Below are positions 1 through 55,589 of a DNA stretch of 55,589 nt, piece by piece. Under the pieces are notes generated by a model. That model did no database searches. It was given only the letters and a program-made list of their open reading frames with translations, and was not told the DNA's origin. Position 1 is the first letter of the stretch; each line of letters opens with the position of its first letter. The position numbers and the translations under genes are program-made. Source of the DNA: a virus (lineage: Duplodnaviria; Caudoviricetes); IMG/VR virus record IMGVR_UViG_3300030107_006898, positions 1-55,589 of that record. The stretch is one strand, 5' to 3'.

Positions 1-155
1 CGAGTGGAAGTGATTATGATATTGATTTGTTAGCTGAAGGCTTTCGCCCACTGAGTGGCGATAGCGCACCTAATGGTAGCGGTAATACTATTCTATATAT
101 GGCTATGGCAGACATAGGTGGTAATGGTACGCTACCACCGATCTACGGAAGATAG
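1..155 (+). CDS. 3' end of tail fibre/receptor-binding protein (second allele of 52626..55169), partial
   Basis: Frame from nt 3 reads SGSDYDIDLLAEGFRPLSGDSAPNG...LPPIYGR*, colinear with the end of 52626..55169. Confidence 0.85.
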   Translation, partial: SGSDYDIDLLAEGFRPLSGDSAPNGSGNTILYMAMADIGGNGTLPPIYGR

Positions 156-575
156 GAGAATATTATGTGGGCAAGGATTATGGGTAATAAGTTGGTTGAG
201 GTAATTTCTCAGCCCAAATCCGTTACTGTAAATGGGGTTGTTCATCCCAAGGCAATCTTTGGCTCCTCTTGGACGGATGATGAGCGCAAAGCTATAGGCA
301 TTGTCCCTTACGTTTACGAAGGCAGCTATATAGAAAACATGTTCTATACTTCTTCTGAGGCTGCACCAGCAGTTGAAGAAAGTAGAGTTGTTGTCAAAAG
401 AACTCAATCCGCAAGAGATGTTGCAAAGATAAAGGCAACAATGAAGGAATCAGTTTCAAGGACGCTTGCTAGTTATCTTGAGCAAACTGATTGGATTGTA
501 ATCCGGGAGCAAGACAATGGCACTGCCAAGCCAGCAGACCTCGCGAAGTGGCGCACGGATTTGAGGGTGAAAGCT
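1..575 (+). repeat. Diverged terminal redundancy, copy 1
   Basis: Aligns without gaps to 55015..55589 (offset 55014) but with many substitutions. Confidence 0.9.
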
Positions 576-716
576 GCTGCACTTGAAACTGCAATCGACA
601 GTAAATCAGATGTTGCAGGGCTTGAGGCTATGACAGAATTTACAGAGGAGATGAGGGATTCTGGAAAAAAAGCCTCAGAATTTCATGATTGGCCTGAGAA
701 TCCTAGGAACTCTTGA
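165..716 (+). CDS. Tail fibre assembly/chaperone-like protein
   Basis: Follows fibre gene, GGAG RBS; L-x-x-TDW...W-R-x-x-LR motif typical of tail-fibre assembly proteins. Confidence 0.65.
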   Translation: MWARIMGNKLVEVISQPKSVTVNGVVHPKAIFGSSWTDDERKAIGIVPYVYEGSYIENMFYTSSEAAPAVEESRVVVKRTQSARDVAKIKATMKESVSRTLASYLEQTDWIVIREQDNGTAKPADLAKWRTDLRVKAAALETAIDSKSDVAGLEAMTEFTEEMRDSGKKASEFHDWPENPRNS

Positions 717-880
717 TGGCTACAGCTAAAGATGTTGAAGCAAAGCTGAACACGCATGAAGCGGTTTGTGCTGAGAGATGGAAAGAGACGATTGAGAGGA
801 TAAAAAGACTTGAGATGATACTTATAGGCTCTGCTGGAGCTTTAATAGTTTTGATGGCTGGGATGCTTTGGAAACTTTAG
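716..880 (+). CDS. Small membrane protein, XhlA-like (54 aa, not in ORF track)
   Basis: TGATG coupling; MATAKDVEAKLNTHEAVCAERW...RLE plus C-terminal TM helix; lysis region. Confidence 0.65.
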   Translation: MATAKDVEAKLNTHEAVCAERWKETIERIKRLEMILIGSAGALIVLMAGMLWKL

Positions 881-883
881 CTC

Positions 884-1219
884 ATGGATGGATCTATAGA
901 TATAAGGCTTATTGTTACGCTTGCTGGAATGCTTGTAAGTGTTGCGGGAGCAGCAGCTGTTGCCAAGATGCAGCTTAAAATAATAAATGAACAGCTTAAA
1001 GATATAGAGTCTAGGTTGCGTGTTATGGACAAAAGAGTGGATCACACAGAGCTAACTGGCCAGAGGGTTGATGTTTTGTCAAAAATGCTTTCTCCTGATG
1101 CCAGAGAAACACTGCACAGATCTCTCGCGAGCATGGAAACACGTTTGGGAAATTGTGAGGTTGAATTAAATAGATTAAGAAATATGCATAATGGTAAACA
1201 CCCAGAGGTACACAAATAA
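884..1219 (+). CDS. Membrane-anchored coiled-coil protein (lysis region)
   Basis: N-terminal TM helix, then heptad coiled coil. Confidence 0.6.
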   Translation: MDGSIDIRLIVTLAGMLVSVAGAAAVAKMQLKIINEQLKDIESRLRVMDKRVDHTELTGQRVDVLSKMLSPDARETLHRSLASMETRLGNCEVELNRLRNMHNGKHPEVHK

Positions 1220-1626
1220 TGATAAATGCACTCTTGCCAGCTGTTTTACCAGCAGTTACTGATGTCATAGGTAGATTCCTGCCAGAAGACAAACAGAAAA
1301 AAGCTGAAGCCGAGCGTCAAATAAAAGCTAGCCTGATGGAGCATCTCGCAAAAATAGATGTTGCCCAGCTCGGTATAAACAAACAAGAAGCAGCACACAG
1401 GTCTGTTTTTGTTGCTGGCTGGAGACCTTTCATTGGCTGGACTTGTGGTGTTGCCCTTGCTTATAATTACGTTTTGCAGCCAGTGCTGATATTTATCTTG
1501 GCGCAAATGGGGCATCTAATGGAGCTGCCAGCTCTTGATCTTAATGAAATCATGCCTGTTTTGATGGGGATGCTTGGTTTGGGTGGATTGAGAACATTCG
1601 AGAAATATAAAGGTGTTTCAAAATAA
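1219..1626 (+). CDS. Holin (GTA-type 3TM holin family)
   Basis: WRPFIGW motif, TM helices, GLGGLRTFEK C-terminus; directly upstream of lysozyme. Confidence 0.8.
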   Translation: MINALLPAVLPAVTDVIGRFLPEDKQKKAEAERQIKASLMEHLAKIDVAQLGINKQEAAHRSVFVAGWRPFIGWTCGVALAYNYVLQPVLIFILAQMGHLMELPALDLNEIMPVLMGMLGLGGLRTFEKYKGVSK

Positions 1627-2070
1627 ATGGATCTTCAAAAGCTGCAGAATCAATTGATTGAAGATGAAGGTTGTGTTTACGAGATATACCTTGATCACTT
1701 AGGCTTGCCAACTTTTGGAATCGGTCATCTTGTCAAAGACAATGATGAGGAAAAAGATATTCCTGTTGGATCTCCGATTTCAAAAGAAAGAGTCGATGAG
1801 TGTTTTGCCAAAGATACCCAATCAGCGATAGAAGAGTGTTCTAAACTTTTTGATGATTTTAACGAGCTGCCAGAAAAAGTGCAACTTGTCGTCGTAAACA
1901 TGATGTTCAACTTGGGATACCCTCGCCTCTCCGGTTTTAAGAAAATGATAAAAGCTATGAATGAAAAAGATTGGAATGAAGCTGCCAATCAAATGGTTGA
2001 TAGCAAGTGGTACAATCAAGTTCCAAACAGAGCAAAGCGACTTGTTGAAGAAGTTAGGAGTTGCGGTTAA
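1627..2070 (+). CDS. Endolysin, T4-type lysozyme (GH24)
   Basis: DEG...YLDHLG.PTFGIGH catalytic region; NMMFNLG; SKWYNQVPNRA. Confidence 0.9.
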   Translation: MDLQKLQNQLIEDEGCVYEIYLDHLGLPTFGIGHLVKDNDEEKDIPVGSPISKERVDECFAKDTQSAIEECSKLFDDFNELPEKVQLVVVNMMFNLGYPRLSGFKKMIKAMNEKDWNEAANQMVDSKWYNQVPNRAKRLVEEVRSCG

Positions 2071-3917
2071 TGCCTCTTCAAGCACTCAATGTAAAGCCCG
2101 GAATTGTCACTGACATTGATGAGTATACCGCTGCTCGCATAGGACCATTTTGGGTTGATGGTGACAAAATAAGGTTTGTTAATGGTCTTCCTCAAAAGAT
2201 TGGCGGTTGGGAAAAAGAAAGTACAACTCCAACAACTGCAACATCAAGCACAAATCTTTCCGCTGGGAAAGTAAGAGCTTTAACAAACTGGCGTTTAATT
2301 GATGGGACAGATGTAACAGCTCTGGGATCAGAGAAGCAGCTCCTAATACTCCTTGGTGGGCAGTATTATGATATAACACCTCTCAGAACATCGGCAACTC
2401 TCGGGGCAAATCCCATAACGACTTCTAGTGGATCTTCAACTGTAACAGTCACCCACACAAGTCATGGAGCAACGACTGGTGAGATTGTTTCTTTTAGCGG
2501 TGCAGCTGCTGTCAATGGAGTAACTTTGTCCGGAGCCTATGAGCTAACAAAAGTTGATAACAATTCATATACTGTTGTTGACTCTGCAACTGCTTCTGGA
2601 TCAGGAGCTGGTGGAGGAAGCTCTGTTGTTGCATCTTATTTGATTGGCAAAGATGAGGGAATGCTTGAATCATCATCTGCTCTTGCTCTGGGTTGGGGTA
2701 CAGGAACATGGGGAGGAAGTACTTGGGGAACAGCTCGCTCAACGTCAAATGTTACTCTTGAACTTTCCCAGTGGAGTTTTGACCTCTGGGGAGAAGATCT
2801 TATCGCGACAGTTCACAACTTTGGAACTTATGTTTGGGATGCGAGTTCTGGTGTATCAACAAGAGCAACTGTAATCAACGAAGCAGAGATTGCAAAATCA
2901 AGATTCACAACAGTATCTTTCCCGGACAGGCATCTTCTTGCAATGGGTGCAACTGATACAAGCACATCAGCCCAAGACCCTATGCTTGTCAGGTTCTCTG
3001 ACCAAGGAGATTATGCAGAGTTTACAGCATCAGCAACAAATTCTGCAGGATCACAAAGGCTTCAAGTTGGCACTAAAATAATGGCCGCTGTTCCGACTCG
3101 TGAAGCAACATTTATCGGCACTGATGAAGCAATGTATGAAATGCAATTCGTTGGTGCGCCGTTTATATTCTCCTTCCGGCTGCTCGGGACAGGTTGCGGC
3201 CCAATATCTCAAAATTCTATGGTCAACGAAAGTGGCGTTGTTTACTGGATGGGCAAAAGCAACTTTTTCGTTTACGATGGTCAGGTCAAAGAGCTTCCCT
3301 GCTCAGTTCAATATTTTGTTTTTGATGATCTAAATCAGCAGCAGCAACAGAAAATTTTCGGCTCTTTGATTAGAAAGTTCCAAGAAGTTATTTGGTTCTA
3401 CTGCTCAAATGATGCTACAGATGATGAGCCAGACAAATATGTAAGTTATAACTTTGAGTCTGGTGTCTGGACAATCGGCTCTTTGCAAAGAGGAGCTTGG
3501 CACGATCAGTTTGGTGTTCGGCTTGTTCCTTATGCCATAGACAAAGATGGCAGTTTATATAAACATGAAACTGGCACAGATGATGATGGATCTGCAATGA
3601 CATCATTCATCGAAAGTTCAGCCATAGAGTTTGATTCCCAGCAAGCCCCAGATGGAACAAACCTGTTCATGATTGACAAAGTAATACCAGCAGGATCAAT
3701 AACTGGTTCTGTTGATTTAACTTTAAAATCTAAAAAATACCCACAAGACAATTCTGAGGTTAGCAAAGGGCCGTTTACTATTTCATCAACTACAACTAAA
3801 GTAAGCACAAGAGCCAAAGGTCGACAGATGAAAGTTCGTATATCTAGCTCTGATCAGGGTGACAATTGGGAGCTTGGCACATTTAGATATAATTTAAGAC
3901 CGGATGGACAGCGATGA
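2070..3917 (+). CDS. Tail tubular/nozzle (DNA stabilisation, P22 gp10-like) protein
   Basis: ~615 aa beta-rich; VRFSDQ and VYWMG..NFFVYDGQV.ELPC motifs; TAATG-coupled start at 2070. Confidence 0.7.
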   Translation: MPLQALNVKPGIVTDIDEYTAARIGPFWVDGDKIRFVNGLPQKIGGWEKESTTPTTATSSTNLSAGKVRALTNWRLIDGTDVTALGSEKQLLILLGGQYYDITPLRTSATLGANPITTSSGSSTVTVTHTSHGATTGEIVSFSGAAAVNGVTLSGAYELTKVDNNSYTVVDSATASGSGAGGGSSVVASYLIGKDEGMLESSSALALGWGTGTWGGSTWGTARSTSNVTLELSQWSFDLWGEDLIATVHNFGTYVWDASSGVSTRATVINEAEIAKSRFTTVSFPDRHLLAMGATDTSTSAQDPMLVRFSDQGDYAEFTASATNSAGSQRLQVGTKIMAAVPTREATFIGTDEAMYEMQFVGAPFIFSFRLLGTGCGPISQNSMVNESGVVYWMGKSNFFVYDGQVKELPCSVQYFVFDDLNQQQQQKIFGSLIRKFQEVIWFYCSNDATDDEPDKYVSYNFESGVWTIGSLQRGAWHDQFGVRLVPYAIDKDGSLYKHETGTDDDGSAMTSFIESSAIEFDSQQAPDGTNLFMIDKVIPAGSITGSVDLTLKSKKYPQDNSEVSKGPFTISSTTTKVSTRAKGRQMKVRISSSDQGDNWELGTFRYNLRPDGQR

Positions 3918-4162
3918 CGATTAGACAGGGAAGATTGCCTTCTCCACCAAGTTCATATGATCAAAGATGGGCTAATCAGCTCACGCGCCAACTTGAGCAA
4001 AATATATCATCAACAAATCTTTCTGCATCATCAGAGAGATATACTGTCACCAACGTCACCACAGACCGAACCTATGATGCAGATTCCACTTCAACCGCAG
4101 AGTTGGCAGATGTTCTTGGGACGCTTCTGACTGACCTAAGAGCACGGGGGATTATAGGCTAA
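3914..4162 (+). CDS. Small virion-associated protein
   Basis: LPSPPSSYDQ N-terminus; coupled to tail tube gene. Confidence 0.55.
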   Translation: MTIRQGRLPSPPSSYDQRWANQLTRQLEQNISSTNLSASSERYTVTNVTTDRTYDADSTSTAELADVLGTLLTDLRARGIIG

Positions 4163-5478
4163 TGGCACTTGAAAACATTTCAACAACACAATCGATAACA
4201 GGAGTGCCAGCAGAAGAAACTGATGCTGGTGTAATGCCTGTTTTCCAAGTTCAATCTCAAGACCCTGGACTTGCCACTGGGGAGCTTCAAAAGCTCTATG
4301 GAACTGCGGCAATGCCAATGTTTCAATGGGCAAAAAGAATTCAGTCTGGAGAAGCTACTTTTGATCCTTCAAATCAATTTGACCGAGAGGCTGCTAATTT
4401 TATAGGCTCTGCTTCGAATCAGGAGCTGGCGGCGCAAGGAGTTGATACCTCGGTGAGAGACGCTCTTGCTCAAGCTGGCGGTTTTGCTGCTGGAGCTGTT
4501 GTTTCAAGGGCTGGATTGCAAGCTGCAGAAGCTGCCGGGCAAGCCGCCGGGCAAGCCTTCACAGGAATCGGAAGAGACTTCTCAAATGTTGCAGGCAGTG
4601 CTGATTTTGCAGGTCAACTTGGTCCGGCTGCAAAAAGTTACCTTCCAGAATTTGCTGGGGGTCCATCTTCTTTTACTAATCCTACGTTAGCAAAAGCTGC
4701 TGGCCTAGCACCCAACCAAACCCTGGTAACTACTAAAGCATTCAAAACACTTCAAGGTGCTAAATCGGATCTTATGGGTTCCGCTGTCCCCGGCAATTCT
4801 GGGTTTATGAAAGTCAACACACCTCAATTCAATGAAGCTGTACTGGCTGCAAAAGATCCATCAATTGTTGCAAGTGCCAGCGCAGCTCCTGATCCCGGTA
4901 TGTTTGAAGCTGGGGGCTTCTTTGATAAGGCAACAACAAGTTACACACCAAGCTTGGGACAGGTTGGTCTGAACTTCGGAATCAGCATGGGTGTAAATCT
5001 TTTGATGGGGCAAAGCCCGAAACAAGCTGCGAAGCAAGCTGCAATATCAACTGTAGGCACAGCCATCGGGACAGCTATTGGTGGTCCTGTTGGTGGCTTC
5101 ATTGGTGGGACAATCGCAAGCGTTGTTGGCGGCAGAGTAATCTGCAACGAGCTTGCTCGTCAAGGATTCATGGACCGCAATCAAATAATTCTTGATTACA
5201 AATTCACTCGCGAGCATCTTTCTCCTCAGCATGTCAAAGGCTATCATGCTTGGGCAGTTCATGTTGTGCGCAGACTGCGCAAGGGCAAAGGTGTAAAGCT
5301 CTGGCGTCACATTGCAACTCACAGAGTTAATGAGATTGCCTACATTTATGGCGAGCGCGATAAACCAGATTACCTCGGTAAATTCTACCGTCACTTTGGA
5401 GAAAAAGGTTGTTGGCTAGTCGGCCTTTTTTGCGAGAAATCAGACTGGTCAGCACTTTATAAAATCAAGGAGGCTTAG
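4162..5478 (+). CDS. Putative internal virion protein with glycine-zipper and C-terminal VIC(N/T)EL...GYHxWA domain
   Basis: Ala/Gly-rich, GTAIGTAIGGPVGGFIGG, RVICNELARQG; position in ejection module. Confidence 0.55.
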   Translation: MALENISTTQSITGVPAEETDAGVMPVFQVQSQDPGLATGELQKLYGTAAMPMFQWAKRIQSGEATFDPSNQFDREAANFIGSASNQELAAQGVDTSVRDALAQAGGFAAGAVVSRAGLQAAEAAGQAAGQAFTGIGRDFSNVAGSADFAGQLGPAAKSYLPEFAGGPSSFTNPTLAKAAGLAPNQTLVTTKAFKTLQGAKSDLMGSAVPGNSGFMKVNTPQFNEAVLAAKDPSIVASASAAPDPGMFEAGGFFDKATTSYTPSLGQVGLNFGISMGVNLLMGQSPKQAAKQAAISTVGTAIGTAIGGPVGGFIGGTIASVVGGRVICNELARQGFMDRNQIILDYKFTREHLSPQHVKGYHAWAVHVVRRLRKGKGVKLWRHIATHRVNEIAYIYGERDKPDYLGKFYRHFGEKGCWLVGLFCEKSDWSALYKIKEA

Positions 5479-5760
5479 ATGTCTGAAGAAATGATGATGC
5501 AACCAAGACAATCAACTCTTAATACGGAGATGGGTCCTGAAGCATCTCAAATGATGATGCAAGCAGACCCGGAAATTCAGGTTGTTTTATTGTCACGCCT
5601 TGAATCATTGACTCCGCAAGAGCTTCAAGCTCTCGACAGGGCAATTGATGGTGAAACTGCCAAAATTCTTATGAAGCTACTCCCTGAGCTTGAAGAACTT
5701 ATCAACGCTATTGGTGGTCAGCAACAGGCTCCCCAACAAGGTGCTCTGGCAGGGATGTAA
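5479..5760 (+). CDS. Hypothetical virion-module protein
   Basis: GGAGG RBS, in operon; ends QQGALAGM. Confidence 0.6.
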   Translation: MSEEMMMQPRQSTLNTEMGPEASQMMMQADPEIQVVLLSRLESLTPQELQALDRAIDGETAKILMKLLPELEELINAIGGQQQAPQQGALAGM

Positions 5761-6197
5761 TGCAAATACGCAAAGCAACAATTTTTGATTTTTCGCCTAT
5801 TTGTGGCCTCCTGCACAGGATGCACAAAGAGGTAGATTTTTGCATCTCTGAAATATCACCAGCAAAATTCTCTTCTGTTGTCCTGCATGCGATAAATCAA
5901 GGCACTGTCGTTGTTGCAATTAAGGATGGCCATTTAATAGGATCAATTGGTGGAGGGTACGCTTCTGAATGGTGGTCAGAAGAGATTATCCTCGGTGATG
6001 TTTGGTTTTATGTTGAGCCAGAAAGCCGGAGCACAAAAGCAGCCAAGGAATTAATAAAAGAGTTTATGGAACTTGGCGATGGAATGAAGATAAAATTAGG
6101 TCATATGTATGGTGCAGACCAAGAAAGAAAAAATAATTTCTATGAACGTCTTGGTTTGAGAAAAGCTGGCATACATTATTTTTCGGAGGCTAGCTAA
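5760..6197 (+). CDS. GNAT-family acetyltransferase
   Basis: IRKAT, FYVEPESR, FYERLGL motifs. Confidence 0.75.
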   Translation: MQIRKATIFDFSPICGLLHRMHKEVDFCISEISPAKFSSVVLHAINQGTVVVAIKDGHLIGSIGGGYASEWWSEEIILGDVWFYVEPESRSTKAAKELIKEFMELGDGMKIKLGHMYGADQERKNNFYERLGLRKAGIHYFSEAS

Positions 6198-7207
6198 TGG
6201 GCGGTTTGTGCACAACAAATGTTGAAGTTCTTCCAGACCCTAAAGAAGTTTTAACAGACACAGAGATTCCTGAGTGGGTATCAGAAGGTGGTCAGAAACT
6301 TTTCCAGCAAGCAGCAGAGCTTGCCGAAAGTGAATTTCCAGCTTTCGAAGGTCAAAGGATTGCGACTTTTGAAGACATTGATGACCCTGATGCGATATCA
6401 AAATTAACTGGAAGAGAGCAAAGGGGTCTTCAGCTTCTTGAGGAGCAAAGTGATGTCTATCAGCCTTATATTCAAAGAGCTGGTGAGGTCGCAGCCGACA
6501 TCGGAGCGCAGAGACTCGGAGCGAGAGATTTCAATTTCGATGCATTCGGACAAAGTGATGTCGACAGGTTCGCACCAATATTTCAGTCAGCTGTCAGTCC
6601 ATCTCTTGCAGATGTTTCAGAAACTTTCGCGAGGGAAAAAAGAGACTTAGATTTGCAAGCTGGTAAAACAGGGGCATTTGGCGATCGGTCTGGGATTGAA
6701 CAAGCAGAGCTAACTCGTGGAGAGGCAAGAGAGCGCGGTCGTCTTCTGTCAGAAGCTGGTAGGCAGGGGCTTGAATTTGCAGCTTCTCAATATGAAAGAG
6801 ACAGGCAAGCCGCTGAGAGAGCTTTCCAGCTTACCGGGGAGGAAAGAAAATCAGCTTTTGATCTTGATCAGGCAAGCAGACGGATGGAGCTTGAGGCAGT
6901 CCAGAGCCTCGCTCCGCAGGTGCAGGGGCTTGTTCAACAAGAGGCGCAGGGTCTCATAGGGGCTGGCGAGGCAGAGCGGCTCCTGGACCAACAGGCGCTG
7001 GAGATCGCATACCGAGATTACGTTGAGCAAAGAGAATATCCGTTCACATCTCTTAATTTTGCAATTGGTGCTCTGAAAGGTCTGCCATTCGAGACTCGTG
7101 AATTCACGATGCAGCGTGGCGGTGAATTTATTCAAACGCCGAGCGTATATGGCCAGACAATGGGTGGCCTTGGTGCGTTGGCATCAGCCTACAAGTTGTT
7201 GAGCTAA
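6197..7207 (+). CDS. Internal virion/DNA ejection protein
   Basis: Helical; GAFGDRSG, QQALEIAY..Y.EQR.YP; C-terminal GGLGAL; podovirus ejection module position. Confidence 0.6.
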   Translation: MGGLCTTNVEVLPDPKEVLTDTEIPEWVSEGGQKLFQQAAELAESEFPAFEGQRIATFEDIDDPDAISKLTGREQRGLQLLEEQSDVYQPYIQRAGEVAADIGAQRLGARDFNFDAFGQSDVDRFAPIFQSAVSPSLADVSETFAREKRDLDLQAGKTGAFGDRSGIEQAELTRGEARERGRLLSEAGRQGLEFAASQYERDRQAAERAFQLTGEERKSAFDLDQASRRMELEAVQSLAPQVQGLVQQEAQGLIGAGEAERLLDQQALEIAYRDYVEQREYPFTSLNFAIGALKGLPFETREFTMQRGGEFIQTPSVYGQTMGGLGALASAYKLLS

Positions 7208-7217
7208 GGAGGTTCTT

Positions 7218-8531
7218 ATGGCAACACCACCAAAAGCTCCGGCGAATAATGCTTCTTCTAATCTGTCCTTACAAGGTTATGGTGCCTCCGGAACTAATGC
7301 GAACCAACTCGGAGGAGGAGCACTTCAAAGCATTATGAGAGATCCCGGACAAGTTGCAGCTCTGGGAAGAGCACTTCAGCCGCAAAAAAGATCCATGAGC
7401 GATTATCTCACTGAAGATGATAGGTGGCTCATTGCTTTCAAATTTTTCACAGACATGGCTGCCGGGGCAAGCAAGCCCGGAGCCACAGCTCTTGGGGCCG
7501 CTGGGTCCGCTGGATCATCCGCTGTTGATTTCGCAACAGGCATTGCCAAGCAAAAAAGAGAAGAAGCCCTCGCGGCAACTCAACTTGGTGCTGGCTTAAT
7601 TGGAAAACTTTCTAAGCCAAAAACAGGGGTGCCGAAAGCTGTTGATATGGGGCCAGTTACAAATGATGATGGCACTCCAAAAATTGATGCAACAACTGGC
7701 AAACAACTTCATAAATTTAATGTTTTTGATGCTGATGGGTCAGTTCGATCTACTTATGAAGCAGTGCGGAAAGGTGGTCAGACCATAAATGTTGGCGGTG
7801 ACGCTGCTGCATTCGGGAAAGTTTTTTCGAAAAAAGAGGCAGAGAGATTTAGCGAGCAGTTAGCAGCCTCTAGTCAATCTTCAGATACAATTCAAACTTT
7901 ACAAACCCTCTCTGGAATTTTAGACAATCCGGATTTTGATACAGGAATAAAAGAAGAGATGCTCCTCCCTCTGAAACAGCTTTCTGTTTCTTTCGGTGTT
8001 GGGAGCATTGACGAGATCAATCAAGTTGCAAATGCAGAAGCATTCCAAGCTATGGCTCAAAAACTTGTCCTTGAGTCTGTCTCTAAGATGAAAGGTGCTC
8101 TTTCTGACAAAGAACTTGGATTTTTACAATCGCAAAATGTTACTTTGGGCAAATCAAAAGCTGGTAATAAACTTCTATTGCTTTTGAGTATGCATCAGCT
8201 TGAAAAGGCAAAAGAGTTTGCCCCATTCAGATTGAAATGGGAGAATGACAATGGACCTATTCAAAAAGCAAGCGATTATGCAAAGCTCGTTAATGATTAT
8301 AGAGATCAGCCATTTATGAAAGAGAATCCTCTTCAGTATGTTGAAAGGCGTGCAGCAGAGGATCTTCGAATTGCTCTCAGCAATGCAGGAGCGGATTTTG
8401 ATCCTGAAGGAAAAGTGGTTGATGGGAGCATTGATGCTGACACAAAGAAAAAAATTGGCGTTCAAGTAAGCGAAAAATACAACCTCCCCCTTGTTAAGAA
8501 AATATTTAAAAATTCAGGATTTAGACGATGA
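7218..8531 (+). CDS. Internal virion/DNA ejection protein
   Basis: GGAGG RBS; KGALSDKE motif; position. Confidence 0.55.
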   Translation: MATPPKAPANNASSNLSLQGYGASGTNANQLGGGALQSIMRDPGQVAALGRALQPQKRSMSDYLTEDDRWLIAFKFFTDMAAGASKPGATALGAAGSAGSSAVDFATGIAKQKREEALAATQLGAGLIGKLSKPKTGVPKAVDMGPVTNDDGTPKIDATTGKQLHKFNVFDADGSVRSTYEAVRKGGQTINVGGDAAAFGKVFSKKEAERFSEQLAASSQSSDTIQTLQTLSGILDNPDFDTGIKEEMLLPLKQLSVSFGVGSIDEINQVANAEAFQAMAQKLVLESVSKMKGALSDKELGFLQSQNVTLGKSKAGNKLLLLLSMHQLEKAKEFAPFRLKWENDNGPIQKASDYAKLVNDYRDQPFMKENPLQYVERRAAEDLRIALSNAGADFDPEGKVVDGSIDADTKKKIGVQVSEKYNLPLVKKIFKNSGFRR

Positions 8532-10687
8532 GCGAATCTTTATTAGACATTCTGGATTCTGCTGTTGAAATAAGCAAAAAAGATCCGGAAAAAAATATTG
8601 CTGTTGAGCAACCGCAGCCAGAGCCGCAATCTCTTTCTCTTGAAGAGAATGTCAAACTTGGTTTGCAAGGTCTCTTGTTCAATTTTAGTGATGAAGGATT
8701 TGCTGCATTACAGGCTATGACCTCAGACCTAAGTTATGATGAGGCTGTTGCTGCCGAGAGAAAAATTTTAGAAGAAGCTCGGCAAAAAGATCCAACAGGG
8801 GCTTTGGTTGCTGAGTTGGGCGGTGCTCTTGTTCCTTCTCTTGTATCAATGGCTTTCACAGGAGGAGCCTCAACTCCACTTGTTCTCGCTAACTTGGCAA
8901 AGATTGGTGTCAGTGGAGGAAAGACAGCCCTGAGACGAGCAGCTAGAGGAACTGCCATAGGAGGTGCGGAAGGGCTTGTTGCTGGCGTGGGGGCTGCGGA
9001 AGGAGATATCAAAGATCAACTTACAGATACAGGAACACTCATTTCAACAGCAACAGGGGCAGCTGCTCGACCTTTAATGACCGCTGTCGGATCTGGGGGC
9101 AAAAAACTTGTTGGCGCAGTCTCTGATTTCGCGGTTGGCATGCCATTCCGTAAACTTTTTAACAGACTCGGCGAAAAAGAAACAGCTGAGTTGAATAGAG
9201 TCATTGATGAGAGCGGACTCAGCGTTGACGAGATAATCCGTCGATCTGCTGCGGGCGAAACAATTGCTGAAATGTCTGAGTCTGTCAGGGACTCTTTGAA
9301 AGCAATTTATAATGCTGCTGGAGAAGGGCGAGAAGAAATCAGCACAGCTCTGCGCCGTCGTGCAACGGAAAAGCCAGAAGAAGCAATGTCAACTCTTCAA
9401 GAAGGTTTGACACCAAAGCCTTTGGTGACTGCTGGAGAAGGTGGCGTAAGAGTTCCAGAATCCGGTGAAATGGTTGGCACAGGAGCAGGATTAGTTAAAG
9501 TTGGTGGGTCTGGGAACATATTGAAATATTTCGGCAAAGGCATAAAAGATCTCAAAGCTGATGAGGGTAAAGCCTACGACGAAATATTTGCTCGTGGAAT
9601 AAGGCCATCAGAAGAGCTTAATGAAGCAGCTTCTGAAATTTTAACTAATCAAAAAAGCTTAAGACAACCTATAAAGGATTTGATGGCAGCATCTGGTCAG
9701 CCAAATCTATTCAAAATAAATAAAAAAACAGGCATTGCTGAATTGACTAGAGATGTTGATTTAGAGACAGGTGAAATAATAAGGCGTGCTCTAAAAGATG
9801 GAGAAACTGCAGCTTACAAAGCTGGCAAAGGTGCATTGGCAGATGCAATTGGGGATTTAGAAACTGGCATAAGGCAAGTTCTTGATGATGTTTCCCCGGA
9901 TCTTCAAAAGACTCGTGCTAATTGGGCAGCGATAAATGCTTCAGCTGATGCTTTCGATCAAGGTAGTAAGATACTTACAAAACAGGCAGACCAAGTTCAA
10001 GTAGACTTCGCAAATCTAGTTGCGAAAGGTGATGAGGATGCTGTTGCTGCTTTCCGAATGGGTTATGCAAGTTCACTAAGAAATCAGGCTCAAGCTAGGA
10101 ATATAACAACTCTTTTTGGAGAGATGAACAAACCGGGAAGAAAGAATGAGATTATCCTGAATACGATATATCCCGGTGACTCCCTTGATGAAGCTGTCAA
10201 AAAAATAAATCTTGCTGATGCAGCAATGCAAACTCGCAATGCAGTCCTTGGTGGATCTCCGACTCAAAAAACCCAAGCAGCTGCGGAAAAGATTGGCTCA
10301 TTGAGCACAATTGCGAATCTCGTTGAAATGGTTACATCACCATTGAGAGCACCCGGTGCTGCGTTCAGAATAATTAGGGACTTTGCTGGGAGAAAAGCAG
10401 AAAATTTATCTCCGGAGCAACTCACACGTGTTGCAAAAATGCTCATAGAAGAAGATCCGGAAGTTTTGAGTAGAGTTTTGAGAAACAAAAATGCTTTTTC
10501 TCAGCTGTCATCAAAGTACAATGAAATTGTTGATGGCTTGATCTCAGGAACTGTACAGGGATCAACGACAACAACAGCTGGCGACATACAAAGAGAAGAG
10601 ACTCCGAGAATAGTCAAATCTCTTGTTGGTGGTCTAAGCCCATCAGCTCAGAAAAAAATTATTGGCGCAACTACCCCTAGCCAATAG
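8528..10687 (+). CDS. Large internal virion/DNA ejection protein
   Basis: 719 aa, Ala/Gly-rich hydrophobic N-terminal region, GGSPT motif; last late gene. Confidence 0.55.
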   Translation: MSESLLDILDSAVEISKKDPEKNIAVEQPQPEPQSLSLEENVKLGLQGLLFNFSDEGFAALQAMTSDLSYDEAVAAERKILEEARQKDPTGALVAELGGALVPSLVSMAFTGGASTPLVLANLAKIGVSGGKTALRRAARGTAIGGAEGLVAGVGAAEGDIKDQLTDTGTLISTATGAAARPLMTAVGSGGKKLVGAVSDFAVGMPFRKLFNRLGEKETAELNRVIDESGLSVDEIIRRSAAGETIAEMSESVRDSLKAIYNAAGEGREEISTALRRRATEKPEEAMSTLQEGLTPKPLVTAGEGGVRVPESGEMVGTGAGLVKVGGSGNILKYFGKGIKDLKADEGKAYDEIFARGIRPSEELNEAASEILTNQKSLRQPIKDLMAASGQPNLFKINKKTGIAELTRDVDLETGEIIRRALKDGETAAYKAGKGALADAIGDLETGIRQVLDDVSPDLQKTRANWAAINASADAFDQGSKILTKQADQVQVDFANLVAKGDEDAVAAFRMGYASSLRNQAQARNITTLFGEMNKPGRKNEIILNTIYPGDSLDEAVKKINLADAAMQTRNAVLGGSPTQKTQAAAEKIGSLSTIANLVEMVTSPLRAPGAAFRIIRDFAGRKAENLSPEQLTRVAKMLIEEDPEVLSRVLRNKNAFSQLSSKYNEIVDGLISGTVQGSTTTTAGDIQREETPRIVKSLVGGLSPSAQKKIIGATTPSQ

Positions 10688-10688
10688 T

Positions 10689-11123
10689 CTAGTTCTCTAT
10701 GTAACCCTGATACATCCTTTCGGGCTGATCATAGAGCCATTGTGCCCTGCGCACATGCCATCCTTTGCCCTGAAGAGAAACTTCAAATATCACTGCCTTC
10801 TTGTTGAATGACAGCTCAAAGCAATTCCCAGAAACAATTTGTTTCAGGAGAATTTGATTGTGCATGCCATCTTTGGCAACCATTGATTTTAAAATTGGAG
10901 ACCAGCTTTCTGGCGTTTTGCAGAAATGCCGAGTTTTCTCTATTTTCTTTCCCTCTTCAGTTTGCGCTCCTTGATTAGATAGCCATGTGATGATATCAGT
11001 GGAGCACTCTGCGTTTTTGCAGGTCATAACTTTCCGCGACCAAAGGCTCTCCGGTTTTGGACTCATGCCTGTCAACAAGCCAATCAGCAAGATCCCGCCA
11101 ATAATTCTTGAACCAAGGATCAT
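10689..11123 (-). CDS. Hypothetical protein with N-terminal signal/TM
   Basis: Last gene of leftward operon; hydrophobic N-terminus. Confidence 0.5.
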   Translation of the reverse strand: MILGSRIIGGILLIGLLTGMSPKPESLWSRKVMTCKNAECSTDIITWLSNQGAQTEEGKKIEKTRHFCKTPESWSPILKSMVAKDGMHNQILLKQIVSGNCFELSFNKKAVIFEVSLQGKGWHVRRAQWLYDQPERMYQGYIEN

Positions 11124-11572
11124 TTGCCAATTCCGATGCTTGCATAATCATCTTCAGTTTTCGTTCCATCTATAACACTCCTCAATTCATCCCAGTCATC
11201 ATCATTCATATTGCCCATCTTTGACCATGAGCAGATTTCAACAAGATTGCAGACAGTTTTGCCTTTTGACATTGTTTTGCAAATGCTTCCATCAACAAGG
11301 ACAATTCCTTTGCGTTCAATGCGAAAAAGAAGCCAGCTCGTCCCGCCATGTTTGCAATAAGAATCATGCCACATTGCTTGGGCCTTGCGTACGCCTGTTT
11401 TAACTTTCCCCTTCTTTGCCATCTCGGGAATGTATTTTAGCTCTATCCATCCAGAGGAATTTTTAGAGACATAATGAACATCTGGCATCCCGACAGCAAC
11501 TCTGTTCTCAACCCGGTACATCTTTAGATTAAGATTGTTGCGAATCAGGTTCCAAAAATTCTTTTCGCTCAT
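11120..11572 (-). CDS. PD-(D/E)xK nuclease (VRR-NUC/Holliday junction resolvase-like)
   Basis: RVEN..GMPDV...WIELK; Q..W. Confidence 0.75.
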   Translation of the reverse strand: MSEKNFWNLIRNNLNLKMYRVENRVAVGMPDVHYVSKNSSGWIELKYIPEMAKKGKVKTGVRKAQAMWHDSYCKHGGTSWLLFRIERKGIVLVDGSICKTMSKGKTVCNLVEICSWSKMGNMNDDDWDELRSVIDGTKTEDDYASIGIGK

Positions 11573-11847
11573 CGACCTAGAAGCCAGTCAAGAAAAGATC
11601 TCTTTTTTGGCCTTTCCAGATCTCTAGGTTTTAGGTCTGGAAATTTTTTATCATTTGAATGAATTTCTAGCGAAGACAAAAACTCCGGCGGCTCCGGGAT
11701 TTCTTCTTTTTCCACAGCGATGTATATGACATAAGAAATCTGGTTCATTGTCATGCCATTTTCTTCAGCGATTTGCCTCAGAGTTTTAGTTTTTTTCTGA
11801 TGCCTCATTTCTCTTATAAATGAATCAGAATATTTTTTAGGTCTCAT
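11569..11847 (-). CDS. Small HTH DNA-binding protein
   Basis: TLRQIAEENGMTMNQISYVI helix-turn-helix pattern. Confidence 0.55.
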   Translation of the reverse strand: MRPKKYSDSFIREMRHQKKTKTLRQIAEENGMTMNQISYVIYIAVEKEEIPEPPEFLSSLEIHSNDKKFPDLKPRDLERPKKRSFLDWLLGR

Positions 11848-11848
11848 T

Positions 11849-13531
11849 TCAACTCTCCATAAAGATTGACATTGGGTCTTGAGTTATCATATCTGCCAGA
11901 CTCTTCTTGTCTCGCAGGGCTTTTATTATTTTTTTGTCGATTGTCTTGTTTGCCTCGATGTCTATGTAGGTTACGTTGTTTGTTGTCCCGATGCGGTGAC
12001 ACCTGTCTTCTGATTGCAACCTAACTTCCAGATCAAAGCTGTTTGAATAATAAATGGCATAGCTCGCTGCAGTTAGTGTGAGGCCAATGCCGCCACTTTG
12101 GGGTTGGCCAATAAAATATTTTATTTTTGGATTGTTTTGAAAGGCATCGACAGCCTTCATCCTATCGTCATTTGAAACGCCACCGTGATAAGAGACAGAC
12201 ATCTCTCCAAGTTCACTTTCTATGAGTTTTAAATCAGCCCTAAACCTTGCCCATATTATTGCTTTGCCATCTATCTCGCTGAGGATTTCTTTCAGCAGCT
12301 CTATCCTAGGATTTTTGTCGTCTATTGGAACAGGATTTTCTGATGGAAACCAACCACAAGTTATCTGCTGCATCCTTAGAAGCCTTGTAATGGCTTCAGG
12401 AGCCTCAATGGTGTTTTCTTGGTAGTCGGCAACCCAATCATCTCTCATTGTGTTGTACAGGCGTCTCTGGGCTTCTGAAAGGTCAACATAAGCACGCTGG
12501 TATATTTTGTCTGGCAGATCCAAGCAATCTTTCTTCAATATGCGGAAAGAGTGTCCCTCTATGTTTTTTGTCAGCTCATCAACATTTTCATAGGCGATAA
12601 TCTGCCTATTCTCGTAGCCACCCATAACGCAGTATCTCGCACGGAAAGAGTAGAAGCTCTCATAGCCAAGGATGTATGGGTCAAGGAAGGCAAATTGGCT
12701 GTAAACATCTTCTGGCCCTTTGGTAACAGGGGTGCCTGTAAGGATCCTGCGGTACTTTGCTTGCTTGCCAACTTTTGTTATGAACTTTGTTCGTTTTGCT
12801 CCGGGTCTTTTTATCCTTGAGCTCTCGTCAACAACAAGCATGACATCTTCTGTCCTCATGATAGATTGCATCATTGCTTGGGCTTTTTTGGAGACAAATG
12901 CTTCGACATTAAAAGCAAATATTTTCAAGCTGTCATCGGACGATTGGACATGACTCCAGTTCTCTAGGTCTTGTTTCTTCATGCCAGAATAATAATATGC
13001 TGTCCTGCGATGACACCACTCCGGGAGATGGAAAGGAACCTCGTTATTGAGCCAGTTCCTGTGAACACCATTCGGGGCAATGACAACAAGGGCAGTTATT
13101 TTGTTGTTGGCATATAAGTAAGCTGCATTGTCAATGATAACTTTTGTCTTGCCTGTGCCTTGCTCCATCAAAAGGGCAAAGTTCTTTTTGTCGCGTGACA
13201 TGTAGAATGCTTTGCGCTGATGGTCGAATGGCTTGGTCTCGAACATGAAGTCATCATTCTCAGGAACCGAAAATTTTATCTTGTCGTCGGCAGCTTTGAG
13301 AGACTTGATATATTCTTCAAGGATTGGCTTTGACTGATCATCCCACTCGGCGTCCGGCCAGTGCTTTTGGATGTGTTTTATGTTTGCCCCTGTGGGAGCG
13401 AACATCATTTTACGGCCAACCCATTTGCTGAACCCAGGAAGAGTTGAAAGATACTGCGTTGCCTCAGATGTCAATTTTACGTTGGCGTAGCAGTATCTTC
13501 CTTTAGCCTTTTCTATTATCATTTTTGACAT
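11849..13531 (-). CDS. SNF2-family (SF2) helicase
   Basis: MEQGTGKT, DESS, LTGTP, GIGLTL, QSEDRCHRIG; probable ATG at 13531. Confidence 0.9.
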   Translation of the reverse strand: MSKMIIEKAKGRYCYANVKLTSEATQYLSTLPGFSKWVGRKMMFAPTGANIKHIQKHWPDAEWDDQSKPILEEYIKSLKAADDKIKFSVPENDDFMFETKPFDHQRKAFYMSRDKKNFALLMEQGTGKTKVIIDNAAYLYANNKITALVVIAPNGVHRNWLNNEVPFHLPEWCHRRTAYYYSGMKKQDLENWSHVQSSDDSLKIFAFNVEAFVSKKAQAMMQSIMRTEDVMLVVDESSRIKRPGAKRTKFITKVGKQAKYRRILTGTPVTKGPEDVYSQFAFLDPYILGYESFYSFRARYCVMGGYENRQIIAYENVDELTKNIEGHSFRILKKDCLDLPDKIYQRAYVDLSEAQRRLYNTMRDDWVADYQENTIEAPEAITRLLRMQQITCGWFPSENPVPIDDKNPRIELLKEILSEIDGKAIIWARFRADLKLIESELGEMSVSYHGGVSNDDRMKAVDAFQNNPKIKYFIGQPQSGGIGLTLTAASYAIYYSNSFDLEVRLQSEDRCHRIGTTNNVTYIDIEANKTIDKKIIKALRDKKSLADMITQDPMSIFMES

Positions 13532-13714
13532 TGATAAGCTCACCCTACTTTACTAACACACGTTATCCGGTCCATGTGCTTTCATCCACCCTTCCCGTCA
13601 CCACCACCTATCTCGGATCGCATAACACCGAGCCTCCCAGCCGACCCTTAGACTGGGAGGGAAGACATGATGGCCATTACTGCCTGTTGCCAGTCCTCGG
13701 GCGAGCTTATCAAT
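13530..13714 (-). ncRNA. Candidate structured RNA/cis-element closed by a 16-bp stem
   Basis: 13530-13545 and 13699-13714 are inverted repeats (one G-U); internal hairpins cctcccag/ctgggagg and ctcgg/ccgag. Confidence 0.5.
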
Positions 13715-14372
13715 CCTCCTTCCGCAGAATTATTTTTGCTTTTGTTGGACGACTGATGAAACCGAATGATGGGTCATCGTCGCTGCGAGAAACCTTGGCG
13801 CTGAATTGGACGCGGTCGCCTTTCTTGGCTTCGCTGATTTTGCTCGGGACAGAACCCCAGAGCTTGTAGCCAGCATCGGTTTTGTACAGAGCCTTCGTCT
13901 GCCAGCCATACATCCCTTCAACTTCTTTTGTGCTCAGGATCTCTGCGACAATATCGATGCGCTCATCTGTCTCAGGGACTGGGGGCAGATTAGCTGCCTC
14001 AGCTTTCCACTGAGCTTCACGCTCCGCTTTTGTTGCGAGGCGCTCTTTGGCACGTGCCAGAGACTTGCGGACGATGTCTGTCTGCTTGGGAGAAAGTTTT
14101 CCATGGTCTCTCAAACTCACCGCAAGGTCAGCCAATAAATCCCCGAAGCTCCCGTCATACATCCCGACGCGAAGCGGATGCTCTTGGAGACTTTTCGGAA
14201 AATATTCACCACACGCATTCAGCCAGTTGTTAAGTTCTTGGTGATCCGGAGCCTCTGAAATCCAGCGTTTGAATGCACCTTTGCGTGCATTGGCTTTGAT
14301 GTGCTCTGCGACTGCCTTGTCGTAACGAGCTTCGGAAACTTTACCATCTGCGAATTGAGGATCATATGCCAT
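13710..14372 (-). CDS. Hypothetical protein, possible C-terminal OB-fold
   Basis: Own promoter and AGAAAGGA RBS; C-terminus KKGDRVQFSAKV...GFISRP. Confidence 0.6.
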   Translation of the reverse strand: MAYDPQFADGKVSEARYDKAVAEHIKANARKGAFKRWISEAPDHQELNNWLNACGEYFPKSLQEHPLRVGMYDGSFGDLLADLAVSLRDHGKLSPKQTDIVRKSLARAKERLATKAEREAQWKAEAANLPPVPETDERIDIVAEILSTKEVEGMYGWQTKALYKTDAGYKLWGSVPSKISEAKKGDRVQFSAKVSRSDDDPSFGFISRPTKAKIILRKED

Positions 14373-14403
14373 GTCAAAAATTCCTTTCTCAGTTGACTTT
14401 GTT

Positions 14404-14464
14404 ATTATCGTTTATATCGCTCGGAAAGTAAAGTATTTTCTTTCCGAGCAATATCAGTGACTTG
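14404..14464 (-). promoter_or_regulatory. sigma70-like promoter TTTACT-N17-GATAAT with upstream IHF-like site
   Basis: -10 at 14404-14409, -35 at 14427-14432, TATCAG-N4-TTG at 14452-14464; same layout at 15096 and 23911. Confidence 0.7.
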
Positions 14465-14465
14465 C

Positions 14466-14750
14466 TTATGAATTAAGAATGTAACCGAGCATGGTTGCCC
14501 CCAGCGTCGCATGGGTAAGCTTCCTCGGAATGCGATCCATTTTATCCCAGGCAACATCAATACCCTTTGCCTGAACAAACCCAGCAATTTGACGACCCCA
14601 CTCATAAGACACCTGCCAGTACATTGGCTTGGTCTCGTAGTCCTCACCCCAGATGCCATCCATGTAATCATTGAAGCCCAAGAACACAGACTCCTGAATA
14701 AGAAAATTTCTGGCAGATGACCGACTTGTCCTAAGATTTTCGTTTCTCAT
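14466..14750 (-). CDS. Hypothetical protein
   Basis: CTGAGAAAGG RBS. Confidence 0.65.
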   Translation of the reverse strand: MRNENLRTSRSSARNFLIQESVFLGFNDYMDGIWGEDYETKPMYWQVSYEWGRQIAGFVQAKGIDVAWDKMDRIPRKLTHATLGATMLGYILNS

Positions 14751-14828
14751 TTCATATTCCCTTTCTCAGTTTCTACCCCGAAAGCCCCGACCATTTCTGG
14801 AGCGGGGCTGAGGTTGAGGTTTGAAAGT

Positions 14829-15050
14829 TTAATACCCTGTGACAGTGAATCCGTGACCACAGAAATGTCCGGCATGTCCATTGGAATGAATTACGACAGG
14901 GGCATACCGCGAGTCAGATTCAACGATCATGAACCGTATCGATTTGCTATGCTCAGGGGCAATTAAATCTATCAATTTGTTGATTGCCTTGCGGGCATTG
15001 TCTTCTGTCGCGTAAGTTTTCGGGGGACGAAATTTGAACTCTGTAGCCAT
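14829..15050 (-). CDS. Hypothetical protein
   Basis: CTGAGAAAGG RBS directly after promoter. Confidence 0.65.
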   Translation of the reverse strand: MATEFKFRPPKTYATEDNARKAINKLIDLIAPEHSKSIRFMIVESDSRYAPVVIHSNGHAGHFCGHGFTVTGY

Positions 15051-15095
15051 CGTATTTTTCCTTTCTCAGTGTATCAGCCCCTTGCTGATATGATT

Positions 15096-15156
15096 ATTAT
15101 CTTTTATATTTGATAAAAAGTAAAGTATTTTCTTTTCGTTGTATATCAATGGTTTA
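15096..15156 (-). promoter_or_regulatory. sigma70-like promoter TTTACT-N17-GATAAT with IHF consensus site
   Basis: -10 15096-15101, -35 15119-15124, TATCAA-TGGT-TTA 15144-15156. Confidence 0.75.
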
Positions 15157-17964
15157 CTATGAAGTCAGTTTTCTTATATTGTTAACATAAATTTTTCTGA
15201 AGCCTTTTTTGATCTGACCTTTGACAAGAAACCAATCCCCCTCACGAGATTGCTCGACAATCGGCTTCCCCATTTTGTTATATTTAAACCTGTCAATCGT
15301 GCATATTATCGGAGCTGTGTCATCTTCAAATGTCAAGTTCAGCCACAGGTTGTTGTTATCAACTCTTCGGCCACCACGCTTGGCTAAGTTCACAACCTCA
15401 TTCATGTCACGCAGGTTTTTCTCTATCAGCTTGCCGAAGAAGACAAATGTTCCAGGGCTGTCGCCATCTAGATCAACGATGTCAGTAATGTCGGAAACGA
15501 TGTTGTGGGCTTTCGGATTTTCTTTTATGTGTCCCCATCGGCGCTCGCACTCAAATATATCATCATATGGTGTTGACCCATTGTCGAGCAACTTCTCTTG
15601 ACGAGGTGTCAAAGGCTCTCCCATCTTCCTACGACGGATGATGTCCTCTGACATTTTTGGACCGATGCCTTTTATTCCAATAAGACCGCCAATCAATTCA
15701 CTATCTTGAACCGACCAGTTTTCGAGCGATCTGAATTTGTCGAATGGTTTGTATGACATTCCCTCTTTGACCACTTCCCGGAGAAGTTTAACGCCTTGCG
15801 AATCGTCTTTGACATTTCTGAGACAAGCTGCAGCAAACTCCAGAGGAAACTGATACTTAAGAACACAACACCAATAAGACAGCATGCCATAACTGACAGC
15901 ATGACTTCTATTAAACGCCCAACTCCCCATTGTATTGATGTGATCCCAAATGTACCTCGCTTCGCTTTCTTCGATTCCATTCTCTTCTGCTCCGATTTTA
16001 AATTTCTCAAAATACTTATCAAAGAATTCTTGACCTAAAGATTTGCTCATTGCTTTGCGCAACTGAGAAACATCTTCCCAAGACAACTTACCGACATCCC
16101 TACCAATTTGCATCACTTGCTCTTGATAAACAACAACACCATTCGTAACCTCTGTTATGTCTTTTGTTAGTGGGTGGAGATATTCTGTTTTCTCAGCGCC
16201 AGTGTGTCTCTTTATGTATTCTGTTGTCCCTCCAGAGTTAAGCGGTCCAGGACGCGCCAGTGCAGTTATAGCAGCAATGTCTTCGAAATCATGAACTTTC
16301 ATCTGACGAGTAACAGATTGGAGTGCATAACCTTCGAACTGAAATATCCCGGCATATTTCTCGTCATTTAAGATTGCGAATGCATCTTTGTCGTCTAGTG
16401 GGTAATCTATCAATTTTTCTCTTTGCCAACCAACCTGATCAAGTATGTCTTGGAGGATGCTGAGGGTCCTCAAACCCAATGCATCTATCTTCAGCAGGTT
16501 CAAATCTTCAGCATCATACTTGTCTATCTGCGCAGACCCTCCATAGCTGCTCACCGAGCAATAGTTGTGGACTGGCTCTTCTGTGACCAATATTCCTGCT
16601 GCATGAACACCGCTATGCCGAGCGTGATATTCCATGTCAGCGGCAATTTTCATTTGAGGATATTTTTTGAGAATATCCCTGCCGACATCCAACTCGTTGA
16701 ATGTATCCAATATACAGAAGGCTGCTCTTGAGTCTCCTCCGCTCCGCTCGATGATTGCACCTTTGAGATCGTTGACCTCCCACATCGGAATGCCAAGCTC
16801 TTTTGACACTTCAGTTATTGTGCTCTTGGCTTTGTAACGAGAAACTGTTCCGAGGTGGGCAACTTTTTCCGAACCATACTTATTGCGGAGATATTCAAAA
16901 ACCATCTCTCTGCGGTCGTCCTGAAAATCAATATCAATGTCTGGCAGGTCTGCTCTTGTTACGTCGATGAACCTTTCAAAAAGCAAATCGTGCTTAATTG
17001 GATCCACATTTGTTATGCCCAATAGGTAACAAACTAAAGAGCCAGCCGCCGAACCTCTCGCTGGACCAACAAGCATGTGCTTGCGAGCATAATTTACCAT
17101 GTCAGCAATCACAAAGAAATAGTCCTCGAACTCTTTCTCTGCGATCATTCCAACCTCTCTTTTCAATCGGTCGGAATAGTCTTTTGAACTTAAATCAATT
17201 CCTAAATTTTTAGCACCAGCAACACACATGCTTTCAAGTGTCAAATTTGTTTTGTAGCGCACCATCTGAGCTTGTGGTAGGCTTGCATTGCACTGCTCCG
17301 CAACGCCATAGGTGTTGGCAATTGCTTCTTCTGGAAGCCATTTTATTACAGACCTAAGTTCCCACTCATTAAGAATGTGCATGGGTTTGGTCCTAGATTG
17401 CCGATTGCGCCCAGTCAACACTTCGTAAACTTTTTTGTCCTCAATCCTAGGATAAAAATTGTCGCTCACAGCAATTGGCTTGAAGCCCTTGTCAATTGAC
17501 TCGAGACACTTCTTCGTGCTCATTGGGCCAATCTCAATATAGAGATTTTCTTTGTGGGTTGCTGGGAGCATCCCCCAGTTGGGATTTGTCCCTGACAGGA
17601 TTACTACATTTTCTGATATATCAAAAAGGTCGGAATAATCGAGGCGAGGGATGTAATAAAAATTGTCTGTTGACCGAGTTACTAACTCATATATCTCTTT
17701 CAGCCCTTGGTTGTTTTTGGCGATGAATGACATATAATTTGCTGGTTGCTTCTCTCTTGATCTGGCATCATCAACAAATGCGATCTCCACACCATATATA
17801 GGCTTCTTGCCTGCCTCTTTACAGCTGCGTTGGAAAGCAGCATGCCCCCACGTACCTGTGTCGCATATGCCCAAGCAATCACCCTCTACTGCATCTATGA
17901 CTTTGCTCAATGGGCCATAGGCTGTCCGAAATGAATATTCTGTGCGGAGCTTCAAATTAAACAT
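15157..17964 (-). CDS. dnaE: DNA polymerase III alpha subunit (family C)
   Basis: PHP-like N-terminus, GPARGSAAGSL, LLFERF, PDIDID, HAAG, GIFQFE, YQEQVM, AFNRSHA. Confidence 0.95.
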   Translation of the reverse strand: MFNLKLRTEYSFRTAYGPLSKVIDAVEGDCLGICDTGTWGHAAFQRSCKEAGKKPIYGVEIAFVDDARSREKQPANYMSFIAKNNQGLKEIYELVTRSTDNFYYIPRLDYSDLFDISENVVILSGTNPNWGMLPATHKENLYIEIGPMSTKKCLESIDKGFKPIAVSDNFYPRIEDKKVYEVLTGRNRQSRTKPMHILNEWELRSVIKWLPEEAIANTYGVAEQCNASLPQAQMVRYKTNLTLESMCVAGAKNLGIDLSSKDYSDRLKREVGMIAEKEFEDYFFVIADMVNYARKHMLVGPARGSAAGSLVCYLLGITNVDPIKHDLLFERFIDVTRADLPDIDIDFQDDRREMVFEYLRNKYGSEKVAHLGTVSRYKAKSTITEVSKELGIPMWEVNDLKGAIIERSGGDSRAAFCILDTFNELDVGRDILKKYPQMKIAADMEYHARHSGVHAAGILVTEEPVHNYCSVSSYGGSAQIDKYDAEDLNLLKIDALGLRTLSILQDILDQVGWQREKLIDYPLDDKDAFAILNDEKYAGIFQFEGYALQSVTRQMKVHDFEDIAAITALARPGPLNSGGTTEYIKRHTGAEKTEYLHPLTKDITEVTNGVVVYQEQVMQIGRDVGKLSWEDVSQLRKAMSKSLGQEFFDKYFEKFKIGAEENGIEESEARYIWDHINTMGSWAFNRSHAVSYGMLSYWCCVLKYQFPLEFAAACLRNVKDDSQGVKLLREVVKEGMSYKPFDKFRSLENWSVQDSELIGGLIGIKGIGPKMSEDIIRRRKMGEPLTPRQEKLLDNGSTPYDDIFECERRWGHIKENPKAHNIVSDITDIVDLDGDSPGTFVFFGKLIEKNLRDMNEVVNLAKRGGRRVDNNNLWLNLTFEDDTAPIICTIDRFKYNKMGKPIVEQSREGDWFLVKGQIKKGFRKIYVNNIRKLTS

Positions 17965-18496
17965 ACAAATGCCTCTCTTTCACATACCACCGAATAATTT
18001 CAATTAAGGCTCTGACATCAGCTATCGCTCGGTGGGCACCTTTGTGCTCTTCCCCAGTAACTTCGAAGTATATGTCTCCGAGTTTTCTCTTTTTGTTCCA
18101 CACAGTCTCACCAACTTCAACTGTGCAAGTGTGCTCAGGTGGCCAAGGGAAGCTCGTCACTCTCCCCAACCGCTCAAGCTCAAACGTCAATATCGTTTTG
18201 TCGAATGGTAGGTTATGAGCAACAAGGTTCCTCTCACCAAGAAAAAACTCGCAAACCTCATCGACCCTCGCAACAAATGGCTTCTGGTCTTTCAGATCAT
18301 CATCCGTTATGCCAGTGATCTTTGTTATCTGAGGCTCAAGAGGTATCCCAGGATTGCACATGAATTCAAGAGTTCCGATCTCATTGAGCTCTTCGTCCAA
18401 CTTCACTGCGCCAAACTCTGTTATCCGAGGTTGGAGGTCAAGGTCTGCACCTTCGGCTTTTGGGAGACCTGTCGTCTCAAGATCAAACACTATCAT
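17957..18496 (-). CDS. dnaQ: DEDDh 3'-5' exonuclease (Pol III epsilon-like)
   Basis: DLETTG, AHNLPFD, AHRAIADV. Confidence 0.9.
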   Translation of the reverse strand: MIVFDLETTGLPKAEGADLDLQPRITEFGAVKLDEELNEIGTLEFMCNPGIPLEPQITKITGITDDDLKDQKPFVARVDEVCEFFLGERNLVAHNLPFDKTILTFELERLGRVTSFPWPPEHTCTVEVGETVWNKKRKLGDIYFEVTGEEHKGAHRAIADVRALIEIIRWYVKERHLYV

Positions 18497-18977
18497 GATT
18501 TATCCTTACTATGAATTTGACATCAACACCGAGTATTTCTTTTGTGTCAAATATGACATAATTGTATGTCCGCTTCCCAGCGATGACTGGATTGGTGTGA
18601 GACTCTGTCACAACCTCCTGAGCAACAGAAATGTTCCTCTTCTTGAAAAAATCACGCCACTCTAATAATTCATCAGCAGTGCAGTGCATCCCAAGATGGC
18701 TAACAGAGTTGACTTTTCTAGGCCAATCATTTTTTGCTTCTCTGCTATCCATCCAGTTCTTGCCAGTGGTGTAGTTCAGAACTTCAAATTCATTGCCATC
18801 TATCAAGTCATAGTTGAAAGACAGATCTGCTTCATTGCGGCCAATGGATCCAAAAACTTTTCCCTCTGCCACAACATGATCTTCTGCCCATTCTCCAGCT
18901 CCCATTTCTTCTAGAAGCCTTTTTGCTTTTTCTGGGTAACGTGGGCAAATTGCAATTTGTTCAATTTTGAATTTCAT
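18483..18977 (-). CDS. VOC/glyoxalase-superfamily protein
   Basis: IEQIAI, FEVL, SHLGMH, FDT..ILG.DVKFI pattern resembling methylmalonyl-CoA epimerase-like VOC enzymes. Confidence 0.55.
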   Translation of the reverse strand: MKFKIEQIAICPRYPEKAKRLLEEMGAGEWAEDHVVAEGKVFGSIGRNEADLSFNYDLIDGNEFEVLNYTTGKNWMDSREAKNDWPRKVNSVSHLGMHCTADELLEWRDFFKKRNISVAQEVVTESHTNPVIAGKRTYNYVIFDTKEILGVDVKFIVRINHDSV

Positions 18978-18979
18978 AA

Positions 18980-19654
18980 TTAAGCTCCATATGGCAGGAT
19001 ACAACCTGTCAAAAATTTGTGGTGAGTTTTATCTTGAAGAAGATATGCTATAAATCCAGCAAGCAATTCTGGTGGCGTCTCTTCTCCAGTCAACAGTCCA
19101 TTAAGCTGATACTCTTGAGCAAACTCTTTTGTCCACCCGCGTGTGGCAACAACCTGATCATCAATTGAGTCACTCATCCCTGTGCCAGACATTTTATTGG
19201 GTGCCACACCAAAAACCGTTATGCCATGCTTCTTCGTGAGTTCACGAGCTAGCTGCAAAGTCATTATGTGCGCTGCACCTTTTGATGCATTGTAGGCCAG
19301 AGAGCATGTCATAGGCATGTGGGCTGCATTGCTGACGATGTTAACAATCGTCCCTTTGCTTTTTATAAGCATAGGCAAACAAGCTTGAGACATCATGTAA
19401 ATGCCTTTGGCATTTGTATCCATGACCATGTCCCACTCACCCTCAACGAATTTTTCGAGCCAATTAATTATGTTGACACCTGCATTGTTTATCAGGATGT
19501 CAAGCTCCTCTGGCAAGTCAGACAAGTCTGGGCGGCGAACATCATCACCATTGCCAATATCATAGCCAACAACATTGTGACCTTGATTCGTAAGCTCCTC
19601 AGAAAGAGCCAAGCCAAGACCCTTGCCACTTCCTGTTATAAGAATATTACTCAT
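18980..19654 (-). CDS. Short-chain dehydrogenase/reductase
   Basis: TGSGKGLG, LINNAG, S...YNASK catalytic motif. Confidence 0.9.
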   Translation of the reverse strand: MSNILITGSGKGLGLALSEELTNQGHNVVGYDIGNGDDVRRPDLSDLPEELDILINNAGVNIINWLEKFVEGEWDMVMDTNAKGIYMMSQACLPMLIKSKGTIVNIVSNAAHMPMTCSLAYNASKGAAHIMTLQLARELTKKHGITVFGVAPNKMSGTGMSDSIDDQVVATRGWTKEFAQEYQLNGLLTGEETPPELLAGFIAYLLQDKTHHKFLTGCILPYGA

Positions 19655-19950
19655 TTGTCGTTTTCCTTTCTTTCTTCAGGCATCAAAGATTCAACCATAG
19701 CAGCATAAACAGCAGCATCGTGGATGCTATCTTTGTGTGATAAATTGGTGTTGGCAAACCTCGTCAACTTAACAACCATCAATTCGAATAGGTGCCATTT
19801 GTTGAATTGGTCTTTGCTGGAAAGCTCGATGCCATCAGGGAACAAAGCCATCATAACTTCGCCAACAGACTTATAATTGTCGCCATAAATTTTATTGCGC
19901 TCTCTAAATGTCTCAGCCATTGACAGCAATATTTTATCAGCACTCGGCAT
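19651..19950 (-). CDS. Nmad1/DUF6378-like alpha-helical nucleotide-modification-associated protein
   Basis: ERNKIYG...KLTRF...H.DSIHDAAVYAAM motif; probable ATG at 19950. Confidence 0.55.
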   Translation of the reverse strand: MPSADKILLSMAETFRERNKIYGDNYKSVGEVMMALFPDGIELSSKDQFNKWHLFELMVVKLTRFANTNLSHKDSIHDAAVYAAMVESLMPEERKENDK

Positions 19951-20188
19951 TATTCTTCCCCTCTGCATAGCCATCTGCTTTGCCCTCTTCGTAGGCTTCC
20001 GCTCGGCTCTTCTCAAGCTCAATCACATCTGTGTGTAAACTAGAGGTCTCCGAGCTGAGTTGTTCATATTCATCAGCTTGGCGCACATAATCTTCCAGTG
20101 CCATTCTCAAGCTAGAATTTATATCGAGAACTCTTGCAACTTTTTGGCCATCAATCTCGATATCATTACCAATCAGTCTTATACTCAT
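19937..20188 (-). CDS. Hypothetical protein
   Basis: TGATG-coupled start (MSIRLIG...). Confidence 0.55.
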   Translation of the reverse strand: MSIRLIGNDIEIDGQKVARVLDINSSLRMALEDYVRQADEYEQLSSETSSLHTDVIELEKSRAEAYEEGKADGYAEGKNNAEC

Positions 20189-20622
20189 CAAAAGTCTCCT
20201 TCTTGGACTTGTAAGCATCTGAGGCCAGATTTCCTCCACATGTCAACAACAGACTTCCGGTCATCAAGAACAAACCAAACGTCTGAAATTTTTATGAAGT
20301 TGTCCAATATGTCTTTCTTGACAACATAGTCAGGACGCTTATCTCCAGCCACCCTCATGAAAAGATCATCATAATATATGTCATTTAGATGTAGCCAATC
20401 TTTTGTCTGCATCAAATAACGATTATCTCTCCCTGTAACAAGAAAAATTTTAACTTCATCCGATCTTAGTTGCCTGAGGATATTTGCAATATCCTCGTTG
20501 ACAGAATCATCAATGCAACGAGAGTTAAATTCGTCCCACTCTTTTCGCTCCGCATATTCTAGACGATGATCACAATTGCAGAGCGTCCCATCAAGGTCAC
20601 ATATTATTATTTTCTCTTCCAT
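20188..20622 (-). CDS. HAD phosphatase (T4 PNKP phosphatase-like)
   Basis: CDLDGT, VTGR, LFMR...DKRPD..VK, DDR. Confidence 0.85.
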   Translation of the reverse strand: MEEKIIICDLDGTLCNCDHRLEYAERKEWDEFNSRCIDDSVNEDIANILRQLRSDEVKIFLVTGRDNRYLMQTKDWLHLNDIYYDDLFMRVAGDKRPDYVVKKDILDNFIKISDVWFVLDDRKSVVDMWRKSGLRCLQVQEGDF

Positions 20623-20638
20623 CTTTTCCTCTCTGGTA

Positions 20639-21283
20639 TTAGGGATTAAGAGCTTTGCCCATGGATGGTGCTGCCCATTCAGTTGGCGTCAAGAATGGCA
20701 ATGCCCAAGGATGGACTTTGACGACCTCTGCTATCATGGCTTTAAAAACTTCTTGATGCTCTCCTTGAGCTCTTGGGCTAAGTCTTGACTTGGCAGTTTC
20801 ATGCAGGTTCCTCAAATCAAATTTAGCCACAATGTTGGTGTGGATGTTTGTTGGAAGAACGCCACGCGCATCTTCTGCAGGGACAAGCTCTTTTAGATCT
20901 TGATATGCTTTGTTTATGAGAACCATCGTCTCATCATAGATTGCCTTGGCAATGTCATTCTCTTGTATGCGCATTGGAGTTGTGTAACCAAAGCCCTCCA
21001 TGTCTACTGTGCGTTGAGACTGTTGTGCATAACTCCCCATCCTGTTCCTAACAAATTGGTGGGTGAATGCTCTGCTGACATCCCGGATCTCGAATGTGTA
21101 ATCAACGAACTCCCAACTAGATTTTATTGTTTGAAGCATGTAGTCTAGTTCTTCTTGCTTCTTTTCATCTGACCAGTCTTTGATCATTTCATATGCATCA
21201 GGAACATTCATCAAGCGAGTGTTCTTGGTGAACAGAAGAAGGTTCTTCGCATCTTGGGTATAATTAACGAGTTTAACTTGCAT
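20639..21283 (-). CDS. thyX: Flavin-dependent thymidylate synthase (ThyX)-like protein, variant motif
   Basis: VSRAFTHQFVRNRMGSYAQQSQR (RNR in place of RHR), AEDARGVLP; GGAG RBS before ATG 21283. Confidence 0.8.
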   Translation of the reverse strand: MQVKLVNYTQDAKNLLLFTKNTRLMNVPDAYEMIKDWSDEKKQEELDYMLQTIKSSWEFVDYTFEIRDVSRAFTHQFVRNRMGSYAQQSQRTVDMEGFGYTTPMRIQENDIAKAIYDETMVLINKAYQDLKELVPAEDARGVLPTNIHTNIVAKFDLRNLHETAKSRLSPRAQGEHQEVFKAMIAEVVKVHPWALPFLTPTEWAAPSMGKALNP

Positions 21284-21431
21284 CGATATTCTCCTTGAGT
21301 ATTTTGATTGTTGTTTCGTAGATGTTTTTCCCAACACGAGAGAAAGCATCTTGAGCTGACTCAGCATCTTGTTTTGAAAGTAAAACTACGATCGCCAGAG
21401 CCTGAATGCATATTATGGTGCTCCTGATCAT
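21273..21431 (-). CDS. Small hypothetical protein (52 aa, not in track)
   Basis: ATGA-coupled to the lipoprotein gene; hydrophobic N-terminus. Confidence 0.4.
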   Translation of the reverse strand: MIRSTIICIQALAIVVLLSKQDAESAQDAFSRVGKNIYETTIKILKENIDAS

Positions 21432-21859
21432 GGCTTTATCTCATCAAAAATTTTCGGCTCTTCGGACATGTTGTCGAGTCGGTAAGCAAGCAAGATATAA
21501 ACTCTGAAAGAGTTCTCTTCCTCAACTACCTCTATCTCTTTCCTTTCAAAGCCTGACAAGTTGACATTGTCAATAGTCTCGACAGAAGCAATCTCTGAGA
21601 GGTTCTTGCCATTCGCACCGCGATAATATTTTGACCTGCCATTGACATTTGTCGAAAGGTGGCTGGCAAGAGTTCTCTTCGCACTCATCTCAGAGACATC
21701 TATTGCAAATTGAAGATTTTTGTCTGAGGCATAGCCAGAGGCATATACTTTTCCGCTCTCTGTTGGTGGCTCGGTGTACCAATCTGGTGCATCTGCTAAC
21801 TGGCCGCCTGATGAACACGCACTAAGCAACAATGTAAGAATTATGATTTCCTTTCTCAT
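21428..21859 (-). CDS. LPP20-like lipoprotein
   Basis: Lipobox LSAC, PDWY..P, YASG. Confidence 0.7.
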   Translation of the reverse strand: MRKEIIILTLLLSACSSGGQLADAPDWYTEPPTESGKVYASGYASDKNLQFAIDVSEMSAKRTLASHLSTNVNGRSKYYRGANGKNLSEIASVETIDNVNLSGFERKEIEVVEEENSFRVYILLAYRLDNMSEEPKIFDEIKP

Positions 21860-21870
21860 TTTGATCCTTT

Positions 21871-22791
21871 CTAGTTTTTGGTGTGTAGTGATAAATTGTA
21901 TGAGCTGCTTTCGCTCAAGAAATTTTCTATTACAGCAACATCTTTGACAACATCATCCAACAGAAGCTGTCGCCAAGTCGCAAACCTCCCGAGAGAATAT
22001 ATGTTGTGCTCTTTGGTTAAATAAAATATGAAATCTTTTCTGAGGCGCTCATCTATCGGCAATATCTTACCGTATTTCTGACTGCCTGTTTGTGGGTTTT
22101 CTACTGAACGAACACGTATACCAAAATCGTCACGCAGGAAATTCATTATACTAATTCCTGGATTTGAATTTGGCTTCTTGGCATACTCAGCTATGACAAC
22201 ATTGCCGATTATAGAAACTCTGTATTGATCATCAAATGGATCTGGATAATATATCGTTTGATAAACATTTATGTCTGGGTCTGAAATTATCCCGGCATGA
22301 GTCCATATCTCAGTCCTTCTGAACTCCGGTACATCTTCCCAGCCGACAATCTTCATCATAGCTGGCATCGGTATTGTGCTTATTATTGGTTCTGATTTTT
22401 GCAGATTTTCTGATGTCAGCCTCTGATTGTAATCTATCTTGCAGTTGAGAGCCATCGAGCTTATCAAATCAAGGGGAGCTATATACCTTGTTGATGGGGA
22501 CAAATCAGATATTGATCTTTGCTCAACAGCGCCAGTCACTTTTTCTGAATAGCTATTGCTGAAAAATAAATTTGGCTCTGTGTAAATTTTTCCTTCAAAC
22601 TTTATCGCCTTGTTGACGAAAACTTTCTTGAAAGGTATCCCGCAAGAGTCACCAACACTTGGTGTTCTAAATCTTAACAATGCGGAGTGATTGTTTGGCA
22701 ACTCGCTTTGAGCCTCTTTGACAACTGGCGACATTCTCCTAAGAATGTTTGCTGCCAGCAAGCCAGCCATTCCTGCTCCGTATATTATCAT
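21871..22791 (-). CDS. FAD-dependent oxidoreductase (UDP-galactopyranose mutase-like fold)
   Basis: IIYGAGMAGL, IISTIP, YSLGRFATWR; probable ATG at 22791. Confidence 0.75.
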   Translation of the reverse strand: MIIYGAGMAGLLAANILRRMSPVVKEAQSELPNNHSALLRFRTPSVGDSCGIPFKKVFVNKAIKFEGKIYTEPNLFFSNSYSEKVTGAVEQRSISDLSPSTRYIAPLDLISSMALNCKIDYNQRLTSENLQKSEPIISTIPMPAMMKIVGWEDVPEFRRTEIWTHAGIISDPDINVYQTIYYPDPFDDQYRVSIIGNVVIAEYAKKPNSNPGISIMNFLRDDFGIRVRSVENPQTGSQKYGKILPIDERLRKDFIFYLTKEHNIYSLGRFATWRQLLLDDVVKDVAVIENFLSESSSYNLSLHTKN

Positions 22792-22802
22792 ATTTCTCTC
22801 CA

Positions 22803-22932
22803 AAAAAGTGGAAGGCTCCGATGATTCTGTCGTCTTCGTTGACGGAATTCATCTATGCATGGAGCCTTCCGAGTTTTGCGTAAAGCTAGGTTACAAGGGA
22901 AACAGCCAAGAGACATCCAGCTTTTCAACTCC
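22803..22932 (-). ncRNA. Candidate two-hairpin sRNA/attenuator with intrinsic terminator
   Basis: ggaaggctcc/ggagccttcc stem (22810-22870) followed by U-tract on - strand; upstream stem gagtt..aaagct/agcttt..aactc. Confidence 0.4.
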
Positions 22933-22946
22933 TGATTAAATAAATG

Positions 22947-22973
22947 ATGGGGGGACAATTGTGTCCCCCCATT
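22947..22973 (-). terminator. GC-rich hairpin terminator after 22977..23564
   Basis: atggggggac...gtccccccat stem with T-rich flanks. Confidence 0.6.
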
Positions 22974-22976
22974 TTG

Positions 22977-23564
22977 TTAATCACAAACTTCTGCCCAACC
23001 GTGCTTCAGGTCGTATGCGAAGTCTGGGCGACGACCACCGACTGCCATGAAGTCTTGATAGAGCATCGGCCCATTGTTCTTGAGAATTTCCCAAGAGCGA
23101 TGTGCGTGAGTTCCTTCGCGTCTCGGATTGGGAATGCCCTCTTTGACACACACCATTTTGTCTTTGAAAATTCTCCGCTCTGCCGATTTGATCTTTGCAT
23201 CTTGTTTGGCAAAGCGTCGCGCCCTTTTACTTCCCTTAGCTTTTGGCTTTTGAAAAACATCCGAAAGAAAATCTTCGAGAGTATTATCACTCATGGTCAC
23301 CTCACATTCTGATTCGGTCAACATTTTCCAAACTCGACTTTCAGCCGTCTCGCGATCACGAAACTTTGAGATGCGACGCTCTGCCTTGATGTTGTATAAA
23401 CCAACAAGAATGTTCGTTGGGAAAAGACGCTTGTCGCTCAAGCATGTTTTCTCTTTGACAATGTTGAAGCCATTGCCGGAATCCAGAGCTTCTTCTTCTG
23501 AAGCGAAAACTTTGAAGGTCGGAGCCTTTGGCCCGGTCGAGTAGATTGCATACACGTTCGTCAT
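22977..23564 (-). CDS. Hypothetical basic protein with putative C-terminal DNA-binding domain
   Basis: AGAAAGGA RBS; NPRREG...GGRRPD..YD...G motif. Confidence 0.6.
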   Translation of the reverse strand: MTNVYAIYSTGPKAPTFKVFASEEEALDSGNGFNIVKEKTCLSDKRLFPTNILVGLYNIKAERRISKFRDRETAESRVWKMLTESECEVTMSDNTLEDFLSDVFQKPKAKGSKRARRFAKQDAKIKSAERRIFKDKMVCVKEGIPNPRREGTHAHRSWEILKNNGPMLYQDFMAVGGRRPDFAYDLKHGWAEVCD

Positions 23565-23664
23565 TTCTGTTTCCTTTCTCAAAAAATCACGAGACCCTTT
23601 GCCTCTACTGACTCAACCCCAGCAGCCGAACTGTTTGGGGTCTTTGTCAATATGTCTGGGGAGA

Positions 23665-23865
23665 CTAGAGGTAGGTGAATCGTGCTCCGGGGTAATCCTC
23701 AGCAGCATCGGCGATCGAGCCGTAAACCTCTGTGAAACTTTTTTCGCCAGAGCCATCACAAGCGAAGCAATCAACTTCTTTAACAGAAGGATCATTCGGG
23801 TGGCCTAAGCAAACTTGTCCGTAGCCATCGCAGTCGGGGCAAGAAATAGTAACCTTGAATTCCAT
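23665..23865 (-). CDS. Small DnaJ-type zinc-finger protein
   Basis: CPDCDGYG and CFACDGSG (CxxCxGxG twice); CTGAGAAAGG RBS. Confidence 0.7.
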   Translation of the reverse strand: MEFKVTISCPDCDGYGQVCLGHPNDPSVKEVDCFACDGSGEKSFTEVYGSIADAAEDYPGARFTYL

Positions 23866-23910
23866 GTCATTTCCTTTCTCAGATCGGGGCCAATCCCCGT
23901 TGACAAAATT

Positions 23911-23971
23911 ATTATCTCTTTTATTCACAAAAAAGTAAAGCATTTTCTTTCTTTTATATATCAATGACTTA
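23911..23971 (-). promoter_or_regulatory. sigma70-like promoter TTTACT-N17-GATAAT with IHF consensus site
   Basis: -10 23911-23916, -35 23934-23939, TATCAA-TGAC-TTA 23959-23971. Confidence 0.75.
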
Positions 23972-23972
23972 G

Positions 23973-25442
23973 TTACATATCAAAAAATTTTATTGTCCTT
24001 GGCCTCACCAAAAACAAATTTTTGCGCGCTCTTGTCACCGCAACATACCACACCCTGATCTCCTCATCAAGTGTGCTGGCCTTCCAGGACAAGCCACCCA
24101 TGTCTGTGACAAGGGCAACATTGTCTGCCTCGCCACCTTTGACTTGATGAATTGTGCTTATCGTTATGCGCGGCTCCTCTCCAAATTTTTCTCCATTGTG
24201 CAGGCACGCCCTGAGATATTCCCTTTCGTCCGGGGAGATGTTTCTCAACATAGTCATCCAGTCATGTTGGCGAGCTTGTTCTGTGAAGCCAAAGTCTCTC
24301 AATCTATATTCTTTCAGCACTGGAAGATCTATCTTTGTCGGTATGAATTCAATCATGTTCTTTGCTTCGGAAACACTGATCGATCTGCCCTTCCTCAAAC
24401 CTTCCCAGGATATTATCGCTCTTGTCTCTTTTGTATCTGTTGAGTAGCCACCGAACATTTTGTATGCATAGCCTTGCTGGTGACAAATTTTCTTGAACCT
24501 TGTCAAAAAATATTTTGATCTCGACAAGAGCATCCAGGACTCATTGCCTGACAAATCAATTTCTTCTTCATGAGCAACCCATTCAACATTTCCTTGCTCC
24601 TCGCGAGCACCCCACTCTTTCTCATATCTATTTTTTATTCGACCACAAATAGATTGAGCAAACTTGTGAACCAGCGCAGGAGTCCTGTAACTGTGTGGGA
24701 GTATTTTTTTGTCACCTTTAAGAGATAAAAATTTCCTTATGTCTGCACCAGCCCATCCGAAGATTGCTTGATCATCATCTCCAGCTATGTAAATCTTAGA
24801 AGCCATCTTTGAAGCATTTATGGCCATCTTGTATTGTATGGAAGAGAGGTCTTGCGCTTCGTCGAAAATGCAAATGTCAACATCTAGCTCTGAGTTGTAT
24901 CTTTCAAGCATGTCGGTGAAATCAAGCAAGCCATTTTCTTCTTTGTACCTCTTGACGACATTCGCATACTGCTGACATGCATGGAGTGTCAGGTCAGGTT
25001 CATTTGAAAGTTCATATTGCTGCTCGATGCTGCACATCCGAACCCGGCTCAATGTTTCTATCCGGGAACACTTGTCGCCCAATCCATCACCAATCGGCAT
25101 GTGAACAGCATCATCATATATTCCTCTGAATTCAACACCGAGTGTTCTACCAAGTTTTTTATAATGGTTCTGGGTCATAACCTCATCACGCTGGATCCCA
25201 AGCTGACGAAAAGCTAGTGAGTGAAGTGTTCTGAAATATGGCAACCTACTTTCATCAATGTTGAACCTCGCCATTGCACGCTCTTGAGCCTCGTGCGCTG
25301 CTTTGCGAGTGAATGCAAGGTAAGCAATTCTTTCTGGCGGTATGCCAGATTCAATCGCCTCATCAACAATGTTAAGAAGTGTTGTTGTTTTTCCAGTTCC
25401 TGGAGGACCAAGAATTATGTTAACTCTGGATTGTGTTTCCAT
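23973..25442 (-). CDS. UvrD/Rep-like SF1 helicase
   Basis: GPPGTGKT, DEAQD, GDDDQAI, STIHQVKGGE, YVAVTRA. Confidence 0.9.
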   Translation of the reverse strand: METQSRVNIILGPPGTGKTTTLLNIVDEAIESGIPPERIAYLAFTRKAAHEAQERAMARFNIDESRLPYFRTLHSLAFRQLGIQRDEVMTQNHYKKLGRTLGVEFRGIYDDAVHMPIGDGLGDKCSRIETLSRVRMCSIEQQYELSNEPDLTLHACQQYANVVKRYKEENGLLDFTDMLERYNSELDVDICIFDEAQDLSSIQYKMAINASKMASKIYIAGDDDQAIFGWAGADIRKFLSLKGDKKILPHSYRTPALVHKFAQSICGRIKNRYEKEWGAREEQGNVEWVAHEEEIDLSGNESWMLLSRSKYFLTRFKKICHQQGYAYKMFGGYSTDTKETRAIISWEGLRKGRSISVSEAKNMIEFIPTKIDLPVLKEYRLRDFGFTEQARQHDWMTMLRNISPDEREYLRACLHNGEKFGEEPRITISTIHQVKGGEADNVALVTDMGGLSWKASTLDEEIRVWYVAVTRARKNLFLVRPRTIKFFDM

Positions 25443-25632
25443 CCCTGACTTTCTCCATCCACTCTTTAACAGTCATCAGCTCTTTCATGTGATTGAAGCT
25501 GAATGTTCCTTTCTCGAGTAAAATTTCTAGGCAGTCAAGCAACTCGATTATTGGTTGCTCTTTGGTTGAGCGAAATCTTTCTACTTTCTGCTTTCGCTCA
25601 TTTTCATACCCATACTCTTCGGGTGATGTCAT
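25420..25632 (-). CDS. Hypothetical protein
   Basis: Coupled in operon. Confidence 0.5.
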   Translation of the reverse strand: MTSPEEYGYENERKQKVERFRSTKEQPIIELLDCLEILLEKGTFSFNHMKELMTVKEWMEKVRDGNTIQS

Positions 25633-25775
25633 TTTTGCAGCCTCTCTATTTCCTTCACTCTGTCTTGTAATTTTTTCATCTTATCCATTCTGTTGGCCTC
25701 TAACATGATAGATGGAATAATCATGTGTATGCAGCCAGACAAAAAAATTAAAATAATAATTATTGATATCTTCAT
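25629..25775 (-). CDS. Small lipoprotein (48 aa, not in track)
   Basis: MKISIIIILIFLSGC lipobox; ATGA coupling on both sides. Confidence 0.6.
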   Translation of the reverse strand: MKISIIIILIFLSGCIHMIIPSIMLEANRMDKMKKLQDRVKEIERLQK

Positions 25776-25927
25776 TTGCCTTTTGATTGGGCTTTGTCAA
25801 TTGGCCTATCACAAGATCCGCAACAAATCTCTTTATTTATTATTTTTGCTCTCGTAAACAATCCACACCAAGGACAATCCCTCAATTCATCATCATATTC
25901 CCAGTGCTGTATGTCACTCGTTTTCAT
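25772..25927 (-). CDS. Small zinc-ribbon protein
   Basis: CPWC...CGSC; TGATG-coupled start. Confidence 0.55.
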   Translation of the reverse strand: MKTSDIQHWEYDDELRDCPWCGLFTRAKIINKEICCGSCDRPIDKAQSKGK

Positions 25928-27474
25928 CAAAAGTCTTCCTCTATTGTGGGTGGCAAGCCTAGTGGCTCCTCCTCGTAAAACTCTGGCGCGGGCACAGACC
26001 ATACTTTTATCGCCTTTCCTTTTATCCTGAATTGTCCTCTATCGCCACCAGCTTCTCTGAGCCATGACCAAATTTGATGTTGGCTGTGAAACCGGAAGCG
26101 TCTTGCCTCTAAGTATATGAAGAGATCTTCAGACCTAAAATAAACTTTTTCACCCTCTTTGTCATGCCAAGGCTTAGCATTCATTATCTCATCACGATGG
26201 CGTGCCTGAACTTTACCAGTCAAAAATGCATCAAGAACTTTCTCAAACTGACCGCGTGGTGAGGCATCATCAGGATCATTGATGACCTCGACAACAGTCA
26301 ACAATTCATTAACACGGCTCTCCCATCGGGGCTGAGGCATTATTGATGGGCACTTGTTCAGCTTCTCCACGCAGAGCCTTTGGAGCTTGCGCTGCTCAAG
26401 GAGCTGATCTGTTGTGACCTCTATCCGCTCCCCCTGCATTTCGATGTACCACCTAACCGACGATCTGTTCTCAGTTTCATATTTTGTTATTGAATCGATC
26501 TCTATTGCATTCCCGCCGAAGCCACCACCGACACCATAGGCTCTTTTCAGACACTTGGATTTCTCACAATAGTTGCATATTGGTGCTTGTTTGCAGGTGT
26601 AGGCATATTCTTTTTTTGAAACACCTTTTATAATTCCACCAGCTTCTCCACTTGATAGTGGTGGATCAAAGTGTTCATAGTTGTGTTTCATTATTTCTTC
26701 TTGCCAATCGTCTGGGTTCTTCTTGCGGTAGTAAACTCCAATGTTAAATAAACTTACGTTACGCGTCCCCTCAGGGAAACCCATGGTTGATAGGTGCTGG
26801 AGGCAAGGTGGCCCATCATTGAAAAGCTCTGTCAGCTCTGGCTCAAAGTCATCAAGCTGCTCTGCCCTGACACGCTTGCTCTCTGCCAAGTCTAAAAATT
26901 CAGAGAGGCTTAGTTTCTTGCCTTCATGAATTGCATAACGCTCTGAATCATCACCGCCATGGTAAGCTAAGTTTATCCAATTGCCTCTGTCTTGCTCATT
27001 GGCACGAGAGACTTGTTTGGGAAATATCTCAACACCACCATAACCCAATTGAGCAGAGAAAGCACTCAACTTTTCGACCATCTCTTTGGCGGGTATTTCT
27101 GGATCGCAAAAAAGATAGAGATGGGCACCTCCACTTTTGCTCCTGCACAAAACCAATGGAGTGTGACGTATTTTCTTCTCTAGCTCTTCGAGCGGCTCCT
27201 CTAGTTTAACAACACCACGAATGTCAATATCAATACAGCCGAAAGAGCAGTGATTGTTTTCCTTCAGCATAATTATGCCCAGTATGTATGGCCCACCATC
27301 GAGGTGTTCTTTGTAATTTTCCTCGGTCGCTGGCTCTGAGTTTGTTATCGCCCTACCAGAGAGTTTGCCATCGTCTCCTTGGCTTGTAACTCGATATTGT
27401 CCGTGTGCCTTTTCATAACCGTCAAATAATCTCATAAATCTTTTTATGTCACTCAATTCATCCTCCATAGCCAT
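25927..27474 (-). CDS. AEP-superfamily primase with PriCT-like domain
   Basis: CIDID, RSKSGGAHLY, EIFPKQ, PPCL..G.RN, C-terminal Cys cluster; start may be TTG at 27456 after GGAGG. Confidence 0.8.
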   Translation of the reverse strand: MAMEDELSDIKRFMRLFDGYEKAHGQYRVTSQGDDGKLSGRAITNSEPATEENYKEHLDGGPYILGIIMLKENNHCSFGCIDIDIRGVVKLEEPLEELEKKIRHTPLVLCRSKSGGAHLYLFCDPEIPAKEMVEKLSAFSAQLGYGGVEIFPKQVSRANEQDRGNWINLAYHGGDDSERYAIHEGKKLSLSEFLDLAESKRVRAEQLDDFEPELTELFNDGPPCLQHLSTMGFPEGTRNVSLFNIGVYYRKKNPDDWQEEIMKHNYEHFDPPLSSGEAGGIIKGVSKKEYAYTCKQAPICNYCEKSKCLKRAYGVGGGFGGNAIEIDSITKYETENRSSVRWYIEMQGERIEVTTDQLLEQRKLQRLCVEKLNKCPSIMPQPRWESRVNELLTVVEVINDPDDASPRGQFEKVLDAFLTGKVQARHRDEIMNAKPWHDKEGEKVYFRSEDLFIYLEARRFRFHSQHQIWSWLREAGGDRGQFRIKGKAIKVWSVPAPEFYEEEPLGLPPTIEEDF

Positions 27475-27612
27475 ATGTTATGAGCTGTGTGGCGCTAAGT
27501 CCTCGCAGAACGTCTCCTGCTTCTATTCCCATTTTGACCACTGGTCGGGAACACCGATGTCCTCGCAACTCCCCGGCATAAATGGAGCGCAGACACCTCT
27601 CACCTTTGGCTA
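27468..27612 (-). ncRNA. Candidate structured RNA upstream of primase
   Basis: Nested pairings tagcca/tggcta, tgag/ctca, gtgt/acac, gcgct/agcgc; internal hairpins; TGCGAGGAC twice. Confidence 0.4.
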
Positions 27613-27619
27613 GCCTAAC

Positions 27620-28420
27620 TTAGAATTGATCGTCGTCAGCCATGGCTTCCGGCGCAGCTGAAACGGTCTGATTATCAACACGCTCCTTGAATGAACGTGC
27701 ATCAAGATAGATCGACTGGCCATTGTCTAGGCTTTCTAGGATGCCACCAGAGCCACCATCGAGACACTCGATGTCCCAACCGAACCAGCTGCCCTGATCA
27801 TTCTCTTCCGGCACAGTTGTCAGCTTGTATGATGCGTAAAACATCGCTGGGTTGAAAACACCCGAGCCATCAGGCTTTGCGATTTTGAGATGGTTCATCA
27901 TTGAGTTCCAGCGCCGAGCTTTTTTGAGCTGGCTTGATGTCATGCTCAAAAGTGCAGGGTCGTACGAGCCATCTGGTTTGATCACAAACAAAAAGTATTC
28001 TCCAGTGACAACGATCTCATTGCCATTTTCGAGAATGTTTTTGTAACCTTCGTCTTGCGTGCATTGCTGCAAGATGCTGGCGTCTGAGCCATGGTCTGCA
28101 ACAAAGCCACCTCGGTTAGCTTTCCACTCGATGTGTGCACGACGATATTTGATCGGCACAACTGTGATGCCCTCTTCTCCATCAGCCACCTCATTGGAAA
28201 CTGTATTGAAGATGGATCCAACTTCTGCACCTTCAACGTACTGCCCATCACGCTTGTTGACTTGTGGGCTCATCGATTGAAGAATGCTGATGCGAGGGAT
28301 CATCAAGTCCTGAGATTCAATGCCCTCTTGTCCTGCACCCTGATCTTCGAACAACATGTCATTGTTCACAAGTGCAACAACATTGTCTTTCTTTTTAGCA
28401 ACTGACTTTCCGTTTGCCAT
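27620..28420 (-). CDS. Putative ssDNA-binding protein
   Basis: DL.IPRI.ILQ..SPQ motif, G.WFGW, acidic C-terminal tail ending DDDQF; replication context. Confidence 0.6.
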   Translation of the reverse strand: MANGKSVAKKKDNVVALVNNDMLFEDQGAGQEGIESQDLMIPRISILQSMSPQVNKRDGQYVEGAEVGSIFNTVSNEVADGEEGITVVPIKYRRAHIEWKANRGGFVADHGSDASILQQCTQDEGYKNILENGNEIVVTGEYFLFVIKPDGSYDPALLSMTSSQLKKARRWNSMMNHLKIAKPDGSGVFNPAMFYASYKLTTVPEENDQGSWFGWDIECLDGGSGGILESLDNGQSIYLDARSFKERVDNQTVSAAPEAMADDDQF

Positions 28421-29016
28421 TATGGCCTCCTGATCTGGACTTTTTGTCCGGTGTAAAGTTTGAAGATATCACTGGGCACATTTATGCCTCTGCCTAAACA
28501 TTCAGCAATAAATGCTTTCAGTGATTGAGGGTGAACACCCATCGAGTCTCGGTAAAAAATTTTCTTGTCACGAAGTTCTTTTTTGAACTCTGTGCAAGAA
28601 CCATCTTCACCTTTGCCGAATTGAACCTCGACATTCGATTTGATGAGTTCGCCTCCACCATTGTCACGCAACCAGTCGAAACATTGTTGTTGACGTTCGT
28701 AGAGTTCCTCTCGATTATCGCCTTTGGCTCGATCAATTGCACCAGCCGAAGGAATGGAAGCAGAAACTATATCCACAAGACCGACCTTTGATCCATCAGT
28801 CAGTGTGAAGTCTTTGACATTAAGCTCCTGCATAAGATCAGGCATTTCTTGTTCAGTCAGGCTTTTCAGCCTCTGCTCTTTTTCCTTCACCTGCCTCGTG
28901 AGCTCATCTATCTCATCTCTTAATATTTGAGCTCTTTGAGCGGCTTCAGCGATAGCACCTAGTTCGTTGGACGCAGGTGCAACGTCCTCAAGCAGATTGA
29001 TATGCTCTTTCATCAA
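28420..29016 (-). CDS. Conserved phage replication-module protein
   Basis: PDLM.E...FTL.DG, WL..NG.G.LIK, VHPQSLKA motifs. Confidence 0.6.
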   Translation of the reverse strand: MMKEHINLLEDVAPASNELGAIAEAAQRAQILRDEIDELTRQVKEKEQRLKSLTEQEMPDLMQELNVKDFTLTDGSKVGLVDIVSASIPSAGAIDRAKGDNREELYERQQQCFDWLRDNGGGELIKSNVEVQFGKGEDGSCTEFKKELRDKKIFYRDSMGVHPQSLKAFIAECLGRGINVPSDIFKLYTGQKVQIRRP

Positions 29017-29390
29017 TCCTCCTCTCTCATGAAGTTTTCAAATTCAATGGCGACGGGCATGTACCAACCTTTGCGGCGATCCCGCACACCTTCTTCTTTG
29101 TTGCGCTCCCATCTCAGGAAACGCACCACAGGGGAGTTTTCACGCGCAACCATAGAACATATGGAAACAGCGATCGGGTCTCCCCCTCCGGGCCAGAGTA
29201 AATAGTCCTCTGGCCCAAAGTCTTTCATCACCTTGCGAGCCTTGCGCAAACTTGGAGTTGGCAAGAACTGAGGTTTGTCACTGGCTTCGAAAACAGGAAT
29301 CATCTTCCCATAGCGAGCAGCATCTGTCAGATCTGGCACCCAACCAAATTTGTTCTCACGAGGTGTTTGGACAACGTAAACTGTGCTCAT
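29013..29390 (-). CDS. Hypothetical protein
   Basis: ATGA-coupled start (MSTVYVVQ), GDP motif. Confidence 0.6.
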   Translation of the reverse strand: MSTVYVVQTPRENKFGWVPDLTDAARYGKMIPVFEASDKPQFLPTPSLRKARKVMKDFGPEDYLLWPGGGDPIAVSICSMVARENSPVVRFLRWERNKEEGVRDRRKGWYMPVAIEFENFMREED

Positions 29391-29794
29391 GATACTGGCC
29401 AGACATATGGCATGTCGTCCGGCTCCTTCCAGTTGAATTGTGAATAAAACTCTGGATCTTTGCGCAGCAGGTTTGAACGATGGCTTGCGCAAATGTCTTC
29501 ACGACCGAACCATGGTGGCAAAGAGAACAAGTGATCCTTGCGCCAGTCCATAGTATTTTTGAATCCGCGACGGATCCACTCTTCGATGCAGAGATCTTTG
29601 TAAAACTCTAGCGCACTGTCAAAGCCACGCCACATCTTCGTCGCTGGGTGGTTGACCCAACCACCTGTCTTGTCATAGTCGCCGCGCAGAGCCTTCAATA
29701 TTTGATAAGCCTCTACACGTTGTTTGCCCAGTCGCTTGTTGTCAAGACACCGGACAGATTTGCCCAATGAGGGCAATGGTAGAAACGTCTGCAT
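29387..29794 (-). CDS. Pyrimidine-dimer DNA glycosylase/endonuclease V-like (MSMEG_6728 family)
   Basis: MQTFLP, LD.KRLGKQRVEA, NHPA..MWRG, SHRSNLLRKDP, YVWP. Confidence 0.85.
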   Translation of the reverse strand: MQTFLPLPSLGKSVRCLDNKRLGKQRVEAYQILKALRGDYDKTGGWVNHPATKMWRGFDSALEFYKDLCIEEWIRRGFKNTMDWRKDHLFSLPPWFGREDICASHRSNLLRKDPEFYSQFNWKEPDDMPYVWPVS

Positions 29795-29822
29795 AGTATT
29801 GTCCTTTCTCAGCAGTTCAAGA

Positions 29823-29851
29823 ACCATGCGGCAACTTTGCCGCGAAGTCAA
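29823..29851 (-). promoter_or_regulatory. Putative promoter TTGACT-N17-CATGGT with inverted repeat in spacer
   Basis: gcggcaa-ag-ttgccgc palindrome across the spacer; followed by CTGAGAAAGG RBS. Confidence 0.45.
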
Positions 29852-29854
29852 GTT

Positions 29855-30037
29855 TTACTTTTCTCGTTGAACACAAGAACCTATTGTCATTGTCAATCCT
29901 GCAGCTGCTGCTTGAACATGAGCCAGTTCAAGATAGGTGCTGCAGGATCTGAATGTCCAAGGCTTCCCGTCTCCTGATCTTGCTTCAATTGAAACGCAAG
30001 TTGAAGAGCACAACATATAAATTGCAACGACTACCAT
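29855..30037 (-). CDS. Small Cys-containing exported-type protein
   Basis: Hydrophobic N-terminus, four Cys. Confidence 0.45.
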   Translation of the reverse strand: MVVVAIYMLCSSTCVSIEARSGDGKPWTFRSCSTYLELAHVQAAAAGLTMTIGSCVQREK

Positions 30038-30261
30038 TGCATGTGCCTCTTAATTTGCCATCTTTCAATGACTGGATTGCCATAGTCATCTTCATCCACA
30101 CAAACATGCGCGACAGTTTTGAGCACTGTGGCATAACGCACAGAGCCATCGCTCATGAAAATTTTGTGCGGGAAGTTTGCCCACCAAGCAATTTCATTTC
30201 CATCTGTGACGCTCTCATAGACGAACGTCGCATCAGTGTCTTTGTGAGTGAATTGCATCAT
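30031..30261 (-). CDS. Hypothetical early protein
   Basis: ATGA-coupled start; VLKTVA.V.VDE...ERWQI. Confidence 0.6.
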   Translation of the reverse strand: MMQFTHKDTDATFVYESVTDGNEIAWWANFPHKIFMSDGSVRYATVLKTVAHVCVDEDDYGNPVIERWQIKRHMQW

Positions 30262-30425
30262 GACTGCGCACCTTGAATTTCGGCCAGCCACTGTTCAACA
30301 GTCGGACGATGCGGAGTCACACCACCAATCTTTGTGTGCGTTCCATCCTCGTTGACTTCACCAACATAAAAGTCCGCTCGAAGATTCGGTGTGCTGTATT
30401 GGTAGATTTTAAATTGTCTATCCAT
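30258..30425 (-). CDS. Hypothetical early protein (55 aa, not in track)
   Basis: MDRQFKIYQY...; CTGAGAAAGG RBS at 30434-30443. Confidence 0.6.
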   Translation of the reverse strand: MDRQFKIYQYSTPNLRADFYVGEVNEDGTHTKIGGVTPHRPTVEQWLAEIQGAQS

Positions 30426-30453
30426 GCTAACTTCCTTTCTCAGTTGCCTGAGT

Positions 30454-30675
30454 GTTATGCCTGAGGTTGCCAGTGAAGTAAAGCCTTATAAGAAGATTAT
30501 TCGAGGAAAAAATATTCATCGAAAAAAATGGGAATTTGCGGCATCGGGCATCGCATCGTTGTTTTGTTCAATGTTAACAATAACTTATGCTGGGTGCCAA
30601 TGTGAAAATGGGTCGGAAAAAGATGCCGGAGTTCGGCACTTTTAGCTTTACTTTGCTGTAATTATCAGCGATGCT
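30454..30675. promoter_or_regulatory. Divergent early promoter region
   Basis: Leftward TTTACT-N17-CATAAC (30482-30454), rightward TTTACT-N17-GATGCT (30647-30675); strand switch point. Confidence 0.6.
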
Positions 30676-30717
30676 AACAATGTCAGGGAGGTCCTGACAA
30701 ACTGAGAAAGGAAAAAT

Positions 30718-31110
30718 ATGTCTTACATTTTTAATGACGGTGGAAGAGCAGAAGCTGGCTACAAAGGAACAGCAGGTGACTGCGGTGCTCGCGCAATGGC
30801 AATCGCACTCGGCATCTCATACAAAGATGCTTACAAAGAGCTTGCCCAAGCAAACAAAGACATGGGCTTTGCTAAGTCAGCCCGCAACGGAATCATGAAA
30901 GAAGTTTACGACATGGTCCTCCAACGTCACGGATGGACATGGAAGCAATCACCAAAGTTTGACGGACGCAAAGCTCGCTGCTCCGATATGCCTGAAGGAG
31001 TCGTCATCGCTCGCCAAGCCAAACACTTTGTCGCAGTTGAGGATGGTGTCCCTCATGACATTTGGGATTGTACTCACAAAATGGTTTACGGATACTGGGC
31101 TCAGTCTTAG
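30718..31110 (+). CDS. Conserved hypothetical phage protein
   Basis: DGGR..AG..G..GDC..RA.AIA...H...V.DG...D..D; CTGAGAAAGG RBS. Confidence 0.7.
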   Translation: MSYIFNDGGRAEAGYKGTAGDCGARAMAIALGISYKDAYKELAQANKDMGFAKSARNGIMKEVYDMVLQRHGWTWKQSPKFDGRKARCSDMPEGVVIARQAKHFVAVEDGVPHDIWDCTHKMVYGYWAQS

Positions 31111-31136
31111 CCCAGTCAACTGAGAAAGGAAAGCAA

Positions 31137-31415
31137 ATGAAAGATCATCGTGTAAATAAGCTCGCAAAAGTTCGTGCAGAGATCGCACACCTCAAAGAAG
31201 TCGAAGCTGAATATGTTCGTGCCCTCAAAGAGTCTGGCCCAGGAACCTACGAGGGCGAAGATCACTACGTTGTCGTCAGTGATGTTGAACGCAAGACCCT
31301 CGACATGAAGGCAGTTCGCAAAAAACTCAGCCGCCAATTCATTCAGGCTAACACGAAAGTTAACAATAGCCTGTGCCTCAAGCTCTTCGGATATTCAAAG
31401 AAGGAGGCTGCGTAA
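31137..31415 (+). CDS. Hypothetical protein
   Basis: CTGAGAAAGG RBS at 31120; ATG 31137. Confidence 0.65.
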   Translation: MKDHRVNKLAKVRAEIAHLKEVEAEYVRALKESGPGTYEGEDHYVVVSDVERKTLDMKAVRKKLSRQFIQANTKVNNSLCLKLFGYSKKEAA

Positions 31416-32227
31416 TGGCTAAATTCGACATGAGGCAGGACGTCACCAATCGGATCATTGAACGTATCGAAAGTTGCGGTGAGTTTGAAATGCCATTCAA
31501 AACTTTCGGTGCACACAATGTTCACACTGGACATATGTACAGAGGCATCAACATCCTGTTGACTGCGATGGCTGGTTACAGCTCTCCTTATTGGGGAACA
31601 CCCAAGCAGTGGATTGCTGCTGGTGCTGACATCTCTGGAACCAAGTGCTACAAAATTGTTTTCTGGAAGCCAAGCAAAAAAGAGGACCCAGAAACTGGCG
31701 AGGAGACAACGAGCGTCTTCAGTAAATATTATAACGTCTTAAATTCAGAGCAGGTCAAAAACTGGGAGCCGCCTGTCTCTGATAAAAAGGATGAGACACA
31801 AATCATTTCTGAGGCTGATGCTTACTTCAAAAATGTTGGCGTAAAAACAACTGAGCAATCTGGTCGCGCTTGCTACAATCCCAAGACCGATGTTATCACT
31901 CTCCCGCCACGTGATGATTTCAATTCGACAAAAACTTCGTCGGCAACTGAGACTTATTATTCTACTCTGGCTCATGAGAATGTTCATGCGACCAAGCACA
32001 AGTCTCGGTGTGATCGTGAGATGAGATCATATGCTGCTGAGGAGTTGGTTGCTGAGATTGGAGCAGCGATCCTTTGTCAAAAACTCGGCATCAGTTCAGA
32101 GATGCGTGATGATCATGTTGCTTACATCAAGGGCTGGCTGGAGGCTTTGCGTGGTGACAAGCAGTTTATATTCACAGCTGCGAGCCGTGCACAGGAGGCG
32201 ATTGACTGGATGGATAACAAGCAGTAA
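31415..32227 (+). CDS. ardC: ArdC-family antirestriction protein (ssDNA-binding plus zincin metallopeptidase)
   Basis: YRGIN.L, W.T.KQW, HENVH (HExxH), YAAEELVAEIGA, H..YI.GWL..L. Confidence 0.85.
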   Translation: MAKFDMRQDVTNRIIERIESCGEFEMPFKTFGAHNVHTGHMYRGINILLTAMAGYSSPYWGTPKQWIAAGADISGTKCYKIVFWKPSKKEDPETGEETTSVFSKYYNVLNSEQVKNWEPPVSDKKDETQIISEADAYFKNVGVKTTEQSGRACYNPKTDVITLPPRDDFNSTKTSSATETYYSTLAHENVHATKHKSRCDREMRSYAAEELVAEIGAAILCQKLGISSEMRDDHVAYIKGWLEALRGDKQFIFTAASRAQEAIDWMDNKQ

Positions 32228-32287
32228 AATATCTGGAGAGTTTCCCCTCCCACTGAGGCGACATTTCACTTCTGTTGCCTTAAACTT

Positions 32288-32329
32288 AGCCCTTCCGGTT
32301 TCACCCTAACTGGAGGGGCTTTCTTTTTT
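32288..32329 (+). terminator. Intrinsic terminator ending early rightward unit
   Basis: agcccttccggtt...aactggaggggct stem plus T-tract. Confidence 0.75.
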
Positions 32330-32396
32330 GAAAGAAGCAAAGTAACCTTCCTGAGATTTTATCTTTTATAACCAGTGCTCTGGAAAGAATTATAAG

Positions 32397-33005
32397 TTGT
32401 CAGAAAAAGCGAAAAAGAAACGTGGTCGGCCACGCAAAAAACCGGAACCAAAAGTCCAGGTCCAGAGGCCTGTTGATGATAGTCCGCACAACTCTCATTT
32501 GAAATGGGATGGCAAGGTCAGCCAAGAAGTAAATTTTGATGGACGCTTCTCATCTGTTGAGCCTTTGAAGAATCAGCAGCCCGGACGCAAAAAGCCATAC
32601 AAATGGAACCATCGTGCACTTCAGAATTGGATCATGGGCCAAGCAGACCCCGCTGGCTTCCTGTCATCTGTAATGCTCGGGAAAGAAATTTTCCCTGTCT
32701 ACGCGCAAGATGAAGATGGCAATGTCAAACACATTGGCAAAATATCTGCAGATCCAGAGTTAAGAATATCAGCCGCAAAAACTTTGCTGGCCAAATGTGT
32801 CCCTGATTTGAAGGCAGTCGAAATTAACCAAACTATCGAAGAACGCAAAGTTATCGATATCAGCGCATTGAGTGATAATGACCTCAACACAATTGAACGA
32901 GTTCTTGAACACGCTGTCATTGACGGAGATCCGAGCGGAGAAAATGCGGAGATCTCTGAAGCAGTTCATAATGGGCTCCTGGAACACGATAGAACCGGGT
33001 CGTAA
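32397..33005 (+). CDS. Terminase small subunit (putative)
   Basis: Directly upstream of TerL; KRGRPRK, R..AAK.LL.K..PDLKAVE. Confidence 0.7.
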   Translation: MSEKAKKKRGRPRKKPEPKVQVQRPVDDSPHNSHLKWDGKVSQEVNFDGRFSSVEPLKNQQPGRKKPYKWNHRALQNWIMGQADPAGFLSSVMLGKEIFPVYAQDEDGNVKHIGKISADPELRISAAKTLLAKCVPDLKAVEINQTIEERKVIDISALSDNDLNTIERVLEHAVIDGDPSGENAEISEAVHNGLLEHDRTGS

Positions 33006-34386
33006 CTTTTACGACAACTGGCACATTGATGCTATCTGCGAGTATCTTCAGGCTGTGGCAGAGGGTGATATTCGCCGTCTGATAATAAACATTCCACCAC
33101 GCCACATGAAAAGCATCACATCTTCTGTTGCTCTACCAGCTTGGCTTTGGACGCGCGATCCTCAGAAAAGATTTCTTTTCGCCTCATACGCAAGTTCTCT
33201 GTCAATAAGAGACTCTGTCAAGTGCAGAAGGCTTATCGATTCTCCTTGGTACAAAGAACATTTTGGAGAGAACTTTCGCCTGACGACCGACCAGAACCAG
33301 AAGCAAAGATTTGACAATGACAAGACTGGCTATCGAATAGCAACTTCTGTCGATGGTGCGTTGACTGGTGAGGGTGGTGACATAATTGTCATTGATGATC
33401 CGCACAATGTTCGCGAAGCTGAAAGCTCCACTGTCCGTGAAGGTGTTTTGGAGTGGTGGGATCAGGCAATGCAAACCCGGCTCAATGATCCGCAGACAGG
33501 TGCATTTGTCATAATAATGCAACGTGTTCATGAGGCTGATCTGACTGGGCATATTTTAGCCAATGATGTTTCCGGAGACTGGCATCATCTTTGTCTCCCC
33601 GCTCGTTATGAACCTGACCACCCTTCTATCGTGACTGGCACTGGCAACAACATTGATCCCAGAAGTGAAAGAGGTGAGTTGCTCTGGCCCGAAAGAGTTG
33701 ACGAGAAAACCCTGTCAGATCTGGAAAGATCTCTTGGTGAGTATGCAGCTGCTGGCCAACTTCAGCAGAGGCCAATGCCGCGTGGTGGCACAATACTCAA
33801 GAGCAAGTGGTGGCGACCTTGGGAGAAAGAAGAACTCCCCAATATTGAATATGTCATCCAGTCCTGGGACACAGCATATTCCACTAAAGAAAAAACTAGC
33901 TATTCTGCTAGGACAACTTGGGGTGTGTTTACATATGAAAACTCTTGGAATGCTATTGTCATCGATTGTTGGTATGATCGTGTTGGCTACCCAGACCTCC
34001 GCAGAGAGGCGCAAGATGCTTATGCAGCCTATGAACCTGATGCAGTCCTCATAGAAAAGAAAGCATCTGGCCAAAGTTTGATCCAGGATCTGCGCATGGC
34101 TGGCATCCCAGTCCTCGAGTATTTGCCTGACAGAGACAAAGAAGCTCGTGCCCATGCGGCATCGGCTCTTCTCGAAGATGGAAGAATTTGGTTTCCCTCA
34201 GACAAGAAATGGGCTAAAGATATAATAAGTATTTGCGCAGCATTCCCTGCTGGGGAGAACGATGACATCGTAGACACATGTACTCAGGCTTGGTTACGGC
34301 TAAGAAAAGGCTGGTTCCTGACACACTCAGAGGACTGGGAAGATGAGGAACAACAACCAAGGCAAAAGGTGGTGATGTATGGCTAA
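32878..34386 (+). CDS. terL: Terminase large subunit
   Basis: INIPPRHMKS, LTGEGGD.IVIDDP, IIMQR.HE.DL, QSWDTA, IEKKASG, DDIVD. Confidence 0.95.
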   Translation: MTSTQLNEFLNTLSLTEIRAEKMRRSLKQFIMGSWNTIEPGRNFYDNWHIDAICEYLQAVAEGDIRRLIINIPPRHMKSITSSVALPAWLWTRDPQKRFLFASYASSLSIRDSVKCRRLIDSPWYKEHFGENFRLTTDQNQKQRFDNDKTGYRIATSVDGALTGEGGDIIVIDDPHNVREAESSTVREGVLEWWDQAMQTRLNDPQTGAFVIIMQRVHEADLTGHILANDVSGDWHHLCLPARYEPDHPSIVTGTGNNIDPRSERGELLWPERVDEKTLSDLERSLGEYAAAGQLQQRPMPRGGTILKSKWWRPWEKEELPNIEYVIQSWDTAYSTKEKTSYSARTTWGVFTYENSWNAIVIDCWYDRVGYPDLRREAQDAYAAYEPDAVLIEKKASGQSLIQDLRMAGIPVLEYLPDRDKEARAHAASALLEDGRIWFPSDKKWAKDIISICAAFPAGENDDIVDTCTQAWLRLRKGWFLTHSEDWEDEEQQPRQKVVMYG

Positions 34387-36862
34387 AGACCCAACTGCTA
34401 TGATTCCCTTTTCAGAGGGAGCGCCGGATGATGGCTTGCAGGTTGAAGAACTCCCGAGTGGAGAAGTTCTTGTTGGTGCTTTTACCCCAGCGAATGATGA
34501 GCCAGAATCTGAATTTGATCAAAATTTAGTAGAATTCATTGATCCGAGAGATCTCAGCTCATCCGCTTCCGAGCTTATCGATTACTTTGAATCTGACAAA
34601 GCTGGTCGTATGGAGTGGGAGCAGCGCTACAAAGATGGCCTCAAAACTTTAGATCCCGACGGCAATCTTCATGATGATGATGAGGAGAGAGCCATCCGTG
34701 GTCTGAGCCAAGTTGTTCATCCAATGATTGCTGAAGCTGCGACGCAGTTTCAATCCCGTGCCATCGCAGAACTTTATCCTTCTGGTGGCCCAGTGCGCAC
34801 AGTCATTGTCGGTGAGACAGATGACGAAGTTGATGCACAAGCGACACGTGTCAAAGAATATATGAATTATCAGATCACACAGGAGATGCCTGAGTTCTTT
34901 CCTGATCTTGATAAAATGCTATTTCATCTGCCCCTTGTTGGACAAACTTTCAAAAAGGTTTGGTTTGATCCATCACTTGACCGAGTAACAGCACGCTTTG
35001 TCCAGGCAGAAGACTTTGTTGTTTCCCCAGACAGCACAGATCTTAAAACCTCCCCTCGTTACACACACATAATTAAACTTTCTCGCAACGACTATAACAG
35101 ATTTGTCAAGGCTGGCTATTATGAGCCGCTTGATTTAACTTCTGTTGGGGCAGATGAAGATTCAAACACAGTCGAGGAGATTGAAGGAATCTCGGCTTAT
35201 GATGCGGAGCGTGATGATGGGACTGTCGTCCTGCTTGAGATGCACACGTATTATATGTTTGATGGTATTGATGGCGCAGACTCTTCAGATGACAATGCTG
35301 TTGCACTACCATATGTCATAACCATTGAGCAAAATTCAGAGAAGATAGTTTCTGTCCGCAGGAACTGGAATGAAGAGGATGAGCGCCAAGAAAAGAGAGA
35401 CTGGTTTGTCGAATACAAGTTTCTTCCTGGCCTTGGTTTTTACGGCTTTGGCCTGTATCATATTATTGGAGGTCTTGGAAAGGTCGCCACTGGATCACTT
35501 CGCGCTCTTTTAGATTCCGCTGCTTTCTCTAACATGCAAGGTGGTTTCAAGCTCAAAGGTCGCGTCCCCGGCGGCGAGATGGACATTGCCCCTGGAGAGT
35601 TTGTTGATCTTGACGCCACAGTTGACGATGTCAAAAAGGCAGTTATGCCGCTGCCTTTCAAAGAGCCTTCCAGCACACTCTTTCAGCTTCTAGGATTCAT
35701 TGTTGAGGCTGGGCAAAGGTTCGCTGCCATTGCTGATCTTAATGTTGGCGACGCCACAAACCAAGCTCCTGTCGGCACAACTGTTGCGTTGCTTGAACAG
35801 GGATCAAAAATATTCAGCGCGATCCACAAGAGGCTCCATGTCTCTCAGAGCGATGAATTTAAGATCATGGTCAGCCTCAACTCGATGCATCTCGAAGATG
35901 AGATGAAGTTTGCGAAGGCTGGTGTTTCGACTTTCATTCGTCGAGAAGATTTTGACGATCGCATTGATGTCATCCCGGTATCTGACCCAAACATCTTCAG
36001 CTCTACGCAACGCATTGCCCAAGCTCAAGCCATTCTTCAGATGGCCCAAAGTGCTCCGCAACTTCACGACATGTACGAAGCATACAAGCGGATGTACGAA
36101 GCTGTCCGAATTCAAAACACAGATGAAATTCTCATTGAACCAGCGAAAGCTGCGCAGCTAGATCCCGTCGATGAAAATATGGCTGTGTTGCTTGGCAAGC
36201 CAATCAAGGCATTCACTGAGCAGAATCACGAAGCTCATATCGCTGTTCACCTCCAGTTCATGAGTGATCCCTCGCTTGGTGGCAACCCAGCTGCAAAAGC
36301 ATTGCAACCAGTTCTAGTTGCTCACATTGCCGAGCACGTTGCGCTGCTTTATAGACTGCGAATGGAAAAAGCTATGGGCATTGATCTTCCCAAGCTGCCA
36401 GACATCAGAGATCCTAAGTTCAAGTTCAAAGACATACCGCAAGATGTTGATGATGCAATTGCCGAGCGAGCTGCAATGGTTGTTCAGCAAGTTCCTCAGA
36501 TGGAGCCAATAAAGGGCTTGGCTGGTTTGGCTGGTCAGCAACAAAATCCTCTGCAATATGCCAAACAGCTAGCGCAGCTTGAAGCAGATGCATTGATTGC
36601 AAGAACCGAAGCTGAAATCAAAGCTGATCAGGCCAAGGCGCAATCTGACATGTCAATTGATCAGGCCAAAGCACAGCAAAGCCTGCAAGCGCAAATGATG
36701 AAAATGCAAGCTGACCTTGAAGCCAAGATGGCGAAGCTGCAAGCTGAAGTTGAAATATCTCGTCAAAAAGCTGCTGCTGACATGCAGCTAGAGCAAACAA
36801 AAGCTGCCGCCGAAATTCAAGCTGACATTGCTAAAGATGCCCGCCAAGGAGAACTTTTATAA
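34379..36862 (+). CDS. Portal protein (P22-like, long coiled-coil C-terminus)
   Basis: After TerL; HPMIAEA..QFQ, FLPGLGFYGFGL, APVGTT.ALLE, PVSDPNI. Confidence 0.85.
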   Translation: MAKDPTAMIPFSEGAPDDGLQVEELPSGEVLVGAFTPANDEPESEFDQNLVEFIDPRDLSSSASELIDYFESDKAGRMEWEQRYKDGLKTLDPDGNLHDDDEERAIRGLSQVVHPMIAEAATQFQSRAIAELYPSGGPVRTVIVGETDDEVDAQATRVKEYMNYQITQEMPEFFPDLDKMLFHLPLVGQTFKKVWFDPSLDRVTARFVQAEDFVVSPDSTDLKTSPRYTHIIKLSRNDYNRFVKAGYYEPLDLTSVGADEDSNTVEEIEGISAYDAERDDGTVVLLEMHTYYMFDGIDGADSSDDNAVALPYVITIEQNSEKIVSVRRNWNEEDERQEKRDWFVEYKFLPGLGFYGFGLYHIIGGLGKVATGSLRALLDSAAFSNMQGGFKLKGRVPGGEMDIAPGEFVDLDATVDDVKKAVMPLPFKEPSSTLFQLLGFIVEAGQRFAAIADLNVGDATNQAPVGTTVALLEQGSKIFSAIHKRLHVSQSDEFKIMVSLNSMHLEDEMKFAKAGVSTFIRREDFDDRIDVIPVSDPNIFSSTQRIAQAQAILQMAQSAPQLHDMYEAYKRMYEAVRIQNTDEILIEPAKAAQLDPVDENMAVLLGKPIKAFTEQNHEAHIAVHLQFMSDPSLGGNPAAKALQPVLVAHIAEHVALLYRLRMEKAMGIDLPKLPDIRDPKFKFKDIPQDVDDAIAERAAMVVQQVPQMEPIKGLAGLAGQQQNPLQYAKQLAQLEADALIARTEAEIKADQAKAQSDMSIDQAKAQQSLQAQMMKMQADLEAKMAKLQAEVEISRQKAAADMQLEQTKAAAEIQADIAKDARQGELL

Positions 36863-37476
36863 TGGCTGATCAATACAACAATCCAACCAATCCAGACATG
36901 CAAAGCTACACTGCTGGCCCGCAAACTCCTGGAATCGGACCAGTGACAAATCAAGAGATGGACCAGTTCATGGACATGATGCCATCTCGTCAGGATGAAC
37001 TCCAGCAGCGAGCTTACCAGTCTTACATGGATGCACTACGCAGATTGCGTCAACAAGAGGATAAAGGTCTTGCTCCATCAGCAGCACCAGCTGCCGATGC
37101 TCAAAATAGACTTAATGAAATTCGCAGTGGCATGAATGCCGCCAGAGCTCAGATGCCTCCTGCGATTGACCTAGAGGACTATTTCAATCAGAGAAATGCA
37201 GGCATGGGATCAATGATTGGTCAACCAGTTGGTTCCGGGTCTACAAGCGATGCTGAATTCAGAGCTTACCAAAATGCTGTCCAATCAGGCCAGATGTCCC
37301 CGGCTGATGCAGCTTCTGCAGCTACTGGATTGCCAAACCCATTTAACCAAATGCCCCGTGCTGGTGGAGCACTTGGCGGTTTGGAAGGTGTGCAACCAGA
37401 TAAAGCTGTTGAGGATGCTATGCCTCTCGCAAATTTCCTCAAAAATTTATTCAACAAACAAGGAGCAGCACAATGA
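36862..37476 (+). CDS. Hypothetical low-complexity protein
   Basis: TAATG-coupled to portal; contains GGALGGL. Confidence 0.6.
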   Translation: MADQYNNPTNPDMQSYTAGPQTPGIGPVTNQEMDQFMDMMPSRQDELQQRAYQSYMDALRRLRQQEDKGLAPSAAPAADAQNRLNEIRSGMNAARAQMPPAIDLEDYFNQRNAGMGSMIGQPVGSGSTSDAEFRAYQNAVQSGQMSPADAASAATGLPNPFNQMPRAGGALGGLEGVQPDKAVEDAMPLANFLKNLFNKQGAAQ

Positions 37477-37640
37477 ATTGGCTTAAAGAACGGATTGTTG
37501 AACCTACAACTTGGATTTCTGTCGGGGTTGGTGCCGTCATCTTGTCGATGGCCCTGCCAAAAGCCGCAGTTTTCTTTTTAATCGCCGCAGCTGTCACAGT
37601 TGGTCTCGGTATTTTTATGAAGGAAAAAGGCAATGGCTGA
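37473..37640 (+). CDS. Small two-TM membrane protein, holin-like (55 aa, not in track)
   Basis: MNWLKERIVEPTTW..., two hydrophobic helices. Confidence 0.6.
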   Translation: MNWLKERIVEPTTWISVGVGAVILSMALPKAAVFFLIAAAVTVGLGIFMKEKGNG

Positions 37641-37884
37641 TGATGTTGTTGACATGGCTGCTATGTTTGAAGCCAAGATGGGTTTCTCAGCTGAAGATGT
37701 TCCGCTTAATGATGAGCAGCTATCAAACTTCCTGATGCTTTGTCAAGAAACCATGCTTAAAGAATCTGGCATGATGGAAGATGAAGAGATGATGGAGGAC
37801 GATGTTGAAGTCCGAGTTATTAAAGTTCACGATGGCGACATCCATGGAATGATGGACAAGGTGCTGAAAGGACACAGCTACTGA
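37633..37884 (+). CDS. Small acidic protein
   Basis: Coupled in operon. Confidence 0.6.
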   Translation: MADDVVDMAAMFEAKMGFSAEDVPLNDEQLSNFLMLCQETMLKESGMMEDEEMMEDDVEVRVIKVHDGDIHGMMDKVLKGHSY

Positions 37885-38072
37885 TGGCAGAAAAGTTGAC
37901 GAAAAAACAGAAGATTGCCAAGCTCAAGAAGCAGAAGCCATCTCTCTATCGCAACATCAACCTAAAGAAACTTGGTGCAGGGAAAACTAAGAAAAAGCGC
38001 AAGGTTGGTTCCAAAGGTGCCCCGGCAAAAGGTGCTTTCAAACGTGCAGCAAAAACTGCGAAGAAACGATGA
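37884..38072 (+). CDS. Small Lys-rich protein
   Basis: LY.NI..K...G.KGAP....F..AAKTAK. Confidence 0.7.
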   Translation: MAEKLTKKQKIAKLKKQKPSLYRNINLKKLGAGKTKKKRKVGSKGAPAKGAFKRAAKTAKKR

Positions 38073-38221
38073 AAAAGTCTGTTTCCGCTCCAAAAGGTTT
38101 CCACTGGATGAAATCAGGCAAAGGTTTTAAGCTGATGAAAAATCCAGCTGGTGGTTATAAGCCGCACAAAGGTGCAAGTCTTAAGGCATCATTTCCTGTC
38201 CAGCAGGTTCATAAAAAATAA
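38069..38221 (+). CDS. Small Lys-rich protein (50 aa, not in track)
   Basis: MKKSVSAPKGFHWMK...; ATGA and TAATG coupling. Confidence 0.7.
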   Translation: MKKSVSAPKGFHWMKSGKGFKLMKNPAGGYKPHKGASLKASFPVQQVHKK

Positions 38222-38478
38222 TGGCAACTTACAAAGGCAAAAAAGTTTCTCTGAATAAACCTCGCCGCATAAGCAAAGGCGAAACAAGCTATGGGAAAAA
38301 GAAATCTGTTGTCTATGTTATGGATGGCAGTAAAGTTAAGCGTGTGACTTTCGGCGATCCGAACATGCGCATCAAGAAAAATCAAAAAGGTCGCAGGAGC
38401 AACTTCAGGTCTCGTCACAATTGTGACAACCCCGGACCAAAGACAAAAGCACGTTATTGGTCTTGCAAAGCGTGGTAA
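38221..38478 (+). CDS. Small basic protein
   Basis: V.FGDP.M, RR.NFR.RH.C, ARYWSC..W. Confidence 0.75.
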   Translation: MATYKGKKVSLNKPRRISKGETSYGKKKSVVYVMDGSKVKRVTFGDPNMRIKKNQKGRRSNFRSRHNCDNPGPKTKARYWSCKAW

Positions 38479-38488
38479 GGAGTCAACT

Positions 38489-38590
38489 ATGAACTATGGA
38501 AAAAAGCGATCCGAAAACAAAAAGGCTTTGAAGAAGAAAAAAGTCATGAAGAGAAAGAAGCCAATGCGCAAAGGCATGCGTAAATATTAA
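38489..38590 (+). CDS. Very small Lys/Arg-rich peptide (33 aa, not in track)
   Basis: AAGGAG RBS; MNYGKKRSENKKALKKKKVMKRKKPMRKGMRKY. Confidence 0.55.
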   Translation: MNYGKKRSENKKALKKKKVMKRKKPMRKGMRKY

Positions 38591-38733
38591 TGCCTGTTCG
38601 TAAGGTCAAAGGCGGGTATAGATGGGGCAAGTCTGGCAAAGTCTACAAGACCAAGGCAGCAGCCGAGCGTCAGGCTCGCGCCATCTACGCATCTGGCTAT
38701 AAAGGGAAAAGGAAAAATGGCAGGAAAGGGTAA
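38590..38733 (+). CDS. Small basic protein (47 aa, not in track)
   Basis: TAATG coupling; MPVRKVKGGYRWGKSGKVY...AERQARAIYASGY. Confidence 0.65.
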   Translation: MPVRKVKGGYRWGKSGKVYKTKAAAERQARAIYASGYKGKRKNGRKG

Positions 38734-39496
38734 ATTCGGAAAATTTGTAGAGGAACAAGCAAGCGGTGCTCTTGATTCTCTTTCTGATACTATTTCAAGT
38801 GTCTTGCCAGATAATATTTTTGATCTCCCGAGCTTTAAAGAGGCAACCAGAGCTTTCAAAAAATCACAAATTGATGAAAGTGAAGGTTATTCAACAGGCG
38901 AGTTCAAATATGATAATTCTGAGTTAGATGCAGAGCAAATTTCAACACACTCTTTGGATGCCGGAGATGATTTGCAACTTATAAACTATGATGAAAGTGG
39001 ATATGGTGGAGCTTTAAAAGATTGGTATGATGGCAAAATCGAGCTGGAAAATTTTGCTGAACATAATAATTTTGGTGGGATGGGGTCTGAATACCTTCCA
39101 CAAACTAATTATCCTTTAGATCCAGTGTCTCATATTATAAGAGACCTTGAATTTAATTATAACATGTCTAAAGATGAAATAATTGATTATTTTGAAAAAA
39201 ATAATGCACTTCCGAAAGATTTTGGCCCGAGAAATGTGGAGTCTTTGTCTGATGAAGAGTTAGACGATATTCTAATGAAGGGAGTTTTTCGTCTTTCTGT
39301 TGATCCCGAAACAGGATCAGTCACCACCAAAATGATGGAACAAACTCCAGAAATTGCTATGATTAAAGAAGCATTTCGTTCTGGTGATCCAAACAACCCA
39401 ATCGTTAAAAATATTCGTGGCGCTCTTGCTGATCTTGCAGATGAAGATGGTCTTGCTGAAGTTACGCCAGATATGATTTATGGGAAACCAAACTAG
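38717..39496 (+). CDS. MAGKGK-leader cassette 1, acidic unknown payload
   Basis: MAGKGKFGKFVEEQASGALDSLSD. Confidence 0.75.
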   Translation: MAGKGKFGKFVEEQASGALDSLSDTISSVLPDNIFDLPSFKEATRAFKKSQIDESEGYSTGEFKYDNSELDAEQISTHSLDAGDDLQLINYDESGYGGALKDWYDGKIELENFAEHNNFGGMGSEYLPQTNYPLDPVSHIIRDLEFNYNMSKDEIIDYFEKNNALPKDFGPRNVESLSDEELDDILMKGVFRLSVDPETGSVTTKMMEQTPEIAMIKEAFRSGDPNNPIVKNIRGALADLADEDGLAEVTPDMIYGKPN

Positions 39497-39687
39497 TGGC
39501 CAGAGCTAAAATCAAAAAAGTCGCTGCTGCAGAGATTCGCGCTGCCAAGAAGTTCCTTGAGCGCCGTGGTTTGAAAACCAAAGATCTTTCGCCGCGCAAG
39601 TTTGCTCAAGCAGCCAAGGAGCTTGATGAGTCGTTCAATGACACGCTGAATATCCTCGCGCAAGAAATACAAGGTGGCCAAGGCTGA
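39496..39687 (+). CDS. Small basic protein
   Basis: GTG start overlapping previous TAG; stop overlaps next ATG. Confidence 0.6.
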   Translation: MARAKIKKVAAAEIRAAKKFLERRGLKTKDLSPRKFAQAAKELDESFNDTLNILAQEIQGGQG

Positions 39688-40265
39688 TGGCTGGCAAAGG
39701 CAAATTCGGAAAATTTCTTGAGGGCAAAGCACATGGGGCTTTGGGAGAACTGACGGATGTGTTTACATCTAAAGATGTTCCTGTTGATGAAAGTAGAAGA
39801 ACTTTCATAAAGGGAGCAGCAGTTACCCCTATTTTTGCTGGTGGCGCATTGGCTGGAATTAAAGTTGGAGCTAAGCTGGTCGATGACATTTTACCAGTAG
39901 CATCCAAATCAGCTCCAAAGCTACCACAGTCAATATTTGACCTCCCAAGTTTTAAATCTGTTGATGCCGCATTTGAAAAAGTATTTCCTTCCGGAGAAGA
40001 ATCATTCGGATTTGGAACTGATTCTCTTTTAGCAGAAATGTCTGACTTTTCAGAAAAATATTTCTTGTCTTCGATGTCTTCTGGTGATCTTTCTAAACTT
40101 TTGAAAGAGGGTGGAGGAGAAGCAGCTATAGATCCATTAACTCCTATAATAAAAGAGCTTGAAGAAAAAGGTCTTAGCAAGTCTGAAATGGCAGAATATC
40201 TTTTTAGAAATGATGCTTATGATCCTAGCGAAGAAGCTAAAAAAGTTTTAGGACTGGTTGATTAA
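39687..40265 (+). CDS. MAGKGK-leader cassette 2 with twin-arginine motif
   Basis: Leader plus SRRTFIK and hydrophobic stretch. Confidence 0.75.
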   Translation: MAGKGKFGKFLEGKAHGALGELTDVFTSKDVPVDESRRTFIKGAAVTPIFAGGALAGIKVGAKLVDDILPVASKSAPKLPQSIFDLPSFKSVDAAFEKVFPSGEESFGFGTDSLLAEMSDFSEKYFLSSMSSGDLSKLLKEGGGEAAIDPLTPIIKELEEKGLSKSEMAEYLFRNDAYDPSEEAKKVLGLVD

Positions 40266-40879
40266 TGGCTGGCAAAGGCAAATTCGGAAAATTTATTGAA
40301 GGCAAAGCTCGTGGAGCTTTGGAAAATCTTTCTGATGTGTTTACATCTAAAGATGCCCCTGTTGATGAAAGCAGAAGGCAATTCATAAAACAAGCACCTG
40401 TTGCAACAGCAGGAGGGGCAGGTGCCTTAGCTGGTCTCGGAACAGCAACAGCACTAGGAGCTAAAGCTCTTTTTTCACAAGGCAAATTTGATGATATCTT
40501 AGCCAAAATTAAAGATTCGTTTGACCCAGATGCATATGACGATATTTATTCCGCTGGTGAAACTTTGCAGAAAAAATTAGGAATTGATGATAGCGAATTT
40601 GCCAAAATCTCTGAAGAAACTACAGCAATGGATGATGCATTGTATTATCAAGATTTAAATATAGATAATATGAATTCTTCTGAGGTTGCAGAATTGGTCA
40701 GGAATTCTATTGATGATATTTTTGAAAGTTTGATTTGGGATCATAAGAAAGGAAGAGGAGAGAACCCTATGGTTTTGGTAGATGAGTTCAAAATTCCAGC
40801 ATTTAAATTAGAAGTCGAGAAAAATTTTCCTAATCTTGATCAAGATGAAGTAGATGATTTGGCAAAGAGATTGTTCTGA
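40265..40879 (+). CDS. MAGKGK-leader cassette 3 with twin-arginine motif
   Basis: Leader plus SRRQFIK and Ala/Gly stretch. Confidence 0.75.
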   Translation: MAGKGKFGKFIEGKARGALENLSDVFTSKDAPVDESRRQFIKQAPVATAGGAGALAGLGTATALGAKALFSQGKFDDILAKIKDSFDPDAYDDIYSAGETLQKKLGIDDSEFAKISEETTAMDDALYYQDLNIDNMNSSEVAELVRNSIDDIFESLIWDHKKGRGENPMVLVDEFKIPAFKLEVEKNFPNLDQDEVDDLAKRLF

Positions 40880-41352
40880 TGGACGCAAAAAGATTTCTTA
40901 GCAATTTGTCCGAAAAAGCCTCTGAAGGAATGCCACCTTTAGAAATTGATCTTGGTGCTCTAGGGAAGTTGACTCCAAAAATTGACATCTCTGGTGGGTA
41001 TTCTTCAAAAGATATCCCAGTTGAGCTTCCGGGTGGTTTGGTCAAAATAGGCGACACTCTTTTCAGAGCAGGTGGCAAGGTTGGTTTTGATTTGGAAACA
41101 CCTTCTGGCTATCAAGTTGGTGGCGGTGTTCAAGGTGGGTATGCCAGAGGACAAATAGAGTTCCCGAAAGAGCTTCAAGAATTTGGAACTCCTGAATCCC
41201 AATCATATGGAACTCGCGGTGTGGATGTTCAGTCTTATAATGCATATTTGAATACACCATCCGGTTTAGGCTTTTACGGAAACTACTCCCCAGAGACAGA
41301 ATTTTCTGATCCAAGATATAGTGCTGGCATTCGTTACAAGGCTAAATTCTGA
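40879..41352 (+). CDS. Beta-barrel-like protein without signal peptide
   Basis: Alternating Gly/aromatic strands; ends YSAGIRYKAKF. Confidence 0.55.
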   Translation: MDAKRFLSNLSEKASEGMPPLEIDLGALGKLTPKIDISGGYSSKDIPVELPGGLVKIGDTLFRAGGKVGFDLETPSGYQVGGGVQGGYARGQIEFPKELQEFGTPESQSYGTRGVDVQSYNAYLNTPSGLGFYGNYSPETEFSDPRYSAGIRYKAKF

Positions 41353-41783
41353 TGGCAGGAAAAGGCAAAATAGGAAAATTTCTTGAGGGCCAAGCTCGTG
41401 GAGCTTTGGGAGAACTGACGGATGTTTTAAGTTTCTCTGATGCAAAACAAAAAAGAGATTTCAGTGCATTGCCGGAAGATGTCAAGTATCAATCTGCACA
41501 CTCTCTCCAACAACCTTTAATTACTAAAGATCGAAACATACATGAACTTGCTTCGGAGATTGCATCAAGAGGTGTAGGTAGGTCTGAGAGTGGAGTTGCA
41601 ATTAACACACCATCTGAGAAAGAACTTATGGGATTGATATTGGAACAAATGGAATCTATGTCTGCTTTGGGAAAAAGTATTCGTGAAAAAGGACACGACC
41701 ACCCAGAAACTAAAGCAATCATAAATCGAACTAATGAGCTATATAAGATAATAAATGATTTCGGCGATACATTGGGCGAGTAA
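41352..41783 (+). CDS. MAGKGK-leader cassette 4, helical unknown payload
   Basis: MAGKGKIGKFLEGQARGALGELTD. Confidence 0.75.
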   Translation: MAGKGKIGKFLEGQARGALGELTDVLSFSDAKQKRDFSALPEDVKYQSAHSLQQPLITKDRNIHELASEIASRGVGRSESGVAINTPSEKELMGLILEQMESMSALGKSIREKGHDHPETKAIINRTNELYKIINDFGDTLGE

Positions 41784-42505
41784 TGGCTGGCAAAGGTAAA
41801 ATTGGGCGCAGCATTGAAAAGGCAATAGCGGATCTCCCGGACGCTGCTCGTAGATGGCTCAATTCTTTAAGTGACGAAAAAATTTCCGCATCCTCTGGTG
41901 AAGTTAAGCCTTCTGAATGGCCGGAGTTTGTTGACAAGCTCAAAAATGTTTACACTGAAGCGCCATTTGCGTTTTCTCAATACGAGCCAAATGTTTTGAA
42001 AGAGGCGATTGCCGAATCCGCAGATGGCCTTTCTGACATTGCTCTGATAAGCCCTAAAGATTTCCGTATGCTTGCTGCAAGAAATCTTGAACAGTGGATG
42101 GAGGGTGGTAAATATTATTCACCAGATGATCCTATCACTCAAGACATTTTCAGCAAAATAAATAAATATGCTGATATGTATGAAGATGGAATTCAATTTG
42201 ATGATATTCCTCGTCTTGAAGTTGACCAGCCATTTGAAGGTGTTGCTCAAGTTGTTGGTCATGAAGGTCGGCACAGAATCCGTGGTCAAGAGAAACTTGG
42301 GACAGAAACAGCTTTAATAAAAATTTTAAGACAAAGAGATTATGATCTTAAAGGCTCCGATGATGTTTTGCACACAGAAATGAGTCACCACCAGCCAGCC
42401 TCTGAAGGTGGTGGTCAATCTTATAAGCCTTCAGCTGAGGTTTTGAAGTTTTTAAGCCTTGGTGCTGGTGTTGGTGCGCTTGGAAATTTGGTTGAAGATA
42501 GATGA
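41783..42505 (+). CDS. MAGKGK-leader cassette 5, ParB/Srx-like domain
   Basis: IPRLEV...VVGHEGRHR; C-terminal GALGNL. Confidence 0.6.
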   Translation: MAGKGKIGRSIEKAIADLPDAARRWLNSLSDEKISASSGEVKPSEWPEFVDKLKNVYTEAPFAFSQYEPNVLKEAIAESADGLSDIALISPKDFRMLAARNLEQWMEGGKYYSPDDPITQDIFSKINKYADMYEDGIQFDDIPRLEVDQPFEGVAQVVGHEGRHRIRGQEKLGTETALIKILRQRDYDLKGSDDVLHTEMSHHQPASEGGGQSYKPSAEVLKFLSLGAGVGALGNLVEDR

Positions 42506-42744
42506 TTGTTGGATGGATAATTTTAATTCTTATGGTTTCCCCTGGTGGAAATAAACATGATGCTGTTGAGGTCTCCCACAGAATGGGTAAGCCGCTTGTT
42601 TTTAAAACAAAAGAAGATTGCGAAAATCATGTTATGAACAATTCATTTTATTTGACAGCTTTTGCTCTTAGCCAATTTGATTCTAGAATTTCTGTTGATA
42701 AAATTGCTTGCATAAAAAAAGTTCTTAAAGGAAGCACTCTTTAA
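42502..42744 (+). CDS. Small exported-type Cys-containing protein
   Basis: Hydrophobic N-terminus; F.TKEDC...AC. Confidence 0.55.
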   Translation: MIVGWIILILMVSPGGNKHDAVEVSHRMGKPLVFKTKEDCENHVMNNSFYLTAFALSQFDSRISVDKIACIKKVLKGSTL

Positions 42745-43445
42745 TGGCTGGCAAAGGAAAAATTGGAGAATTTGCAGAGCAGCACGCCCGTGGTGCACTA
42801 GATGCCTTGACAGATGCTTACAAAAGGACATTTGACCCCGAGACATATTATCATGCAACTGGTGTTCCTGACATAAAAAAGTTTGACCCTTTTGCTGAGT
42901 CTCCTCATGGTGCTTTTGATGAAGCTGGCGCAACTTTTTTCACTCCCGATAAAAAACTTGCTGAACATTATCTTTATGGTAGCAAGGGTGCTGAATATTT
43001 GCACGGGCCAGTTGATAAAAGCTCAACTGAAGCGAAAGAGATTGCTGATGAATATGGCCGTGTTCCTACAGTTTATGAAGTTAAGATAAAAACAGACAAA
43101 CTTTTTGATCCAAATGATGAATCTCATATTCAAAAAGTTTATGAAGAGAATAAAACAAATTTCGACAATATTGATAATTTTAAAAATTATGTTGATGAAG
43201 CGATGGAAGGTGCCAGTTATGCAGATCCGGATCATGATTTTTATGAAATGTTAAAAGGAATTGGCTTTAGAGGTTTTAGAAATAATCCAAATGAAGTTGG
43301 TCTTTTCTACCCAGACAAAGGTGATGTGCGCTCTGTCTTCGCCAAGTTTGACCCCGCAAAGTCGGAGTCAGGGGAAATTCTAGCTTCAGTGCCAGCAGCT
43401 GCTTTTGTGGCTGGAGGGGCTTTAAGTGGATTAGTTGATGAATAG
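42744..43445 (+). CDS. MAGKGK-leader cassette 6, ADP-ribosyltransferase-like (ART-PolyVal-type) domain
   Basis: YYHAT...FD...FFTPD...A..Y...VYEV.I...RSVFAKFDP; C-terminal GALSGL. Confidence 0.65.
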   Translation: MAGKGKIGEFAEQHARGALDALTDAYKRTFDPETYYHATGVPDIKKFDPFAESPHGAFDEAGATFFTPDKKLAEHYLYGSKGAEYLHGPVDKSSTEAKEIADEYGRVPTVYEVKIKTDKLFDPNDESHIQKVYEENKTNFDNIDNFKNYVDEAMEGASYADPDHDFYEMLKGIGFRGFRNNPNEVGLFYPDKGDVRSVFAKFDPAKSESGEILASVPAAAFVAGGALSGLVDE

Positions 43446-43493
43446 AGCGAGCTTCGGTAAACTTTTGAAGCCAACAAACAAGAGGAGTAAATC

Positions 43494-43613
43494 ATGGCTA
43501 AAAAACCAGAGAAAAAAGCTGAAACAAAAAAAGAAACCAAACCGTCGGTTGAAGAGAGGCTCGAAAAAATAGAAGAGTTCTTGATTCACCGCTCCGGGTA
43601 TTCTCGTGATTGA
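43494..43613 (+). CDS. Small hypothetical protein (39 aa, not in track)
   Basis: GAGGAG RBS; MAKKPEKKAE... Confidence 0.55.
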   Translation: MAKKPEKKAETKKETKPSVEERLEKIEEFLIHRSGYSRD

Positions 43614-43690
43614 TCCGGAGGTCGAATCTAAAGATGTCATTGTCAATGTGACTGGCGTCTCAATTTCAACACAAACCGGAATAGGAGAAC

Positions 43691-43888
43691 ATGACAATCA
43701 AAGAGATCCTTCAAAGGATCAGAACAGAACTCCAGTTGAGGAAAGTTCAACTGGCGACTGATATGATTGAAGGTCAGGTGTCTGACTTCAACCATTATCA
43801 GAAAATCGTTGGCGTGGCTGAAGGCTTGATGCAAGCAGATGCTATTGTCGATGGAATCATTAAACAAATAGAGAAAGAGGATGAATAA
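43691..43888 (+). CDS. Conserved small head-module protein
   Basis: AGGAG RBS; G...D...Y...VG...GL motif before GroES. Confidence 0.65.
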   Translation: MTIKEILQRIRTELQLRKVQLATDMIEGQVSDFNHYQKIVGVAEGLMQADAIVDGIIKQIEKEDE

Positions 43889-43890
43889 TC

Positions 43891-44238
43891 ATGGCCCATC
43901 CCCATGCACCACAGCCATTAGGCTGGAAAGTTCTGGTAAAACCATTCGAAGCACCAGACAAAACTGATGGAGGAATCTACCTTCCTTCTCAAGCCAAAGA
44001 CGCAGAAGAATACCTCACAGCACATGGCCACATTATTTCTATGGGCGAGCTTGCTTATAGAGAAAGAGAGAGTGGCCACAAGTGGAAAGGTCATTGGCCA
44101 AGCATCAATGATCATGTCACTTATGGCAAATACGCTGGTCAAAAAATTGTGGTTGATGGCGAAAAATTTCTGATTCTTAATGATGATGAAATAACATCAA
44201 TCCTTCCTGATGATTGTGAGGTAAATAATCATGTCTGA
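43891..44238 (+). CDS. groES: Co-chaperonin GroES-like
   Basis: PLGWKVLV, KTDGGIYLP, V.YGKYAG, ILNDDEI. Confidence 0.85.
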   Translation: MAHPHAPQPLGWKVLVKPFEAPDKTDGGIYLPSQAKDAEEYLTAHGHIISMGELAYRERESGHKWKGHWPSINDHVTYGKYAGQKIVVDGEKFLILNDDEITSILPDDCEVNNHV

Positions 44239-45130
44239 AGAAGAGATTAAAAAAATTGAAGAGGAAATTGCAAACGCGCCTCTAGAAATAGAGCTTGTTG
44301 ATGATGAATCAAAAGAGCAAGAGGACCAAGAGCCAGAGCCTCAAGAAGCTAAAAAAGAGCAGGATGATCAAGAATTCAGCAAAAGAGTTCAAAAAAGAAT
44401 CAGCACGCTCGTTCAACAGCGTAAGCAAGCTGAGGCCGAAGCTGAACAATCACGCTCGGAACTTTCTTCTCTGAGATCAAGGCTAGAGCGTCTTGAGCAA
44501 GGATCAAATCAACAGGCGCAAACTGCTTTTCAAGAACGCTACAATCAGGCCCGAAATCTGTTGCAGACAGCAATAGAAGAAGGTGACACAAATGCTCAAG
44601 TAAGTTATCAAGAGCAACTCGCCGATATGCGTGCTGCAATGCGCGTTCAAGAAATGCAGCGTCAACAACAAGTTCAAAGGCAGATCTCCCCGACAGTTGG
44701 TAGAGCTGCTCAGGTTCAATCTGATCCTACGCCGCAAAAAGCAATTGACTGGTGGCAAAGGAACAATTGGTTTAATTCTGATGGTTTTGAGAGGGAAACT
44801 GCAGCAGCTAGAGCTGTTGATGTTCAGCTCGAAATAGAAGGTTATGACAAAAACTCTTCGGAGTACTACGAAACTCTCGATGGTCGTTTAAGAAAAATGT
44901 TTCCAGAACTGATTGGAGAGAGTAATGTAAGAGAGAAGTCTGCACCTAGGACAAAAAGCAGATCGCCAGTTGCACCAACTGCAGGTGGTCCTAGTCGCAG
45001 AGGAGGTCGCGTTAAGATGACGAAAGATCAACTTTCCATGGCTCGTGAGCTCGGAATAACCGACGAAAAAGGTTTGAAGGCTTATGAATCTGAGTTGAAC
45101 GCATTGCAACAGGAGAATAAGAATGGTTGA
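44231..45130 (+). CDS. Capsid scaffolding protein
   Basis: Acidic N-terminus, FSKRVQKRI coiled coil, W...N.WF, A..LG...Y C-terminus. Confidence 0.7.
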   Translation: MSEEEIKKIEEEIANAPLEIELVDDESKEQEDQEPEPQEAKKEQDDQEFSKRVQKRISTLVQQRKQAEAEAEQSRSELSSLRSRLERLEQGSNQQAQTAFQERYNQARNLLQTAIEEGDTNAQVSYQEQLADMRAAMRVQEMQRQQQVQRQISPTVGRAAQVQSDPTPQKAIDWWQRNNWFNSDGFERETAAARAVDVQLEIEGYDKNSSEYYETLDGRLRKMFPELIGESNVREKSAPRTKSRSPVAPTAGGPSRRGGRVKMTKDQLSMARELGITDEKGLKAYESELNALQQENKNG

Positions 45131-45605
45131 AAAGCGTAATGTTCGTGCATCTGAATCACGCCCAAACACTCGCGGGAAAGAAGCTCGCGCTAAAACACCT
45201 TGGAAACCCGCCTCTTTGCTTGATGCCCCTCCGGCTCGATCAGGAATGGTGCAAAGATGGGTAGCCACCTCGATTCTGGGGAAAGATACGCCCGACAATG
45301 TCTATAAACGACAGCGTGAAGGGTGGAACCCGCGACCAGCGGATACTGTGGGTGATTTTCCAATACCGACAATCAACCATGGTCAGTGGTCAGGATGCAT
45401 CGGCATCGAAGGTATGATTCTTTGCGAAATGCCTGAAGATACTCATTATGAAATGAAAGAGTATTATTCTGGCAAATCCGAAGAGTTGAATGAATCCGTC
45501 GCTACCGATCTCCGGAATGCTGAGAGGGCAGGAGGGATCCCGATCCATCAGGATCGTAGTTCTAGCGTTACCCGTGGCAGCGGTGTTGCTGTCATGGAGG
45601 ATTAA
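45123..45605 (+). CDS. Conserved head-module protein
   Basis: W.P.S.LDAP, RWV, REGW, G.ILC..P. Confidence 0.65.
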   Translation: MVEKRNVRASESRPNTRGKEARAKTPWKPASLLDAPPARSGMVQRWVATSILGKDTPDNVYKRQREGWNPRPADTVGDFPIPTINHGQWSGCIGIEGMILCEMPEDTHYEMKEYYSGKSEELNESVATDLRNAERAGGIPIHQDRSSSVTRGSGVAVMED

Positions 45606-45628
45606 ACTTCAAACCTAAGAGGTAGAAA

Positions 45629-46183
45629 ATGGCAAATGTAGACGCAGCCTTTGGCTTCGTTCCTGTGCGTCATCTCTCTGGCTCCGGATCTTGTAGGACC
45701 AACAAGTACACCATTGCGAGTGGCTTGGCTGAAAACATCTTTAATGGTGACTTGTGCATCATTGATGCGAACGGCCAAATCACGCCTCACACTGCTACTG
45801 AGGTGAACAACATTGGTGTGTTTGCTGGAGTTTCCTACACAGACTCCACGGGAGCTTATATCTATAAAGAGTTTTGGGCTTCAGGGACGACTGGTTCGGA
45901 CATAGTAGCTTACATCTATGACGATCCATTCATCATTTATAAAGTTCAGTCTGCGGGAACTCCCGCCCAGACGAACATCGGCAACTGTGCTGATGTTGTT
46001 GCTGGTGCAGGTTCCACAACGACTGGCCAATCTGGCTTCGAAATTTCTGGCACGATGGCCGCTGGTACGGCAACGTGTAAAATCATGGCTTTGTATGAGT
46101 CCCCAGAAAATTCTTTAGGAGCCAATGCTGTCATGGAAGTTCTCATCAATGAGCACCTCTATAAAGACAGCGCAGGCATTTAG
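45629..46183 (+). CDS. Minor capsid/decoration-type structural protein
   Basis: MAN.DAAFG..PV; directly upstream of MCP. Confidence 0.6.
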   Translation: MANVDAAFGFVPVRHLSGSGSCRTNKYTIASGLAENIFNGDLCIIDANGQITPHTATEVNNIGVFAGVSYTDSTGAYIYKEFWASGTTGSDIVAYIYDDPFIIYKVQSAGTPAQTNIGNCADVVAGAGSTTTGQSGFEISGTMAAGTATCKIMALYESPENSLGANAVMEVLINEHLYKDSAGI

Positions 46184-46196
46184 GAGGGTTTAGACA

Positions 46197-47102
46197 ATGG
46201 CAATGCATAGAGCACAATTTGCTAAAATGCTCGAGCCAGGACTAAACACTCTGTTTGGCCTGGAATACGATACATACCCGGAAGAGTACAAAGCTGTTTT
46301 CGCAGCAAACACTTCCAGCAAAGCATATGAAGAAGATGTTCTGTTGGAAGGTTTCGGGAATGCTCCTGTAAAAACGGAAGGTGCGGCAGTCAGCTATGAT
46401 GAAGCTACCCAGCAATGGACAGCTCGTTATCAGCATGAGACGGTTGCTCTTGCCTTTTCGATCACGGAAGAAGCTGAGGAAGATGGCCAATACGGCTCTC
46501 TTGCTGCTCGTTATACGAAAGCATTGGCTCGCTCGATGGCTTCCACTAAAGAAGTCAAGGCAGCTAATATTTTCAATAACGCAACTTCCGGCAGCCACAC
46601 GGGTGGTGATGGTGTCTCGCTCTTGAGCACTTCGCACCCAACTCGCAGTGGAAACCAGTCGAACACACTTTCGACTGCTGCTGATCTTTCGGAGACTTCT
46701 CTCGAGTCCGTTTTGATTAACATTGCTGATATGAAAGATGATCGTGGTCTTCGCGTCGCTGCGCAAGGCACTCGCTTAATCATTCCCACAGCTTATGTTT
46801 TCACTGCTGAAAGGCTCCTTGAGTCTCAACTCCGAACAGCAACTGCTGACAACGACATCAACGCGATTCGCTCTGGTGGCTACTTGCCTCAGGGTTATCA
46901 TGTTATGCGTCGTATTTCTGATTCAGATCGTTGGTTCGTCCAGACAGATGTTCCTGATGGACTTAAAATGTTCCAACGCTCTCCGATGAAGAAGGGCATG
47001 GAAGGCGATTTCGAAACTGGCAATGTCCGCTACAAAGTTCGCGAGCGTTATTCGTTCGGGTTCACCGATTGGCGTGGCGTTTTCGGTTCCGAAGGTGCCT
47101 AA
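46197..47102 (+). CDS. Major capsid protein
   Basis: LEPGLN.LFG.EY, K.EG....YD, ITEEA.ED, GDFETGN.RYK.RERYSFG..DWRG. Confidence 0.9.
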   Translation: MAMHRAQFAKMLEPGLNTLFGLEYDTYPEEYKAVFAANTSSKAYEEDVLLEGFGNAPVKTEGAAVSYDEATQQWTARYQHETVALAFSITEEAEEDGQYGSLAARYTKALARSMASTKEVKAANIFNNATSGSHTGGDGVSLLSTSHPTRSGNQSNTLSTAADLSETSLESVLINIADMKDDRGLRVAAQGTRLIIPTAYVFTAERLLESQLRTATADNDINAIRSGGYLPQGYHVMRRISDSDRWFVQTDVPDGLKMFQRSPMKKGMEGDFETGNVRYKVRERYSFGFTDWRGVFGSEGA

Positions 47103-47112
47103 ATAGGGAATT

Positions 47113-47136
47113 GGGACCACCTTAACGGGTGGTCCC
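47113..47136 (+). terminator. Hairpin after MCP (terminator or processing site)
   Basis: gggaccacc...ggtggtccc; no clear U-tract. Confidence 0.5.
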
Positions 47137-47143
47137 TAACCTT

Positions 47144-47692
47144 ATGGCTGATCCAAGAATAAAAGCTTATTATGATTATATCGGGAAAGAAGATGCAAAT
47201 CAGCTCTTCCCGGTAAACGATGGTCGTTCTCTTGATCAGAGAAGAGCCCAAGCACAACGTCTGCGCGAGATGGGTGTTCATGTTGCAACACCTAAAGCAA
47301 AGCCAGCAGAATTAAATTTTGGTAAAAATTTAGGGCAAGTTCCTATTTCTATCGGTGCCCTTGGTGGAATGACGCAAAAAGAGGTTGATGAAGCATCTAA
47401 GTCTGCGGCAGCAAGTTTGCAAGCTATAAATGACTATGGAACAATTCCTCTTTATTTCACACCAGCTGCCCCTGCAGCAGCTGCTTTTGATGTTTCAAGA
47501 GGAATAATCAACGAAGATCCGTATGAGGTTGGTCTTGCTGTTCTTGGCGTTGGAAGGCCATTAAAGTCTGTTGCTCAGACAATACCAGAGGCTCTTGAGG
47601 AGGCTTTGTCATATTCTTTTGTCTCTGGGGCTGTTGGAATACAAGTTCAAGACTTTTTGAAAAATTTAGGCAAAAAATCTTCAGAAGAATAG
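47144..47692 (+). CDS. Hypothetical protein inserted after MCP
   Basis: Open frame, contains GALGGM and hydrophobic segments; weak RBS. Confidence 0.55.
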   Translation: MADPRIKAYYDYIGKEDANQLFPVNDGRSLDQRRAQAQRLREMGVHVATPKAKPAELNFGKNLGQVPISIGALGGMTQKEVDEASKSAAASLQAINDYGTIPLYFTPAAPAAAAFDVSRGIINEDPYEVGLAVLGVGRPLKSVAQTIPEALEEALSYSFVSGAVGIQVQDFLKNLGKKSSEE

Positions 47693-47775
47693 GAAATTGA
47701 TTTTTTTATAGAATCGAAGTAAATTGTTTTACCCTGACTGCGTAATGCAGACACTGGCCACGACAGGAGATTAAA

Positions 47776-48291
47776 ATGGCTAAAACAACCTTTTCCGGAC
47801 CAGTCCGATCCCGGCGCGGATTTATATCAGCCGGACCTGATGCAGTTGTAAATATTACTGCTGAGACAACTTTAACTTTTGATGATCATGCAGGTCGCCT
47901 CATTGAAATCAATGATGCAGATGGTGCGGTTACTCTTCCGACTATTAGTGCAGATTCTAACAGCTCGACCGCTGGTGCTGATGATCCGAATGTAAACAGC
48001 CATCTTGGTGCTGTTTACAAGTTTTTTATTGGAACTGATGCAACTGACCTTGACATTAAAACAGATGGCACGGATAAGTTTGTCGGATCTCTTGCTGTCG
48101 GTGTTGATGATGGCAGCTACAAAGTTTTCCAGCCAGCAGCTTCGAATGATGTTATTTCGATGAATGGTGGTACTCAAGGTGGTGACAAAAACTCTTATGT
48201 TGAAATCACTGCTCTCGCTGACAATGAATATTTAGTTCAAGGTGTTTTAATCGGCTCTGGTACGATTGCAACTCCATTCGCGGACAGTTAA
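47776..48291 (+). CDS. Structural protein (head fibre/decoration-like)
   Basis: MAKTTFSGPV...ATPFAD; AGGAG RBS. Confidence 0.65.
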   Translation: MAKTTFSGPVRSRRGFISAGPDAVVNITAETTLTFDDHAGRLIEINDADGAVTLPTISADSNSSTAGADDPNVNSHLGAVYKFFIGTDATDLDIKTDGTDKFVGSLAVGVDDGSYKVFQPAASNDVISMNGGTQGGDKNSYVEITALADNEYLVQGVLIGSGTIATPFADS

Positions 48292-48304
48292 AATTGATTC
48301 GCTA

Positions 48305-48331
48305 TGAGGGGCAGATTCAATCTGCCCCTCA
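48305..48331 (+). terminator. Intergenic hairpin
   Basis: tgaggggcagat...atctgcccctca perfect stem. Confidence 0.55.
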
Positions 48332-48347
48332 CAACGGGAGTTAAAAT

Positions 48348-48761
48348 ATGGCAGACATAACAACTACCACAATTCTTTCTGAGAATGACCGTCAGATAGT
48401 GATGGCATTTCAATATCAGTATGTGGACACTGGCAATGAAGATGGTGTCAAAAAAGTAGATGTTTCTACTTTAGCCAAGAATGCAGATGGAGAAAGCTGC
48501 ACAGCAGTTCGTATTGTTGAGGCTTGGTGGACGATTTTTGGAATGACTGTTCAAGTTGAAGCTGATGCTGACACAGATGTAATCATCCTTCATCTTGATG
48601 AGAATCAATCTGGCTATCAGGATTACTCTATTTTTGGTGGCCTTCCAAAAACTACCTCTTATGGTTCTAGTCCAACTGGAGACATATTTTTTACAACCAC
48701 TGGGGCTGGGGCTGTAACTGACACATATCAAATTTGTTTGAGAATGATAAAAGAGTACTAG
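48348..48761 (+). CDS. Structural protein
   Basis: V.KVDVS.L, D.S.FGG, TGDI.FTT. Confidence 0.6.
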   Translation: MADITTTTILSENDRQIVMAFQYQYVDTGNEDGVKKVDVSTLAKNADGESCTAVRIVEAWWTIFGMTVQVEADADTDVIILHLDENQSGYQDYSIFGGLPKTTSYGSSPTGDIFFTTTGAGAVTDTYQICLRMIKEY

Positions 48762-48762
48762 C

Positions 48763-49443
48763 ATGGCAACATCTGGCACTGTAGCTTTTAGGCCAAATAT
48801 CGAAGAGTTGATTGACGAGGCTTTTGAGCGTTGCGGCATTGACACCCAAACAAGGACAGGTGGTCATGCCAAAAGTGCCAGAAGAAGTCTCAATATGCTC
48901 TTTTCCGAGTGGTCCAATAGAGGCTGGAATTATTGGACTGTTGGATACAAAACGATAACACTTGTTGCTGATCAGGCAACATACACGCTTGATGCTGGTC
49001 TTGTTGACATAATTGATGTTGTTTACAGAAAAGTTTCTGGGTCTACATCAACAGATCAAGTTATGAATCGCATATCAATCTCTGAGTACAATCAGATACC
49101 AAATAAAACTGATTCTGGTGTGTCGTCTCAATACATGATAGATCGTCAATACACACCAACAATGACAGTTTGGCAAGTCCCGGACAACACTAGCGATTCA
49201 ATCAGATATTATGGAGTTTTCCAACCGGAGGATGTAACAGCCTCAAATCAAGATGCTGACATTCCATATCGGTGGACAGACTGTTTGTGTGCTGGCCTTG
49301 CAGCCAAACTAGCTGTAAAGTTCTCTCCGGAGCGAGCAGGTGATCTAATGGCTCTTTATGAAAGAGCTTTTCAATTTGCCTCTGATGAAGAAGGTTCAAA
49401 TGTTCATCTTCGAGTAAGGCCAACAGGGATGAATCTGTACTGA
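48763..49443 (+). CDS. Head-tail adaptor/tail tubular A-like protein
   Basis: EAFERCG, ARRSLN....W.NRG.N.W, IS..EY..IPNK. Confidence 0.65.
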   Translation: MATSGTVAFRPNIEELIDEAFERCGIDTQTRTGGHAKSARRSLNMLFSEWSNRGWNYWTVGYKTITLVADQATYTLDAGLVDIIDVVYRKVSGSTSTDQVMNRISISEYNQIPNKTDSGVSSQYMIDRQYTPTMTVWQVPDNTSDSIRYYGVFQPEDVTASNQDADIPYRWTDCLCAGLAAKLAVKFSPERAGDLMALYERAFQFASDEEGSNVHLRVRPTGMNLY

Positions 49444-50126
49444 TGTCTGTTTATGCAAAAGGGCGAAAGTCTCTAGCGATAAGCGATCGCAGCGGATTCC
49501 GTGTGCCTTATAAAAATTTAAAAACAGAGTGGAATGGCCTGAGAGTTTCCCCGGATGATTATGATCCGAAACACCCACAGCTCACACCACCAAAAAATAT
49601 AACTGATGCAACTGCCCTTTATAGTCCTAGGCCAGATTCAGACCCAGAAAATGTTTCTTTCTATGTTAACTACAATTGGTTTGGATTTCAAAATGTCCCT
49701 CTTTCTGCAGATGGGTTTACCCAACCATCTATGGATTCAAGAGATTATGAAAAGCCCAATCGCCTTAATGCAAAAGGTTCGATTGGCACAGTCTCCATAG
49801 AGACGCCAGTTGAAATAAATGTTTCTTCCGTTCACAACCAAGGTATTGCCGGGCCAATTTCTAATATTGAACTTTCAATAGATGAGACAGGTGTTGCCGG
49901 AACAGGTGCTATTGGAACAGAGACTTTTGAATCATCAATCACTGAAACTGGCGTTGCTGGGACAGGTGAACTTGGTGTCTTTGGCGAAACAGATGGTGCA
50001 AACCTAACACTGAGCATAACTGAGACTGGCGTCGCCGGAACAGGTGCTATTGGAACAGAGTCTTTGGATGTCGACAATCCGACATGGGGAACAGGGACTT
50101 TTGGAAATGGTTCTTGGGGGCAATAA
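49443..50126 (+). CDS. Structural protein with ETGVAGTG repeats
   Basis: SDRSGF...EWNG...PKHPQ N-terminus; three SI(D/T)ETGVAGTG repeats; WG..WG tail. Confidence 0.6.
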   Translation: MSVYAKGRKSLAISDRSGFRVPYKNLKTEWNGLRVSPDDYDPKHPQLTPPKNITDATALYSPRPDSDPENVSFYVNYNWFGFQNVPLSADGFTQPSMDSRDYEKPNRLNAKGSIGTVSIETPVEINVSSVHNQGIAGPISNIELSIDETGVAGTGAIGTETFESSITETGVAGTGELGVFGETDGANLTLSITETGVAGTGAIGTESLDVDNPTWGTGTFGNGSWGQ

Positions 50127-50750
50127 ATGAATTACACAACTCTCAAAACCAACATACAAAATTTCTTAGAAGACGATTCTACGGAACTTTCAAATTCTTT
50201 AGATACGATCATATCTCAAGCAGAAGATATGATATTCCAAAGATTGCCAAACCTACCAGCTTTCCGGCAAAGCTCCACAGGAACTCTCGTTGATGGAACA
50301 GCATCCTATGTTGTGGCAAACGCACGCCTTATCCGGAATGTATCAATAACAGTTTCTAGCAATGTAAAATTCCTTGAACACCGAGTTGATTCTTATTTAA
50401 GAGACTTTGCACCGAATCCAAGCACAACTGGTGAGCCAACATTTTATAGCACCGACACAGCATCAACGTCTGGAACAACAATAACTCTCGCTCCAACGCC
50501 AAACTCCGGGTATTCTTTCGAAGTTGAGTTTGTTGCCCCAGCAACTGGATTGTCCTCTTCCAACACAACGAGTTGGCTTGGGAACAATGCTGAGAACCTA
50601 CTACTTAGCGCCTGTTTGTATGAAGCTAGCGGTTTTCTCAAAGCCCCGGAAACAGTAACTCTTTACAAATCACAATTTGATGAAGCATTGCAGCTTATGC
50701 AGCAGGAGATGCTGCGAGACTATGCTGCGGAATATGATGGAGGTATATGA
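50127..50750 (+). CDS. Head-tail adaptor-like protein
   Basis: MNY..L...I, G.P..Y, APTP, TSWLG.NA..LLL.ACL.EA. Confidence 0.6.
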   Translation: MNYTTLKTNIQNFLEDDSTELSNSLDTIISQAEDMIFQRLPNLPAFRQSSTGTLVDGTASYVVANARLIRNVSITVSSNVKFLEHRVDSYLRDFAPNPSTTGEPTFYSTDTASTSGTTITLAPTPNSGYSFEVEFVAPATGLSSSNTTSWLGNNAENLLLSACLYEASGFLKAPETVTLYKSQFDEALQLMQQEMLRDYAAEYDGGI

Positions 50751-51166
50751 TGGCAATCAGCCAAGCAATGTGCACATCTTTCAAGGCAGAGATCCTTGAT
50801 GAGCAGCACGATCTCGCAGCAGACACGATAAAAATTGCTCTTTACACGAGCAGTGCCAGCTTAGGAGCCAGCACAACGGCTTATAGCACCAGCAATGAGA
50901 TATCTGGAACAGGATATACCGCTGGGGGTGTAGCTTTGACGAGTAAAACAGTTGCAACAACTGGGACAACTGCTTACTTTGATGCTGATGATCCGAGTTG
51001 GACTTCAGCGAGTTTTACTGCGAATGGTGCTTTAATATATAATGACACTAACTCTGATAAAGCAATCGCAGTGTTAGCTTTTGGTGGTGATTTCACAGTC
51101 GCTGGTGGAACTTTTAAAATTGTTTTCCCAGCAGCAGGAGCTAATGCTATTATAAGGATCGACTGA
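50750..51166 (+). CDS. Structural (tail) protein
   Basis: A.C.SFK, KIALYT, GY.AGG, GALIYN, L.FG.D. Confidence 0.6.
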   Translation: MAISQAMCTSFKAEILDEQHDLAADTIKIALYTSSASLGASTTAYSTSNEISGTGYTAGGVALTSKTVATTGTTAYFDADDPSWTSASFTANGALIYNDTNSDKAIAVLAFGGDFTVAGGTFKIVFPAAGANAIIRID

Positions 51167-51167
51167 T

Positions 51168-52625
51168 ATGGCTAGTTCATACACAACAAACTTCTCCATT
51201 GAGAAAATGGCGACTGGTGATCAGTCGGGAACTTGGGGAACAACAACAAATCACAATTTTGACATCATCGATCGGATTGTGTCTTATAAGTCTGTTGCCA
51301 TAACAACAAATGCAGATACGCACACTCTGACTGTCAGGGAAGCCTCCCCCGGTTCCGGCACCGAGAATCTTCAGGATGGCATGTACCGTGTTATTAAATT
51401 TACGGGTGCTCTGGACTCAAATTGCACAGTAACAATAGCCCCAAACACAGCAGGTGCTTTCTTCATAATCATAAACTCAACCACAGACTCAGGCTCTAGC
51501 GGTCCTTATTCTCTTATATTGAGCCAAGGAAGTGGAGCGAATGTTACTGTTGCGAATGGCAAGTCTGCAGTTGTCTATTGCGATGGGGCTGGCTCTGGCG
51601 CTGCTGTTGTTAATGCTCTGAGTGCACCAATATTCGGATCAACTTTAACAATTGGCGATGGAACTGCTGAAGACACCAAACTTGTTTACGACGGAAATGC
51701 CAAAGACTTTTACATGGGTCTTGATGATAGCGCCGACAAGTTAGTTGTTGGTGTTGGATCGGCAGTCGGGACCAACTCAATTCTTACTTTAGATGACGAT
51801 TCTGTGACCATTGGCGATGGTGCAGCTGCAGACACAAAATTAGTTTACGATGGCAATGCCAAAGATTTCTATGTCGGATTGGACGACAGCGCAGATGTTC
51901 TAATTATAGGTGAAGGATCAACAGTTGGGACAAATCCAATCCTCACTTTGACTGATGATTCAGTAACTGTCGGTGATGGTGCAGCTGCTGATACTAAGAT
52001 TGTTTACGATGGCAATGCTAAAGATTTCTATGTTGGCCTAGATGATAGTGCCGACAAACTTGTAATTGGTGTTGGTTCCACTGTCGGAACTAACTCAATA
52101 TTAACGCTTGATGATGACTCTGTAACAGTTGGTGATGGGGCAGCTGTTGATACAAAGATTGTATTTGATGGCAATGCTCAGGATTATTATATTGGCCTTG
52201 ACGACAGTGCTGATGATCTTGTTATTGGCTTGGGGTCAGCTGTTGGGACAACACCAGCAATATCAATAGACGAAAACCAAGTAACAACATTTGGCAAGGC
52301 AACTGTTGGTGCGACTCTTACAGACACATCAAACACAGGCAGTGTAACACTAGACTTTCAAACCAGCCAAAATTTCGTTTTGACGCTTACCGGGAATGTG
52401 ACGCTTGCCAACCCATCAACAGAAGCTGTTGGCCAGTCTGGCATCATGGTTTTCATTCAAGATGGGACTGGCTCCCGGACTTTGTCTCTTGGAACTGACT
52501 ATGAGACAGCAGGTGGTGCCGGGATAACTTTGAGTACAGCAGCGAGTGCAGTTGATGTTGTCCCTTACTTTGTAAAGGCTGCTGGCAGCATTCAACTTGG
52601 CGCTCCACAGAAGGCTTTTGCGTAA
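51168..52625 (+). CDS. Tail fibre protein with four 53-aa repeats
   Basis: GTWG..TN.N anchor; internal repeats; LANP...GQSG...QD.TG.RT C-terminal domain. Confidence 0.7.
   Translation: MASSYTTNFSIEKMATGDQSGTWGTTTNHNFDIIDRIVSYKSVAITTNADTHTLTVREASPGSGTENLQDGMYRVIKFTGALDSNCTVTIAPNTAGAFFIIINSTTDSGSSGPYSLILSQGSGANVTVANGKSAVVYCDGAGSGAAVVNALSAPIFGSTLTIGDGTAEDTKLVYDGNAKDFYMGLDDSADKLVVGVGSAVGTNSILTLDDDSVTIGDGAAADTKLVYDGNAKDFYVGLDDSADVLIIGEGSTVGTNPILTLTDDSVTVGDGAAADTKIVYDGNAKDFYVGLDDSADKLVIGVGSTVGTNSILTLDDDSVTVGDGAAVDTKIVFDGNAQDYYIGLDDSADDLVIGLGSAVGTTPAISIDENQVTTFGKATVGATLTDTSNTGSVTLDFQTSQNFVLTLTGNVTLANPSTEAVGQSGIMVFIQDGTGSRTLSLGTDYETAGGAGITLSTAASAVDVVPYFVKAAGSIQLGAPQKAFA
51648..52280 (+). repeat. Four tandem 159-nt coding repeats
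   Basis: (I/V)GDG units begin at 51651, 51810, 51969, 52128. Confidence 0.85.
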
Positions 52626-55169
52626 ATGGTAACATCTCCCGCATCATTTTTTATGGCTAGTGGTGAAGCTTCATTTGATTCAACTTTAATTGGTAATTCA
52701 ATTTGGTTGAATGGTTCTGATGATTACCTTACTAAAACTCCATCTAGTGCTGGTAATAGAACTAGGTGGACACTTGCATGGTGGTTTCAGTTAAATAAAT
52801 TTTCAACAGAAATGGCGTTTTTTTCTGCAAATACTAGCACTAATGAATTTCGCATTGCTTTTGAAGCAACGGGACAGTTGATGGTTCAAGATGATAATGC
52901 ATCTATGAATCTGTTAACATCAGCGTTGCTTAGAGATGTTGGTTGGTATCATTGCATTGTAAGTTTTGACAGCAATGCTGCTGAAACCTCAAGGCTAAAA
53001 ATCTACATAAATGGAAGTGAGCAAACTCTAACGACTGGGTCAGCAGCATGGCCGTCAAGCGCCGGAGAAACATTTTGGAACAATAACCAAGCTAACGAAA
53101 TTGGTAGACGTTCAAGAACAACATCTGTTTACATGAATGCATATATGACTCAAGTATGTTTTTTAGATGCAGACTCTATACAAAATGGTGATGTAGCTGT
53201 TTCAGATTTTTTAGATACATTTACATTTGGCACTAACGGTTCACAGTTTATTCCTAAGAAAGATAGTGAGATTGCTGCTCTAGCCAGTGCTGCTGGTGCT
53301 AATAGTTTCTGTCTTGATTTTTCAGCTAGTTCAGATTTGGGCAACGACATCAGTTCAAAAAATAATGATTTCTCTCCTCAAAACATGAGCAGTGTTAATC
53401 AGTCAATACATACACCTAGTAATGTTTATCCAAAAATTTCAGAAATTGGAAGACCTAGTGGTAGTACTGCTGCAAGCTATTCTATGTCAAATGGTAGTAA
53501 CCGTATGACATATAGCGGCGCTGCTCAAGCAGCTTTTGGACTTGTTTCTGATAAAGTAATACAAGCTGATGATCCTAAAATTTATTGGGAGTTTTATGTT
53601 GAAGCTGGTTCTATTGGTGGATCAAGTGGTGGCAGATTAGGTAACGGAATTGTTGTTCCACAGTTTAATGCTAATCAATCTAATGGTTTTTATGGGTCTG
53701 GGGGTGAATCAGCATATTTTCAACGAGATGCCATGTACGATAATGGTAGTGCTTCGGTTTCGGGTTTAACGCCTGTAGCAGTTGGCGGGTTTCAACAGAT
53801 GGCGTTTGAACCATCAACTGGAAAAGTTTGGATTGGGCAAGACGGCACATGGAGAAATGGTTCTGCAACAGCTAGTACTACACTAAATATTGATAACCAT
53901 GATGACCAACTAACAGTTCAAGATTATATCTTTGTAATAGGTTTGCAAAGGTCGGGTGATATTGGAGTTATAAACTTTGGTGATAATCCAACTTTCTCTG
54001 GGAATGAAACTGCTGGAACAAACGCTGATGAAAATGGACATGGGCTTTTTAAATATGCCGTACCATCTGGGTTTTTAGCACCTTGTTCTGCAAACCTAAC
54101 TGGACCAGAAAATCAAGGCGTAGATTATTTTCAACCTGTAACATATACGGGTAACGGCTCTGTAAGATCAATTTCAACTGACATTGATCCAGCTTGGGTG
54201 TGGCTTAAAAATCGTTCTCAAGATGATGAGCATAAGCTGGTAGACGTTGTACGAGGGGCTACAAAGGAACTGTCAAGTGACTCAACTGCGGAAGAAAGCA
54301 CAGACACTAATGGCCTTACTGCCTTTGGCACTGGATCGTTTTCTCTGGGAAGTGGAGCCAACGGATATAACGATAACACTGAAAATTTTGTAGCATGGTG
54401 TTGGCAAGCAAGCACTGCATGGTCTAACGATGCAAGCGCAACTAGCATAGGCAATCTTGATTCAAGTGGTCGCGTCAGTGCGAGTGATTCGTTTTCTATT
54501 ATCTCTTACACAGGCGGTGGAAATGCGGGAGACAGTATAAAACATGGCATGAGCGGAGCGCCCGAGTTCTTCTTTACAAAAGAAAGCAGTCACGATGAAC
54601 GCGGATGGCTAACCTACCATGAGTATTCTGCCAGCGACCCAGAAACAGATTTTGGCAGATTAGAATCTGATGCGGTTTGGGACGATGATACTACCCTTTG
54701 GAATGATACAAAACCAACCAGTAGTGTTATTACATTAGGACTAAGTACTGAAGTAAATGCCAGTGGAGAACCGTTTATAATGTACGCCTTTAGATCAGTG
54801 CCGGGTGTATGTAAAGTAGGAAGCTATGTAGGTAACGGTAGTTCTACTGTTCCTCCGTATGTTCACTTGGGATTTCGTCCAAGATTTGTTATTTTTAAAA
54901 ATGCTCCAGTTGCCAGAGACTGGGTAATAACTGACACAGCAAGATCACCATCAAACCCTGCTGAACTGTTTCTTTTTCCAAATGATGAAGATGCAGAAGC
55001 TGCAAGAGGACCAGCGAGTGGAAGTGATTATGATATTGATTTATTAGCTGAAGGCTTTCGCCCACTGACTGGCGATAGCGCACCTAATGGTAACGGTAAT
55101 ATTATTCTATATATGGCTATGGCAGATATAGGCGGCAATGGAATACTACCACCAATCTACGGAAGATAG
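52626..55169 (+). CDS. Tail fibre/receptor-binding protein with ConA/LamG-like and SPRY-like lectin domains
   Basis: WT.AWW, RD..WYH.IV.FD, YWEF, NFG, YTGNG, V.WCW, G.Y.GNG, GFRP..V..K. Confidence 0.75.
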   Translation: MVTSPASFFMASGEASFDSTLIGNSIWLNGSDDYLTKTPSSAGNRTRWTLAWWFQLNKFSTEMAFFSANTSTNEFRIAFEATGQLMVQDDNASMNLLTSALLRDVGWYHCIVSFDSNAAETSRLKIYINGSEQTLTTGSAAWPSSAGETFWNNNQANEIGRRSRTTSVYMNAYMTQVCFLDADSIQNGDVAVSDFLDTFTFGTNGSQFIPKKDSEIAALASAAGANSFCLDFSASSDLGNDISSKNNDFSPQNMSSVNQSIHTPSNVYPKISEIGRPSGSTAASYSMSNGSNRMTYSGAAQAAFGLVSDKVIQADDPKIYWEFYVEAGSIGGSSGGRLGNGIVVPQFNANQSNGFYGSGGESAYFQRDAMYDNGSASVSGLTPVAVGGFQQMAFEPSTGKVWIGQDGTWRNGSATASTTLNIDNHDDQLTVQDYIFVIGLQRSGDIGVINFGDNPTFSGNETAGTNADENGHGLFKYAVPSGFLAPCSANLTGPENQGVDYFQPVTYTGNGSVRSISTDIDPAWVWLKNRSQDDEHKLVDVVRGATKELSSDSTAEESTDTNGLTAFGTGSFSLGSGANGYNDNTENFVAWCWQASTAWSNDASATSIGNLDSSGRVSASDSFSIISYTGGGNAGDSIKHGMSGAPEFFFTKESSHDERGWLTYHEYSASDPETDFGRLESDAVWDDDTTLWNDTKPTSSVITLGLSTEVNASGEPFIMYAFRSVPGVCKVGSYVGNGSSTVPPYVHLGFRPRFVIFKNAPVARDWVITDTARSPSNPAELFLFPNDEDAEAARGPASGSDYDIDLLAEGFRPLTGDSAPNGNGNIILYMAMADIGGNGILPPIYGR

Positions 55170-55589
55170 GAGAATACAATGTGGGCAAGAATTGAAGATG
55201 GTAAAATAGTACAAACTCTTTCTACACCTAAATCTTTAACGATTAATGGTGTGCAATATCCAGTATCTATTTTTACAACTGCTTGGACAGATGCAGAAAG
55301 AAAAGCTATTGGTATAGTTCCTTATGTATATGAAGGTAGCTTGGTAGACAATATGTTTTATTCTACATCTGAATCTGCTCCCTCTGTTCAAGAAGATAAG
55401 GTTGTTGTAACTAGAACAAAAAAAGAAAGAGATGTAGCTAAAATCAAAGAAGCAATGCAATCTCATGTGTCTTCTACTCTTTCAAACTATCTTGAGCAAA
55501 CTGATTGGATTGTTATCAGAGAGCAAGACAACGGGACTGCCAAGCCAGCAGACCTTTCAAAGTGGCGTACAGACCTAAGAGCAAGGGCT
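55015..55589 (+). repeat. Diverged terminal redundancy, copy 2
   Basis: Colinear with 1..575. Confidence 0.9.
55179..55589 (+). CDS. Tail fibre assembly-like protein, second allele of 165..716 (partial)
   Basis: MWARIEDGKIVQTLSTPK...ERKAIGIVPYVYEGS; runs off window end. Confidence 0.85.
   Translation, partial: MWARIEDGKIVQTLSTPKSLTINGVQYPVSIFTTAWTDAERKAIGIVPYVYEGSLVDNMFYSTSESAPSVQEDKVVVTRTKKERDVAKIKEAMQSHVSSTLSNYLEQTDWIVIREQDNGTAKPADLSKWRTDLRARA

What the first reader, a model, noticed from the sequence alone, without database searches (positions are those of the whole stretch)
18483..22791. Candidate new thymidine-hypermodification pathway next to the polymerase
Seen: a co-oriented run of FAD enzyme (UGM-like GRFATW motif), ThyX-like protein, HAD phosphatase, Nmad1/DUF6378-like protein, SDR and VOC-fold enzyme leading straight into dnaQ-dnaE. 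Established: thymidylate-synthase homologues plus phosphatases/pyrophosphatases mark pre-replicative base-modification clusters, and Bacillus phage SP-15 carries 5-(4,5-dihydroxypentyl)uracil. Inference: a sugar-derived chain is built by the flavoenzyme, SDR and VOC enzymes, attached at C5 of dUMP, and incorporated by a dedicated DnaE. The SDR+VOC pair suggests distinct chemistry. No dNMP kinase or glycosyltransferase was recognised.
Basis: partly seen in the sequence, partly recalled or inferred. Interest (0 to 1): 0.8.

Follow-up and report, generated by a model that had tools for sequence, protein, structure and literature searches.

The report
Candidate phage thymidine-hypermodification gene cluster
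A marine phage carries, just upstream of its DNA polymerase, a conserved set of enzyme genes that is the best current candidate for making the sugar-decorated thymine recently found in the DNA of related phages.

Summary
The gene run is real and on the minus strand: UGM-fold flavoprotein, small lipoprotein, ThyX, HAD_PNKP phosphatase, 83-aa ORF, DUF6378 protein, SDR and VOC-fold protein, leading into DnaQ-DnaE.

The order is conserved. ThyX follows the flavoprotein in 76 of 76 related viral contigs. HAD and DUF6378 are present in 66 of 66. SDR and VOC are both present in 24, both absent in 42, and never alone.

The core (flavoprotein, ThyX with R-x-R in place of RHR, HAD-DUF6378) recurs in Pbunavirus, Wifcevirus, Ss1-like podophages, Rhizobium phages and, remotely, actinophages.

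A 2025 preprint found sugar-like thymidine hypermodifications at TG in Pbunavirus F8 and 14-1 DNA and named no biosynthetic genes. Wifcevirus phages resist restriction without a known mechanism. Most module-bearing genomes, this one included, do not avoid TG/CA-containing palindromes, while three control phages do.

I read the cluster as a thymidine-hypermodification pathway, with DUF6378-SDR-VOC as a swappable tailoring cassette (confidence 0.55). The chemistry is inferred, no DNA-level enzyme was recognised, and ordinary dTMP supply remains the main rival.

The parts
22947..22972 (.). Strong GC-rich hairpin (11-12 pairs, 7 G-C), terminator-like on both strands. It separates the upstream gene from the cluster and marks the start of the transcription unit.
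   Evidence: An annotated terminator sits at the same place in phage Mansfield.
21871..22791 (-). UGM-fold FAD flavoprotein (306 aa from the ATG; 310 aa from the upstream TTG at 22803). It has an N-terminal GAGMAG dinucleotide-binding motif and a C-terminal GRFATWR motif.
21428..21859 (-). 143-aa lipoprotein-like ORF (signal peptide with LLSAC lipobox). A variable insert, probably not part of the pathway.
   Evidence: sequence; no family; present in 9 of 66 related loci
20639..21283 (-). ThyX-family flavin-dependent thymidylate synthase homologue with RNR in place of the RHR motif.
20188..20622 (-). HAD phosphatase of the PNKP 3'-phosphatase type, with a DLDGT catalytic motif.
   Evidence: (PF25109 1.3e-34, full length)
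19937..20188 (-). 83-aa acidic, coiled-coil-like ORF between HAD and DUF6378.
   Evidence: conserved in 56 of 66 loci; no family
19651..19974 (-). DUF6378-type small protein. It is the C-terminal domain of HAD-DUF6378 fusion proteins in PB1, Mansfield, FoX7 and Rhizobium phage Y65.
18980..19654 (-). Classical short-chain dehydrogenase/reductase (TGSGKGLG and YNASK motifs).
18483..18974 (-). VOC-fold protein of the methylmalonyl-CoA-epimerase-like type.
17957..18496 (-). DnaQ-like 3'-5' exonuclease. Its start overlaps the end of the VOC gene.
15157..17964 (-). DnaE-type replicative DNA polymerase.

Best explanation
The operon from 22791 down to DnaE encodes a thymidine (5-substituted deoxyuridine) hypermodification pathway that protects the phage DNA from host nucleases.

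**Core.** A UGM-fold flavoprotein, a ThyX variant lacking the His of the RHR motif, and a PNKP-type HAD phosphatase with its DUF6378 partner.

**Proposed mechanism (all steps inferred).**
1. The ThyX variant supplies the C5 one-carbon unit on dUMP.
2. The flavoprotein, like UGM, handles a phosphate-bearing sugar through a flavin-sugar adduct and delivers an open-chain or furanose sugar unit to the pyrimidine C5 substituent.
3. The HAD-DUF6378 pair removes a phosphate from the sugar-phosphate adduct or nucleotide.
4. The SDR oxidises a side-chain alcohol and the epimerase-like VOC protein rearranges the carbon next to the new carbonyl. The product would differ from that of phages lacking these two genes.
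5. The modified nucleotide is either used by DnaE-DnaQ or the last steps occur on DNA at TG.

**Shown:** family and fold assignments, conserved linkage, cassette behaviour, and the compositional signature.
**Inferred:** every substrate and product.
For: 1. **Linkage in relatives.** ThyX lies downstream of the flavoprotein in 76 of 76 related viral contigs with at least 1.5 kb of sequence there. HAD and DUF6378 are present in 66 of 66 contigs that span ThyX to DnaQ.
2. **The same core in unrelated phage groups.**
   - PB1 and 14-1.
   - Mansfield (Wifcevirus) and FoX7, with SDR and VOC.
   - Ss1 and VA-RY-3.
   - Rhizobium phage Y65, next to dUTPase and RNR.
   - Microbacterium phage Ajin: flavoprotein, phosphatase, SDR, VOC, DUF6378, DnaE, with ThyX 8 kb away.
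3. **Matching distributions in isolates.** The flavoprotein is in 362 phage records. The best ThyX matches come from the same taxa in the same numbers: Pseudomonas 292 and 292, Escherichia 27 and 27, Serratia 9 and 9.
4. **ThyX variant tracks the flavoprotein.** The motif is R[N/T/Q]R in 7 of 7 ThyX that co-occur with a flavoprotein, and RHR in 3 of 3 viral ThyX without one. It is also RHR in three solved cellular ThyX.
5. **Chemistry in relatives.** Pbunavirus F8 and 14-1 DNA holds novel nucleosides of 362 U and 390 U. They replace about a quarter of T, at TG, and are described as tetrose-alcohol and cyclised aldopentose derivatives. No genes were assigned (PMC12191111). By my arithmetic these masses also fit dU carrying a C5 pentitol chain or a C-hexosyl group.
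6. **Restriction phenotype.** Wifcevirus Bas98-101 are insensitive to the tested RM systems except EcoP1_I (PMC11990801).
7. **Palindrome signature.** 6-bp palindromes containing TG/CA are not depleted in 6 of 7 module-bearing sets. Observed/expected: window 0.95, PB1 1.01, 14-1 part 0.92, Mansfield part 0.99, Ss1 part 1.02, pooled marine contigs 1.03. They are depleted in 3 of 3 controls: lambda 0.73, T7 0.65, phiKMV 0.61. In the window, 0 of the 10 most depleted words contain TG/CA.
8. **Cassette behaviour.** SDR and VOC come and go together: 24 both, 42 neither, 0 single. The label needs at least 7 changes on the backbone tree. The DUF6378 type tracks the pair: 58-81% identity to the window with SDR/VOC against 37-57% without, while DnaE, ThyX and flavoprotein medians are equal. 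Such diversification is typical of arms-race traits.
9. **Precedents.** Thymidylate-synthase homologues have switched to flavin chemistry, and a bona fide UGM sits in a predicted phage DNA-glycosylation cluster (PMC13326640, passages).
Against: - No data exist on this phage's DNA. Only assembled contigs of public runs were on offer, so no raw signal could be read.
- In Pbunavirus the genes behind the modification are unmapped and could be among the many unknown ORFs.
- PB1 and 14-1 have almost identical core genes (94-98% identity; ORF57 83%), yet F8 and 14-1 are reported to carry different adducts.
- ThyX passes NCBI's equivalog cut-off and keeps the dUMP-binding arginines, so it may be an ordinary thymidylate synthase.
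- TG specificity needs a DNA-level, sequence-reading enzyme. No glycosyltransferase, DNA kinase or base-exchange enzyme was recognised in the genome.
- The UGM assignment is by fold. PPO and MAO score only 1.7 to 3.6 Z units lower, and the protein is shorter than any solved UGM.
- The palindrome signal in the window alone is weak (MWU p 0.098). FoX7 is an exception (0.75). There are only three controls, and several sets are partial genomes.
Confidence: 0.55

Rival explanations
1. This is ordinary nucleotide supply. ThyX makes dTMP for replication. The flavoprotein is a redox or one-carbon helper of this ThyX clade, for example reducing its flavin or supplying methylene from another donor. The HAD-DUF6378 pair trims nucleotide pools. 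SDR and VOC are unrelated auxiliary metabolic genes. The Pbunavirus modification is encoded elsewhere.
For: - ThyX scores above the TIGR02170 equivalog cut-off and keeps Q75, R78, R80, S88, R90, R147 and R174 in T. maritima numbering.
- In Rhizobium phage Y65 the trio sits among dUTPase and RNR genes.
- In Ss1-like phages ThyX is followed by a protein with the DUF3310 domain of the T7 gp1.7 nucleotide kinase.
- The strict pairing of flavoprotein and R-x-R ThyX fits a helper role as well as a modification role.
Against: - ThyX enzymes need no separate flavoprotein (established knowledge, recalled).
- A helper role does not explain the UGM fold.
- It does not explain the tight SDR-VOC-DUF6378 cassette dynamics.
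- It does not explain the TG/CA palindrome signature.
- It does not explain why the only recognisable small-molecule enzymes of Pbunavirus replication regions are these three, when their DNA is modified.
Confidence: 0.28
2. This is a DNA-repair set travelling with the replisome. The PNKP-type phosphatase cleans 3'-phosphate ends left by a Pyr_excise-type glycosylase/lyase, and the other enzymes are incidental.
For: - The HAD matches the PNKP 3'-phosphatase domain over its full length.
- Pyr_excise-family genes sit between ThyX and HAD in many related contigs, next to the flavoprotein in phage Ajin, and at 29387-29851 in this genome.
Against: - PB1, Mansfield, Ss1 and FoX7 have no Pyr_excise gene (0 of 4) but keep the core.
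- Repair does not explain the flavoprotein, ThyX variant, SDR or VOC.
Confidence: 0.07
3. These are sugar-nucleotide genes for altering the host cell surface. UGM-like, SDR and VOC would make a furanose or rare sugar for LPS or capsule change, for example to block superinfection.
For: - UGM fold.
- A lipoprotein gene lies inside the cluster.
- A secreted-looking small protein occupies the same position in Mansfield.
Against: - No glycosyltransferase or flippase is present.
- The cluster always lies in the early/replication operon with ThyX and DnaE.
- The host range of carriers spans Gram-negative and Gram-positive bacteria with unrelated envelopes.
Confidence: 0.05

Closest known systems
Thymidine hypermodification of Pbunavirus F8 and 14-1 (bioRxiv 10.1101/2025.03.31.646159; PMC12191111)
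   Same: These phages share the flavoprotein, the R-x-R ThyX, the HAD-DUF6378 protein, DnaQ and DnaE in the same order. Their DNA carries sugar-like T derivatives at TG. They show the same lack of avoidance of TG/CA palindromes.
   Different: The genes were not assigned in that work. Pbunavirus lacks SDR and VOC: none of the 55 VOC-bearing records is a Pseudomonas phage. HAD and DUF6378 are fused there and split here. The virion type and host are different.
Wifcevirus (E. coli phages Mansfield, WFC, Bas98-101)
   Same: The full gene set, including SDR and VOC, is in the same order. VOC is 53% and SDR 48% identical. These phages resist the tested RM systems.
   Different: They are myoviruses of about 68 kb. 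HAD-DUF6378 is fused. Their DNA chemistry has never been reported in the papers I could search.
5-hmdU-based thymidine hypermodification (phages M6, ViI, SP10, phiW-14; PMC5889632 and PMC8989533, listings and abstract starts only)
   Same: Partial replacement of T by a bulky C5 substituent. A thymidylate-synthase-type enzyme stands at the head of the pathway. The clusters lie in replication regions.
   Different: Those pathways use ThyA-type dUMP hydroxymethylases, a DNA 5-hmdU kinase and aGPT-Pplase, PLP or radical-SAM enzymes (recalled from those papers). None of these was recognised here. Here the synthase is ThyX-type and the partners are a UGM-fold flavoprotein, HAD, SDR and VOC.
Bacillus phage SP-15, 5-(4',5'-dihydroxypentyl)uracil
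   Same: A polyol chain on uracil C5. SP-15 has an SDR gene directly followed by a divergent ThyX-family gene, with a HAD-like gene about 4 kb downstream.
   Different: The genes are not orthologous. The flavoprotein profile finds nothing, and the SDR and HAD show no significant similarity. SP-15 has no VOC or DUF6378 in the regions read. That its modified base is made as a nucleotide before replication is recalled, not checked here.
UDP-galactopyranose mutase (Glf)
   Different: 12-14% identity. No Pfam GLF hit. The protein is 306-310 aa, against 359-511 residues for the solved UGM chains listed. PPO and MAO score close behind. The family is essentially phage-restricted.
Arabinosylated 5-hydroxycytosine pathway and the UGM of Rhizobium phage RL38J1 (PMC13326640, passages)
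   Same: It is a precedent for flavin use by thymidylate-synthase homologues and for a mutase supplying furanose sugars to phage DNA.

Membership tests
ThyX (flavin-dependent thymidylate synthase) | Thy1 domain above Pfam's gathering score and NCBIfam's equivalog cut-off | tested here: met
   PF02511 133.5 bits against 24.8; TIGR02170 104.1 bits against 87.9
ThyX (flavin-dependent thymidylate synthase) | ThyX motif RHR(X7)S (the motif is recalled from the literature) | tested here: not met
   The window has RNRMGSYAQQS. The His is replaced by N/T/Q in 7 of 7 flavoprotein-linked ThyX, while RHR is kept in 3 of 3 other viral ThyX and in the solved M. tuberculosis, C. glutamicum and T. maritima enzymes. 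The Ser is kept.
ThyX (flavin-dependent thymidylate synthase) | dUMP-binding residues (T. maritima Q75, R78, R80, S88, R90, R147, R174) | tested here: met
   Pairwise HMMER alignment to T. maritima ThyX. H53 is F and Y91 is T, but H53 is also M in solved 6j61.
ThyX (flavin-dependent thymidylate synthase) | Forms dTMP from dUMP | not testable with these tools
   Needs an enzyme assay.
UDP-galactopyranose mutase | UGM fold with an FAD-binding Rossmann domain | tested here: met
UDP-galactopyranose mutase | Sequence membership (Pfam GLF domain) | tested here: not met
   No Pfam family at E up to 0.01. A profile of 33 relatives reaches only 4dsg, at E 0.4.
UDP-galactopyranose mutase | Full uridine-binding helical domain and both diphosphate-binding arginines | tested here: inconclusive
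   The protein is 306-310 aa, against 359-511 residues for the solved UGM chains listed. The YR and GRF..WR arginines align. The mobile-loop arginine could not be mapped.
HAD_PNKP phosphatase | Full-length PF25109 match and DxDGT nucleophile motif | tested here: met
   119.8 bits, profile positions 2-143 of 143; DLDGTL in the sequence
DUF6378 | PF19905 above the gathering score | tested here: inconclusive
   21 bits against 27.1. Close relatives carry PF19905. 29 of 30 Atlas neighbours are in the DUF6378 set.
Classical SDR | TGxxxGxG cofactor motif and YxxxK catalytic motif | tested here: met
   TGSGKGLG and YNASK; adh_short 7.1e-35
VOC superfamily (methylmalonyl-CoA epimerase / glyoxalase I type) | Paired beta-alpha-beta-beta-beta modules | tested here: met
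VOC superfamily (methylmalonyl-CoA epimerase / glyoxalase I type) | Canonical His/Glu metal ligands on strands 1, 4, 5 and 8 | tested here: inconclusive
   Invariant E5, Q6, E62, E64, H93, H97, D151 and K153 lie on those strands. No residue-level superposition was possible.
Known 5-hmdU thymidine-hypermodification pathway | ThyA-type dUMP hydroxymethylase, 5-hmdU DNA kinase, aGPT-Pplase (features recalled) | tested here: inconclusive
   Nothing of the kind was seen in Pfam or PHROG scans of the genome's ORFs. Not all of these families have library models.

The most novel reading that the evidence does not exclude
The UGM-fold flavoprotein is a new kind of flavin-dependent pyrimidine C5-alkylating enzyme. 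As in UGM, reduced flavin N5 forms an iminium adduct with C1 of a sugar or sugar phosphate. As in ThyX, that carbon is then passed to C5 of deoxyuridylate. The product is a C-C-linked polyol, or after ring closure a C-glycosyl, deoxyuridine.

By my arithmetic, dU carrying a 1-deoxypentitol-1-yl group weighs 362.33 and dU carrying a C-hexosyl group weighs 390.35. These equal the two Pbunavirus nucleosides.

The HAD-DUF6378 pair would remove the sugar's terminal phosphate, and SDR plus VOC would re-tailor the chain.
Probability: 0.12. Interest if true: 0.95.

Novelty: new variant of a known kind. Interest (0 to 1): 0.78.

Why it matters
Pbunaviruses are among the phages most used against Pseudomonas. 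Their newly found DNA modification has no known genes.

This cluster gives a short, testable candidate list of three core genes plus a three-gene optional cassette. That list is shared by Pbunavirus, Wifcevirus and a very abundant group of marine phages. The flavoprotein alone has 4091 relatives at E up to 1e-5, and this phage's DNA is found in marine, estuary and seawater runs of 13 studies beside the possible source study.

If the assignment holds, it adds a thymidine-modification route built on ThyX and a UGM-fold flavoenzyme instead of ThyA homologues and DNA kinases. It would explain restriction resistance in Wifcevirus, and it predicts that a large share of ocean phage DNA is modified at T. 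That matters for sequencing, for restriction-based methods and for phage-host modelling.

Tried and rejected
- **DUF6378 as a relative of the T7 gp1.7 nucleotide kinase.** hhalign probability was 0.2% against gp1.7 and 0.3% against Ss1 orf32. Dropped. Only the positional analogy remains: a DUF3310 protein sits after ThyX in Ss1.
- **Fusion partners of DUF6378.** Of 35 representatives scanned (out of 150 listed and 2061 found), 12 have HAD_PNKP and none has another Pfam domain.
- **Pyr_excise glycosylase as the missing DNA-level core enzyme.** Absent from PB1, Mansfield, Ss1 and FoX7.
- **The gene upstream of the flavoprotein as a conserved partner.** Not homologous between lineages.
- **SP-15 orthology.** None found.
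- **Other modification-type genes near the PB1 cluster.** None recognised.
- **Cellular homologues of the flavoprotein.** Only 3 loci were found, all on metagenome-assembled contigs. The scan depends on two exact motifs, so it is insensitive.
- **Atlas search of the 220-aa protein after DnaE.** No family.
- **Earlier notes of this scan.** Nothing found by place, sequence or words.
- **A fold of ThyX (two copies) with the flavoprotein.** Nothing can be said about binding.
- **Literature.** No paper linking these genes to DNA modification was found.
- **Supplements.** The supplements and extended-data figures of the END-nuclease preprint could not be seen. The fragmentation spectra that define the adducts may bear on the chemistry proposed here.

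Full report
**What is there.**
The window is a whole 55,589-base virus record. It has a podovirus-like structural module: terminase, portal, SU10-type adaptors and internal virion proteins. A minus-strand early/replication block runs from about 29.9 kb down to 10.7 kb.

Within that block, a strong hairpin at 22947-22972 is followed by a tightly packed, co-oriented run of genes:
- flavoprotein, 21871-22791
- 143-aa lipoprotein-like ORF, 21428-21859
- ThyX, 20639-21283
- HAD phosphatase, 20188-20622
- 83-aa ORF, 19937-20188
- DUF6378-type protein, 19651-19974
- SDR, 18980-19654
- VOC-fold protein, 18483-18974
- DnaQ, 17957-18496
- DnaE, 15157-17964

Family assignments rest on Pfam, PHROGs and NCBIfam.

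Two proteins have no family hit and were assigned from AlphaFold models.

A profile of 33 flavoprotein relatives reaches only T. cruzi UGM among solved structures. The E-value of 0.4 is not significant by itself. It does align the motifs ISTIPMP, YR and GRFATWR with ISTVPFD, YR and GRFGAWR.

The two small ORFs were missed, and the 'Nmad1' label could not be verified.

**Conservation.**
The flavoprotein family is large: 4091 proteins at E up to 1e-5, many on 50-58 kb contigs from marine surveys.

I examined the 80 best of 522 related viral contigs.
- ThyX follows the flavoprotein on the same strand in 76 of 76 contigs with at least 1.5 kb of sequence downstream.
- HAD and DUF6378 are present in 66 of 66 contigs that span ThyX to DnaQ.
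- The 83-aa ORF is present in 56 of 66 and the lipoprotein in 9 of 66.
- SDR and VOC are both present in 24, both absent in 42, and present singly in none of these 66. The one contig outside this set that shows SDR alone ends before the VOC position.

Many of these contigs are near-copies, so the counts overstate independence.

On a tree of flavoprotein, ThyX and DnaQ (60 rows, 52 distinct; 7 of the 66 contigs were left out for incomplete coverage), the SDR/VOC label needs at least 7 changes.

The DUF6378 protein is 58-81% identical to the window's where SDR and VOC are present, and 37-57% where they are absent. The medians for DnaE (73 and 73), ThyX (74 and 74) and the flavoprotein (59 and 57) do not differ. 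DUF6378-SDR-VOC therefore behaves as one exchangeable cassette, with a short DUF6378-only allele as the alternative.

Between ThyX and HAD, relatives carry variable inserts: a small HTH protein, a Pyr_excise-family protein, and in one case a 2OG-Fe(II) oxygenase.

**Beyond this phage group.**
The core recurs in several other groups.
- PB1 and 14-1 (Pbunavirus): flavoprotein ORF65, ThyX ORF59, a HAD-DUF6378 fusion ORF57, DnaQ and DnaE, without SDR or VOC.
- Mansfield (Wifcevirus) and Xanthomonas phage FoX7: the same, plus SDR and VOC.
- Cronobacter phage Ss1 and Vibrio phage VA-RY-3: flavoprotein and ThyX. In Ss1 the next gene carries the DUF3310 domain, which is also the C-terminal domain of the T7 gp1.7 nucleotide kinase.
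- Rhizobium phage RHph_Y65: flavoprotein, ThyX and a HAD-DUF6378 fusion beside dUTPase and RNR.
- Microbacterium phage Ajin, a phage of a Gram-positive host: Pyr_excise-like protein, FAD oxidoreductase, phosphatase, SDR (34% identity), VOC (35%), a protein ending in DUF6378 (47%), then DnaE. ThyX lies 8 kb downstream. Its oxidoreductase is only weakly similar to the flavoprotein (hhalign probability 47%).

Among isolated phages, the flavoprotein is in 362 records and the VOC protein in 55. The closest ThyX matches come from the same taxa in the same numbers as the flavoprotein: Pseudomonas 292 and 292, Escherichia 27 and 27, Serratia 9 and 9.

**The ThyX variant.**
Against T. maritima ThyX, the window's protein keeps Q75, R78, R80, S88, R90, R147 and R174. 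It has F for H53, N for H79, Q for E86 and T for Y91.
- E86Q also occurs in M. tuberculosis ThyX.
- H53 is M in solved 6j61.

So only the loss of the RHR histidine is distinctive. It is R[N/T/Q]R in 7 of 7 ThyX from genomes with a flavoprotein: the window, PB1, Mansfield, Ss1, Y65, Ajin and Gordonia phage Beyoncage. Beyoncage's flavoprotein was found afterwards, at 38% identity to Ajin's. It is RHR in 3 of 3 viral ThyX from genomes without a flavoprotein: phiCP39-O, PBC1 and Stygiolobus rod-shaped virus. The numbers are small, but the pairing is clean.

**External evidence on the DNA.**
A 2025 preprint on END nucleases (PMC12191111; passages, section 8 in full) reports the following.
- F8 DNA resists the five tested enzymes whose sites contain TG and is cut by the five whose sites do not.
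- LC-MS of F8 and 14-1 DNA shows novel nucleosides of 362 U and 390 U, replacing about a quarter of T.
- They name no biosynthetic genes and stress that gene-based prediction would have missed this family.

I could not see their extended-data spectra.

The BASEL completion paper (PMC11990801; section 16 in full) states that Wifcevirus Bas98-101 are insensitive to all tested defence systems, RM systems included, except EcoP1_I, without a known protection mechanism.

Later papers citing the preprint add no genes (passages only). My searches found no paper tying a UGM-like gene, DUF6378 or this ThyX clade to DNA modification.

A 2026 paper (PMC13326640; passages) gives two precedents. Thymidylate-synthase homologues have turned to flavin-dependent hydroxylation. 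A bona fide UGM sits in a predicted DNA-glycosylation cluster of a Rhizobium phage.

**A compositional test.**
If T in TG is shielded, restriction sites containing TG (or CA on the other strand) should be under no pressure to disappear. I compared observed and maximal-order-Markov expected counts of the 64 six-base palindromes, of which 16 contain TG/CA.

| Set | TG/CA words | Other words |
|---|---|---|
| Window | 0.95 | 0.78 |
| PB1 (59 kb) | 1.01 | 0.75 |
| 14-1 (19 kb part) | 0.92 | 0.69 |
| Mansfield (20 kb part) | 0.99 | 0.69 |
| Ss1 (17 kb part) | 1.02 | 0.68 |
| 15 related marine contig pieces, pooled | 1.03 | 0.94 |
| FoX7 (14.5 kb part) | 0.75 | 0.76 |
| lambda (control) | 0.73 | 0.63 |
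| T7 (control) | 0.65 | 0.62 |
| phiKMV (control) | 0.61 | 0.45 |

- Six of the seven module-bearing sets show no avoidance of TG/CA palindromes. FoX7 is the exception. All three controls avoid them.
- In the window, 0 of the 10 most depleted words contain TG/CA (hypergeometric 0.022), but the rank test is weak (p 0.098).
- PB1 gives p 0.004.

Limits of this test: few controls, partial genomes, and non-independent marine pieces. I count it as modest independent support that the window shares the Pbunavirus type of protection. In this genome 27.6% of T are followed by G.

**Mechanism.**
What is shown is fold, family, linkage and cassette behaviour. Every substrate is inferred.

The most economical reading is a pathway that hangs a sugar-derived chain on the C5 position of deoxyuridine.
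- The ThyX variant and the flavoprotein are a functional pair.
- The PNKP-type HAD with DUF6378 removes a phosphate from a sugar-phosphate adduct, from a nucleotide, or from DNA.
- The SDR has an Asp after the second strand (VVGYD). From general SDR knowledge, not tested here, this suggests NAD rather than NADP, and so an oxidative role.
- The SDR together with the epimerase-like VOC protein would re-tailor the chain.

By my arithmetic, 362.33 fits thymidine plus a tetrose, a 5-hmdU tetritol ether, or dU with a C5-linked 1-deoxypentitol. Likewise 390.35 fits a 5-hmdU pentoside or a C-hexosyl-dU. A direct flavin-mediated transfer of a sugar carbon to C5 is therefore not excluded by the published masses.

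The weak point is the reported TG specificity. It calls for a DNA-level enzyme, and I recognised none.

**Rivals.**
- Ordinary dTMP supply with a helper flavoprotein is the main alternative (0.28).
- A repair set built around the PNKP-type phosphatase and Pyr_excise (0.07) fails because four core-bearing phages lack Pyr_excise.
- Cell-surface sugar metabolism (0.05) fails on context and on the lack of transferases.

**Verdict.**

The cluster is a new variant of a known kind of system (phage thymidine hypermodification), with an enzyme set unlike the characterised ones. Confidence in the pathway reading is 0.55 and interest is 0.78.

Noticed in passing
window 29387-29851 (-); likely start at 29797: A Pyr_excise / MSMEG_6728-family protein (PF03013 4.7e-22; NF038085 1.6e-42). 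Homologues sit inside the cluster, between ThyX and HAD, in many related contigs, and next to the flavoprotein in Microbacterium phage Ajin. They are absent from PB1, Mansfield, Ss1 and FoX7. It could be UV repair, or a DNA-level partner in some lineages.
   Followed up: partly
window 31373-32227 (+): An ArdC-like anti-restriction protein (ArdcN 2.3e-18 plus zincin MPTase-PolyVal 2e-38). The phage may combine protein-based anti-restriction with DNA modification.
   Followed up: no
window 21428-21859 (-); Mansfield gp71 (L001 13879-14325): A lipoprotein-like ORF with an LLSAC lipobox lies between the flavoprotein and ThyX. An unrelated small protein with a signal-peptide-like N-terminus occupies the same slot in phage Mansfield. 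This looks like a moron insertion hot spot.
   Followed up: partly
L026 10323-10883 (+): One related marine contig carries a 2OG-Fe(II) oxygenase between ThyX and HAD (PF13640 7e-11; weak Tet_JBP hit 6.8e-4, below cut-off). It may be another tailoring option at this locus.
   Followed up: no
SP-15 record KT624200, 115025-116910 and 120554-121105 (L103): Phage SP-15, known for dihydroxypentyl-uracil, has an SDR gene directly abutting a divergent 413-aa ThyX-family gene. A nucleoside 2-deoxyribosyltransferase lies upstream and a HAD-like 'polynucleotide kinase' about 4 kb downstream. A canonical ThyX lies elsewhere in the genome. These are not orthologous to the window's genes but are of the same enzyme types.
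   Followed up: partly
window 19937-20622 and 19651-19974 (-): HAD and DUF6378 are one fused protein in PB1, Mansfield, FoX7 and Rhizobium phage Y65. Here they are split by an 83-aa ORF in another frame. HAD and DUF6378 lie in the same frame.
   Followed up: partly
window 5760-6197 (+) and 43891-44238 (+): A GNAT acetyltransferase lies among virion and ejection-protein genes. A GroES-like co-chaperonin (Cpn10 7.5e-16) lies upstream of the capsid genes.
   Followed up: no
window, whole: Several 6-bp palindromes are absent or strongly depleted: AACGTT 0 observed against 7.6 expected, CCCGGG 0 against 6.7, GGCGCC 0 against 4.9, AAGCTT 6 against 34.6. This points to the restriction systems the phage meets. 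None of these words contains TG/CA.
   Followed up: partly
L003 4224-5276 against L088 3976-5280: PB1 and 14-1 differ sharply in ORF70 (32% identity; 350 against 434 aa), while neighbouring genes are 85-100% identical. This may relate to the END-nuclease inhibitor difference described in the preprint.
   Followed up: no
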